Positions 1 to 64,000 of a stretch of DNA of 64,000 nucleotides are shown here, in pieces. The notes below the pieces were generated by a model. That model had not been told where the DNA came from, made no database searches, and worked only from the letters and a program-made list of their open reading frames with translations. The position numbers and the translations under genes were made by a program. This stretch comes from Rhizaria sp. SCN 62-66 (taxonomy: Eukaryota), in contig MEDY01000003.1 in NCBI GenBank assembly GCA_001724265.1, forward strand, positions 1 through 64,000. Reading direction: 5' to 3'. The stretch's first letter is position 1, and each line of letters begins with the position of its first letter.

Positions 1-3000
1 AGCCTCGGTCTCCTCAACGTCGGCAACGAGCAGGGGCGCCGAACGGTCGGCGGTAGCGACCTCAACGAGCTGGGCCTTGTTGAACGCGGCAACCTTCAAA
101 AGAAGCTGGGCGAGGACGACTGACTGGTGAGTCGAGTCATGAACCTCGGTGTGTTTAAGCTGCTCAGCATTGAAGTTCGCAATGGACGCGATGACAGTGG
201 CCTTGTGCGCATCAAGCTCGGCGACAGCCTTCTTCTCGTTGGCAGCCTCCTCATCAAGCGCAAGGGCAAGGTTAGGAACGGACTTATCGTTGGTCTCGGC
301 AGCGTTGAGGGCGCTGGCATCGAACTGGTCGATGGCGACAAGCAGCTTGGCGAGCAACAGGGGCGTGGCAGAGGCGTCGTGGGTATTGGCGTGTTTTTCA
401 GGTTCTCCTTCTGGAAGTGCGCGATGTTGCTGAGCATAGCGTCTGTGGCGTTGATGCCCGACTTATCAGCAACTGCCACGTTCTTCAACGACTCGCGCTT
501 GAACGCGTTGATGAGAGAAAGCAGCTCGGCCTTAGCGGGGTCGGCCTGAATGGACTCAGGCGCAGCCGAAGCCTCGTCGGCCGGCGACACGGCGCCGTCC
601 TCAACCTCGGCCACAAGCAAGGGCGCAGAGCGGTCAGCGGTCGCGACCTCAATGAGGGCGGCCTTGTCGAAGGCAGCGACCTTCATAAGGAGCTGTGCGA
701 GGACAATGTTCTGCTTGCCAGCATCATGAACCTCAGTGTGCTTGAGCTCGCCAGCGTTAAAGTTGGCGATCGAAGCCAGAATAGCGGCCTTGTTGGCGGC
801 GAGCTGGGCAGCGGCAGCCTTCTCATTGGCAGCCTCCTCGTCGAGCGCGAGCGCAACGTTGGGAGCCGACTTGTCGTTGGTCTCCGCGGCGTTAAGAGTG
901 TTCGCGTCGAACTGGTCGATAGCGACAAGGAGTTTGGCGAGAGTAAGGGGCGTCTCGCTGGCGTCATGAGTGCTGGCGTGCTTGAGGTTCTCCTTCTGGA
1001 AGTGCGCGATGTTGCTGAGCATAGCGTCAGTGGCGTTGATGCCCGACTTATCAGCAACTGCCACGTTCTTCAGCGACTCGCGCTTGAACGCGTTGATTAG
1101 GGAGAGCAGCTCGGCCTTAGCGGGGTCAGCCTTGATCGACTCGGGGGCCTCAGCGGCCTCTCGGCGACCAGGAGAGGCGCGGAGCGGTCCGCCGTTGCGA
1201 CCTCAATGAGGGCAGCCTTGTCGAACGCGGCAACCTTGAGAAGAAGCTGAGCCAGGACCACAGACTGCTTGGTAGAGTCATGGACCTCGGTGTGCTTGAG
1301 CTCGCCAACGTTAAAGCTGGTGATGGAATCAAGCAGAGTCTTCTTGTTGTTGTCGAGCTCAGCAGCAGCCGCTCTCTCGTTAGCAGCCTCCTCATCGAGC
1401 ACAAGAGCAACGTTGGGCGCAGAGCGGTCGTTAGTCTCGGTGGCGTTGAGGGCGCTGGCATCGAACTGGTCAATGGCGACAAGGAGCTTGGCCAGAGTGA
1501 CAGGGGCAGTCGAGGCGTCATGGGTGGACGCGTGCTTAAGATTGCTCTTCTGGAAATGAGCAATGTTGCGAAGCATCGCGTCAGTCGCGTTGATGCCGGA
1601 CTTGTCCGCAACCTCAACGTTCTTCAGCGACTCGCGCTTGAACGCGTTGATCAGAGAGAGCAGCTCGGCCTTGGCGGGATCAGCCTGAATGGACTCGGGA
1701 GCAGCAGCGGTCTCGGCAGCAGCAGACTCGGCGTCCTCCTCGACCTCGGCGACCAGGAGCGGGGCCGAGCGGTCCGCAGTGGCGACCTCGATGAGCTTGG
1801 CCTTGTCGAACGAGGCGACCTTGGCGAGCAGCTGCGCGAGCACGACGGACTGCTTCGTCGAGTCATGCACCTCGGTGTGCTTGAGGGACTCGCTGTTGAA
1901 GGAGGAGATCGAGTCGAGCAGCGACTTCTTGTTGTTGTCGTGCTCGGCCACGGCAACTCTCTCGTTTGCGGTCTCCTCGTCGAGCACGAGCGCGACATTG
2001 GGGGCAGACCTGTCGTTGGTCTCGGCCGCCTTGAGCGCGGACGCATCGAACTGGTCGATGGCGACCAGGAGCTTGGCGAGCGTCAAGGGCGTGTCGGTCG
2101 AGTCATGCGTAGCAGCGTGCTTGAGGTTGCTCTTCTGGAAGTGCGCGATGGTCGAGAGCATAGCGTCAGTAGCGTTGACGCCAGACTTATCAGTGACCTC
2201 GACGTTGCGAAGAGTCTCCTTCTTGAACGAGTTGATGAGCGTGAGCAGCTCAGCTTTCTCGGGGTCCTCCTGGATCGACTCAGGGGCCGCGGCGACCTCG
2301 GCGTAGGCTTCCTCGGCCGCAGTCGCGTCGCTGCTCTCTTCGACATCGGCGACGAGCAGAGGCGCGGAGCGGTCAGCGGTGGCAACCTCGATGAGGGCGG
2401 CCTTGTCGAAGGTCGCAACCTTAGCCAGAAGCTGAGCGAGGACGACGCTCTGCTTGGTCGAGTCGTGAACCTCAGTGTGCTTGAGAGACTCACTGTTGAA
2501 CTCGGCAATGGACGCGAGCAGGGCGGCCTTGTTGGTGTCGAGCGACGCGGCGGCCTCGGCCTCCACCGCGGGCTCGGCGTCGAGCGCGAGGGCGAGGTTG
2601 GGGGCCGACTTATCGTTGGTCTCGGTCGCGGCGAGGCCCGTCTTGTCGAACTGATCGATGGCAACGAGCAGCTTCGCCAGCGTGAGGGGCGCGCCGGTCG
2701 AGTCATGCGTAGCAGCGTGCTTGAGGTTCTCCTTCTGGAAGTGCGCAATCTTGGAGAGCATCGCGTCAGTGGCGCTGATGCCCGACTTGTCGTTGACGTC
2801 GACGTTCTTGAGCGACTCGCGCTTGAACGCGTTGATCAGGGACAGGAGCTCAGCCTTAGCGGGGTCGGCCTTGATCGACTCCGGCGCAGCAGCGGCCTCA
2901 GCCTCGGCAGCCTCAGCGGCAGCCTCGGGCGACGCGGCCTCAGCAGCGGCGTCGTCCTCGACCTCGGCGACGAGGAGGGGGGCAGAGCGGTCCGCAGTAG

Positions 3001-3150
3001 CGACCTCGATGAGCTTGGCCTTGTCGAACGCGGCGACCTTGGCGAGCAGCTGGGCCAGCACGACGGACTGCGTGGTCGTGTCGTGCACCTTGGCGTGCTT
3101 CAGGCTGGTCTGGTCAAAGGTCGAGATCGAGCCCAGGAACGGGGCCTTGT
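1..3150 (-). repeat. Coding tandem repeat, unit ~555-610 nt, each encoding five WH2/beta-thymosin-like modules; 5 full units plus a partial one
   Basis: Recurring modules: SIxxFxxxxLKHTEVHD; LLAKVAAFDKAxLIEVATADRSAP; LLSLINAFKRESLKNVxVxDKS; MLSxIAHFQKxNLKHAxTHD; LLVAIDQFDxxxLxAxETNDKSAP. Unit starts near 3140, 2530, 1930, 1345, 790 and 200. Confidence 0.9.
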
Positions 3151-6100
3151 CGGCGGCGGGGGCGCCCTCGACGGCGGCGGCAGTAGGCTCCTCAGCAGCA
3201 GCGGCAGCAGGCTCTTCAGCAGCGGCAGCAGCGGGCTCAGCCTCCTCTGCGGCAGCAACGGGCTCCTCAACAGCAGCAGCAGCCTCAACAGCAGCCTCGA
3301 CAGCAGCGGTAGCGGGCTCTTCCGCCACAACAGAAGCCTCCTCGACGGCGGCGGCCTCCTCGACCTCGAGGCCGAGCTGCTCAGCGGTGGGCACCATGGG
3401 GCGGAAGTAGCCCGACGGCAGCCCCTCGGGGACAATCGACAGCCCATGGGCATCGAAAGCGAGGCCCTTAAGCGCGCCAGAGGTCTTGATGAGGTCCACA
3501 GAGTCAACGAAGTTCTCGGCCTTCTGGGGCATGACGGCGATGAAGATGCAGTTGCTCTTAACGTCGGCGCCCAGTCCATCGGCGAGGATGCCCGCGATCG
3601 TCGACTCGGGCAGTGAACCCGCCTTGATGGGGGACTTGACACCGGCGGGCGACTTGGCGTACAGAGTCGCCGCCATCATCTTCTCAAATGCCTTCCAGGC
3701 AGCGTTGGCGGCGTTCTGCGCAGACTGCTTCTCGTCCGACTCGGCCGCGAGCGACTGCGAGGTAGGCGTGATGACAAAGCGCAGCTTGCAGCTCACGGGG
3801 CCCGCGGCCAGCGCGGCCAGAGGGCCCGACAGCCAGCGCGGGGAGCCGGGGGCCGAGCCGGGGGAGGCGGGGCGCGTGGCCATGGCGTCGGGGATGGAAC
3901 TGGGGTCGACGCCCTCCTTGGGCGTGCGCGTGAGGTTGAGCTCAAAGACCGTGGTGGACTGGCCCAAGGGGTGGGCGCGGCGCAGCAGCAGGTGCATGGG
4001 CAGGTCGCGGGCGATCTTGGCGGCCTTGGTGGTGAGGCCCTCGATGACGAGCTCATTGGAGCCGTCGGCCTTGGGCACCGTGGGCAGCGGGACACGCGCA
4101 TCAGCGGCCTTGGGGTTGCGCAGCAGGTCGTACACCTTGCCCTCGTGGACCTCGTAGAGCGAGGATGAGATGTCGTACGTGTGCAGCGCGTCCTTCTCGG
4201 CAATGGAGAAGAGGTAGATGGCCGAGATGGGGATCAGGCCGAACTTCTTCACGTCGGCCAGGTTGCCCGCCACAAACGTGTCGCGCACGGGGCCCGGTGC
4301 GCACGCCACGACCACCGTAGTGGTGTTGCCGTTAAGGATCGCCGCCTGGAGCGGGCCCTCGACACCGTCGTAGAAAACGGGGCGGGGCTCGAAGGACCCG
4401 TAGGCGCTGTCGACGGCGACCTCGAGGGGCGCGAAGTCGGCCGCCTCGGGGATGCCCAGCGCGGCCGCCGCAGAGGGCTGCAGACTCAGCGTCGAGGACG
4501 TGGTGGCGAAGAGCTCCGTGGCGTCCTTGTCGAAGCCGCACAAGAAGACGCAGAACGGATCGTTACCGGGCGACGCGCGGGGCTGCGAGGCGCGGAACTC
4601 GCTCTGCGCCGTGATGTAGTCCTTGTGCGTCGACGCGTCGGCAACGGTGACGCGGAACGGGCGCTGGCTCAGCTTCGAGAACATGCCCAGGTACGTGAAG
4701 GTGCGGCTCGACGCCATCGGCGACTCGATCGGAGACGCGGTCGGCGCGGTACCAGCAGCAGCAGCAGCAGCGGCAGCGGGCTCGGCAGCCTTGGACTCCT
4801 CAGCGGACTTGGCGGCCTCCTCGGTGGGGGCAGCGGGCTCGGCAGACTTCTCTTCGGTGGCCTCGGTGGCAGCAGGAGCAGCCTCGGCAGACGCAGCCGC
4901 GGCGGGAGCCTCGCCCTCAGTCGCAGCGGCAGCAGCGGGCTCGGCAGCAGCGGCCTTCTCGGTGCCAGCGGCGGCGGCCTCGGGCTCGGGACTCTTAGCC
5001 TCGGTAGACGCGTCCTCAGCGGGGGCGGCCTCGGTGGCCTCAACAGCCACAGCCTCAGGGTCAGCGACCTCGCCAGCAGCGTTGGCGGCCTCGGGGACAG
5101 CCTCGGCATCGGCCTCGGCCTCAGCGGCGGCGGCAGCGGGCTTGACGGCGCGGCGCACGTTGACCGGGGTCTCGGCAGCAGCCGGAGCGGCGCGGGAGCT
5201 GTCGCGGCCGCGGCGGCCGGCGGCAGCGCCCTCGAACTCAGAGCTGAGCGTGCGCGTGGGCGTCGTGGCGCGCGCCGTCTGCGCGCTCGAGCGCGTGGCG
5301 GACGTGCCGCGGCCGCGGGCCGGCGCGGGGGACTCGCCGCGGCGCATCGAGCTCGTCGGCGTGCCGGCGGCCGCAGCGGATGCGGGCGCGGGTGCGACGT
5401 GGACGGAGCCGTGCGGGGAGGCGAACTTGGCTGAGGTGGGGGGCACGCTGACGACGCCGAAGTTGTCGATGGGGGCCTGTGGGAAGCGGAACGGGCCGTG
5501 CTTCTCGGCGATCGACAGCCGTTCGCGGGCAAAGTGCGACAGCGCCGTGCGCGTGTTGGAAGCCGTAGTGGGCGACGTGAGGCGGTCCAGGAACTCGTTG
5601 CTCACGGGCTTGGCGATGCGCTGCGGCGAGCCCACCTCGGCGGGCGGCAGCACCAGCGGCGCCGAGCGGTCCGTAGCGCCGCGCGAGGACGAGCGCTCGC
5701 GCGTGGGCGTCGTGCCGCGGCTGATGGAGCGGCTCGAGCGCACGGGCGTGGACGAGCGCGACATGCGCGGCGTCTGCGGCTGCGTGTCGACGCCGGCCTT
5801 GCGGCGCGCCTCCTCCCTGGGGTCCACGATCGCGCGCGGGGTGCGCGAGAAGCTCCCGCCCTCGGTCGTGCCGAAGGACGAGAACGTCGTGTTGGCGCCG
5901 GGGGGCATGCGCTACGACGGGAGGCGGCTGGCGCGGGACGTGGCGTGCGAGTACAGGCGGTCGAACACAGACCCGTCGGCGCCGCCACGGCCGCGGCTCG
6001 AGCTGCGGTTGCGCGAGGGCGTGGTGCCGGTGCGCGTGTGGCCGAGCTCCTTGGCGAGCACGTCGAACGTCTTGGGGTTGTGGCGCGAGTCGGTCACAAC

Positions 6101-6604
6101 GGAGGGGTGCCACGGCCGGGGGATCTCCTTGGGGGACGAAGGCAGCTCACGGTCCTTGGACGACGAGCGCTCGCGCATGCGGGCCACACCCTGGCGGTAA
6201 AGCTCCTCGATACGGGGCGACAGAGGCGTGGGCTGCGGAGCCGGCGCACGCTGTGGGTAAAAGTCTTTGTGGACGCCGCTGGTGCTACTGTTGGAAGGGC
6301 TACGACTTCGACTACGACCGCGGCCGACGTTGAGCGACGAGCGCATCGACGGCGGAGGCGGTGTGTAGGCGGCATAGGCCATGTGTGAAGCAGACGCGGT
6401 CGAGGAAACAACCTCGGCGCGGGAAGGGGTCGCGGGGACCGGGAGAGCAGGCGCCATAGCGGCGGCGACTAACTCATCAAATTCGCTTGTGTGGTGGGGC
6501 TGCTCATCAGCAAAAGGAATATTGGGCTCAGGAAGAGTGGCAATCAGCTCATTGTGCGCTGTACCTTCCTGAATGCTCGTAATGTCAGCGTCGTGCGAAG
6601 ACAT
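1..6604 (-). CDS. Giant cytoskeletal protein: Ser/Arg-rich N-terminus, degenerate kinesin-like domain, C-terminal WH2/beta-thymosin (actobindin-like) repeat array; 3' end outside window
   Basis: ATG at 6604 (MSSHDAD). ORFs 5912..6604 and 1097..5908 are in frame, separated only by TAG CGC (TCG TAG CGC ATG). The repeat pattern continues in other frames past apparent indels at ~1160 and ~394-398 and runs off position 1. Confidence 0.8.
3460..4560 (-). other. Degenerate kinesin motor-like domain
   Basis: Kinesin-like blocks in the expected order: FYDGVEGPLQAAILNGNTTTVVV, GLIPISAIYLF, YDISSSLYEVHEGKVYDLL, LVIEGLT, TVFELNL, CKLRFV, ESTIAGILADGLGADVKSNCIFIAVMP (cf. YRDSKLTRLLQDSLGGNSKTxMIAxxSP). 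P-loop and switch motifs are not conserved. Confidence 0.7.
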
Positions 6605-7295
6605 GAGAGCTACGGACGGGAATCAACCGCGGGGAGTGGGGACGAATCGGGCATTGAGACCGGAGCAGCAAAAGGGACAAAGGAGAGTTTCATGAGCGTG
6701 AGCGCGGCAGTTAAGCGGGAGATAGGTCAAGTTGCAAAAAACAAACAGTAAAGTGTGCATTTGCACCGAATAGTCAATTAAAAGGGTCAAAACATGTCTT
6801 TTTAAGGCAAACGATACCGCAAATAATTCCGCTCAGTCTCGGCGGGTTGGTTGCACGCGCCGGTTCGTCCTTGTTTCATATCGTGCAAAGGAAACATGCA
6901 GCGAAGATACAAGTAATACACAGCATAGAAACCAGTGTCAAGAAACGGAATTTTCAATCGGAGCCCCAAACATCCGTTTTTCAGATCGCCTGAACCTTTT
7001 TCCTGCCGGTCCAAAACCCTACGCTCCGCGAAGTTAGGTCGCCTGGCTGACCGGCCGTCACTGGATTGATCGAGCCCGCCACCACGATCGATCCGTCGCG
7101 CGGTATACAAGCCCTGTGGACAATCGAAGCTGCAGTCTGTTTCTCTTCAGTATGATCGTCTGTACAGATTATGTTGCAGTATAGTTCAACTTACGCAGGT
7201 ATATGCTCATTCATAGTCTTATTTTTTATTAGAAAGCGCGTTTACCCCTGCAGCCTGAGCGGTTTTTTGTCAGCTCAAGAGTGAGTGTAAGAGCG

Positions 7296-8414
7296 ATGTC
7301 CCTCTATAGCGGTCTCTCAGATGCGTCTGGGAAGAAGCCCGAGGACAACAAGCATATCGAGCCCGCCCTGCTTAGCATGCGGCCCACTTCTCTGCGTGCT
7401 CCAGCGACTGCGGCTGCTGCTGCTGCGCCTGCTGCCCCCGCAGGCCGCGGACTGCCTCTCGGGACGACAGTCGCCACCGCTGCGCTGCCCCGGCCGGCCG
7501 GTGCGGGTCGTGGCGCTGCCCTAGGCGCTTCCTCCGCCGTTGCCCACACACCGCACAACCCCTTGTCTGCGCTCCGCAGCGTTCCTGCTGTCGCTGCTCA
7601 CACAGCCGTAACGCAGCTTGCAACTGCGACTCCTGCTGCTGCGCCAGTAACAGCAATGGTCGGCGTTCCACTCGCTTCCACTGCTGCTGCATCGACCGCG
7701 ATGGCAGGTTCAGTCGCTGGCCCTGCTGTAGCCGCACCCCCTGTATCCTCTGCTTTTGCCTCTGCCTCGACGTTTACATTGGCGTCCGCGTCCGGGTCTG
7801 CGTCTGCGTCATCGACATCTGCGCCCCAGAGTCGGTTCGCGGTTGCCATCTCATCGTCGTCGGCTGCGCTCGAGATGCCGTGCGACCGCCGGTTTAACGA
7901 TGAGCTTTACGACCCACGGTATCCCAACGACTTCGCCCGAGAGCGCGACCGGCGCCACCACGACCGTGAGCAACGCGAGCTGAGTGGCCGAAGGAGCGAC
8001 CGTGAGCATGACCGTGACCGTGAGCAGCACGACCGCGACCGTGGCCGCGAGCAGCGGGACCGGAGCGACCGTGAGCGCCACCGCGACCAGCGCGACGGCC
8101 AGAGCTGTCGTGGCGGCGATCGGATGAGTGACAACAAGGCGGGCAATGTTAGCGCCTTGAGTGGACTGACGTATGCTGACATGGCGATTGCAAGGATGCA
8201 ACAGCAGTCAGTCGCGACGGCAGCAGAATCCGGTCATGGTACACAACACCCTAGCACTAACGCGCACAGCCACAGCTACGGCCACGGCCATGGTCATGGA
8301 CAGTCACAACCACATGCGCAGTCACGAGCGCAGTCGCAACCCAAGGTTGACAAGGCGACGTTGAGGAATGAGACTGCCGAAGAGGCGTACCAACGCCGCA
8401 TGCGCATGTCATAA
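7296..8414 (+). CDS. SPF45/RBM17 (DRT111) N-terminus-like protein, 372 aa, lacking G-patch and UHM domains
   Basis: Starts MSLYSGL (cf. SPF45 MSLYDDL); DELYDPRYPNDF resembles the SPF45 motif (D/E)EYDPxxPNDY; charged R/D/E tract; ETAEEAYQRRMRMS resembles GEEAWxRRAAMS of plant homologues; ends at TAA. Confidence 0.55.
   Translation: MSLYSGLSDASGKKPEDNKHIEPALLSMRPTSLRAPATAAAAAAPAAPAGRGLPLGTTVATAALPRPAGAGRGAALGASSAVAHTPHNPLSALRSVPAVAAHTAVTQLATATPAAAPVTAMVGVPLASTAAASTAMAGSVAGPAVAAPPVSSAFASASTFTLASASGSASASSTSAPQSRFAVAISSSSAALEMPCDRRFNDELYDPRYPNDFARERDRRHHDREQRELSGRRSDREHDRDREQHDRDRGREQRDRSDRERHRDQRDGQSCRGGDRMSDNKAGNVSALSGLTYADMAIARMQQQSVATAAESGHGTQHPSTNAHSHSYGHGHGHGQSQPHAQSRAQSQPKVDKATLRNETAEEAYQRRMRMS
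7940..8095 (+). repeat. Imperfect GACCGT/GAGC repeats encoding an Arg/Asp/Glu-rich tract
   Basis: Repeated gaccgtgagc/gaccgc units encoding DREHDRDREQHDRDR. Confidence 0.7.
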
Positions 8415-9007
8415 TAGCACTGGTGCATAGCAGCATCAAGGTGAGAATCGTGACAGGATGCTTTTTGCCGTGTTTTCGCGCCCTTTTTGTGCTGTTTTTC
8501 ACATTTTGCAGATATTGTAGAGTAAGATCACATATTTGTGAAAAAATATTTAGCAATGTTTTACAATAGAGATTTTAATATTTATTTTTATTTATACTGT
8601 TGAAATTGACGCATTTTCACTTTTCTAAATTCCACATGGATTTAGCCATGACAAGTCAACAAGTTAAGAGCTTTTCATTTCTTCTCCAATGAAGTGGACT
8701 ACTTTTAGCTAATCACAGAAATTAACAGCGTTTCAAAAAGTTTTCAAACTTAAGTTGTCCAGTATTAGAAATGTGAGGTGCATTTTTAAGAGCATCATTG
8801 ATTTAGATTCAAAAGACTAATGTATACAGGGCAAACGACACCCATCCGTGGCCAGACATCAGCAGTGACACGTTCAAAACCGCACAAAACCGCACATGAG
8901 TCCATACATAGCAGTAACATACACATTTCCATCAATTGTGCTATGCTATAGCAATGTACGTTCAATCTGTGGACTCTTGAGCCTCGCATTCAATCGATTA
9001 TGATTCT

Positions 9008-10172
9008 TCAAATGTTCTCGCTCTTGACCACAGGCTCACTCACAGAAGCATGAGCGACGGGGACGTAGTCAGCGCGGATGATGGCAATGTCCATGTAATC
9101 GCCGGTTTGGAACTAAAAAGGACCACAAATCGAGCAAAAAGGTGAAAAAGCAAGAGCAAAGAAAGTTACAATGAGTACAATGAAGCGAAGGAACAAGAAT
9201 TACCAGACAAGAGCCCAAGTCAGTCGACGTGGTGTCGATATACTGTTGGTTTAGCCTTCAACACCAAGTACATGCAAGTTTACCGTTCACAGCGTCGAGC
9301 AACGTACCTTGATCTTCTCCAGCGAGTCTGCGTCCGAGTCCTGCTCGACGAAGCCGACGGTGCCGACGTTTCGCATGATGTAGTGGCCCGTGGGACCCGG
9401 ATACACGAGCGCGACTGAGAGCTTCGCCAGCGGGCCCTGCGCCTCAGGGATCACGCTCTGCACCAGCGAGGCAAGCTCGCGCAGCGTCGCGTCCTTCCAG
9501 GTGTAGATCTAAAGAAAGAGCAAGCAACATGCGAGCAAAGCAAAGAGAGGGGTCAAGAACAAACAAAAATCGCAGAAACAAAAAGGCGAGCAGAAAAGCA
9601 TGTGAGTTATGTGAATATATGCGCAACATTAGAGTTCGTAGCGATCCGTTGTGCGTAATGCTGAGATTTGTCGCAGAGAGAGTGCGTTGAGCTGACTACA
9701 AGAGATCCGGACTCACAGCCTGACTATGTATGCGAGTGCTTGGCGGTATGGAGGCAACTTAGCAATGCCATACAGCCTGTGAATATCAGAGCTGATGAAA
9801 AAAGTACAATAGCAGCCGACGTACCGGGACCTCGAAGGGCGGGAGCGCGCTCGACTCGATGTTGTACTCACTGAGGTCGTTGTGCTTCTGCTTCGACACG
9901 AAGACGCGCAGCAGCAGCGGGCACGTCACCTCGCGCATCGGCGCGTTGGGGTCCACGGGCGCGGCGGCGTACTTGCGGGCCGCGGCGCTGCTGGTGCGGA
10001 TCTCCTTGGTTTTGCGCGCCGAAGCCAGGCCCATCTCCTGCGTGAAGCGCGAGTTGGCGCGCTGCACTGCGGGGGGCTTGTTGCCGCCGCTGGCCATGCT
10101 GTTGTTCTGGGCGCCGCCGCCGCCGCCACCGCCGCCGTGGGACTTGCGCTTGTGGCTAGAGTGCCGGCCCAT
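9008..10172 (-). CDS. SAP18: Sin3-associated polypeptide SAP18 (ASAP/PSAP complex), ~217 aa, 3 exons
   Basis: Exons 10172-9825, 9508-9308 and 9112-9008 splice in frame to give REVTCPLLLRVF...EVP|IYTWKDATLRELASLV...LSVALVYP...K|FQTGDYMDIAI, the SAP18 signature blocks; stop TGA. Confidence 0.93.
9113..9307 (-). other. Spliceosomal intron 2 of SAP18 (195 nt)
   Basis: GTACGT...TTTTTAG; removal joins KIK to FQTGDY in frame. Confidence 0.9.
9509..9824 (-). other. Spliceosomal intron 1 of SAP18 (316 nt)
   Basis: GTACGT...TTTCTTTAG; removal joins EVP to IYTW in frame. Confidence 0.9.
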
Positions 10173-10953
10173 GCGAGTCTCTAATGTGGGACGATTGAGA
10201 AAGCGTGTTGGCATGCGATGAGAGAGTACGGTGTCGCCGGGAAGAGAGGGTAGTGTGAGACAGGATCGAGTGTGGAAGAAGTTTAATTGAAATTGTGGTG
10301 CGAAAACGTTGGGCTATATCTGGAAACAGTGCCCACCGCGTTATGGACGAGGATCCCAGACAGCTGGAGAGAGTGACTTCCGAGACGTGGCAAAACATCT
10401 GTAAACGTCAGCTCGATGAAGAGACGTTTTCAGGGATAGCTCAAAGTGACGTTTACTTATGTCTTCCACACTTAGATATAATACATATTAACAAACACAG
10501 CATATGATACCAAAGGGATGATCCAGATGACGTCCATTTTGACATAGAGACATGTACAAAATACCTGCTGACCACAAACGCATTTTTAGTGTCTTGGCCG
10601 GCTAGACTTTTTTGACTGGCAGGATCCAACGATCCCAACCGATCTACAAATGGGGGGGGTTTGAGTACTATCACGCGAGTCTACTCACTATCTATTAAGC
10701 AGTGACGGTTTCAGATAGACTGATATGCTCTTTTTCATTATTGCCAATTGCGATTGCGTTCTTGACACGCCGGTACAGAGGTCGTCATGAACGCCTCACG
10801 TCTTCGACGAATGTATGGTGAAGCTTTCTTGGACGTGATCCTGCGTTTCATGTCCAACATTTTCGGAGAGCAGCTCTGCATTATGGCGTAGATCTTATAT
10901 ATTTACACCAATGCTTGTTTGAATCTTATCGCGATTGCCTCACTATTGCTTAG

Positions 10954-11421
<468 letters not shown>

Positions 11422-12298
11422 TGCTCCTTTGCTGCTCCCGCGCCCCGCCTGCGCCTGTATACCTCTTGTCTGTGCTCAATTCCTTGCCCTCACACCCCCG
11501 CCTTATTCGTCGAACACAAGCGTAACATTCTTATCTCGCTCTTGCCGTTGCTGTCATTGTTGTGAGCGTCTTGGTGGCCTTTGATTTTCCACCCACGGCT
11601 GCGTCTTGTTGATCAATACACACCACGTAGCCAGTTGCCATCGTCCGTTTCTCGCCCTTCATTTCATATCGTTGACTTAAACAATGCATGTCACATCACT
11701 CGAAGCTTGAAAACTTCTTTGATATTTGTTTGTTTCCTTACGTCAAGTGATAAACATAGCTACAACTTATCTACGCGTAAATATGTCTCGCTATATGTGT
11801 TTTCGCAGTGTGGAAACAGGTTTGTGGTGGGTATCGTTTCCACCACAAACGACTTTTTTTAAAGCAGTCGCTTGGTCGACGAGGTATTTTTTCATTTAAG
11901 GTCTTAAACGGGATAGTTTGTCGCTAATTACCAAGATCATACGTGCCACTGCGATTAACATGTTCTATTAAGTACATGTCCTTTATTTCACAGCTGATTG
12001 TGAGTGTTTAGTGCGTTGATTCCGGACTGGAATGTGAGTCATCGCTGAGGTGACCTTTGATGCCACTTCACGTCCTTTGTCTGGAGCTCTTTGCGTCAGA
12101 CCTTGCCTCTAGCAAGTCCATCTATTCTTGCTATCGCATGGAAGCGATATCATTTCTTCTGGGATTGTGCTTCGTTTTCAAAGACGCGCGGTCTCCATGC
12201 TCTCTTAACCAAAAACCCAGACTCATCCCTCTCACTCGCTCCTGTGACTCTATGCCTTCCCCTTGCTGCCCGCGCTCTTATCTCAGCCCCGACTCACG

Positions 12299-12544
12299 AT
12301 GTCGATGCAGATTTTCGTCAAGACCCTCGCTAACAAGACTATTACGCTTGATGTCGACCATTCCGACACGATCGAGACCGTCAAGCAGAAGATCCAGGAC
12401 AAGGAGGGCATTCCCCCGGACCAGCAGCGCCTCATCTTCCAGGGCAAGCAGCTCGACGACGGCCGCACCCTTGCCGACTACAACGTCCAGAAAGAGTCCA
12501 CGCTTCACCTCGTACTTCGTTTGCGCGGTGGACACCCGCAGTAA
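12299..12544 (+). CDS. Monomeric ubiquitin precursor (MS-ubiquitin-HPQ, 81 aa)
   Basis: [81 protein letters not shown] then TAA. All seven Lys, L8/I44/V70, R72 and GG are retained. Confidence 0.95.
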
Positions 12545-13815
12545 GCGTGCTGCGCCTCGCACACGTGCTTTGCGCCCCGCGTTTGCTCCTTTTCTGTGAC
12601 TGTGACCTGCGCGCGCACCCTATAGTTCTTCACGTCAATGAAGCTTGTCTACAGTAGTGCCCGTGCTTACCAAATTCCCATTGTTTCCGCTCTGCGGTAT
12701 ATCATGTAACTATAAAGCATAATGCAAAATAATACAAAGAAAACCCATGTGAGTCAACGTTGTGTCTCTCGTTCTTGTCATAACAATTTCTTCTCTTTCA
12801 TCATCACGTGTCCATTGTGCTCGCTCATTCGCACGCTCTGGTGTACACTCCGCTGCTCTAGACACGCTTGCAAGTAGCATACAGTCTTCATGTGATCTGT
12901 ACATATCCTTACACTGTGCTGTTTCGAGTCTTTTGCGTTTAAGACCTCGCGTTCCGCAGCACTCATCACTCGGAGTGATTTGTTGCACCGTCCTTTAGTT
13001 CATTGACCTTTCTGATGGCAAAACGTGCTCGATTTCCTTGGTACTGCCACAGTGCAGATGATACACACATCATTAGATAATTCTATCTGTTATACGCTGA
13101 CCCATTATTGTTTTGGCGCTCTGGCGACGAAACACGCGTTTTCACCACAAACCCTCTTGGCAGCAGTTCAGGCGCCAACTTGAATAATCGTTAACACCGA
13201 GTTATGCCAGCAGATTGAAGCTTAAATAGCAGCAGATTTTGATATATGCCTAATTGTAACTGCATTTTTATTTGCGTATTTTTCTATATCTTGTTACTGT
13301 GCCACGTGGCAGCGCTTTAAAGCTCAAGTGGACACGAGCATACCTCACTTTTGCGTTTGTGGTGGAGAGAGGTTGTAGGATCAGACACATCATTGCTCGA
13401 AGAGAAAGAGAGCATCTACCTTATTGCGGCGCGCAAAGTGGCTTTTCTTGTTGTCAACGAGGATGAATTTTGGTTGTGATTCTATTTTTTATTTTGATTT
13501 CTCGTGACACCCAGTTTTAAGATCTCTATTAAGGCTGCTTCATTCAGTGGATCTGAGCTTCTCGAAGGTCTCTCGTCAAGCACCATCACTTGTCTTTTGA
13601 GGGCTTGGTTAAGTAGACGATTGAGTTAAGACAACGACATATCTTACACGAGCCTCTCATTCTTGCAACATCTCTTTATCAGTTTTGCGAAATCGCCGGA
13701 GTTTATGATTCAAATCGTGTCATTCTCTCGGCCACGTCATCGCCTTTGTCTGCTCACATGCTCCCCTGTTTTTTCCCCCGCTTTTTATCATCATTTCAAT
13801 CATCAGCCGTACACC

Positions 13816-14037
13816 ATGTCGATGCAGATCTTCGTTAAGACTCTTGCCAACAAGACTATCACTCTTGATGTCGACCACTCCGACACTATTGAGACTGTTA
13901 AGCAGAAGATCCAGGATAAGGAGGGCATTTTCCAGGGCAAGCAGCTCGACGACGGCCGCACCCTTGCCGACTACAACGTCCAAAAGGAATCTACACTTCA
14001 CCTTGTCCTCCGCTTGCGTGGTGGGCATCCTCAGTAA
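13816..14037 (+). pseudogene. Ubiquitin copy 3 with in-frame 24-nt deletion (PPDQQRLI); pseudogene or assembly artefact
   Basis: KEGI|FQGKQ junction at ~13929; 222 nt; otherwise the same protein as copy 2. Confidence 0.7.
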
Positions 14038-14534
14038 GCGCACCCCTCCTACAGCTCTCCCAGCGCACAAACTCGCAGTCACCCGTATTTGTTGCCGTCT
14101 GTGAGGCAAGGAACGCTCATGGGCAGCGACTGCGGAGGGCGTCGCTGGGACTGCGGCGCGCCTATGGGGCAGGATGCGTGAAGAGCCGAGGGATGCCGCG
14201 CCGCTGCGACGTCTCTTAGGCGCCCTCACGCGCTATCTAGCTTCTCTCTTAAATGACTTGTAACTCAGTCTTCTCTCTCTCTCACACACACAGTAACAAT
14301 CTACACGTGGGTTCCCGATCAGCATTTGCGTCTGTAACGAGAAACACCATGAATTGAATCTATATTAATACACAATTGAAACTTAACAACACAGTATGTC
14401 AGTTCCTTCCTCTTCAATTATTCGCGTGACAAAAGTTCAACAAACAAATCGGGGGGAATGTACATTCTGTACTAAGTACTGTCCTAGTAGTTTGTAAAAC
14501 GGATACACACATTTATTTTCGATTCGAATGCCTC

Positions 14535-17500
14535 TCATGCCACATTTTCACTCACACTTAAACCTTTTTCTACTTTCCTCTTAAAAGCGGACATCTTCAT
14601 GCTGAAAATAGACATCCTCGAATACATGGGCTGGATTTCATTTTCAGGTCGAATAGCTGCCTTCCGTGCAGCTGCAAATGCTGCGGCTTCAACCCTACTC
14701 GCCATATCACGCAGTGGATTTGCTAAGTTCTCCAAGGACCAGAGTAGCTGTTTGTTCGCGCCCCACTCCACGTCATCGTTGGGGTCCGCCTTGCTGCCAC
14801 TGCTGCCGTCGTCATCCGGCCCGACGCCGCGCTCACCACGCTCACTCCTGTCGTCCTGGACTTCGTCGCGGCAGGCATGTTCTGTGAAGCTGCTGGGGCT
14901 TGACCACTTGGCGAGCATCGACATCGACAGCAGGAGGACTGTGTCGTACAGCAGATCGAGCGTCGGCAGATCAGTCACACCTTCAGCGACGCGCTGCGAC
15001 AGCGCTTCCACCACGCCTGCGCGCATAAGAGCGGGCCCGAAGTCAAACCTATGCTCGTGGTCAACTTTGCAGGTGCGGGGAGAAAATGATGTGCTCTCGC
15101 GATCTGCATCAGTTGTGACGGCGCAGCAGATCAGCGCTGCAGCGGCTTTCAGTTCACTCACACTCTCAACGCACTCGAGCAGGCTTTTGATGACGCGTAC
15201 GTCAGGCGCATGTGCTTGCAGTCGCAGTTGTGCATTGTTAACAGGCAAATATACATCTTCATCTTGCATTACGCGCTTCTCTTGAGGTGAAAGTGGGCCA
15301 CGTAACGCTGCAGCATACACGCACGCATAGCTGGCGAACATGCTCAGTAGCCGCGCAAGCCGCACGCGCAGTGGGGAGAGCAACAGCACGGCAGTGTTGT
15401 TTGCAGTGATAAGCTGCTGCAGCAACGGCGCAAGTCCCGACTTACCGATAGCGGTCGCGATTGCGGGAATTAAGCCCATTTCGCTTGTGTCATTTAACCA
15501 GTCGCGGTTACGTGAATATGCACGACTGAACAGGTTAGCCCCCCAGTTGCTGTCATTGTCCCACGCAAAGCACGCGGCGGTGACTGTGGGCTGCCCTGCA
15601 AGATAGCCGCGCGGGACGACGCTGGCTGACCCTTGCAGCTCAGCGCTTTTTGCTTCTGACCAGTCCTCCCGAATCCTTTCGCGGGCGTTGCGCGGCGTAG
15701 TAATCACAAACACGCACTCAGTGACTGCGGTGACGTAGCTGTTCAGGAGCTCCTCGGGCAGCGCTGTGACAAACGGGCTGACAAGAGACATCACAGTGAC
15801 AAGACTCTCACACACTAACATGGCAGCGGGGGCCGCTGCCAGCACGGCAGGGTTGCACAAAGCGGACTTGGGCATCTCGCGAGACCGCTGTGTCTGCGCT
15901 GCAATGCCACCGCTGAAGCGCATGTGCTGCTGTGTTGGATCCTGACTGCGTGTTGGCCCTTGACTGTGACACTGCTGCTGCTATGACTGCGGTGACGTGC
16001 TTTTGGTGTAGCACTCGAGCGCCGAGAGGGCGTCCGCCGTGAGCTTCGAACGCACTGCATTGCCCAACGGAGCAAACCGCTGCAGCGCGTTGTTGCACTG
16101 AGACGCAGCAGAGGCAAACGCTGTAAGCCAGGAACCACTGCTGGGATCACATACTTCGCGATTTGCGTTGTTCACAGAAGATCGCGCGAGTACACCCCCC
16201 GCCAGCGTCTGCTAAGACGCACTATTCGCGTCTTCGCTCTCACACTTCCCACGACTGCTAGAAACGACTGAGCAGAGCTGCCCGGAGCTCTCAGCGAGCG
16301 TGTTCGCCAGGATTGTAATCACGGTTACTGCATCGGTCACCGCGGCCTTGAAGCGGGCACGCACACCGCCGGCAGCACCGCCCCCGCTCTTGGAGGCATG
16401 CACTGTCGTTGCAATGACAGTGCCAGAAACCAAACTCGCAACATCGGACGCCGTTGTTACCGCAGCGCCCACGGCGCGTGCTGCAACAGCACAGAGCACC
16501 GGCGCTGCAGCGGCTAGTAACGCAGCAGAGCGGGCCGAGGAGCGTGGGGCGTCGGGACTGCACTGCAGCAAAGTGAGCACCAGAGAGGAAAGGGCTGCGA
16601 GAGCCTCGGTGTACACAGTCTATTTGTAGCTGTAGTTAACGTCACTAGCACTGCGCTCCTGAGTCTTGCCTTTGCTGCTGTTGGCGCGGGTCGTCACCGC
16701 GGCCTCCGGATGGGGGCGAACGTGGTACACTGAGACCGCTTCTTTGAGCTTGCGCAGTAAGCACTGCTCAACCAAGTGAGAGTAATGAGCAGGATCATGA
16801 ACCAGGTTATCCTTCTCGTTGAGCGCCGTCTCAGTCAAATGCAGGTCTTGCTTGGCAGCGGTAACTGGTGCGTTCACATTTGCGCTTGGCGTTGCTGAGT
16901 GAGCGGTGGGCACCGTGATGGCGAGCAGCCGCGTCACCACGCACCCATCCACCTCGTCATCGCTGTGACCAGCTGACGACGTCTGACCAGTAGCGCTGCT
17001 ACTGCGAGTCTCGCTGTAGTTGACGCATGCACTCACGGCCGCAGCAAAGTCGCTCACTAACCACGGGCGAGAGAGCGGCGCAGTGCAGAGCGCGAGAGCA
17101 CACAGAGACGCTACCTGCCACACAGGTTCTGTCGGTGCACACACCACGCTTGCATTCGCGGGATCAGAAGCAAACACACTGACCAGAGAGGCGGAACGCG
17201 ACGTAATCGCTTGTGTAATGCGCAGCACAACCGAACTTGAAAGACGGCTCAAGAGGTCGTTGTCCGACGCAGTAAGGCCGAGAAGCACGCCGAATGTGGT
17301 CTCAACTAAAGACATCACAGGTACAATCAGGCACTGACTGAGTGCAAGATAAACTGCATTCAGGGTCTCTAGAATAGACTGGTACGTGGCGTTTACGTTG
17401 GCGTTATGCTGCTGCTCGAAGCTCACATTTGTTGACACTGACGGCACTGCTTCGGCGTGCGACGAGAGCAACGTCTTCGCTTGAAACACGGGACAGGTCT

Positions 17501-17822
17501 TGATATACAACCGTAAAGCAGAAAGCAGATCTAAGAAGACTGCAACAAACGCGATAGCACTGCTCTGCTCAGCGACAGCAAGGGAGATCAGTTTACCAGT
17601 CGTCACAGCTGCGATCGCGTCATTATCTTCGAGTTCCGACACGAGTGACGAAACACTGTCAAGCTCACTCACCGTGACAGCACGGCCTGCACGAGTTGCC
17701 TTGGCAAGGGCTGTTTGTGCGGCTTTGACAGAACTGGAGCGAGTCCCAGCTAGAGACAAGCGGTAGTGGTACTCAAGCTCGCGCAGACGCGTCGCATCGT
17801 CGTCTTGATAGTGGTCCGACAT
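14535..17822 (-). CDS. Hypothetical ~1095-aa protein, probably alpha-helical (ARM/HEAT-like guess), containing three in-frame TAG codons
   Basis: ORFs 16620..18086, 16212..16616, 15981..16175 and 14535..15923 share one frame, joined only by TAG at 16620-22, 16212-14 and 15981-83 with no other stop between them. Likely ATG at 17822 (MSDHYQDD); ends TGA. Confidence 0.75.
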
Positions 17823-18743
17823 CAAGAGGTGTTTGTGTTGAGACTTGAGGGTTGCGAAAGCTTGTTGAGCACAAAAAGCGACGACTCTGGCGGCAAATTT
17901 CAGAGAAATCAGTTCATTAAACAAGGCAATCAGAACGCAGTAGGCGCCTAAGAAGGGGTTACGTGAGTTGTTTGTCAAGGATACGCGGCAAAATAAGAAG
18001 CTGTTGCAGATGAGATCTCGGATCATAACCAGGGCTTGGTAGTCAATCAATAGACTATTACAATTTAAGAAAATAATAGAAAACACTCGAATAACAACAA
18101 TTTAAGAAAGTAATTGCTATTGACGAATATTTTGTGATGGATTTAGACTTTGGAGTTTTGCTGCTTGGCGAGAGGCTGACTTCGACGACGGAGAGCTGTG
18201 CGTGGTGACTATGGTGAGTCACGTGCTTTGATGATTTCAACTTAGTTGCTAAAATACCTCAGAATTTTCGAAGTTTATAACGCTATATCATGTGTATTGT
18301 ATCTCATCAACGTCGGTTTACTCTTATTTGCTAAAGTTAATGGTCTTATAATTACATCGAAAGTCGTTCTTCCGGAGCAGAAATCAATTGCGTCACATTG
18401 ACGTGACAGGCCCACTTGATTTGGAGCTTGGGCTTGTTCCAATGTCTGCTGAAATACCATCGCGCTGATGATGCTATTACGGTTAAACTTACAACTACTG
18501 TTTTGATGCTAAAAAAATGATACGGGAGCTGGTGGCCACAGAAGCAAACTACGCCGTATTAGTCATGTGATAACAAAATGTCAACCCATGGACGAAGAGA
18601 TTACTTTGTGATGTACATGTACGTACAAACTAGGACTTGATGACAAATTGCTCAAGCATTTCTTCTCGACAAAAACATCGTACTTTAAGTGCTCTCAAGT
18701 GCAACCTCAAGGGAACCTTCAGTGGCAGCAGTCTCATGGAGTC

Positions 18744-21514
18744 TCAATTTCTTCCCACAGACGCATCCTTTTTCTTCTTATCCTCATCCCACTTTGCGTG
18801 CGCTGCTTCTGTTGCTTCGCGGAGCTTTTTCTTCCTCTTTGTACTCTCCCTGTGCATACGTGTGCTCCACGAAGGTGGCTCAATCTGGCAGACAAGCGCA
18901 TGCTCGTCACAGCCGCCATACATCTCGAGCAACAACAGCGGAGGAGGCTTAACGTCAGACGCCTTGGCTTGGTCATTCTTATCAACGAGCACGGGCGTAG
19001 TCGCAGTACCACTTTTTATAATTTGAGCATTTTCGAGTTTGATTGCCGCGCGGACTGCGTCAGAAGATGAAAGAGGCTGGGGTTGCGATTTCTATGACAG
19101 CGGCGCAGCTGAGTTCATAATATTCGTTTCCTTATAACCACCACCGCTCTTGGATTGTACATTCTCATGTTCAGCGTCGTAATGGACTTCATCTCTTTGC
19201 AGAGCTGCTGCATGCGTTGAATGAAAGCAGCCACAACGCTCACTCCACTCACTATCCCTCTCATGCAACTTGAAAAACACGCGCCGCGGCACCCACAGCG
19301 ATTTCACAAGAGGAGACGGAACCTGGGCGTGCTGCAAGGCAACGCCGCTATTCACATTGTAATCACTTTTCCCATTGTTACCTTGAGCTGCAGGACCGCG
19401 AGTCTGAGTCTCACCGGGGCTGTTTGCGTTAGAGTTTCCTTTCGCAGGAGTCGACTTCGTTGTTGCTGCATCGTCACGATTAACGTAATTATGCTACTGA
19501 TTACTGCTGCGGCCGTGCACCCCAGTCTTTTCATCTGCGCGGCTGCCATCAGTCGCTGTTCTAGCCCGCACGTCAAGCCCTGCCGTGCTGTGCTGTTGGC
19601 ACCACACAACGCCGCCGCCGGTTGGCGAGTACAGCGACATGCACGCAGGCACATGCGCTATCGAGCTCGGTTGCTCCGCACGAGTTGACTGCAGGTGTGC
19701 AGCAACGGCTGACTCAAGCAGGCGCACAGCGGCACTGGCTCGACGGAGCTCACCATCGCTAGTGAAGTAGGGTCCTTCCACCACGCCAATAAAGTGATAC
19801 TTCGGGTTAAAGTGATAGAATTTCAACCACGAGTAGATTGAATGCAGCTGCGACGCAGACAGTGACTCTGTTACAGTACCGTTTGCGGATAAACGAGGCA
19901 TAATATCGGAGGTTAAGCCGCGCGGCGAGAAGTCTCCGGTACCAAATGCACGCGATGCGTCACGACTATGTTACAAGTACAATGTTTGAACCAATAATTG
20001 AGTGGATAAGACTAAGGACGTTGCACATGTTGACGGAAATTAGGGTTTGAAAGATGAATCAAAATTTGTCATACACAGCATGTAATTGTCAATCCATGAT
20101 CGTACCCAGCAAAGTGATTATACGCTCCACCTCGTGCATAATACTTCAGCCCTTCTCCAACATCAAACACATGCCCCAGCACTGCAACATATGTCAGCGT
20201 GTTCTTTCGTGTTTCCGGCTCGTCTGGTGCCATGCTTACGCCGTTACAGCGGGCCAACTTTTCCTCAGTGAAGACGACTTTAGCGTGTGGTGGGTGGAGC
20301 CAGGCAACCAGTGGCGACAGAGGCGGAGCTACGGCGCGTGAGAGCGCACTGTTAAGATATGCCTGCTTAACTGTAGCATGCCACGATACGGGAAGAAGTG
20401 CCGCAAGTAGCGGGGAAAGAGCTCGCGCAACGCCGCGCACTGCTGTGGCCACAGTGCGAAAAGCACGCGAATTCTGTAGGACTGGAGCCTGTGACAGAGC
20501 AAGCATGAACAGAAGTAGCGCAACCACGGCAAGAATTGCGTGGCGACGGTAGCGGGTGGGTTGAGGGCTGAGCGACTGCGAGCCGGCCGCGAAAAGCAAG
20601 GCGACTGTGTCGTCGCCGTCGCCGCTCTCATCACCCTTGTCGCCATTGCTGCCGTTGCCCGCGCTTGTTATGCGGCTGCTCACGCCGCTGACAGTTGCGA
20701 AGTTCGCATCGCATCTCTGACTAGGACCACTGCAATCACCGCCAGCAGAATTGCTTTTGTTCGTGTTGCTAGTGCTGACGTGAGCTTTGCGCGCGCGCTT
20801 GCGTGAGCGTAACAGCAACGTTGTTTCAGCGTTGCTTTGATGCTCATCCCCAGACTCCGTGTTCACTTGCGCCCTTTGTGACTGTGGCCGTAACAGTGCT
20901 GAGTGCTCATGTCCAAGACCAGCTCTCGTGTTGTTGTCGGTAGTTGGGTGAGCACGTTGTACTTTGCTATTTTCGTTAAATGGTAAGCTAGCAGAGGAGC
21001 CATAGATAGCGTTTTTGACGTTAATAGTATCAATATCAGTCATGTCGTTATTTCCGCTACGATCACCGTCAGTTTCGCTGTCACTACTGATGGGGTCCTT
21101 CTTGTTTTCATCGCACCGAGAAGCTCCAGACACAGCATGAACACCCACAAATGAAAATGAGTGCGGTGTAGCCACTGTAGGCATAGCTGGTACCCGTTGC
21201 TCATAGTGCCGCTGCATTAAAGACGACGGGGGTGATGGAGATGGGGCGAGAGACGGGGGAGTTGGCGGAAACGCAACATGATCTTGCGGTGTGAACCGAA
21301 GATGAAGTATCTCCATTTCACTTCCAGCGCTGCTCTCATTCTCAAGTAGCGGGCAGTTTGTTACCGGAGAAAGACTGTTGCGTGATTGGAACAGCGCGCG
21401 TGACTCTTCCGAGTCCGGGGAGAAGGATGGGGTCTGCAGCAGAGCCGAAGAATGCGGCGGTGGCGATGTTTCGGCATCTGGAGAGCGCAGGAGAGGCTCC
21501 CGCGTCTCATCCAT
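18744..21514 (-). CDS. Neuferricin/CYB5D2-like cytochrome b5 heme/steroid-binding (MAPR family) protein, ~876 aa, one TM helix, two in-frame TAGs
   Basis: Exons 21514-20106 and 19965-18744. FTEEKLARCNG...YVAVLGHVFDV..GLKYYARGGAYNHFAG|RDASRAFGTGDF...W..FY...Y.FIG.V.GPYF; then neuferricin-type Cys blocks PAC...VWC, WVPRR...ERCGC and EMYGGCDEHALVC, separated by TAG at 19494-96 and 19092-94; stop TGA. Confidence 0.88.
19966..20105 (-). other. Spliceosomal intron (140 nt) in neuferricin-like gene
   Basis: GTACGA...CATAG, phase 2; removal restores FAGRDASRAF. Confidence 0.92.
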
Positions 21515-22327
21515 GAAGGGAAATCAAAAAAGCACAGTGCTTAATGGGCGGAACTTGTTATTACTTGCGTCAATGAATGTTTTCGCGCAAAGCTTGATAC
21601 GGGAGGCGAGCCCGCGGCTGACTTGAAGTTGATGTCTGTCTGACTTGAAGTAAACTTAAGGGAGTCATGCAAAGATATCGACAAAAAGAAATAAAGAAGT
21701 TGAAAGTTATTCCGTGCTAACAATTTATAAGGGTCTTAAGCAAAACCTACTACATTGTCGGAGAGTATTGTACAAGTATCGTTCGCACGCTGTAGCGAGA
21801 TTCTCATGACCTCAATTCGGCCATTCGTGCCAATGCAGTACTGTGTTTCTGATGGGCCGAAAAAAAAAGGACTGGCAAAGATTCAGTGAGTGCTATTATC
21901 CGCGTTAGAGGGTGTCTTTCTCCAGCGGTAAATGTGGCAATTGAATTATTGGAGTGGAAGTTGATTGTTACACATCTTACACTTGGGTTCTTGTGCATTG
22001 GTACTTTGTATGCGTCGATAACTGCGTACTTTTGAAGGCGTCATGCCAGGAGTTCACTCTTCTGCGCCGCACTTTGACCGTCTAGCTTAGACCATTTCGA
22101 ACGTTATTTCTAAATGCGACGCCGTTTTGATATTTAGGCGACAAACTTGCATCTAGCTCACCCATTTTTGACCCTGAAATCTGCACCGGTATCTTATGCG
22201 TCCCATTCCCGATGACAGGCTTTTTCGCCTTGCGTTTGTTTTTTTGAGGCGCCCTTCTTAACTTGCTTCAAACCCGTCCAGCTCACCTCCTCCCCCTTTC
22301 CGGGGTCGGTTCAACAGCCCTTCCAGG

Positions 22328-33458
<11,131 letters not shown>

Positions 33459-34913
33459 CCCACTTGGCTTAACTGAACTGCGCTTGATAGGGTAGATTAT
33501 TTTCTGCCCAGTTACCTCAATTGCGTCATTATTCCTTTTATTTTAGTGATTGTGATCAAATTATTCGTTTGTTTTTCTTTCTACAGAGTATTTGTGTTCG
33601 CATGCGTGCCCTCTCGATTTGCACATTTGCAAACTCAAGGCAACGACGTATCTTTTTTTGCCTTTCGTGTTCTTTGCTATCAATTTTGTGCATGCTTACC
33701 TTCTGTTTTTTTTTTGTTGCGTTTATCTCGTAAACAAAACTGACCAACGCCTCTGTCGGTACTGTCACGTGTGTACTGACTGTCTTAAGTTCGTTTGTTT
33801 AAGCGTCTGTTTAATTGTCTTTTTGCACTATTTTGAATATTTTGAAAATAGTAGCACTTCGCTTAATAATATTGTACGTACTGAAATACGCCCCTTTACT
33901 GAGAAACGTGGGGCTAGAATAGCTAGGTGTATGAATAAACAATGCACTGCAATTACAAATGCACACTTCGAAGTGATTCAACCTCACTTTTTTTGATGCA
34001 AGAGAGATATACGTATAGCATTAGCCACCTAAGATAAGGAGAATTGTGGTTCATAATTCATATCATGACGTTAAAACGGGGGAGAAGGTGTTAAAATGGG
34101 CGCGAGTATTGCCACAAACGTTAAGAAGCATAATCAAAACATGACGGTGTCTGACATGAAGCACACGCTTCAGATAGAGTGCGTATTCATGCAAAACCGA
34201 CACGTCGATTCACACAAAACAGCAGACATATGCGAGCTGGCGAACGGTTTTGCATGACTTAAGATCAACAAAAAATTTTCCGACGTTGTCTAAGGAGTAA
34301 AGCGCAATGAGCGACCAAAGCATATCGCAAAATGGGGCAAAACAAGTTGATATAACATCGAAAGACGAGCTGCGTCGTTTTTAAAATTTAAAAGTCCAAC
34401 TACATGTTAGAACTACTGAGGGGAATAAAGTTGCGAATTTTGTGATTGCGACAACACAAAGTGAAACGAGGAGTGTTAAAAAGAATTGTTAAAAAAACAC
34501 CAACAACGGAAAACAGACAACGGAGAACAGACAAAGAAGTGAACACACAAAACACAGGCACCAAGTAATAACGACAAACAAACATACATTAGCATGACAG
34601 CTGAACTAGTAAGGCGAGATGGAGAACACCATCGTTTAAATAAAATATGTTAGATTGGACAGCTTGAAGACAAGAGTGAATACGAGAAGTTGAAACAAAA
34701 GGAAACGCTCACATGAGATATGCGCAGCTTGAGAATCAACACCACAAATGGAGGCAAGTGACAGAATTAAGGCATGCCCGATTGGCATGTATAAAATGAC
34801 CACAAAACAGCACAAATACCACTGAACCAGTCATCAATGACACGCGAGGGATGAACTCTTCACCAAATGCACAAGGACGATGCGCGGCTCGTATTGGGGC
34901 TAGTCATGAATGG

Positions 34914-37900
34914 TTAATAATACCCACTTTGTTGCGCGTAGTAGCTCCCGTTTGAGGTTGAGATGACGCTGTGTCCAGATGCCGGCTGGAACTGCTGCTG
35001 TTGCTGCTGTGTCATCATCATCATGTGCTGCTGATGTTGCGCCTGCAACAAAGGGGACGGCAGCTGCGATGGCGAAGGATTCTGAGGCTGAGTGAGCGGA
35101 AACTGAAAGTAAGGACCTGCGAGCGGAGATGAAACAATAGGTGGCGTTGTTGCCATCGTTTGCATCGGCATGTGCATTGGTAACATCTGCAGCTGTGGAG
35201 GCTGAAGCGGAGCAACATGCATCATCGACGGAGTTCCAGGAGGCGCGTACTGCAACATTGGTGTGGTGACACGAGGCGTTGAGTGCCCACTAACAACCCC
35301 ACTTTGCATTCCCATCGGCGAGTTCGGCATGACACCAACACCAAGGCCACTGAACCCACCATACTGTTGTTGTTGTTGTTGCTGAATCTGCTGCATTTGC
35401 TGTTGCTGCTGCTGGATCATCAACATCATCTGCTGCTGTTGCTGCTGCAGCTGTAGTTGCAGCTGTTGTTGTTGCTGCTGCTGTTGGAATTGCTGCTGTT
35501 GCATCTGCTGCTGTTGAACTTGATGCTGTTGCATCGGGTTAATGCTTGTACCCGTGTTGACCGTGGGTGTCGACATGCGCAAGAGCGCATCTTGCTCACT
35601 CTGCAGCCGCCGCGCTTGATCCAACAGTTCTATCATCATGGCGTCCGTGTTGTCAATCTCGCGCTGGATGTCGTCCGGGTGCGTGTTGCCCGCGGCGCTG
35701 AGACCGCCCACACCGAGAGACCCCATCGAGGGGTGGCGCCCCCCTGCGGTGAGGCTCGGCATCAGCGTGTAGCTCGCAGAGTGGGGCGAGTACAGTCCCC
35801 CGACCAGTCCGCTTCCTATCGTACCCGCGACCACGTTCGTGTTGTACAGTCGCGCGCTGTTGTTGTGCGCGAGAGTGGACCCATCGATCTGCGTCGACAG
35901 GGCGCCGTATGGCCCCAGACCAGCATTCGAAGAGACTATGGAGGGAGCACCTGCTGTCGGGGACATAACGACCGGGTATTGATATGGCCGCAAAGCTGAG
36001 TCGGCAAAGCTCACGCTACCGCCGCGACCGCTGCCGCCACCGACGTTGCCATTATGCAGCGTATTGAGAGTCAGACTAAGCGGGTGCTGCTGAGCAGCCT
36101 GTTGTTGCTGCGGCGGCGGGTTCCCAGAAGCCTGTTGTTGCTGCTGCTGAGGCAGAGGTTGTTGCTGTAGGGTCTGATGCTGTTGCGCCTGCTGCTGTTG
36201 CGTCTGTTGCTTCTGCGGTGGTTGCTGCCGCGGCGCTTGCTCTTGCACAGGAGACTGTTTATGAGCATGAAGTGCCTGAGCCAGCGCAGCGGCAAGCGCA
36301 TTATAGTCGATGCCGTCTTGACCCGCGCCTGCCACAGTCACGCGCGCAGTCGTTACCGCTGCCGCTGCCGCCGCCACAGCTTCACTGCCCAGATTAGACG
36401 CATCAGGGTTCGCAACAGCACCAGCGGCACGCTGGCGGCTCGCGTTAAGCGCAGCAGTAAGTGTGGCAACAATTGCGTTCGCTGCTGGAATGCGCTGCGA
36501 AGATACAATACTCTTGACATTCGACGAGCGCGTAGTGCTCTGCACCGTCGGCGCGCGACGCCGCGTCCCCGCCCCAGCAGCAGCGGCGCCCGCGGTCTGG
36601 TTGCGGCTTGCAGGCCCGCCCTGTAGCCGCGTGGGCGGTCGCGTAGGGTTCACGTCCGACTCGGTGGCCGAGGCCGTGACCGGGGGCAGCCCGGCGTCGT
36701 CATCCTGCGGCAGCTGCTGACGCGGAACGCGGGGCTGGATGTACGTCTTGTACTCGCTCCCCACGGTGCCAGAGGCGAGCGCGGACGTCGCTTTGCCAGA
36801 GCCAGGACTGTCCTCCTTAGAGCCCGCATTGCCCGCAGCAGTTGCGGGCGCAGGGTGCGTGGGCGGTAGCTTGCTCACATCTCGCCACTCTGGCACGCTC
36901 GCGGCCGTGGCGCTCACGGGCAGGGCAACGACAGGGCTTGAGACAGTATTCGCCTTCGGTAGTTGTTGTTCTTGCTCTAGCTGCGGTCGAAGTGCGGGGC
37001 CGCTGATGGGGACGGAGAGATCTTCCATCGACGATTGCGGCATACTCGAGGCAGTCGCGTTGGTCGCCGCGCTTGACGGGTGGCCTGAAAGCCCTGCACT
37101 GCCGGGAAGAAGCGCAGCAACAGAGTTTGTCGCTCCCAGTGTTGTGTGTGCGGACGATGCAGGCATGAACCGCGCGTCACTGAACGAGGGGTGCGCCGTT
37201 GTGATGGCGGGAGCAAACGCGTCGAGCCCAGCGCTAGCGATCGCCGCAGTGACCATAAGCGACGAGGTCTTGGCGTCACCACGGCCGGCAGTCAAGCCGG
37301 CATGCGAGTTCGTGGGCATAGTCGCAAGGGAGCCGGGTTGCAGTGGTTGTGACTGCGCGGGCGCCATTGCATTCAACATTGCAACGAGCGAAGCCAATTC
37401 CTGCTGCGATAACGCGGGCGTTTGCTGTTGCTGTAGCTGCGGCCCGTGCTGGATGAGACCACTCGCGGGGACTGCGGGCGGCGCGCGCGCAGCGCCAGTG
37501 CGGTCCGCGGGACTGCGGTTCCCGCTCGGCCCGACGTGATCCGGGCTCGACACCTGGGCGCCGCGCGGCTGCGTGGGCTGCTGCAGCTGGTTTGGCGAAA
37601 TGGATCCGCGCACCGGTGCGTTCGCCCCCCCGGTAGCCGCCACGGCGTTGTCGCGGGAGGAGTTGACAAGCACGCCGCCGACGCTGTGCCGCTGTGCCTG
37701 CGTCGGCGGCTGCGGGGTGAGCGTGAACGGTGCTGAGAACGCGGACGACGCGATGAGCGGAGCAGACTGGCCGTACGTTGCACTGTCACGGTCACCCATG
37801 CCGCCGAGATTGGTAGACGGGGTCGTGGCACTAGGGGCGGGAGGGCCGAGACCGAAGCCGAGACTTGCAAGGCTCTCAGGAGCGATGTCACCCCCGCTCG

Positions 37901-40900
37901 CAGCTACGAGCGCGGCCGCCGCAGCAATTGCGTTGGCGTCGTTCGCCGCCGAGTTCCCACCACCGTTGCTATTGGTAACAATGAGATTGTACACAATCTG
38001 TTGCAACGTCGCGTGTTCTTGTAGCTGCTGAAGAATACGCATCAACTCTTCTTGCTGCTGCTCCGCCACGGGGTCACTGTCGCCGTTGCCGCCTCCGAAG
38101 GTGCCATCAAGCAGCTGGAGTGCATTGAACGGCGCCTGGCCCTGCTGAGCTTGCTGAAGCGGCTGCTGCTGCTGCGGCATCGCATGTGGATTGTTGTATG
38201 CGCCGCCAATGCCAGAGGGAGACCCCACGCCGGAGTCAGCGTCAAACTCGAGCTGAGCGACGCGCGACCTCGGCGACGGCTGCCACGTGAGACCGGAGTA
38301 CGTAAGTTTACCCGTTTCCACATTGGGCGCCACCTTACGCCCGCGAGTGCTAGCAGCAGCGGAAACACCACCATTCTTTCCGTTCGCTGCGTTTGTGTTC
38401 GTGTTGTTTCCATTGGAGCCGGCGCGGAAATAAGCACCAGTAGGCGACGGTTTGGAGCTAAACGGCGACGCTGCGCCTACGTTAGGGCCCGACGCGAACC
38501 CGCCGTTGCTGTTACTCGCCTGAGGCCAGCCAAAAGCGTTGCTGCGCTTGCCAGGGGGGCTGCTGGCCCGTGCAGCGGAGTCGGCCGTCGGGTTGGCGCC
38601 GGCGACGGGGGCCGTGGAGACAGGGCTCGGATTGTTGGCGACTAGCCCAGCGTCGGCGCTGTTAGAGCTGTTGACAAATGCAGCAGCACTCGCGTTTGCG
38701 TTGGCCTTACTGAGATTGTTGTTGCTCGTCTTGAGGTTGCTGATGTTTCCATTTTCGTTCGTCTTGTTGTTGTTGCCACCATTGTTGTTGAGGCTCGTCC
38801 CGGGAGGATTGGTATGGTCGTCCTTGCTAGTTGCATTATTCTGAAGTGGATTGTTATTATCGTTAGCATTGACGTTACCCTTGCTACTGACAGCCGCGTT
38901 GGCGTTTCCAGCGACGTTCGCCACGCTACCCGCAAAAGGAACAGTATTGTTGTTACCACCAGCAATATTGACAGCACTGCTGTTCTTCGCAGGGTTCTTC
39001 ATGCTATCGACCCCATCAGCAACAGCGTTGTCGCCAGTGCCCACCGGGGCCGAGCCATCAGCAGCACGTGTTCCAGCAAGCGGCGGTTGCTTCAGACTCG
39101 ACTGCTGGCCAGCGAAAGCCACAACACCAGTTCCAGTATTACCGCCCATTGCTCCAGGCAAAGACGTTGCAGGCGCTGCGGCGGACGCTGGGCCGTTGCC
39201 ACCCAGCTTCTGCTGCTGCATCTGCTGTTGCTGCTGCTGCAGGATCAGTTGCTGCGAGTGGAACAGCGACGGGGCGAACATGTTGCGCGACCCTGGCTTA
39301 CTTCCGCCGCCACCACCAAGCCTGCTGTTGGCATTCCCGCCAGAGCCGGGGGCGGCGCCGCCAGCGGCAGCTCCGGCCAGGGCAGGGAGGCCGGCGCCCG
39401 CCTTCACGCTGCCAGTGCCGTTGACCGAGGCAGCGTTGACCAATGCGAATTGACTGATGTTCACGAGATACCCCTGCGCTCCGAGAGTGCCATCATTGAC
39501 GACGCGGCCGTAGAGGTCGAAATAAGGATTGCAGCCATCAAAGACGATGAGGCGCGACGCCCACGCAGCTAAGAGTCCGGCAACAGTTCTCGGAGAGACG
39601 CCGTTGATGTAGTACAGTGGAGACTTATGCGACGATGACGGCAAGACAACGCTCTTAGAGTCATTGTTCTTTCTGTGACTCTGGGTACCCTTGTCTTTGT
39701 GACCACGGCTGGTCTTGTTCGCATTGCTATCCACACTCAGGGCCGCGGTACCGCTGTTTCCACTCGTCACTACGTCTGCTGCGAAGGACCGCGCCCCGAC
39801 GAGCGTGCGCTGCACGATGGTCGACACGGCGGACCGCTTGCCGGGGGAGACGAACGTGACCACTGTGCGCGGCAGGAGCTTGAGCTGCGCCGTCTCGGAC
39901 TCGGTCGCCGCGGTCGCGGAGACACCCGCCAGCGCGGTCTGCGCCTTGGCCGCCGCGAGGGGCGTCCACTGTGAGTCGAAACCGTGCTGTCTAAGGCCAT
40001 GCAGCGCGACGTTCTGGCTGTAGCGGCCCGCCGCGAGCGCCATGATGACCGAGGCGGCCTCGGCGGGCGACATGTGGGGCGAGTCGTGCAGCGCAGTGGC
40101 GACGAGGTTCAGAGGAGGGTCCACCAGACGCCAGCCGGTGCGCAGGCAGTGAGCGGGGCTAGTCAAGGCAGCGCCGAACGCGGGCGACGCGAGAGGACGG
40201 CGCTGGCCGGACTGGGTCGTCACACAACACTGTCCGTGCTGCTGCTGCTGCTGTCCAGCTGGGACAGTGAAGTAGTGGTTCACCTGCGCGAAACGGGTCG
40301 GCATCGTGCCCACGCCAGTCGCGTGGGCAATATGCCGAGAAAGGACTGCCATGCTCATGATGCTGCCGAAGTGAGGCGCGCTGAGTGACATAGCTCCAGC
40401 GACACCACTACTAGCAGCTGCAGCCGCTGTCACTGCTTGAAGATGAGCACGGAAGCTGCCGGAGCTGCCACCTAGCCCCAGTGTCGTGACACTTAAGGGC
40501 GGGTTTTGCCCAGACCCCAGACTCTGCTGATTGTGCTGCTGCTGCTGCTGCTGCATGATGTACTGCGCGAGATACTGGTGCTGCTGCTGCTGCTGCAGGA
40601 AGGCCGGGTAGCTGGGAGACTCAAGCACGCCCGTCGCCGACACGGGCAGGATGGGGATGGGACGGCCACCGGGCCACGCGCGCGTGAAGCCGTGGCGCAG
40701 CGCCGCGAAGTACGCGCCCAGGCGCACGCGCGAGAGCGCCACGGGGAGCGTCATCGTGCGGGCACTCAGAGGGGAAACTGCGCGGGGGTTGGAATTAACA
40801 ATGGAAGGATCACCCGCGTCAGGACTGCTATGCACATTGTGGTTGCTCGTGTTTGTGCTGCTCGTCGCCGATTCCGCGTCAACACCAGTGCTGTGGCTGA

Positions 40901-43900
40901 AGATAAGGTTCAGCTGGTCCAGAGACGTTAAGGATGACGCAACGTAGGACTGTAGGCATCGCGCAAAGGGCAGCGGGGCGGGGTAGCTGAATCTATCCGT
41001 CCAGGGCAGCATCTGAGTGGCATTCGCCGCGAGGGCAAACCGGGGCATCTCACGCGCGTTGGCAGCGCCTTGGGCCTTCGGGTGAGCGGGGAACAGCTGG
41101 ATTGCTGGTGACTCGAGCACAGGTGACCCGTCAGGCGAGATTTGTGTTGCATATGCACCGATATAAGAGGGATGGTTACTGCTAGAGCTCACACGGCCGC
41201 TAGCGCCCGGAACACTGTTGTTGTTGCTGTAATTGTTGTTGTTGTTGGCATGCACACCAGCGGCTGTCGCACTCTCACCTGCGCCGGGCGCCGTTATCAC
41301 AGCCGCGCCGCCGCCAGCGCTGCTGCTTGCACTGCCACGGGCGCTTCCAGAGTTCTGACTCGCAAGCCCATACTGCTGGTGCTGTAGGTTGGCAAACCCT
41401 GCGGCCGCTTCCGTGACCAGCGCGTCCACAGGCGTCGCCGTGCGCGTGACCGACAGCCACGCGCGCGCGCTCGTCGCGCCGCAGAGGGCCGGGCAGCCGC
41501 AGGGGCGCGTGGCCGGGCAGCGGGGCAGCGGGGCGTTGGCAGTCAGCGCGCGGGGCAGAGTCGGCTTGATTGGACTCATCTCGATCTCGACGCCTTTGTT
41601 GGGGACGCCCTCCGCGCTTGCTCCGGCTGCCGACAACAGGTTCGCCTTGGGCTGATGCTGCGACAGATAAGCGTGGTTGTCTTTGCTATGATCTATTGCT
41701 CCACAATAACACAGACTATAATTCGAGTTAAGAAAGTCACGGGACTCTTCGCAACACGGCTGCGTATTGAGTCCAGCTGCATGAATGTTCTCAGCAGCTG
41801 CAGTGGCCGTGACTACTGAGAACGGCAGCAGCGGCTCGCTATGATGGCACGGCGTCGCTGCTACAGCAGCCCCGGCACGAGAGCAGAAACCGTCCAGCCC
41901 GGCCAGCTCTGTGCGACACACGCGGCTTAGCTTCCGTAGCATGCGCGCGGTGACGCCTGGGACCTGCATCGCAGCGGGCGTGGTGATGCCCTTGCGCAGC
42001 ATTTCGTCCTCGACAACAGTGCCCCTCGCGTTCGGACCGGAGGCCGCACCGCCGGACGCGCACGCGTCGCTGTCGCCGCAGTGGCACGTGAAGAGCTCCG
42101 CGCTGAACACCATCACGACGTAGTTGCACTTCTTGGCCATCCGCGTCATCGACACGGCGGGGTGCGCGAACGTGTGCACGGGCGACACGCGCGGGCAGCA
42201 CGCAGGCTCGCGCGGCTGCTGGCCGTGCGCGGCCGCGAACTGCCGCGCCACGGGGTCGGCGAGACGCACCGGGACGCCTGCGACCGTCGCCGCGGCGGCG
42301 ACGGCGGCGCACGTGCACGCGCTGTTGGCCGCGCTGCGGAGCGACGCCCCACAGCCGCAGGTGCTGAGGCCCGTCGAGCGCAGCTGCAACGGCGAGTCTG
42401 ACGGCGACAGCATGTCTTGCGGCCGCTGGATCTGCAACTGTAGCTCTGATGCCTGCGGCAGCGACGGCTGGAACACTGCCACGGACACCGGCTGCGCAAC
42501 GTGCGTGTACGCGTCCGGGTCCCGGATCGGCGTCGGAGGCAGGGCGATGAGAATGCTGTGCGTCACCAGCGGCTGGCGCAGAGTGACGCGCCTCTTGAAG
42601 CGCGCCTTCTTCGCAGTTGCAGGCGCAGTCGCAGATACGGAGACAGCAGGGTTGGCGGTCGAGGTCGGGAAGAGCCCTTCGCCGTCTGACTTTGTTTTGT
42701 TCGCGCTCGTGTCAACGTTGGAGACACAACTGTCACCGCTATCGTCTTCATCTTCGTCTTCGTCGAAGACATACTCTTCGTCCTCATCGTTGTCATTATC
42801 ATTATCATCGTCACAGACGTCGTCGCCGTCAGCAGCGTCACTGCTGTTCTTGCTGGCGGTAGTGCCCGCCGTAGCGCCATCGCTGTCCGTGAGGGAGCGG
42901 CGCTGCCCCGCCTTGGCCTCGCCACTGAAGGCGCCCACCATTGCGTTTCTGCTGCCGTGCGTAGTGGCGTCTGGAAAGACCGACGCGGCATCCGCGCTCT
43001 TGAGCGCGTCGCCGCTGTCAGGGCTGTTTCTATTGTTGCTTCTGTTTGCGTTTCCGTTTCTGTTGCTGTTATTGTTATTGTTTGCGTTCTCGTTTTTCAC
43101 CTCGGCCACGTTGCGCTCGATGGTGAGATCCAGCAGGTTCTTCGGGGTCTCGTACATCGCGCGCGCGATCGCAGTCAGCCGCGGCCACAGCGCCGTGTTG
43201 TGCTCGCTCATGACCGGCTCCAGTACGCGTCCCGCCGCGAGGAGCAGCGTGCGCGACGCAGCGGAGTCGCCGACGCTGTGCGCAATGTACTCCCCGTCGA
43301 ACTCGGCGCTCGCACTGGGAGCGTCACCGGCCCCGTCCGCTGCGCCATCGCTGTCGTTGCCCTTCTGGCTGTTGTTAGCGCTACCGGTCGGTGGCTTGGG
43401 GGGCGGCACACGCGGGACAAGGCCGCTCATCGCGATCGAGTCGATAACGCAGTCGTTGCCGACGTCGTAAGTCACCGTGCGCAGCGGAATGCCGTAGCTG
43501 CGGCACTGCACCCGCTGCGGCACGTCCGGCGGCAACCGCTGCGGCAGATGATGTGGGTGCCCGGCGAGCGCTTGCGGGCGCGGACCCGCGGAATCCGACG
43601 CCCGCGCCCGCGCCTGCAGCAGAGTCGCGCGGAGGTCTTCGGCACTGCTCACCGTGGCCGCCGCCACAGTCCCGCCCGTCTGCGTCACCCCGGGCCGCGT
43701 CTGCGCCTGCGTATGTGTCTGTGGTGCCGACTGCGACTGTGACAGCGCGTGGGCGCGGACTTGCTGCGTGAGCGTGGGCAGCGCCCAGTTGTGCGCTAGG
43801 ACGCCCGCGCGCACGGCGGCCGCCACGGAAGCGGAGCCGCGCCAGAAGAGGTAGCGCACCAGCGTGTGGGGCCCCAGCTCTGGCCACGCGCTACCGATCG

Positions 43901-45479
43901 GCGCGAACATGCCCGACAGGGGGACGCTCAGGCTCGCGCCGCCGCCGCCACCGCCGCCGCCAGAGCTCGAGCCAGATGCCGTCGCCGCCGCCGCGTCGGT
44001 GGCAGTGACAGGGTTCACTGCGTCGGCGTTGTTGTTGGCGCCACTGCCACTGTTGCTGTTGTTGTTGTTGTTGCTGTTGTTCGCGGCTGCGGGGGGCGCA
44101 ACGAAGCGGATGAGCCCGCTGGGACTGACGCGCGCGCCGCCGCCCGCGGTCTGCGCGAGCGCAAACGACTGCGACATGGCTGACGACAGCAGCAGGTGCT
44201 GCGCCTGGCCCGACGTCGCCGCCGTCGCGCCCACGTCCGTGGTGAAGCCGTTGAGCAGCGGGACCAAGAACATGACTTTGCAGGCGTAGAGCGTCAGCGC
44301 GGCAATGCGCAGCGCGGCGTTGGACGGCGCACTGTGCGCGCGGAAAGGCGGGACCGAAACCGGCCACTGCAGCGGCAGCGCGGCCAGCATCCGGATGATC
44401 GGGGAGCCTGCGGCGCAGAACCGCAGTGGGGACACAAGCGACGCGGATGCGGACGCCGTGGCGGCGGCTGCGGCGGCAGCGGCGGCGGCTGCGGTCGCCG
44501 AGGCTGCAGGAGCGGGCGCGTTGACATGCGAGAGCGACGTTGGGGAGCCGAGGCTGTCGCCTGAGCTGCCCGCGGCACTCGGCGTGGTGTTGCCGTGGAA
44601 AACACCGGAGGTGTTGTTGCTGTCTGGCTGGGAGCCTACGCCGCTTGCGTTCTGAGCGTTTGCGGCGACAGCCGCGGCGTTTGCGGCCGTGGCCGCCGTG
44701 GCTGCCGCGGCCGCGGCCGCGGCCGCGGCCGCCGCCGCGACAGTGCTGACCGAGCCCACGACCCCGGGCATGGAGGCGACGGGCACTGCCGCGCCGTCCC
44801 CTTTACCTCTGCCGCCTCCGCCGCTGGTGACGGCACCGGCGGCGTCACTTCTCCCGCCTCTGCCGGCGGCGGCGCCCTGGGTAGCCGGGGCGGCGGCGGC
44901 GCCGGGGGCGGGCGCGCCGGGCCGCGGCTCGTCGATGAGCGCAGCGACGACGTCCGAGGTCTCGATGACGGTGCTGAAGGTCGAGTGCACGGCCTTGACC
45001 TTTGCGCCGAGGTTGTCTGGGTGGCGCGTCAGCGCACGCGCGAGCACTTCAGTAGTGTGGCGGTACCGCGATCGGGACGATATGTTCTGCAAGTTCTTGA
45101 GAGCGAAATTGTCGTAGACCTGCGACATGACGGACAGCGCCGTCTTAAGTACGCCATGCAGCGTGAGCGCGATCGAGTAGGCAATAAAGGAGCGTGCGTC
45201 GGCGTCGGGCAGCAGCGAGTTGTCTGCATGGGGGACGTCGAGCCAGTAGAGCATCACCGTGTACTCGGGGTTCGTGTACGCAAGCATGCGGTACCCGTGC
45301 GCCGACAGCGCCGTCTCCTTGAGCGTCGGCGCGGCCGAGAGCTCGAGCAGCGCTGACACGGCCGCGGCAAGGCGCTCGAGGCGCAGCGGGTAGGGGTGCA
45401 CGTGTTGGGGCACGGCACGCAGCAGCGGGGCGCCCGACTTGGTGAACGCGAAGCACTCCAGGTGCGGCCGCAGGGTCAT
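34914..45479 (-). CDS. Hypothetical 3521-aa protein; possible N-terminal longin-like domain, Cys-rich middle, Gln/Met-rich C-terminus
   Basis: Single uninterrupted 10.5-kb ORF from ATG to TAA with coding-like GC content. N-terminus ECFAFTKSGAPLLR...LAAAVSALL loosely resembles the first longin domain of Fuzzy/Mon1-type proteins. Confidence 0.75.
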   Translation of the reverse strand: MTLRPHLECFAFTKSGAPLLRAVPQHVHPYPLRLERLAAAVSALLELSAAPTLKETALSAHGYRMLAYTNPEYTVMLYWLDVPHADNSLLPDADARSFIAYSIALTLHGVLKTALSVMSQVYDNFALKNLQNISSRSRYRHTTEVLARALTRHPDNLGAKVKAVHSTFSTVIETSDVVAALIDEPRPGAPAPGAAAAPATQGAAAGRGGRSDAAGAVTSGGGGRGKGDGAAVPVASMPGVVGSVSTVAAAAAAAAAAAAATAATAANAAAVAANAQNASGVGSQPDSNNTSGVFHGNTTPSAAGSSGDSLGSPTSLSHVNAPAPAASATAAAAAAAAAAATASASASLVSPLRFCAAGSPIIRMLAALPLQWPVSVPPFRAHSAPSNAALRIAALTLYACKVMFLVPLLNGFTTDVGATAATSGQAQHLLLSSAMSQSFALAQTAGGGARVSPSGLIRFVAPPAAANNSNNNNNSNSGSGANNNADAVNPVTATDAAAATASGSSSGGGGGGGGASLSVPLSGMFAPIGSAWPELGPHTLVRYLFWRGSASVAAAVRAGVLAHNWALPTLTQQVRAHALSQSQSAPQTHTQAQTRPGVTQTGGTVAAATVSSAEDLRATLLQARARASDSAGPRPQALAGHPHHLPQRLPPDVPQRVQCRSYGIPLRTVTYDVGNDCVIDSIAMSGLVPRVPPPKPPTGSANNSQKGNDSDGAADGAGDAPSASAEFDGEYIAHSVGDSAASRTLLLAAGRVLEPVMSEHNTALWPRLTAIARAMYETPKNLLDLTIERNVAEVKNENANNNNNSNRNGNANRSNNRNSPDSGDALKSADAASVFPDATTHGSRNAMVGAFSGEAKAGQRRSLTDSDGATAGTTASKNSSDAADGDDVCDDDNDNDNDEDEEYVFDEDEDEDDSGDSCVSNVDTSANKTKSDGEGLFPTSTANPAVSVSATAPATAKKARFKRRVTLRQPLVTHSILIALPPTPIRDPDAYTHVAQPVSVAVFQPSLPQASELQLQIQRPQDMLSPSDSPLQLRSTGLSTCGCGASLRSAANSACTCAAVAAAATVAGVPVRLADPVARQFAAAHGQQPREPACCPRVSPVHTFAHPAVSMTRMAKKCNYVVMVFSAELFTCHCGDSDACASGGAASGPNARGTVVEDEMLRKGITTPAAMQVPGVTARMLRKLSRVCRTELAGLDGFCSRAGAAVAATPCHHSEPLLPFSVVTATAAAENIHAAGLNTQPCCEESRDFLNSNYSLCYCGAIDHSKDNHAYLSQHQPKANLLSAAGASAEGVPNKGVEIEMSPIKPTLPRALTANAPLPRCPATRPCGCPALCGATSARAWLSVTRTATPVDALVTEAAAGFANLQHQQYGLASQNSGSARGSASSSAGGGAAVITAPGAGESATAAGVHANNNNNYSNNNSVPGASGRVSSSSNHPSYIGAYATQISPDGSPVLESPAIQLFPAHPKAQGAANAREMPRFALAANATQMLPWTDRFSYPAPLPFARCLQSYVASSLTSLDQLNLIFSHSTGVDAESATSSTNTSNHNVHSSPDAGDPSIVNSNPRAVSPLSARTMTLPVALSRVRLGAYFAALRHGFTRAWPGGRPIPILPVSATGVLESPSYPAFLQQQQQHQYLAQYIMQQQQQQHNQQSLGSGQNPPLSVTTLGLGGSSGSFRAHLQAVTAAAAASSGVAGAMSLSAPHFGSIMSMAVLSRHIAHATGVGTMPTRFAQVNHYFTVPAGQQQQQHGQCCVTTQSGQRRPLASPAFGAALTSPAHCLRTGWRLVDPPLNLVATALHDSPHMSPAEAASVIMALAAGRYSQNVALHGLRQHGFDSQWTPLAAAKAQTALAGVSATAATESETAQLKLLPRTVVTFVSPGKRSAVSTIVQRTLVGARSFAADVVTSGNSGTAALSVDSNANKTSRGHKDKGTQSHRKNNDSKSVVLPSSSHKSPLYYINGVSPRTVAGLLAAWASRLIVFDGCNPYFDLYGRVVNDGTLGAQGYLVNISQFALVNAASVNGTGSVKAGAGLPALAGAAAGGAAPGSGGNANSRLGGGGGSKPGSRNMFAPSLFHSQQLILQQQQQQMQQQKLGGNGPASAAAPATSLPGAMGGNTGTGVVAFAGQQSSLKQPPLAGTRAADGSAPVGTGDNAVADGVDSMKNPAKNSSAVNIAGGNNNTVPFAGSVANVAGNANAAVSSKGNVNANDNNNPLQNNATSKDDHTNPPGTSLNNNGGNNNKTNENGNISNLKTSNNNLSKANANASAAAFVNSSNSADAGLVANNPSPVSTAPVAGANPTADSAARASSPPGKRSNAFGWPQASNSNGGFASGPNVGAASPFSSKPSPTGAYFRAGSNGNNTNTNAANGKNGGVSAAASTRGRKVAPNVETGKLTYSGLTWQPSPRSRVAQLEFDADSGVGSPSGIGGAYNNPHAMPQQQQPLQQAQQGQAPFNALQLLDGTFGGGNGDSDPVAEQQQEELMRILQQLQEHATLQQIVYNLIVTNSNGGGNSAANDANAIAAAAALVAASGGDIAPESLASLGFGLGPPAPSATTPSTNLGGMGDRDSATYGQSAPLIASSAFSAPFTLTPQPPTQAQRHSVGGVLVNSSRDNAVAATGGANAPVRGSISPNQLQQPTQPRGAQVSSPDHVGPSGNRSPADRTGAARAPPAVPASGLIQHGPQLQQQQTPALSQQELASLVAMLNAMAPAQSQPLQPGSLATMPTNSHAGLTAGRGDAKTSSLMVTAAIASAGLDAFAPAITTAHPSFSDARFMPASSAHTTLGATNSVAALLPGSAGLSGHPSSAATNATASSMPQSSMEDLSVPISGPALRPQLEQEQQLPKANTVSSPVVALPVSATAASVPEWRDVSKLPPTHPAPATAAGNAGSKEDSPGSGKATSALASGTVGSEYKTYIQPRVPRQQLPQDDDAGLPPVTASATESDVNPTRPPTRLQGGPASRNQTAGAAAAGAGTRRRAPTVQSTTRSSNVKSIVSSQRIPAANAIVATLTAALNASRQRAAGAVANPDASNLGSEAVAAAAAAVTTARVTVAGAGQDGIDYNALAAALAQALHAHKQSPVQEQAPRQQPPQKQQTQQQQAQQHQTLQQQPLPQQQQQQASGNPPPQQQQAAQQHPLSLTLNTLHNGNVGGGSGRGGSVSFADSALRPYQYPVVMSPTAGAPSIVSSNAGLGPYGALSTQIDGSTLAHNNSARLYNTNVVAGTIGSGLVGGLYSPHSASYTLMPSLTAGGRHPSMGSLGVGGLSAAGNTHPDDIQREIDNTDAMMIELLDQARRLQSEQDALLRMSTPTVNTGTSINPMQQHQVQQQQMQQQQFQQQQQQQQLQLQLQQQQQQMMLMIQQQQQQMQQIQQQQQQQYGGFSGLGVGVMPNSPMGMQSGVVSGHSTPRVTTPMLQYAPPGTPSMMHVAPLQPPQLQMLPMHMPMQTMATTPPIVSSPLAGPYFQFPLTQPQNPSPSQLPSPLLQAQHQQHMMMMTQQQQQQFQPASGHSVISTSNGSYYAQQSGYY

Positions 45480-46185
45480 GCTGGGCGCGGGGGGCGGGCG
45501 CGCACGCTCGCGCGCGGCGGGCTGGGCGCCGGGAGACGCGCGGGGGAGCGGCGGGCGCGGGCGCGGCGCGGGGCCGATGGCGCCTTAAAGAAAGGAGTCA
45601 GGCGCGGGCGCGGGGTACGCGGGGAAGCGGAGGCCGCTGGGCTAGCTGAGTTAGAGCCAATGCAGGCAATAAGTTGAGACTTTAGGCACTCGTGCGCGTT
45701 CAAGTCAGAGGTTGAGATCTGCTCGAGGAAGCCAGGAAGGCACAAATGCAGGCGCGATTGAAGTGTCGCGTAGGTCGTCGAAACGAGTGTGAAGTTTGCA
45801 GGGTTATAACGTATGAGCGGCGTTGCTGCATTGATGTAATACAAAAATAAGAACATTGAAAGTCGCGAATATTCGAAAAATCAAGTATCAGTGGGAATGT
45901 CGGTTGTTGTGTCGCGCTGCAGTCGGTCCTTTCAACTGGTCGAAAACGCTTGTCCCCCTCTGTGGCACCACAGAACGAGAGCAAGCAGCTCCTTCGTCAC
46001 TTGGTCAGGAGGAGCGTCACACAAACGAACCCGTATCTATACTGAAATCGACTCTAAATTGGATGACACTTGGATGACCTATACTGCACATCATAACTCA
46101 CATTATACTGTTATTATGTAGTTATAGCTTTTTTTCCCGCCCTATTAGCCCTGGTTGAATCCTTGTCATCACTCCTTCACGACTC

Positions 46186-49100
46186 ATGAGCTCAGCCGCT
46201 CCCGTCGCGGCGCCCCCTGCCGTGCCATGCATTGGCCTGCGCCCGCTTGCTGTTGTCACATGGCACCCGTCCGTTGGCTACAGTGACGTGTCCCCCGCGG
46301 CCGCTCTCAGTGCTTCCTCGTCCGACTCATCGCGTCCCGCAGGCGCGCCCCAGCCGGGCACCAAGCTCCATACGGCAGCGACGTCCATATCATCGCGCTT
46401 TTACGAGCTCCAAGACAGGCTCCCACGTCATCCGCGCATCTGCGAGTACATTTCAGTTGTGCCCCTGCAGAAAAGTACGTCTAAGTTAGTATCCATCTTT
46501 ATTCCAGTCCACTGGTTATCCATTTCCTCCTGCTGACGTGTCGCTGCCCGGTTCTCCCCCCCTTGCCTCCACTCCCCGCACTCCCAGACCACCTGCTCCT
46601 ATCCTCGGAGCACTACCAGTCGAGCCTCGCCTCCCCCGCGCTGGCGACGCACTTCTCGCGCTCGCTCGACCTCCCCGGCCTCGCCGAGCTCGCGAGCAAC
46701 GTCTCGCAGGCGCTGTCTCACTTACACGCGCACAAGGTCGTCCACGGCAACCTGCACCTCGCCAACGTCATGATCCCGCCCTGGTCGCGCCTCTGCCACC
46801 CCGCGGGCCCCGCGGCGGCGGGTCCGGCGCGCCCGCTGGACGCGAAGCTCGCGGACCACGGGTTGCACTTCCTCAGCGACGCGGGCCGCGGTGTCAACTT
46901 CGTGCTCGGCCACCCGCTGTACCACGCACCCGAGCGCGTCCTGGCGCTCGCCGCCGCGCCCACGGCGCTCGCGAGCGCCGCGGCGGCCGCGGGCGGGGCC
47001 GGCGGCGGCGTCGCGCAGCGCTTCATGGCCAGCGCGGCGCAGGACGTGTGGGCGCTGGGCGTCATCCTGCTGCAGCTGCTGCGCGGCCCCGTGTTCGTCG
47101 CTCCCGACCGCGACAACACAAGCTCCAGCTCCAGTGCAGGTGCGAGTGCGAGCAGTGCGGGCCAGCAGCAGCAGCAGCAGCAGCTTGCGGGCTCGCTGCA
47201 ACAGCTGACCGACGCCGATGTGTCGACCGCGCTCCTTGCCCAGGCCGCCGCCTACGCAGCTTCGGTCGCCTCCTCGAGCTCCGCCTCGAACTCGAGCTCA
47301 TCGCACAGTAACAACCGCGCTGACTCCAGCGTTGCGAGTGCGGGGGACGCGGTGAGTGCGTGCGGCTTCGTGCCCGCGCCGGCCCCCGCCAAGTCCCTGC
47401 TGGAGCTGTCCCTCCGCCCATGCGCCGCCTCCTCCTCTGCCTCTGCCTCTGCCTCGGTATCCGCCTCCAGTGCGTCTGTGGACAGCCTTTGCGCCTCCGA
47501 CAGCAACAGCAGCAGCAGCAGTAGCAAGTCTCTTCTGTCGCTGGCGGCGACGCTGGCCCTCGAGCGCATCGCCAGCTCAGCCACCGCGGGCACCGCTAAC
47601 GGCTCCAAGACCGCCGGCGCTCCGCGCGCTGCCGAGTTGAGCAGCGACGTTGTCTCTGCCTTGCTCGGTGCAGGCTCCCCCTTAGACGGGGTGAGCGCCA
47701 GCGCGGTGAGCCCTTTACACTTGAGCTTCACGTCGTTCCTCGACCCCACGGTTGGCACCGGGGCCTGGCAGGCCGCCTACGCCCCCTTCACTTCCTACCG
47801 CAGCACCGCCGACGGGCCTGCGAGTGCCGACGCCGCCGGTGTGGTGACGCCCTGGTCGCTCTGCGTCGACTTTATCCGCGTCTGCCTCAGCCCGAGCCCA
47901 GCGCTGCGGCCGACCGCGCGGGACCTGCTCTCGCACCCGTTCCTCCGCGCCTTCCCACAGGGCACCTACACAGCAGTCTCCGCAGTCACTGCGGCAACGT
48001 CGTCTGCAACAAGCAGCTCGAGCGCGATCTCTAGCTCGAGTTCGAGTCGTGCGGTGAGGACGGAGTACGTTGGCAGCACGCTGCGCAAGACCGTTGTCTT
48101 CTCAGTCCCCGCCCAGTCCAAGCCCATCGCAAAGCCCCTAGCAGCTGCGCCAGCGACCGCGAGTGGTGAGCAGCAGTGGCAGCTGACCCTGCTGCTGCCA
48201 CAGTCATCCCACAGCCGCTTCGCGCCGCCGCCGCGCTTGGCGCCCATTTCGGCCAAGCCGGCGCCGGTCCCCGTGGCGCAGGCCATCGCCGACGTCGCGC
48301 TGGCCGCCATCGTGCCCGCCAGCGCCGAGGCTACGGCGGCCGCGGGCGGGACAACGCTGCTCGCGTCGGCCGCCACGCTCGGGCTGCCGCCGCCGCCGCC
48401 GCTGCCGCTGCCGCATTCAGTCGCCGCGCTCTCGCCAGATTTTGCCAGCGGCGGGCGGCTGGGCGCGTGGAGCTACTCCGAGCTGTACGAGCTCTGGCTT
48501 AACCACTCGCGCTCACTCTCAACCTCCACCTCCGGCTCCGGCGCCAAACACGCCCGCGGCGGCGGCAGCAGCAGCGGCGGCGGCGGCGGCGGTGGCGCTG
48601 GCGCGGGGCTCAGTGTGGGCGCGACGGGCGGCGCTATGGGCGGCGCGATGTCCCCTGAGCGTCTGGCGTCGGAGCTCGTGCGCGTGTGTGGGCTTCGCGT
48701 CGTGCCCGCTGTTTTCACGCTGCCGCCACTTGTCCCGCTCGGCGTGCGCTCCGCCAAGAAGGAGCTCTTCAGCGACGCATTCGACCATCACCACCACGGC
48801 GGCGCCTCGTCAGGCTCCTCCTCCACTGGCGCTGGCGCCGGCGTTCTGGCCTCAGCGTCGACGATTTCGGCGGCAGCGGCAGCGGCGCGGCGTGGGCAGA
48901 GCTCCGTGGCTTCGGCCGCGCGCGCACTCGCCGCCGCGCAGGCCGCCTCGTCGGCCTCGGCGTCGGACGCCATAACCACGGTTGCCGCGCTTGAGCGCGC
49001 GCTGGCCGCGGCGCAGCGGTCAGTGCTGTCGAGCGAGGCCTTTGTGACGGTGCGGCTCGACGAAATCTGGGCCGTCATCGTGCAGGAGACGCGGCTCTTC

Positions 49101-52100
49101 TGCGCATCGCCTGCGCTCGTGCTTCACGCCCTTGCGCGCCTCCCGCTCCCGGCCCCTGCCGCCGCCGCCGCGACGACCACGGCGATGACGGTCAAGGCCG
49201 GCGGCGCCGAGGGCGAGACGAGGACAGCGGCGACGTGGCTGGCGCCAGGCGCGGTGTTCCCGCGCTCGGCGACTGCGGCGACGTCGCTGCCGTCTCTGTT
49301 CATCTCGAGCGCGCCGCCCGCGCTGCGCGACATCTCGCGCCGCGTCGCCGCGCTTTTCACCGCGCTCTCCGCCGACGCCACCGCGCTGCCCGCGCTCACC
49401 GCCACGCCCGCCGCCGCCACCGCCACCGCGCTCACGGTTAGGGGAGGCTCGAGTGATAAGAACGCCGCGCTGACCCCCGCTGCCGCTGCCGCTGCCGCCG
49501 CCGCCGCCGCGACGACTTCCGGTGCCAGCGCACAGGCCGCGATCAACGCCGCATCGGCCGCCGCTTCGTCCGTCGCCGCCACGGTGTCTGCCGCCGGTGG
49601 CGCGGACGGCTCCGGCTCCGGCTCTGCCTCGGTGTCCCCGCTGCGGCAGGCCATCCGCACCGTGCTCTGCACGGCGTACCTGCAGGCTCTCGAGCCCGCG
49701 TCGCGCCCGCTCGTGCGTCTCGTCGCGCGGTCCTCCTCCTATGCCACCGCCGCCGCGGCCGTCGCCGTAGCGCCCTTCGCCTACCTGGCGCGCTGCTCGC
49801 TGGCCCGCGCCGCGCCGCCGCCGGCGAGCTTCGCGTCGGCGCTCTCGCAGCCGCTGGCGAGCGCATGCGTCACCGCGGCGCAGCGGCGGCGGTCCTGGCT
49901 CTCGCTGCTCTCGCTGCACCCTGAGCACGCGCGCGCGGCCTTCGCGCTGCTGCAGAGCAACGACCTGGCGCGCACGCTCGCGCTGGAGCACGCGCCCGCC
50001 GTGGACCCCGCGACGGGGGCGGTCCTGCCGTCGTCGTCGCCCGCGTCGCTGTGCGCCAACGCGGCGGCCGCCGCGCTCTACGGCGCTGAGTCCGCCACCG
50101 ACGCGCTCATCGAGAAGGACCTGGTGCGCTGCCATCAGTACCACCCGCTGCTGGCGTCGGCGCGCGGTCGCGGCTTCCTGCGCCGCGTCGTCAAGCGCGT
50201 GCTCGCCGCGCACGGCGCCGCCACCGCGCCCGCGCCCGGCACGGTCGTGCTCGCACTGCACTCCGGCGCCGACTCGGTCCCTTCCAACAGCAACATCAGC
50301 GGTGCGACCCGTGGGGGCAGGCGGTCTGCCGCTGCGGCGGCACCGGTGGCTGCGGTGTCGCTGCCCATGGTCGGCATCCCCACCGCGCTCACCGCCATCT
50401 CGCTGGCGACAATCTCCAGCTCCGCGCTTGCGCCCGCGAGCGCGAGCGCGGCTGCGGCCTCTGGCGCCGCCGCGGCGTCGCCGTCGCCTCTGCACACGCT
50501 GCACGCGGCGCTTCAGGCGTCCGTGGTGCACGCGACCGCGCTGTCGGCGGCGCACCGCAGCAACACGGCCGTGCGCGCGCACATGGCCTCGCACCTCAGC
50601 AGCAAGCGCGCGCTCTCCGCCTCGGCCTCGGCCGCTGCCGCGGTCGCCGCCGCTGCCGCCGCCGCGACGGCGACCAGCGGCGCCGCGGGCGACGGCGTGC
50701 TGTCCTCCGCGGCCGTGACGGCGGCGCTGGCGGCGGACCCCGCGGCGGCGGAGCTCGCGGCCTACACGCTGGGCATGACCGAGGCGCGGGCCGTGGTCGC
50801 CACGCTCGCAGCGGTCGTCCCCGGCGAGGGGCTGCTGCCGCACTCGGCGCTTCCGCTCGCGGGCTGCGAGATCACGGTCGCAGTGCCGCAGCAGCCGCAA
50901 CAGTCGCCACAGGCAGACGGCGGCAGCGCAGCGCCGCTGTTGCTCGACGTCGCCGTGCTGTCCGACTCGGCCTCGGCGGCCGCGGCGCGCGCGGGCGGCA
51001 GCGGTGACGCGGGGGCGCGCGCCGACGCCGGCGGCCGTGACTTCAGCTCCGCGGCCTACTCGATGCCTTACTGCTACCACGGCGACGTGTACCAGGCCGC
51101 CGCGCTGCTGTACGGCGACGCCGACGACCTGGAGCAGGGCGGCGGCGGCGGCGGCGCGGCGGGCGCGGACCACCTCGCATGCGCCGACACCAACCCGCTC
51201 AAGACGTCGCCGCAGATGCCGCTGCCCGCCGACCTCACCGCCGACGCTGCCGCCTCCGCCGCAAGCGCCGGCAGTAGCGGGAGTGCGTCGAGCGAGACCG
51301 CGGTCGGCAGCGCCGGCGCCGCGCTGACTGTGGCGAGCGGCGTGACGGTGCGCCACGTGGCTCTGCCGCCGCCGCCGCCGCTGGTGTACTGGCAGGGCAT
51401 GGACTCGGTCTGCGCGGTGGCGATGCTGCTGTACTGGCCGCGCGAGGACTTTGTGCTCGCCGTCACGTCGCGCATCATCTCCAAGTACCTGCGCGGTATC
51501 TACGTGCCCGACAACGGCAAGACGGTTGCCAAGTTGCTCACGCTATTCTCGCAGCTGCTGACGTTCCACGACCCCGAGCTGGCGGTGCATCTGCACCGGT
51601 CCATGTACACGCCCGACATCTTCGCGCTGCCGTGGTTTTTCACTCTCTTCTCGCACTCGCTCTCGCTGGAGAAGACTCACGCGCTCTGGGACGTGCTGCT
51701 GCTGCACCCGCCCGAGATCCTCGTCCACTTCGCCGTCGCGCTCCTCACCTCGCTGCGGCTTCCGCTGCTGGCCTCCGACGTCGGCGGCTGTGCAGTCACG
51801 CTGTCCAAGGCGATGGCGACGCTCGACGTGCCCGCCACGGCGCAGGCCGCGGTGCGCTCGCTCTACGGCACGCCCACGGCTTTTTACCTCGCCTCGCCCT
51901 GGGTCCACAGCCTTGACGAGGCTGTCACCGCGCAGGCCAGCGCCGCGGCCGCCGCCAAGAAGGTTGCCTTCCCCGACTCCGTGAGCAACGCCGAGAGCGC
52001 TCTTGTCCTCGCCGGCGGCAACGGTGGGAGCAAGGACGACGACGGCGACGGCGCCTCGGCGGGGACCGGCGGCGGCGCACTGGCTGCGTACCGCCGCTCC

Positions 52101-54623
52101 GGGCTCGCCGTGGCGCAGCTCTCGGCCGCGCACCTGTTCTCGCTTGTGCGCGGCGCCAAAACCGTCGCGGCCGTGCTGCAGAAGGCGCTGTTCGAGGCCG
52201 AGTGCGCCGACGCCGACGCCGCCGTCGCCGCCGAGGCCGCGCGCACGGGGCTGCTGCCGACCGCAGAGGCCGCCGCGGCCGCCGCTGCGAAGCGCAAGCG
52301 CGACGCCGGGGAGACGGGCTTCGGCCCCGCGCGGCAGAACTACTCGTCGCTGCTCGTGGTCGACTGCACGATGCAGCAGACGCTCGCGACTTCGCAGCTG
52401 TTCCCGCTCATGACGGCGCACCCTGAGCTCGTCGGTTCCTGGGCGCCCAGCAGCAGCAGCAGCGGTAGCGGCGGCGCGGGCGGTAGCGCTGGCGCTACTG
52501 GGAGCGCTTCGTTCGCATCGGCGCACACTGGCGTTGCCGGTAGCCCCGGGTTTGCGGCCGCGAGCGGGCTGCTCAGCGGCAGCGTGGCCTCCTCGGGCGG
52601 CTCCGAGCTGCCGCCACCCTCGCGCCTGGGACTGGTGGTGACCTTCTCGCCCGCGCGGCACCTCGCCACGAAGCGCGCGCACGCGCAGATCCGCCACATG
52701 CAGTCGCAGGGCCACGTGGTTGACCCCGCCGCGGTGCTCGCGCAGGCCGTCGCCGACTCCGCGGCCGCGGGCGTGCCCGTCGCGGCCGACGACGCCGTCG
52801 CCGCGGTGCTCTCGCAGCTGCCCTCGCTTGCCGACTGCCCGCCGCCGACCGTGGTGCCCACCGTGTTCACGGCCGCCGCGGCCGCCGCGGGCGGCGCCGT
52901 TGCGGTCGCGGGTGGCGCGGCCGTGGGCGCCGACGGTGCCGGCGCGAGCGGGTTCTCGTCTGCGCCGACGACCGCGGGCGCGACGGCGATGGACCCCACG
53001 TTCTGGTTCTCGACGCACAACCACCCGACGGTGATCATCGTCGGCCAGGACCGCAAGTCCGCGCTGCAGATCGCGCGCAAGCTCATCTCGCGCCGCGTGC
53101 GCCGCGTCTGCGTCGTGGGCGACGACTCCCCCGCGCTCGCGCTCAGCACGCTACTTGCCGCCGAGACCGCCACGCGTGCGCGCGTGCGTGCGCAGGTCGC
53201 CGCCGAGCAGCAGCAGAAGGTGATGCGCGAGAAGGCGGCTCACGCGTCGTACCGCCAGTCGCTCGGGCTGCCTGCGGTGCCCGAGCCCGCCAAGCCGCGC
53301 GGCGCCAACGCGGCCGCCGCTGCGCCACCGGGCAGCCGTACTGCCGCGGCCGCCGCGGCCGCCGCCGCTGCGAGTGGCGGCGGCAACGCAAACGCCAAGC
53401 CAGTCCTTGCGGTCGCGTCCAGCGTTGTCTCTAGTCACCGCCCCGCTCCCGCGAACAATGCAAGTGCTGCAGGTGCTGCTGCGAGTGCAGCTGCGAGTAG
53501 CGCGCCGCAGTCCACTGTCATGGCCAGTCTTGCCGGCCTGTCGCCGACGTCGCCGCACGCGCCGCCGCCTGCCGGCGATGCCGACGCGAGTGCCGGCGCC
53601 AACAGCGGTGCGGCGAAGGCTGGGGCTCGCGGTGGAGTGAGAAACGGCGTCGTTGAGCACAACAAGGACGGTAGTCTCGATGAGATGTTCCTGGTCTCTG
53701 CGAGCAGCACGAGCAACACCGCCAGTGCTAAGCCTGCGGCGGCGAGTACCAAGCCCGCGGCGCCTGCGGCTGCGACTGCTTCACCTGCGATTGCTGCGGC
53801 TGAGAGCAAGAAACCCTCCACAGAGGCCGCTGCGACCGCGAGCGCGGCCGCTTTTGCAGCCGCAGCACCGAGTGGCGCTGGGTCGACTGCCGCAGACTCT
53901 GCCACGGCCGCTCCTGCGGCAACTGGCGCTGAACAAGGACCCGAGCAGCCGCCCGGTGCGGCTGCGGCGGGCAGCCAGTCCGGTCTCGGCTCCTACCTGT
54001 CTTCCTGGTGGGGCGGCGGCAAGAGGCCTGACGCCTCTACCGCTGGGGCCGCCGCCCCTGCTGCTGCCGCCGCGCCCGGTGCCACCACTGCCGCCGCCGC
54101 CGCCGCGCCTGTGACCGCCGCTCCGGCTGCCATGCAGGTCGCCGCGGGCACACTGAACCCCGAGGGCAGCGGCGAGGTTGCGCCCGAGGAGCCGCTGCCG
54201 CTGCCGTTCGTCATGCCCAGCGAGTTCTGGGTTAACGTCGGCCACTACCGCGACACGACCGTTGCGCTCAAGAACGGCGAGGAGCCGTACCGCATGACGC
54301 GCGTGCGAGTGTCGAGCGCGATGACGGTCAAGGAGTTTGCCGCGTTCAAGGAGCTGCGGCTGAGCGAGTTCGGCGTCATGACCCCGCTCGTATGGGGCTG
54401 CCGCATGCACGACCCCGACGGCGCCACGCGCGTGCATCTGGACATGAAGCTCAACCGGACGCTGTCGCTGCGGCAGGCAATCAAGGCCGAGCTGGCGCCG
54501 AGCATTGGAGCGCTGATCGAGACACTCGTGAACAAGGGCCATTTGAACGGCAAGGTCGGCTATGAGGGACCGGAGTTCTACTTTGTGTGCAGGTACATGG
54601 ATGTGTCCAAGTTCGGTTATTAA
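46186..54623 (+). CDS. TBCK: TBC domain-containing kinase-like protein (pseudokinase + TBC Rab-GAP + rhodanese-like), ~2774 aa
   Basis: Exons 46186-46474 and 46588-54623. HPRICEY...EH, VVHGNL..AN, KLADHGLHF..GRGVNFVLGHPLYHAPE, DVWALG (pseudokinase); IEKDLVRCHQYHPLL, LVYWQGMDS, FSQLLTFHDPELA.HL (TBC); LLVVD and VIIVG..RVCVV (rhodanese-like); stop TAA. Confidence 0.92.
46475..46587 (+). other. Spliceosomal intron (113 nt) in TBCK
   Basis: GTACGT...CTGAC...CCCAG, phase 1; joins PLQK-N-HLLLSSEHY. Confidence 0.88.
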
Positions 54624-54878
54624 GCAATATGTGCGATGACAAGTCCGCACGATTGTGGCATGCTTCATAGTGTTTTAATGAGAAGCACGTGGCTGTGTTA
54701 CTATTGTTGTTGATAATTCTATAGTTGTATTTGGTTTGTTTAAAACACAATTTTCCTTTCTAATATATAATTATTCGTAGAATACACGTTATGCACTTAA
54801 TATCATGTCAATTATGTTGTTAATGTTGCTCATAAGGCTCAATCATCATGAGCAACGCTCATTCGTGCGAAAGTATTG

Positions 54879-57800
54879 TCACTGCTGCTGTGCTTGATCT
54901 TGTGGTTGCTGCTGTCTAGCAACTTCTGCTTGTTCCTCCTCAAGGCCTCTCATAGTCACAGGTTCCCCCGCAGCACTGCCATCAGCGCTTGCTGCTACCA
55001 TCACGGCACCCGTGGTCGCTGCTGTAGCGGAAGCAGTGGCCGACGTGGCCTCGGCCTCCGTTGCATCCTCAACAGGGATGGTCACGATCAGACCTGGTGC
55101 CGGAGTCACAGACAAAGTGCCCGCAGGAATAGGCGGTGTAGCGTGAGTCTGCTGCTGGCCAATGAGCACGGGAATGGCAGTGGCAGCAGTGCTTTCCGCC
55201 GCGGGTTCAGCAGCGGTTGCGACAGAGATGACGAAAGGTGGCTCAGTGACAACATGCGTCACCGCCTGACCGATACCAGCAGCATCCGTGTTTACGTCCG
55301 TGCTGCTAATATCGTTGTTGCCAAAGACAGCTGCGTTTTCATTAGCTGCAGTTTCCAATACAGACGGAGGAATGACGATATGAGACTGAGACAGCTTGCG
55401 CGCTGGCCGAAGCGGAGCAGCGAGTGCAGGCGGGAGCGGCCTCGTCGTCACATCACTCGTTTCCGTTGAGAGCCCCATAAACGACCCCGACCTCGTATGC
55501 CCACGACCTGGCAGCGAGAGGAGACCCTCGTTGAGACCAGCAATTGTCGGGCTGGCCAGCGCAGTGCTTGCACCGCCGCTCGCGGCAGATACGGTGGGGC
55601 TCGTCACTCGGGAGCCGGAGCTGGTGTCGTTGACTGGACTAGCGAGTGCGTGGCCTCCACTGGCGGTGTCAGAGGTGGTGTGCGTCGGACTAGCAAGAGC
55701 AGTACGACCAGTGTTGTTGTTATTGCTGACTTCTGTCCCTGCAACAACCACTGTTGCGTTGTTGTCAGAAGTAGGAGCATCAGATGGGGATGTTGCAAGG
55801 TTATTTCCATAGAAATGAACATCACTAAACAGGCCACGCTTATCGTCACTGACAGTGGTTTCCAGAGCAATGTTGGCACTGTGGTTCGAATCAGTTGGAA
55901 GAGCTGTTGCCGCTAAAGTTGCGTCAACAGCAGTCACAACAGTCACGTCATCTTGCTTCTGCTCATGCTCGGACGCGGACACAAACTCAGGCCGATGGAA
56001 TTGTGAAGGTGAATGTAATAATCCCTGCCCACGCTGCGGGTCGTCAAATGATCCACCACTCGGTGTACCACGCTCTGCGTCCTCTTCTTCCTCCTCCATC
56101 ACAGAGCTCACAGCGCGCGCGCGGCCCTGATGACCGAGGCGCTGACCGGGGCCCAAGATGGTAGGTGACAGAGTCACATTTGGAACCAGAGTTCCCGTAG
56201 CGCCTGCGCTGTCCACAGGTTGCCACATTGATGGTTGCTGATGTTGCGTAAAGGCGTCTTGTGCCTCCTCGTTAGCACCAGCTTCATCCAAAGCGCGGCG
56301 TGCAGTGGCAGCGTCAATTGCGTTGGCAATCGCGTTCGCCTCAGCAGCAGCTTCAGCAGCAGCTTCTTCCTCTGTTTGCGGCTCCACAGTCGCCGTACGC
56401 GTATCATCCGCGTCATCACCCTCTTCCACCCCGCCAAATTGACGCCCGTTGATACGGCGCATCGCACTGTCTTGACCTGCTGACTCCCCAAATCCATCGG
56501 CACCGTCGTAGAACCGATTGCCTTCGCCACCGTAGTGGTCGTTGCTGCTTTGGGTGTAGTCGTACGCAACAGGGTCAGGCACGCCCCACCCAGAGCCCAG
56601 AGTACCACTATTGACGTTCGCTGCCCAGGTGGCACCGCCCCACGGGTCCGCTGTACCCCACCAGTCGTTGCCGCTGCTCGCGCTCGCACCAGCGGTGCGC
56701 GGCGACTGATCCTGCGTTGGTGCAAGGAACGACGGTGACCCAAACGTATTGAGGGCGCCGAGAGCTGGCGTGGTCGGAGACGCGGCTGAGACTCCAGGAC
56801 TGTGGCCGTTGTTGGTGAAGCTTGGGCGATCAGCACTGGTGCGCACGCGTCCACGTGGCGACGTTTGCTTCAATGACGACTGAGATGACTGCGACGGCGT
56901 CAGCGACTGCGGCGTCAGCGACTGCTGTCCCACCCTCAGTTTACGTGCCTTCGCACTTGCCGTAGCATTGACAGCCGCTGCTGCCATCGCAGCCGACAGA
57001 GCGTCTCCGTCCACAAATGACGAAAGCGATTCAGTGCGTTCGTCACCGGGCAGCGCGTCGTCAGCGCCCGCCAGTACGCCGGCCACATTCTGCGCCGCGT
57101 CCGTGGCCTCGCGGGCATTTGCGCGCGCGCACCCGCGGAGTGCGCGGGCGAGCGCGGGAAGTGAACGCAGCGGAGAGCGGCGCCAGTCAAAGGACCGGTG
57201 TCGCAGCAGCGCAAGCTTGGCCGCAGCGGTCGGCTCAGGCGGCGGCAGCGGGGCAGTGGGCGTCGCAACTGCTGCCGTCGCCGCAGCTTCCATCGCAGCA
57301 GCAATCGAACGCGTGCGATGGGAAACAGGAGTTGCGTGACCGATACCAGAGATGGCCTGGACAGACCGACGCTGGCGCTGGTTGCGGAGAGCCTGTGCAA
57401 GCATCGCGGCGTTGTTCGTGTGGACGGGGTTCGACGCGACCTTGAGGATGCCAGTACCGGCCTGCGACTCGACTGAAGGACGAGACTGGGGCATCTCGCG
57501 GCGCATGTCGGACATGAGCTTGTTGTGACGTGCATGAACATCGGAGTCGCCAACCGCAACACTGCTGGCGACGACAACGTGCGCAGCGGACTTTGCAGAT
57601 ACATCACCCTTGGCCTCCTCACTGTTGTCGTGCCCAGGTATAGTGGGAGCACGGCGCGTAGGACCGAGCGAAACTGCCCGAGACTTGTCGTTTTCCAGAG
57701 TTGTTGCATCCGGGGTGCTCTTCGCCTCCATACCAGAGTCATCCTTGCGTTCGTCACTTACCGACGTGCTGTCGGCATCAGCAATGGTCTTGTCCACTCT

Positions 57801-60800
57801 CGAACTGGGCGGCTTTCGTGGATACGGGCGGACGCGGTCCGGTCCGCACCTCAGCGCCCATAAACTGTCGAGCCTCGTCCGAGTGCTCTCGAAGCAGCCG
57901 CTGCGGCGCATGAGGAACATCGCCGAGTGCACGTTCACGACGACGGGCGGCACGAGGAAGTCGCACTGCGACATGAGGGCGGCGTACTCGCGCTGGAGTG
58001 CGGCGAGCGCGGGGGCGACTGGGGAGTCCGCGGCGGATGCAGTTGCAGCAGAAATAGGGACCTCATAAGCACCAGAATCAGCATCAGCGCCGTTGAATGT
58101 GGGCGTTGTGACGGCTGTAGAGAGACTCCACTCCTTTGCAAAAAGATAACTACGACGCGAAGCGTTGGGAGCCTGGGCGTCAGCTGCGTCGGCGTTGGCC
58201 GCAGCAGCAGCAGCGGTGCCGGCAACGGGCGCATTAGCAATCACAGTGGCAATCTTGCCAGTTGCAGCTATGCCAGTCGCTTGACGTGTGATTGGAGCCT
58301 TTTGCGTATTACCAGCAGCGTTCGCGACAGATGACGCAACCGTTGACTGATGCATGAATGTGGGGACGAATCCAGAGAGCGAGCTGTTCCGGCTACGGCT
58401 CAGTTCGGTCTCCGCGCTCGCTTGCGTCAACGCAGTGGCAACGGCGTGCGCGCGCGCAGCCAACAGCCGCAGGCCCTCGTTGTATTGCCGCGTCCTGTCT
58501 TCACGGAGGTCGTCAAGTGAGTGCGTCGAGAACAAGTCAACCATCTTGGGCGACAGCATGAAGGCGGTGACATCGCGCACAGGTCGCATTTGCGACTCGT
58601 AGCGACGGAGGAGACGCGCTGCGAGGTCAAGCGCAGCAGCGGCCTCGGGACACTGTGGTGTGATGAGAGCACTAAATGGGTTGCGCTCGAAGCCAAACTC
58701 TGCAATGTCTTCCGCCTCTGCAGCGAGACCATACTGACTCAGAGCTTCAATTAACACGTGACTGGGCAGTTCGTCACCGAGTGTTCCATCACCACCGTCA
58801 TCACCGTCGCCGCCCACGTTGGTTGAACCACTACTCGCGCTGTTGTGGCTCGCTGCACGCGAAGAGACACCGTTGATGACGTCGTTGTTCTCGTCATTAA
58901 GGAGTCGCAGTAACACGTCACCAGCGCTGACTGTGGCAAGACCAAGGATGCCGTACACGTCTTCAGTCGCAACAGAAGGCGCGGCGCGGCGTTGTGGCAA
59001 GTTCACAAGAGAATATGCCTGGTGCAGGAACGCGGACACGCCGAGCACAGGACCGATGCCACCACCGGCCTGGTGACCATGAGAATGGCCGTGCTGCAAC
59101 GACTGCTGCGGATTAAACTGATTAAAGTTGCTCCCACCACCGCCGTTGTGACCAAACGGCATGAGCCTCGGAGTCGCACCGCCGCTCGAGCCGTTGCTGT
59201 TGCTATTGCTAGCTGCAGCTGCGGCGACAAGTGAGATGCCTGACTGTGCGTACCCTGCTGCGGTCGTGGGGAGCACACCACTGTACGAGTGACGCGGTGC
59301 GCTGGAGATACCAATACTGTTGTTGTGCGTCATTGCTGGAGGCATGCGCGACTGAGGTAGCGACGGCCTGGTGCCGAACAAAGGCGTGCTACCACCGCCG
59401 CTTGCACCAACACCTGCGCCAGTCAAGGAGCCGATGTTGTTGCTGCCCGAGCCCCACCGGCCCCATTTGGCGCTACCATTGTGACCAGATCCAGAGTTAG
59501 CACCTGCGCCGGACCACCGAGCCGTCATATCAGCACCAGGTGTCGCGTTACCGTTGTCATCTCCGATTGACGATGAGGTTTTGGTCGCTGAGTTGCCGGT
59601 CTTGTGCAACAACATACGGCCAGACACGAGCATGTCTTGCGTGATTGCGGCCTGCTCCTCCAGACGTTGTAGCGGGCCACCAGCACCAAGACCGCGCTGG
59701 AACGACACCGGCAGCGACGCAAGGGGGCCGAAGCCGGGCGTGCTGCTGCCGCCAACGCTCAAGCTGATGCCGGCGGACAGTGCAGCGGCGGAGGGCGTGG
59801 CGCCACCAGACGAGAGGCCAACTGCAGCCGATGCCGACACGCGGCGTGGAGGGCCAGACATCGGCGACGGTGCAGTAATGCTGTTGTAGCGCGCAAAGGG
59901 AAACCCTCCGACTGCAGCAGCCATAGCTGCAGTTGTAGACGAGGCAGCGGCTGCGGTCTGCACTGACTGCAGGACAGGGACGGGCTTGACAGCGCCATCG
60001 GCAATGGCAGTAAGCAGGGGACCAATCTCAGGGTCCTTGCGCAGCTTGGCACGCGTGACCGCGAGCGGTAGCGATACGGGTGCACAATCGGCGTCGATAT
60101 CGAACTCGTCATCATCACTGTCGTGCAGGCCTTCGGTGCTGACTGTGAGCAGCGCGGACCGTAGCTCAGAGCCTTCGACTGACCATGCGACAGAGGTGTT
60201 GAGACCGCCGACCATAGCACTCACATCAAGGTCTGGCTCGTCAGACACAGTCGCAGAGTTCGCGCTGTTGTTGGCAGCGCTCGTGGCATTGCCGAAGAGT
60301 GCCGCGGTCGCGGTCACGGTCGCAGCAGCGGTCGCGAATTTGCGCTTCACGAGAGCGCGCGCCGCGGCGCGGAGGTGACGCTTGTTATAATACTCGCGCG
60401 CACGTACCGCCGCAACGGCATCGCTTCCAGCCATCAAGCCCGTCAGTACAGCATCAACACCGCCGTTACCAGTCGGCGACGTGATGTTGCGCGATCCGGG
60501 GCGTGACGACGACTGTGCGCGCGACGCAGGCCGAGGTAGGATTGAGGGTACCTCCCAGAAAGTCCGCGGCGGGCGCACGAAGGGGGAGTCGGGCAGGAAC
60601 GACGCCCCACCAGAGGCTGTCGGAGAGGGAGGCTCAGAGCCGCCACCATCCGAGTCAGAGCCGGCGCCACTCGCGAGGCTGCCGCGGCGGCCCTGCCTCG
60701 CGCGCCGAGCGCCCCTGCCGGAGAGCTGCGACTGCAGCGGCTGCGTGTGCTGCTGCGGCTGCGAGGGCGCGAACTTTTCGTGCATCCCGCCGTCGTCGGG

Positions 60801-63800
60801 GAACTCGCGCTGAATGTGCGGCAGCAGGCACCGCTCGAGCAGGAACGCGAGAGTGCGCGCGAGCCGCAGCCGGTGCAGCACGGGGAACGCGGCCGCCGTC
60901 GTTTGAGTGTGCGCCGGCGCAGAAGGAAGGCCCGGGAGCGGGTCGGGAGAAAGCGGAGCCGTGTTGACCGCGCTGCTGCTGTTGGGACCGCTACTTTGCG
61001 CAAGAGCAGCAGCAGCGGCCGCAGCGGCAACAGCAGTCGCGGCCGTCGGCGAAGGTGCAGGACTGGGACCGTTGCCAAAGTTAAACGCAGTGCGCTGGCC
61101 TTCGGTGAGTGCGACAGCGGCCATCGTGGGCGTGCTAGCAGCGACGGCAGCGGCAGCCGCAGCAGCGGCATTGGCTGCTGCAGTCGCGTTCGCTGCCGCG
61201 TTAGCAGCAGCTGCAGCGGACGCGGCGACTGCAGCAGCCGCGGTGGCCCTCTCAGTGTTTCCGAGGGCAGGGGCGAGCACGGTGGGCAGCAGCCTGCAGT
61301 GTGGAGAGAAGAGGAACGCAGCAACCGCATTGCGCGTCTGGCCCCAGCGCGCGGTGAGCGTGCGGACAGCAGCTGCAAGTTCGTCCGCAGAGTGCAGCTG
61401 ATGCGGCAGCGGATAGAGTGACAGCTGCGAGCACGGAGCAGGCAACTGCATGACACCACCATTACTACTGCTACTCGAACCTGTACCATCAGCGTATGCG
61501 TCAGCATCAGCATCGGTGTCTTTGCTGTTGGAAATGCTTGTGGGAGCAAGCACGAGAGACAGAAGCTTGTCCTGTGCCAGCCTGCGCGCGTCAGCATTGC
61601 GCTCAGTCTCAACCATGCGCGTCAGCGGCGATGGAGTGACCGTGAGCAGACGGACCGGGGCCCACCAAGCTGCACGTTGCAGTTGCAGCGTCTTCTTCGG
61701 AGTCGCATTCGCGCCTTTATCCTTCGCGGTTTTGCCGGTATTTCCGGAGGCAGACGCGATGATCGGGGCAGGAAGGTCTGCGAGCGCGCGCGCAGCGGCA
61801 GTCGCCAGCCCAGTCGGCACGCCTCTAGGGAGCAGCAACGCGCACGACTCAGCCCTGTGCTGCAACAGCGCCATCGCTCGAAGTGCAGACGGGCCAGAGC
61901 GCGCGGCAAGCACAAGAGACAATGCAGCACGCTCGTCCGCCACAAGAGAAAGCGAGTGTGGGATGAGAGCGCGGGGAAGCACTGTGGTGGCAGGAACGTG
62001 GCGGTGTGCATGAAGCAAGTGCGTTGCGGTGATGTCGTTTGTGAGAGAGCGCTGGCGGGCAGCAAGAGCAAACTCCTCGTCCCGGACAACGCGAGTGACG
62101 AGGTCTTCTTCCTCTTTTTGCTCCTGCATCTTCTGATCGTGATCCTGCTGTTGCAGTTGCTCCTTCGCCGTCGCACCAACAGTCTCAGGATCAAAGACCA
62201 CGCGCTTGTCCTTCTTATTCTTTTTCTTGTCCTTCTTATCCTTCTTGTTCTTCTTCCGGTGCCGATTGGAGCTGCCAAAGCCATATTCATCATTCCCGGC
62301 GTCATCAGCGTTGCCAGCATCCCACGTTTGCCAGTCCCAGTCAGCACCCGCGCCAGCGACAGGACTAGCACCAGCGTCAGCGCCAGTGTTTGCACTGCCG
62401 CCGTAGTCGCCATCATGCTTGTAGTCATCGACCATGCCAGCGTCGTCGCTAAAACCAGTCATTGCGGCCTGGTAGAAACCGCTTTCCTCAGCCTCAAGCT
62501 CAGCTGTTGCGCCTGCAACTTCCTTTGCACGCTTGTTAGCCTCTTCCTCAGCAGCGCGTGCTTGCTCGCCGACCTTGCTCTCACCCTTGGCCATCGCAAG
62601 CCGACGCACAACGCGGACCTTAGCCGCCCGCAGCGCGCGCCACTCGCTGTAAGGCTCAGTGTCCATGCGGTGCGCATGCGGTGTGGCGAGCTCGAGCGCA
62701 TGCTCACTCAGCAGTGGACCGCTCCATTCGCGGCCGGGCGCGAACACACGGCAGTGGCTGCTGCGAAGGAGTCGAAGCAGCTCGCCAGCAATGCGCGGGA
62801 GCTGAGAGCGGAGGCCAGCGACGGCGGCGGTGAGCGGACCGAAACGAGACAGAGATGAGAGGGCAGGCAACGGCAACGGGGACGGGTAGCGCGGCAGGAT
62901 AACGCCACGGCGGTCACATTGAGGACGGGAAAGCCTGTGCAAGACAGCAGAGCTACCACTAGAGGGTGACTGTTGCGAGTCAGCATACTCGGAAGCAACG
63001 GAGACGAATGCTACGGAAGCGCGTTTGAGTTGATCTGCCAGAGCACGCGCATGCGCCGGGGGACGCACAAGCCATCCAGTGACCGCCGAGGAGTTGGGAA
63101 GTGCGCTGATCGTGGAACCGTTGTTGTCCGTGGTGAGTGCAACACCAGATTCGTCGTTACCAACGTCAAGCGGATAGCCTTGGGGCGCAAACACGGAAGC
63201 CCCGACTGGTGCTGTGGGCAGCGAGTACGAGAAGCATGCGAGCAGCTGGAAGATGTCAACGTACTCAGGATCCAGCTCTCCACTGAGAACCGCAAAGTCG
63301 TCACTGGGCGCAGCGGATGTAAGCGCTGACAGTAAACCGTGAAACCCGGTGAGCATCTCAGGCAGCGATTTATGGGTGGATGAAGCAAGCTTCTGACTAA
63401 AGTCATCCGCAAAAGCAAACGCACCGTTCACGTTGAACAACAGGTTGTCAATGCCGGTGAGATAGGACAGCGGGTCAGCGACGATATCGTCATCAGCGAT
63501 CAGAAGGCCTGTGAGAGTACGACGAGTGAGCGCATGGCCACCGTCGTCAAACCCAGCGCTGCCAACGTTGCTCAGGCTTTGCAAAAGACCGTTGTCGTCT
63601 GCAACACTCGAGTTCTCGCGATGCAAGCCTGTCGCCACGTCAGTGCCAGTGGTATCGAAAGAGAACACTGGTCGCTCACCGCTAGTACTTACGAAGACAC
63701 CAGAACCAGAACTTTCGTTGCTGTTGCCAAATGCACTGGAACGTCCAAAGGCACGGTCCTGCGAGCGCACAACAGGCTCGTCCTCATCATCCTCAGCCTC

Positions 63801-64000
63801 TGCAAGAGTGGAGAGGGCAGTGGTGTACGTCGTCGACATCTGATGCTGCTGTGGAGGCTGCGGATGTTGAGACACCGGCTGTAGCTGGTGCTGTTGTTGC
63901 TGCTGTTGCGCGATCTGAGAAGCCCTCTTCTGTGCGTTGGCGTTTGCGGTCGCAGCAGATTTCTTGCCCGGAGCGGCAATCAGTGCGCGCCGCATCGCCC
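54879..64000 (-). CDS. Hypothetical >=3038-aa low-complexity protein; the start may lie beyond the window
   Basis: Uninterrupted ORF 54879..63995, frame open to the window edge; stop TGA; no recognisable domain. Confidence 0.75.
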   Translation of the reverse strand, partial: AMRRALIAAPGKKSAATANANAQKRASQIAQQQQQQHQLQPVSQHPQPPQQHQMSTTYTTALSTLAEAEDDEDEPVVRSQDRAFGRSSAFGNSNESSGSGVFVSTSGERPVFSFDTTGTDVATGLHRENSSVADDNGLLQSLSNVGSAGFDDGGHALTRRTLTGLLIADDDIVADPLSYLTGIDNLLFNVNGAFAFADDFSQKLASSTHKSLPEMLTGFHGLLSALTSAAPSDDFAVLSGELDPEYVDIFQLLACFSYSLPTAPVGASVFAPQGYPLDVGNDESGVALTTDNNGSTISALPNSSAVTGWLVRPPAHARALADQLKRASVAFVSVASEYADSQQSPSSGSSAVLHRLSRPQCDRRGVILPRYPSPLPLPALSSLSRFGPLTAAVAGLRSQLPRIAGELLRLLRSSHCRVFAPGREWSGPLLSEHALELATPHAHRMDTEPYSEWRALRAAKVRVVRRLAMAKGESKVGEQARAAEEEANKRAKEVAGATAELEAEESGFYQAAMTGFSDDAGMVDDYKHDGDYGGSANTGADAGASPVAGAGADWDWQTWDAGNADDAGNDEYGFGSSNRHRKKNKKDKKDKKKNKKDKRVVFDPETVGATAKEQLQQQDHDQKMQEQKEEEDLVTRVVRDEEFALAARQRSLTNDITATHLLHAHRHVPATTVLPRALIPHSLSLVADERAALSLVLAARSGPSALRAMALLQHRAESCALLLPRGVPTGLATAAARALADLPAPIIASASGNTGKTAKDKGANATPKKTLQLQRAAWWAPVRLLTVTPSPLTRMVETERNADARRLAQDKLLSLVLAPTSISNSKDTDADADAYADGTGSSSSSNGGVMQLPAPCSQLSLYPLPHQLHSADELAAAVRTLTARWGQTRNAVAAFLFSPHCRLLPTVLAPALGNTERATAAAAVAASAAAAANAAANATAAANAAAAAAAAVAASTPTMAAVALTEGQRTAFNFGNGPSPAPSPTAATAVAAAAAAAALAQSSGPNSSSAVNTAPLSPDPLPGLPSAPAHTQTTAAAFPVLHRLRLARTLAFLLERCLLPHIQREFPDDGGMHEKFAPSQPQQHTQPLQSQLSGRGARRARQGRRGSLASGAGSDSDGGGSEPPSPTASGGASFLPDSPFVRPPRTFWEVPSILPRPASRAQSSSRPGSRNITSPTGNGGVDAVLTGLMAGSDAVAAVRAREYYNKRHLRAAARALVKRKFATAAATVTATAALFGNATSAANNSANSATVSDEPDLDVSAMVGGLNTSVAWSVEGSELRSALLTVSTEGLHDSDDDEFDIDADCAPVSLPLAVTRAKLRKDPEIGPLLTAIADGAVKPVPVLQSVQTAAAASSTTAAMAAAVGGFPFARYNSITAPSPMSGPPRRVSASAAVGLSSGGATPSAAALSAGISLSVGGSSTPGFGPLASLPVSFQRGLGAGGPLQRLEEQAAITQDMLVSGRMLLHKTGNSATKTSSSIGDDNGNATPGADMTARWSGAGANSGSGHNGSAKWGRWGSGSNNIGSLTGAGVGASGGGSTPLFGTRPSLPQSRMPPAMTHNNSIGISSAPRHSYSGVLPTTAAGYAQSGISLVAAAAASNSNSNGSSGGATPRLMPFGHNGGGGSNFNQFNPQQSLQHGHSHGHQAGGGIGPVLGVSAFLHQAYSLVNLPQRRAAPSVATEDVYGILGLATVSAGDVLLRLLNDENNDVINGVSSRAASHNSASSGSTNVGGDGDDGGDGTLGDELPSHVLIEALSQYGLAAEAEDIAEFGFERNPFSALITPQCPEAAAALDLAARLLRRYESQMRPVRDVTAFMLSPKMVDLFSTHSLDDLREDRTRQYNEGLRLLAARAHAVATALTQASAETELSRSRNSSLSGFVPTFMHQSTVASSVANAAGNTQKAPITRQATGIAATGKIATVIANAPVAGTAAAAAANADAADAQAPNASRRSYLFAKEWSLSTAVTTPTFNGADADSGAYEVPISAATASAADSPVAPALAALQREYAALMSQCDFLVPPVVVNVHSAMFLMRRSGCFESTRTRLDSLWALRCGPDRVRPYPRKPPSSRVDKTIADADSTSVSDERKDDSGMEAKSTPDATTLENDKSRAVSLGPTRRAPTIPGHDNSEEAKGDVSAKSAAHVVVASSVAVGDSDVHARHNKLMSDMRREMPQSRPSVESQAGTGILKVASNPVHTNNAAMLAQALRNQRQRRSVQAISGIGHATPVSHRTRSIAAAMEAAATAAVATPTAPLPPPEPTAAAKLALLRHRSFDWRRSPLRSLPALARALRGCARANAREATDAAQNVAGVLAGADDALPGDERTESLSSFVDGDALSAAMAAAAVNATASAKARKLRVGQQSLTPQSLTPSQSSQSSLKQTSPRGRVRTSADRPSFTNNGHSPGVSAASPTTPALGALNTFGSPSFLAPTQDQSPRTAGASASSGNDWWGTADPWGGATWAANVNSGTLGSGWGVPDPVAYDYTQSSNDHYGGEGNRFYDGADGFGESAGQDSAMRRINGRQFGGVEEGDDADDTRTATVEPQTEEEAAAEAAAEANAIANAIDAATARRALDEAGANEEAQDAFTQHQQPSMWQPVDSAGATGTLVPNVTLSPTILGPGQRLGHQGRARAVSSVMEEEEEDAERGTPSGGSFDDPQRGQGLLHSPSQFHRPEFVSASEHEQKQDDVTVVTAVDATLAATALPTDSNHSANIALETTVSDDKRGLFSDVHFYGNNLATSPSDAPTSDNNATVVVAGTEVSNNNNTGRTALASPTHTTSDTASGGHALASPVNDTSSGSRVTSPTVSAASGGASTALASPTIAGLNEGLLSLPGRGHTRSGSFMGLSTETSDVTTRPLPPALAAPLRPARKLSQSHIVIPPSVLETAANENAAVFGNNDISSTDVNTDAAGIGQAVTHVVTEPPFVISVATAAEPAAESTAATAIPVLIGQQQTHATPPIPAGTLSVTPAPGLIVTIPVEDATEAEATSATASATAATTGAVMVAASADGSAAGEPVTMRGLEEEQAEVARQQQPQDQAQQQ

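Follow-up and report, generated by a model that had tools for sequence, protein, structure and literature searches.

The window, a 64,000-nucleotide stretch of contig MEDY01000003.1, contains near its start a main open reading frame (ORF) of 1603 aa (5908..1097, minus strand; ORF scan of the window), which runs without interruption from 5908 to 1160 and whose reading continues to base 1 across two frame breaks. The full-length protein, P0006 (4469 aa), is an independent gene call from another assembly and is identical to the window protein over the first 1583 residues. The source samples of the gene are wastewater and bioreactor samples, and the source organism is an uncultured eukaryote. The features of the locus are as follows.

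1..3151, minus strand: array of 27 tandem modules that resemble WH2/beta-thymosin and fall into five types (a to e), continuing beyond the window.
388..398, minus strand: second frame break, two extra letters in a T run, identified from contigs and P0006.
1145..1175, minus strand: first frame break, where the window is 12 residues short compared with P0006 and the frame shifts, identified from contigs and P0006.
3152..3358, minus strand: Ala/Glu-rich linker, residues 851-919, recognized by composition.
3359..4717, minus strand: divergent kinesin-motor-like domain (the head), residues ~398-850, recognized by Pfam, PDB, phmmer, Atlas and BLASTP similarity.
3527..3613, minus strand: LPESTIAGILADGLGADVKSNCIFIAVMP, resembling kinesin 'PYR(D/E)S(K/T)LTxLLxxSLGGNxKT', placed by profile alignment to KIF14 and by the nonsignificant second stretch of the PDB match.
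3755..3772, minus strand: switch II remnant ITPTSQ (DLAGSE in kinesins), placed by eye.
3932..3964, minus strand: switch I remnant GQSTTVFELNL (SSRSHxxF in kinesins), placed by pairwise alignment to P0004 and by reading of alignments.
4277..4303, minus strand: P-loop remnant CAPGPVRDT (GQTGxGKT in kinesins), placed by alignments.
4718..5158, minus strand: spacer rich in Ala (44%), Glu (18%) and Pro, residues 251-397.
5159..5908, minus strand: basic N-terminus of low complexity, residues 1-250, rich in Ala and Ser (14% each), Arg (12%), and Pro and Thr (11% each).
5912..5914, minus strand: in-frame TAG that separates the main ORF from the one upstream of it.
5915..6604, minus strand: upstream ORF, 230 aa long and rich in Ser, Arg and Pro, which shares the frame of the main ORF.

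The original prediction had placed the gene at 1..4560. The features that it described do lie inside those limits, but the gene extends to at least 5908 and perhaps to 6604, since the upstream ORF may be the true N-terminus, or it may be a separate small gene. Its composition is similar to that of the N-terminus of the main ORF, and its GC3 is 0.75, versus 0.46 in the noncoding DNA farther upstream; GC3 for the gene is 0.83-0.90, and the ATG at 5908 lies one codon past the TAG. Within the N-terminal basic region, ATDRSAPLVLPP (5642-5677) resembles the end of a b-type module. Window positions 3001-7500, which include the head, the linker and the first modules, are covered with 0 differences by X1 and X3 contigs from two studies. 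The proposed fusion of a kinesin-like domain to the repeats in one gene is thus borne out by the unbroken ORF, by these contigs and by P0006, and an Ala/Glu-rich linker does precede the array, as had been proposed. Contigs of a polyA RNA run match seven pieces between 452 and 6982, and none in that run bridges the head and the array.

The similarity of the head to kinesins was found by several independent routes. The Pfam Kinesin family (PF00225) matched the ORF at 18.1 bits (E = 0.0014), below the cutoff of 29.3 and over residues 553-635 only. In a PDB search with the head, kinesins were the top four of six matches (best E = 0.0022), with significance for the query alone limited to the N-terminal half of the head and a second, nonsignificant stretch. 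A phmmer search of the whole library (1.84 billion proteins) returned only kinesin-like proteins, among them P0004 (E = 6.6e-5) and the canonical kinesin P0005 (E = 1.1e-4), and 27 of the 30 Atlas matches to the head were kinesin clusters. BLASTP against another canonical kinesin, P0008, gave 25% identity over 165 aa. A profile built from the query and P0004 matched 154 PDB chains at E<=1, with both halves of the head matching and a best E of 3.8e-24 that owes largely to P0004; the best 60 of these 154 chains were all kinesins or kinesin fusions. AlphaFold2 gave the head a mean pLDDT of 33.9 from the single sequence and 33.5 from a 3-row alignment, both too low for a usable model. These sequence similarities support a reading of residues ~398-850 as kinesin-derived and very divergent. 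The closest relative of the head, P0004, is a protein of 483 aa, taken from the assembly of a public run, showing 27% identity over 219 aa and likewise lacking Walker A, NxxSSR and DxxGSE. It differs in having no WH2 array, in ending with a coiled-coil-like tail and in retaining 'FRDSTLT' at the position of 'LPESTIA' in the window protein.

The head is without P-loop, switch I and switch II motifs. Indeed, a regex scan of full-length P0006 found no Walker A ([AG]x4GK[ST]), NxxSSR or DxxG[ST]E anywhere, whereas all three were present in P0008 in the same scan. The absence of NxxSSR was part of the original prediction, which had also given CAPGPVRDT as the P-loop, with coordinates that proved exact, and ITPTSQ as switch II, which we located at 3755-3772. 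HMMER pairs 'vvvacapgpvrdtf' with 'ifaygqtgtgktytm' of Schizosaccharomyces pombe cut7, and at the switch I position 'QST' is common to P0004 and the window protein. The switch II remnant was placed by eye, after 'CKLRFV' as compared with 'GKLHLV' of P0005, in a stretch that MAFFT left unaligned. Such a head would not hydrolyze ATP and would instead be a static module for docking, whether onto microtubules or onto some other partner. The original prediction was of a nonmotile microtubule anchor, which may recruit or nucleate actin.

The nature of that partner divides two readings. A real possibility, though one that we put at somewhat below an even chance, is that the modules bind actin while the head is off microtubules, serving as a Smy1p-like partner-binding module in the actin system with no microtubule-actin link. 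The loss of every nucleotide motif fits this, as does a divergence so great that only the N-terminal half is detectable by itself. Likewise, the counterpart here of KIF14 'YRESTLT' is 'LPESTIA', in which Pro replaces an Arg that we take to matter for microtubule binding. However, a Lys/Ser/Pro loop, AKSPAGVKSPIKAG, lies ahead of LPESTIAGILADGLGADVKSNCIFIAVMP, and on our reading of the alignment it occupies what is presumably the position of the microtubule-facing loop 12 of kinesins. KIF26A, moreover, has been reported as a microtubule-binding protein. An excerpt of PMC10585591 states that it 'lacks motor activity'. The precedent on the other side is Smy1p. An excerpt of PMC2141741 calls it 'a kinesin-related protein that does not require microtubules', with a functional link to Myo2p, an actin motor.

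The array agrees in size with the roughly 27 modules predicted: there are 27 in the window (26 by regex and the first one by eye) and 91 in P0006 (18 pentads plus one). A Pfam scan, proposed originally as a check, gave 77.3 bits for WH2 (PF02205; cutoff, 23.1) and 65.1 bits for Thymosin (PF01290; cutoff, 24.8) on the whole ORF, summed scores that the repeats inflate. Thymosin reached 270 bits on P0006, yet 0 stretches pass alone, and plainly unrelated families reach or near their cutoffs (e.g., NOD2_WH, 29.8 versus 23.1). Taken one at a time, the modules matched weakly. At E<=1, 16 of 25 matched Thymosin and 10 of 25 matched WH2, and F, L and D were invariant in all 25 aligned copies. The a-type module alone scored 23.3 bits for WH2 against the cutoff of 23.1 (E = 4.9e-5) and is the sole type to reach that threshold; the d and e types alone matched Thymosin with E values of only 0.012 and 0.047, and in the unit examined the b and c types had no Pfam match at E<=1. 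Against the PDB, the top four of the five matches of the repeat profile were thymosin beta-9 (E = 0.0038), a Tbeta4-Cobl chimera (0.038), WIP (0.33) and MIM (0.79), with the hydrophobic residues and LKxxET in register. The thymosin beta-9 stretch LGEINSFDKAKLKKTET is in register with LLxxIxxFxxxxLK, a pattern that applies to types a, c and d. LKHAETxDKSAP is presumably the actobindin repeat, as given in the original prediction. As WH2/beta-thymosin-like elements, the modules would each place the amphipathic helix LLxxIxxF in the barbed-face cleft of actin, with the LK(H/N)xE(V/T) stretch after it running along actin, and the protein would hold many actin subunits simultaneously.

It is unlikely, though still to be taken seriously, that the repeats are merely WH2/thymosin look-alikes with no actin binding, forming an acidic helical rod or spacer or binding another ligand such as tubulin or a cytoskeletal or surface component. 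This would account for the marginal per-module scores, with two of five types unmatched, for the absence of the basic residues of LKKT from types b (LIEV) and e (LxAxET) and for the array net charge of -241; weak repeated matches can also sum to spurious Pfam results, and strictly invariant spacing would also suit a folded repeat. It sits poorly with the finding that the top four PDB matches are all actin-monomer binders, in register over the helix plus LKxxET or LKxxxTNDRSAP, and with the a type passing the WH2 gathering score alone. The nearest Atlas clusters also speak against it, all being multi-repeat beta-thymosins (of nematodes and arthropods), with scores of 0.78-0.81 that make them leads only.

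Each module is 29-30 residues long, and the pentads show fixed internal spacing with variable acidic linkers in between. In P0006, a-b spacing is 30 (18/18), c-d 29 (18/18), d-e 30 (18/18) and e-a 50 (17/17), and b-c ranges from 51 to 67. The array thus has three or more motifs with short linkers, as in tandem-WH2 proteins, the 29-30-residue spacing occurring in doublets and triplets. This spacing, which we take to be similar to that of Spire, would favor a line-up of subunits along a filament strand (templating or stabilizing) over plain sequestration. About half of the synonymous sites differ between same-type copies (pS, 0.53; pN, 0.14), and the pN/pS of 0.27 despite this indicates that every copy is under selection. 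One can imagine, improbable as we judge it, a WH2-built filament-length template that arose independently as a protist counterpart of nebulin, its 18 pentads setting or stabilizing filament length along one actin strand while the dead head pins the filament to a microtubule; if true, this would mean a fixed actin-microtubule composite in a never-cultured cell type, with 91 modules of ~5.5 nm each measuring ~0.5 micrometre.

Within the window the array is interrupted by frame shifts near 1160 and 394. X1 and X3 contigs diverge from the window at 1160, with 27 letters unaligned. The two letters at 394 are absent from X1 (depth 65.2/65.2) and X3 (14.5/14.5), and deleting them restores the frame; P0006 reads FQKENLKHANTHD there. 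Because short-read contigs of two studies and P0006 read through both breaks, we attribute these to errors in the window assembly. That the locus is a pseudogene, or two genes joined as a chimera, is very improbable: the two breaks, the TAG at 5912-5914 and a difference of ~12 super-repeats in array length between assemblies would be the grounds for it, but neither break occurs in those contigs or in P0006, single contigs cross the head-array join with 0 differences, pN/pS is 0.27, GC3 is high throughout and the TAG is upstream of a usable ATG.

The locus is one real, expressed and selected gene. On balance, we consider it probable, by a modest measure, that its product, 4469 aa or longer in the fullest assembly, is a giant scaffold of the cytoskeleton in which an ATP-dead, kinesin-derived docking head is joined to many WH2-like actin-binding modules. 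From its N-terminus, the parts are a basic disordered region, an Ala/Glu spacer, the head, a second Ala/Glu spacer and the modules. The scaffold could be a new route of actin-microtubule coupling, and it presents a kinesin domain surviving under selection despite the loss of every catalytic motif. If the modules bind actin, one polypeptide could carry actin subunits by the tens, set at defined intervals, a natural test of how WH2 spacing decides among sequestering, nucleating and side-binding. In agreement with the original remark that the architecture was unrecognized, protein, contig and literature searches yielded no ortholog or similar architecture, and the protein and contig searches gave no ortholog by which conservation across species could be shown.

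Spire, Cobl and Vibrio VopL/VopF, with 3-4 WH2 motifs, are alike in carrying several WH2-type motifs in tandem with short linkers, and the repeat profile matches the Tbeta4-Cobl chimera, WIP and MIM. They differ in motif number (3-4 versus 27-91) and none has a kinesin-like domain; to our knowledge, the pentad super-repeat with fixed spacing has no counterpart. In excerpts of PMC5412564 and PMC7183766, VopL/F are tandem-WH2 factors for actin assembly, and Spire is a nucleator. Multi-repeat beta-thymosins share the thymosin-type repeats, as reflected in the best PDB match, the Atlas clusters and Pfam Thymosin. A beta-thymosin module has ~38 residues, and at 29-30 residues the modules here leave no space for the C-terminal thymosin helix; the five diverged types and the fusion to a large N-terminal portion that includes a kinesin-like domain are further differences. 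Drosophila Ciboulot has three thymosin domains, and thypedin is from Hydra. In an excerpt of PMC3614969, thypedin is 'an extreme with 27' domains, the largest in the literature searched, and no WH2/thymosin array near the size of that in P0006 was found, its 91 modules being more than three times as many. KIF26A/B and yeast Smy1p resemble the head in having a kinesin-derived domain that serves without motility. Neither name appears among the PDB matches of the head or the best 60 of 154 for the query-P0004 profile, so there is no detectable orthology, and here all three nucleotide motifs are lost and a WH2 array forms the tail. Nebulin, a giant muscle protein of animals whose many ~35-residue actin-binding modules (SDxxYK) form super-repeats along the filament, has an unrelated motif and would be comparable in design only, as many modules in super-repeats. 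Tandem-WH2 proteins and nonmotor kinesins are thus each known, and what appears to be new, judging from sequence, is their joining in one protein.

Sequence evidence indicates that the N-terminus, the kinesin-like head, the linker, and the array belong to one gene. The minus strand of window positions 1 to 6604 is GC-rich coding sequence (GC 0.58 to 0.77, down to 0.48 beyond 6500), with GC3 of 0.85 in the N-terminus, 0.90 in the head, and 0.83 in the array. In each of two public sequencing runs, a single contig (7362 bases in X1, 4506 bases in X3) spans 3001-7500, with 0 differences from the window, and takes in the N-terminus, head, linker, and first two modules. Contigs of a polyA metatranscriptome, X6, lie at 452-822, 1811-2002, 2269-2438, 4412-4698, 5440-5598, 5644-5874, and 6628-6982; none of these polyA-RNA contigs bridges the head and the array, and 2439-4411 is uncovered. 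The stretch was found in 12 rows from 7 studies, with at least half of its words in 4 rows; the runs are metagenomes of bioreactors, wastewater, activated sludge, and fuel cells. The features at the 5' side of the gene are as follows.

6604..5915, minus strand: upstream ORF of 230 aa, Ser/Arg/Pro-rich, in the frame of the main ORF, coding-like (GC3 0.75)
5912-5914, minus strand: in-frame TAG between the upstream ORF and the main ORF, followed after one further codon by ATG; present in contigs of two studies
5908..1097, minus strand: main ORF, 1603 aa

The upstream ORF resembles the main ORF in composition. The TAG between them could be read through, could be a fixed nonsense change followed by re-initiation, or could separate two abutting genes. 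TAG REASSIGNMENT found no support: TAG, TAA, and TGA each terminate long ORFs in the window, and stops with open segments on both sides, that at 5914 excepted, fall on antisense frames of large genes. Neither the ORF ends of the window nor these stops gave any hint of TAG serving as a sense codon in this organism.

Past the main ORF, the repeat sequence carries on in two further frames (96..1064 and 1..357) and exits the window at base 1. No N occurs in the window, and both frame breaks are assembly errors. Contigs from four public runs were aligned to window positions 1-7500. At position 394, two letters in a T run are absent from contigs of X1 (depth 65.2/65.2) and X3 (14.5/14.5), which come from different studies, and deleting them restores the frame; at position 1160, contigs of both runs diverge from the window, leaving 27 letters unaligned. 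X1 is possibly the window's own source sample, in which case it is no independent witness; X3 is from another study. A cluster look-up gave P0006, a 4469-aa gene call on a 57,230-base contig of another assembly, with the same first 1583 residues as the window protein. P0006 is longer by 12 residues at the first break and has 'FQKENLKHANTHD' at the second. The second frame of the window equals P0006 residues 1596-1849 (254/254 identical), and the third equals residues 4176-4305 (130/130, versus 119/130 for the next unit). Because this third frame matches 4176-4305 and not the next unit, about 12 super-repeats are skipped relative to P0006, so that window positions 1-1160, set against P0006 residues 1584-4305, hold about 12 fewer, plus two small indel errors. 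It is possible that the window collapsed or that P0006 expanded. Tandem Repeats Finder reported only short Ala/Glu-coding repeats, the super-repeat of about 590 bases exceeding its 500-base period limit.

Nearly all of the neighboring genes in the window are orphans. The exception with a Pfam match at E≤0.001 is a 2686-aa ORF at 46563-54623 on the plus strand. It combines a protein-kinase domain close to the N-terminus (E 8.9e-12) with a RabGAP-TBC domain (residues 1607-1733, E 2.4e-22), a pairing that recalls animal TBCK. Four giant intron-free ORFs, their strands described as alternating, gave no Pfam match at E≤0.5.

22529-28501, plus strand: 1990 aa
28743-33359, plus strand: 1538 aa
34914-45479, minus strand: 3521 aa
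54879-63998, minus strand: at least 3039 aa

Intergenic gaps are AT-rich (GC 0.34 at 8501-9000). An Rfam scan of the window gave 0 matches, and an ARAGORN call of tRNA-Arg(gcg) at 37489-37566 (plus strand), with an odd anticodon position and antisense within the 3521-aa ORF, is probably a false positive.

Several searches place the head near the kinesins. The Pfam Kinesin match, to residues 553-635 of the main ORF, has an E-value of 0.0014 and scores 18.1 bits, short of the 29.3 needed for the gathering threshold. A phmmer search of PDB sequences with residues 395-905 gave six matches at E≤10, the best four being kinesins (cut7 at 0.0022 and 0.0032, KIF3B at 0.05, and KIF3C at 0.07); the remaining two were decorin-binding protein A, aligned to the Ala/Glu linker. 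Against 1.84 billion representatives, phmmer returned four matches at E≤0.001, namely, the protein itself, the junk repeat protein P0003, a 483-aa kinesin-like protein assembled from a public run (P0004, E 6.6e-5), and the canonical kinesin fragment P0005 (E 1.1e-4). P0005 and a second canonical fragment, P0008, carry GQTGTGKT, NKQSSR, and DLAGSE. In BLASTP pairwise comparisons the head was 25% identical to P0008 (165 aa aligned) and 27% identical to P0004 (219 aa aligned). In a language-model atlas, 27 of the 30 nearest clusters were of the kinesin family (scores 0.91-0.92), sharing 167 features with the head, just below the 170 usual for same-family matches. A profile of the query and P0004 matched 154 PDB chains at E≤1. 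The best 60 of the 154 were without exception kinesins or kinesin fusions (lowest E 3.8e-24), aligned in two segments that span both motor halves; this signal comes mostly from P0004 and is hence transitive evidence for the window protein. AlphaFold2 on residues 399-862 gave pLDDT values of 33.9 from the single sequence and 33.5 from a 3-row alignment in which MAFFT misaligned the switch I/II stretch, too low for a usable model. A word-based protein search for relatives of the head found the window protein alone (1 of 8000 candidates). Contig scans for such relatives yielded 62 pattern matches in metagenomes and 8 in viral contigs, 0 confirmed in either, and kinesins sought in viral contigs for alignment gave 9 pattern matches, 0 confirmed.

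The head is predicted to be unable to act as a motor. All three nucleotide-site motifs are replaced by remnants.

4277-4303, minus strand: P-loop remnant CAPGPVRD, opposite kinesin GQTGxGKT in HMMER and BLAST alignments
minus strand: switch I remnant GQSTT in place of SSRSH, from the pairwise alignment to P0004
minus strand: switch II remnant ITPTSQ after 'CKLRFV', versus kinesin 'GKLxLVDLAGSE', placed by eye, MAFFT having left it unaligned

The first of these bears out the original prediction that the P-loop is lost. Its further claim, that switch I NxxSSR and switch II DLAGSE are missing, also held: a motif scan of all 4469 residues of P0006 found no Walker A, NxxSSR, or DxxG[ST]E. In a profile alignment 'LPESTIAGILADGLGADVKSNCIFIAVMP' matches a stretch of KIF14, with the Arg of KIF14 replaced by Pro, and a Lys/Ser/Pro loop, AKSPAGVKSPIKAG, lies before it. 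P0004 is a second kinesin-like protein without P-loop, switch I, or switch II, and it has 'QST' at the switch I position in common with the window protein; the two may form a small family of dead kinesins.

The array resembles WH2 and thymosin motifs, and whole-protein Pfam scores overstate this likeness. The 1603-aa ORF scores 77.3 bits for WH2 and 65.1 bits for Thymosin. For P0006 the Thymosin total reaches 270 bits, with 0 stretches passing individually, and unrelated families (NOD2_WH, 29.8 versus 23.1; TelA; Spectrin_6) pile up too. Module by module, at E≤1, Thymosin matched 16/25 and WH2 10/25. Within one super-repeat, the a type passed the WH2 cut-off of 23.1 with 23.3 bits (E 4.9e-5), types d and e matched Thymosin (0.012 and 0.047), and types b and c had no Pfam match. 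A 25-module profile searched against the PDB at E≤10 found five sequences: thymosin beta-9 (0.0038), a Tbeta4-Cobl chimera (0.038), WIP (0.33), MIM (0.79), and an unrelated one. The alignments are in register, with 'LasIaaFdkesLkhvet' on 'LGEINSFDKAKLKKTET' and 'sLkhvethDkSap' on 'KLKKTTTNDRSAP'. The nearest atlas entries were multi-repeat thymosins (0.78-0.81, leads only). Relatives of the array were absent among near-length and shorter proteins in the best 8000 word-sharing candidates scored, a weak absence in which Ala/Glu-rich words were probably crowding, and contig scans gave 4 viral and 230 metagenome pattern matches, 0 confirmed.

The predicted count of about 27 modules was right for the window, where we counted 27; the 91 modules of P0006 run ab(cdeab)x17 cde and end with a single hybrid module. 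In an alignment of 25 window copies, the two across frame breaks being excluded, F, L, and D are invariant (25/25). The F-to-F spacing in P0006 is 30 for a-b (18/18), 29 for c-d (18/18), 30 for d-e (18/18), and 50 for e-a (17/17), and only b-c varies (51-67), over an acidic Ala/Glu linker. The natural unit is thus a c-d-e-a-b pentad of fixed geometry, with flexible linkers between pentads. The module copies are old, each maintained by protein-level selection. Same-type copies in the window have DNA identities of only 69-82%, with pS 0.53, pN 0.14, and a ratio of 0.27 (0.17-0.40 per type); these values rule out that the array expanded recently or is repetitive non-coding DNA. Distant from the array, the disordered N-terminal region contains 'ATDRSAPLVLPP' at 5642-5677 (minus strand), a copy of the b-type module's tail (ATADRSAPLLVAE).

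Judged from sequence, the head is most likely a static docking module, and the basic N-terminus could contribute microtubule or other electrostatic binding. Each module most likely works as a WH2 motif that would bind one actin subunit. The WH2 spacing of Spire is similar to 29-30 residues, and this likeness, with the strict conservation of the spacing, suggests that adjacent modules would grip adjacent actin subunits along a filament strand. The array may thus act by templating or stabilizing and not by mere buffering.

Protein searches and searches of metagenome and viral contigs, those for the array being narrowed by word filters, found no ortholog or protein of the same architecture. Literature searches on WH2 combined with kinesin turned up only two unrelated reviews, and a term search of a paper on divergent WH2 motifs (PMC4314737) found no mention of kinesin. 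Each half of the protein has relatives in kind. For the array these are the tandem-WH2 assembly factors, an already known kind, and the multi-repeat thymosins, among which Ciboulot has three domains and thypedin, described as an extreme, 27 (PMC3614969). For the head they are KIF26A and Smy1p, kinesins already described as having no motor role.
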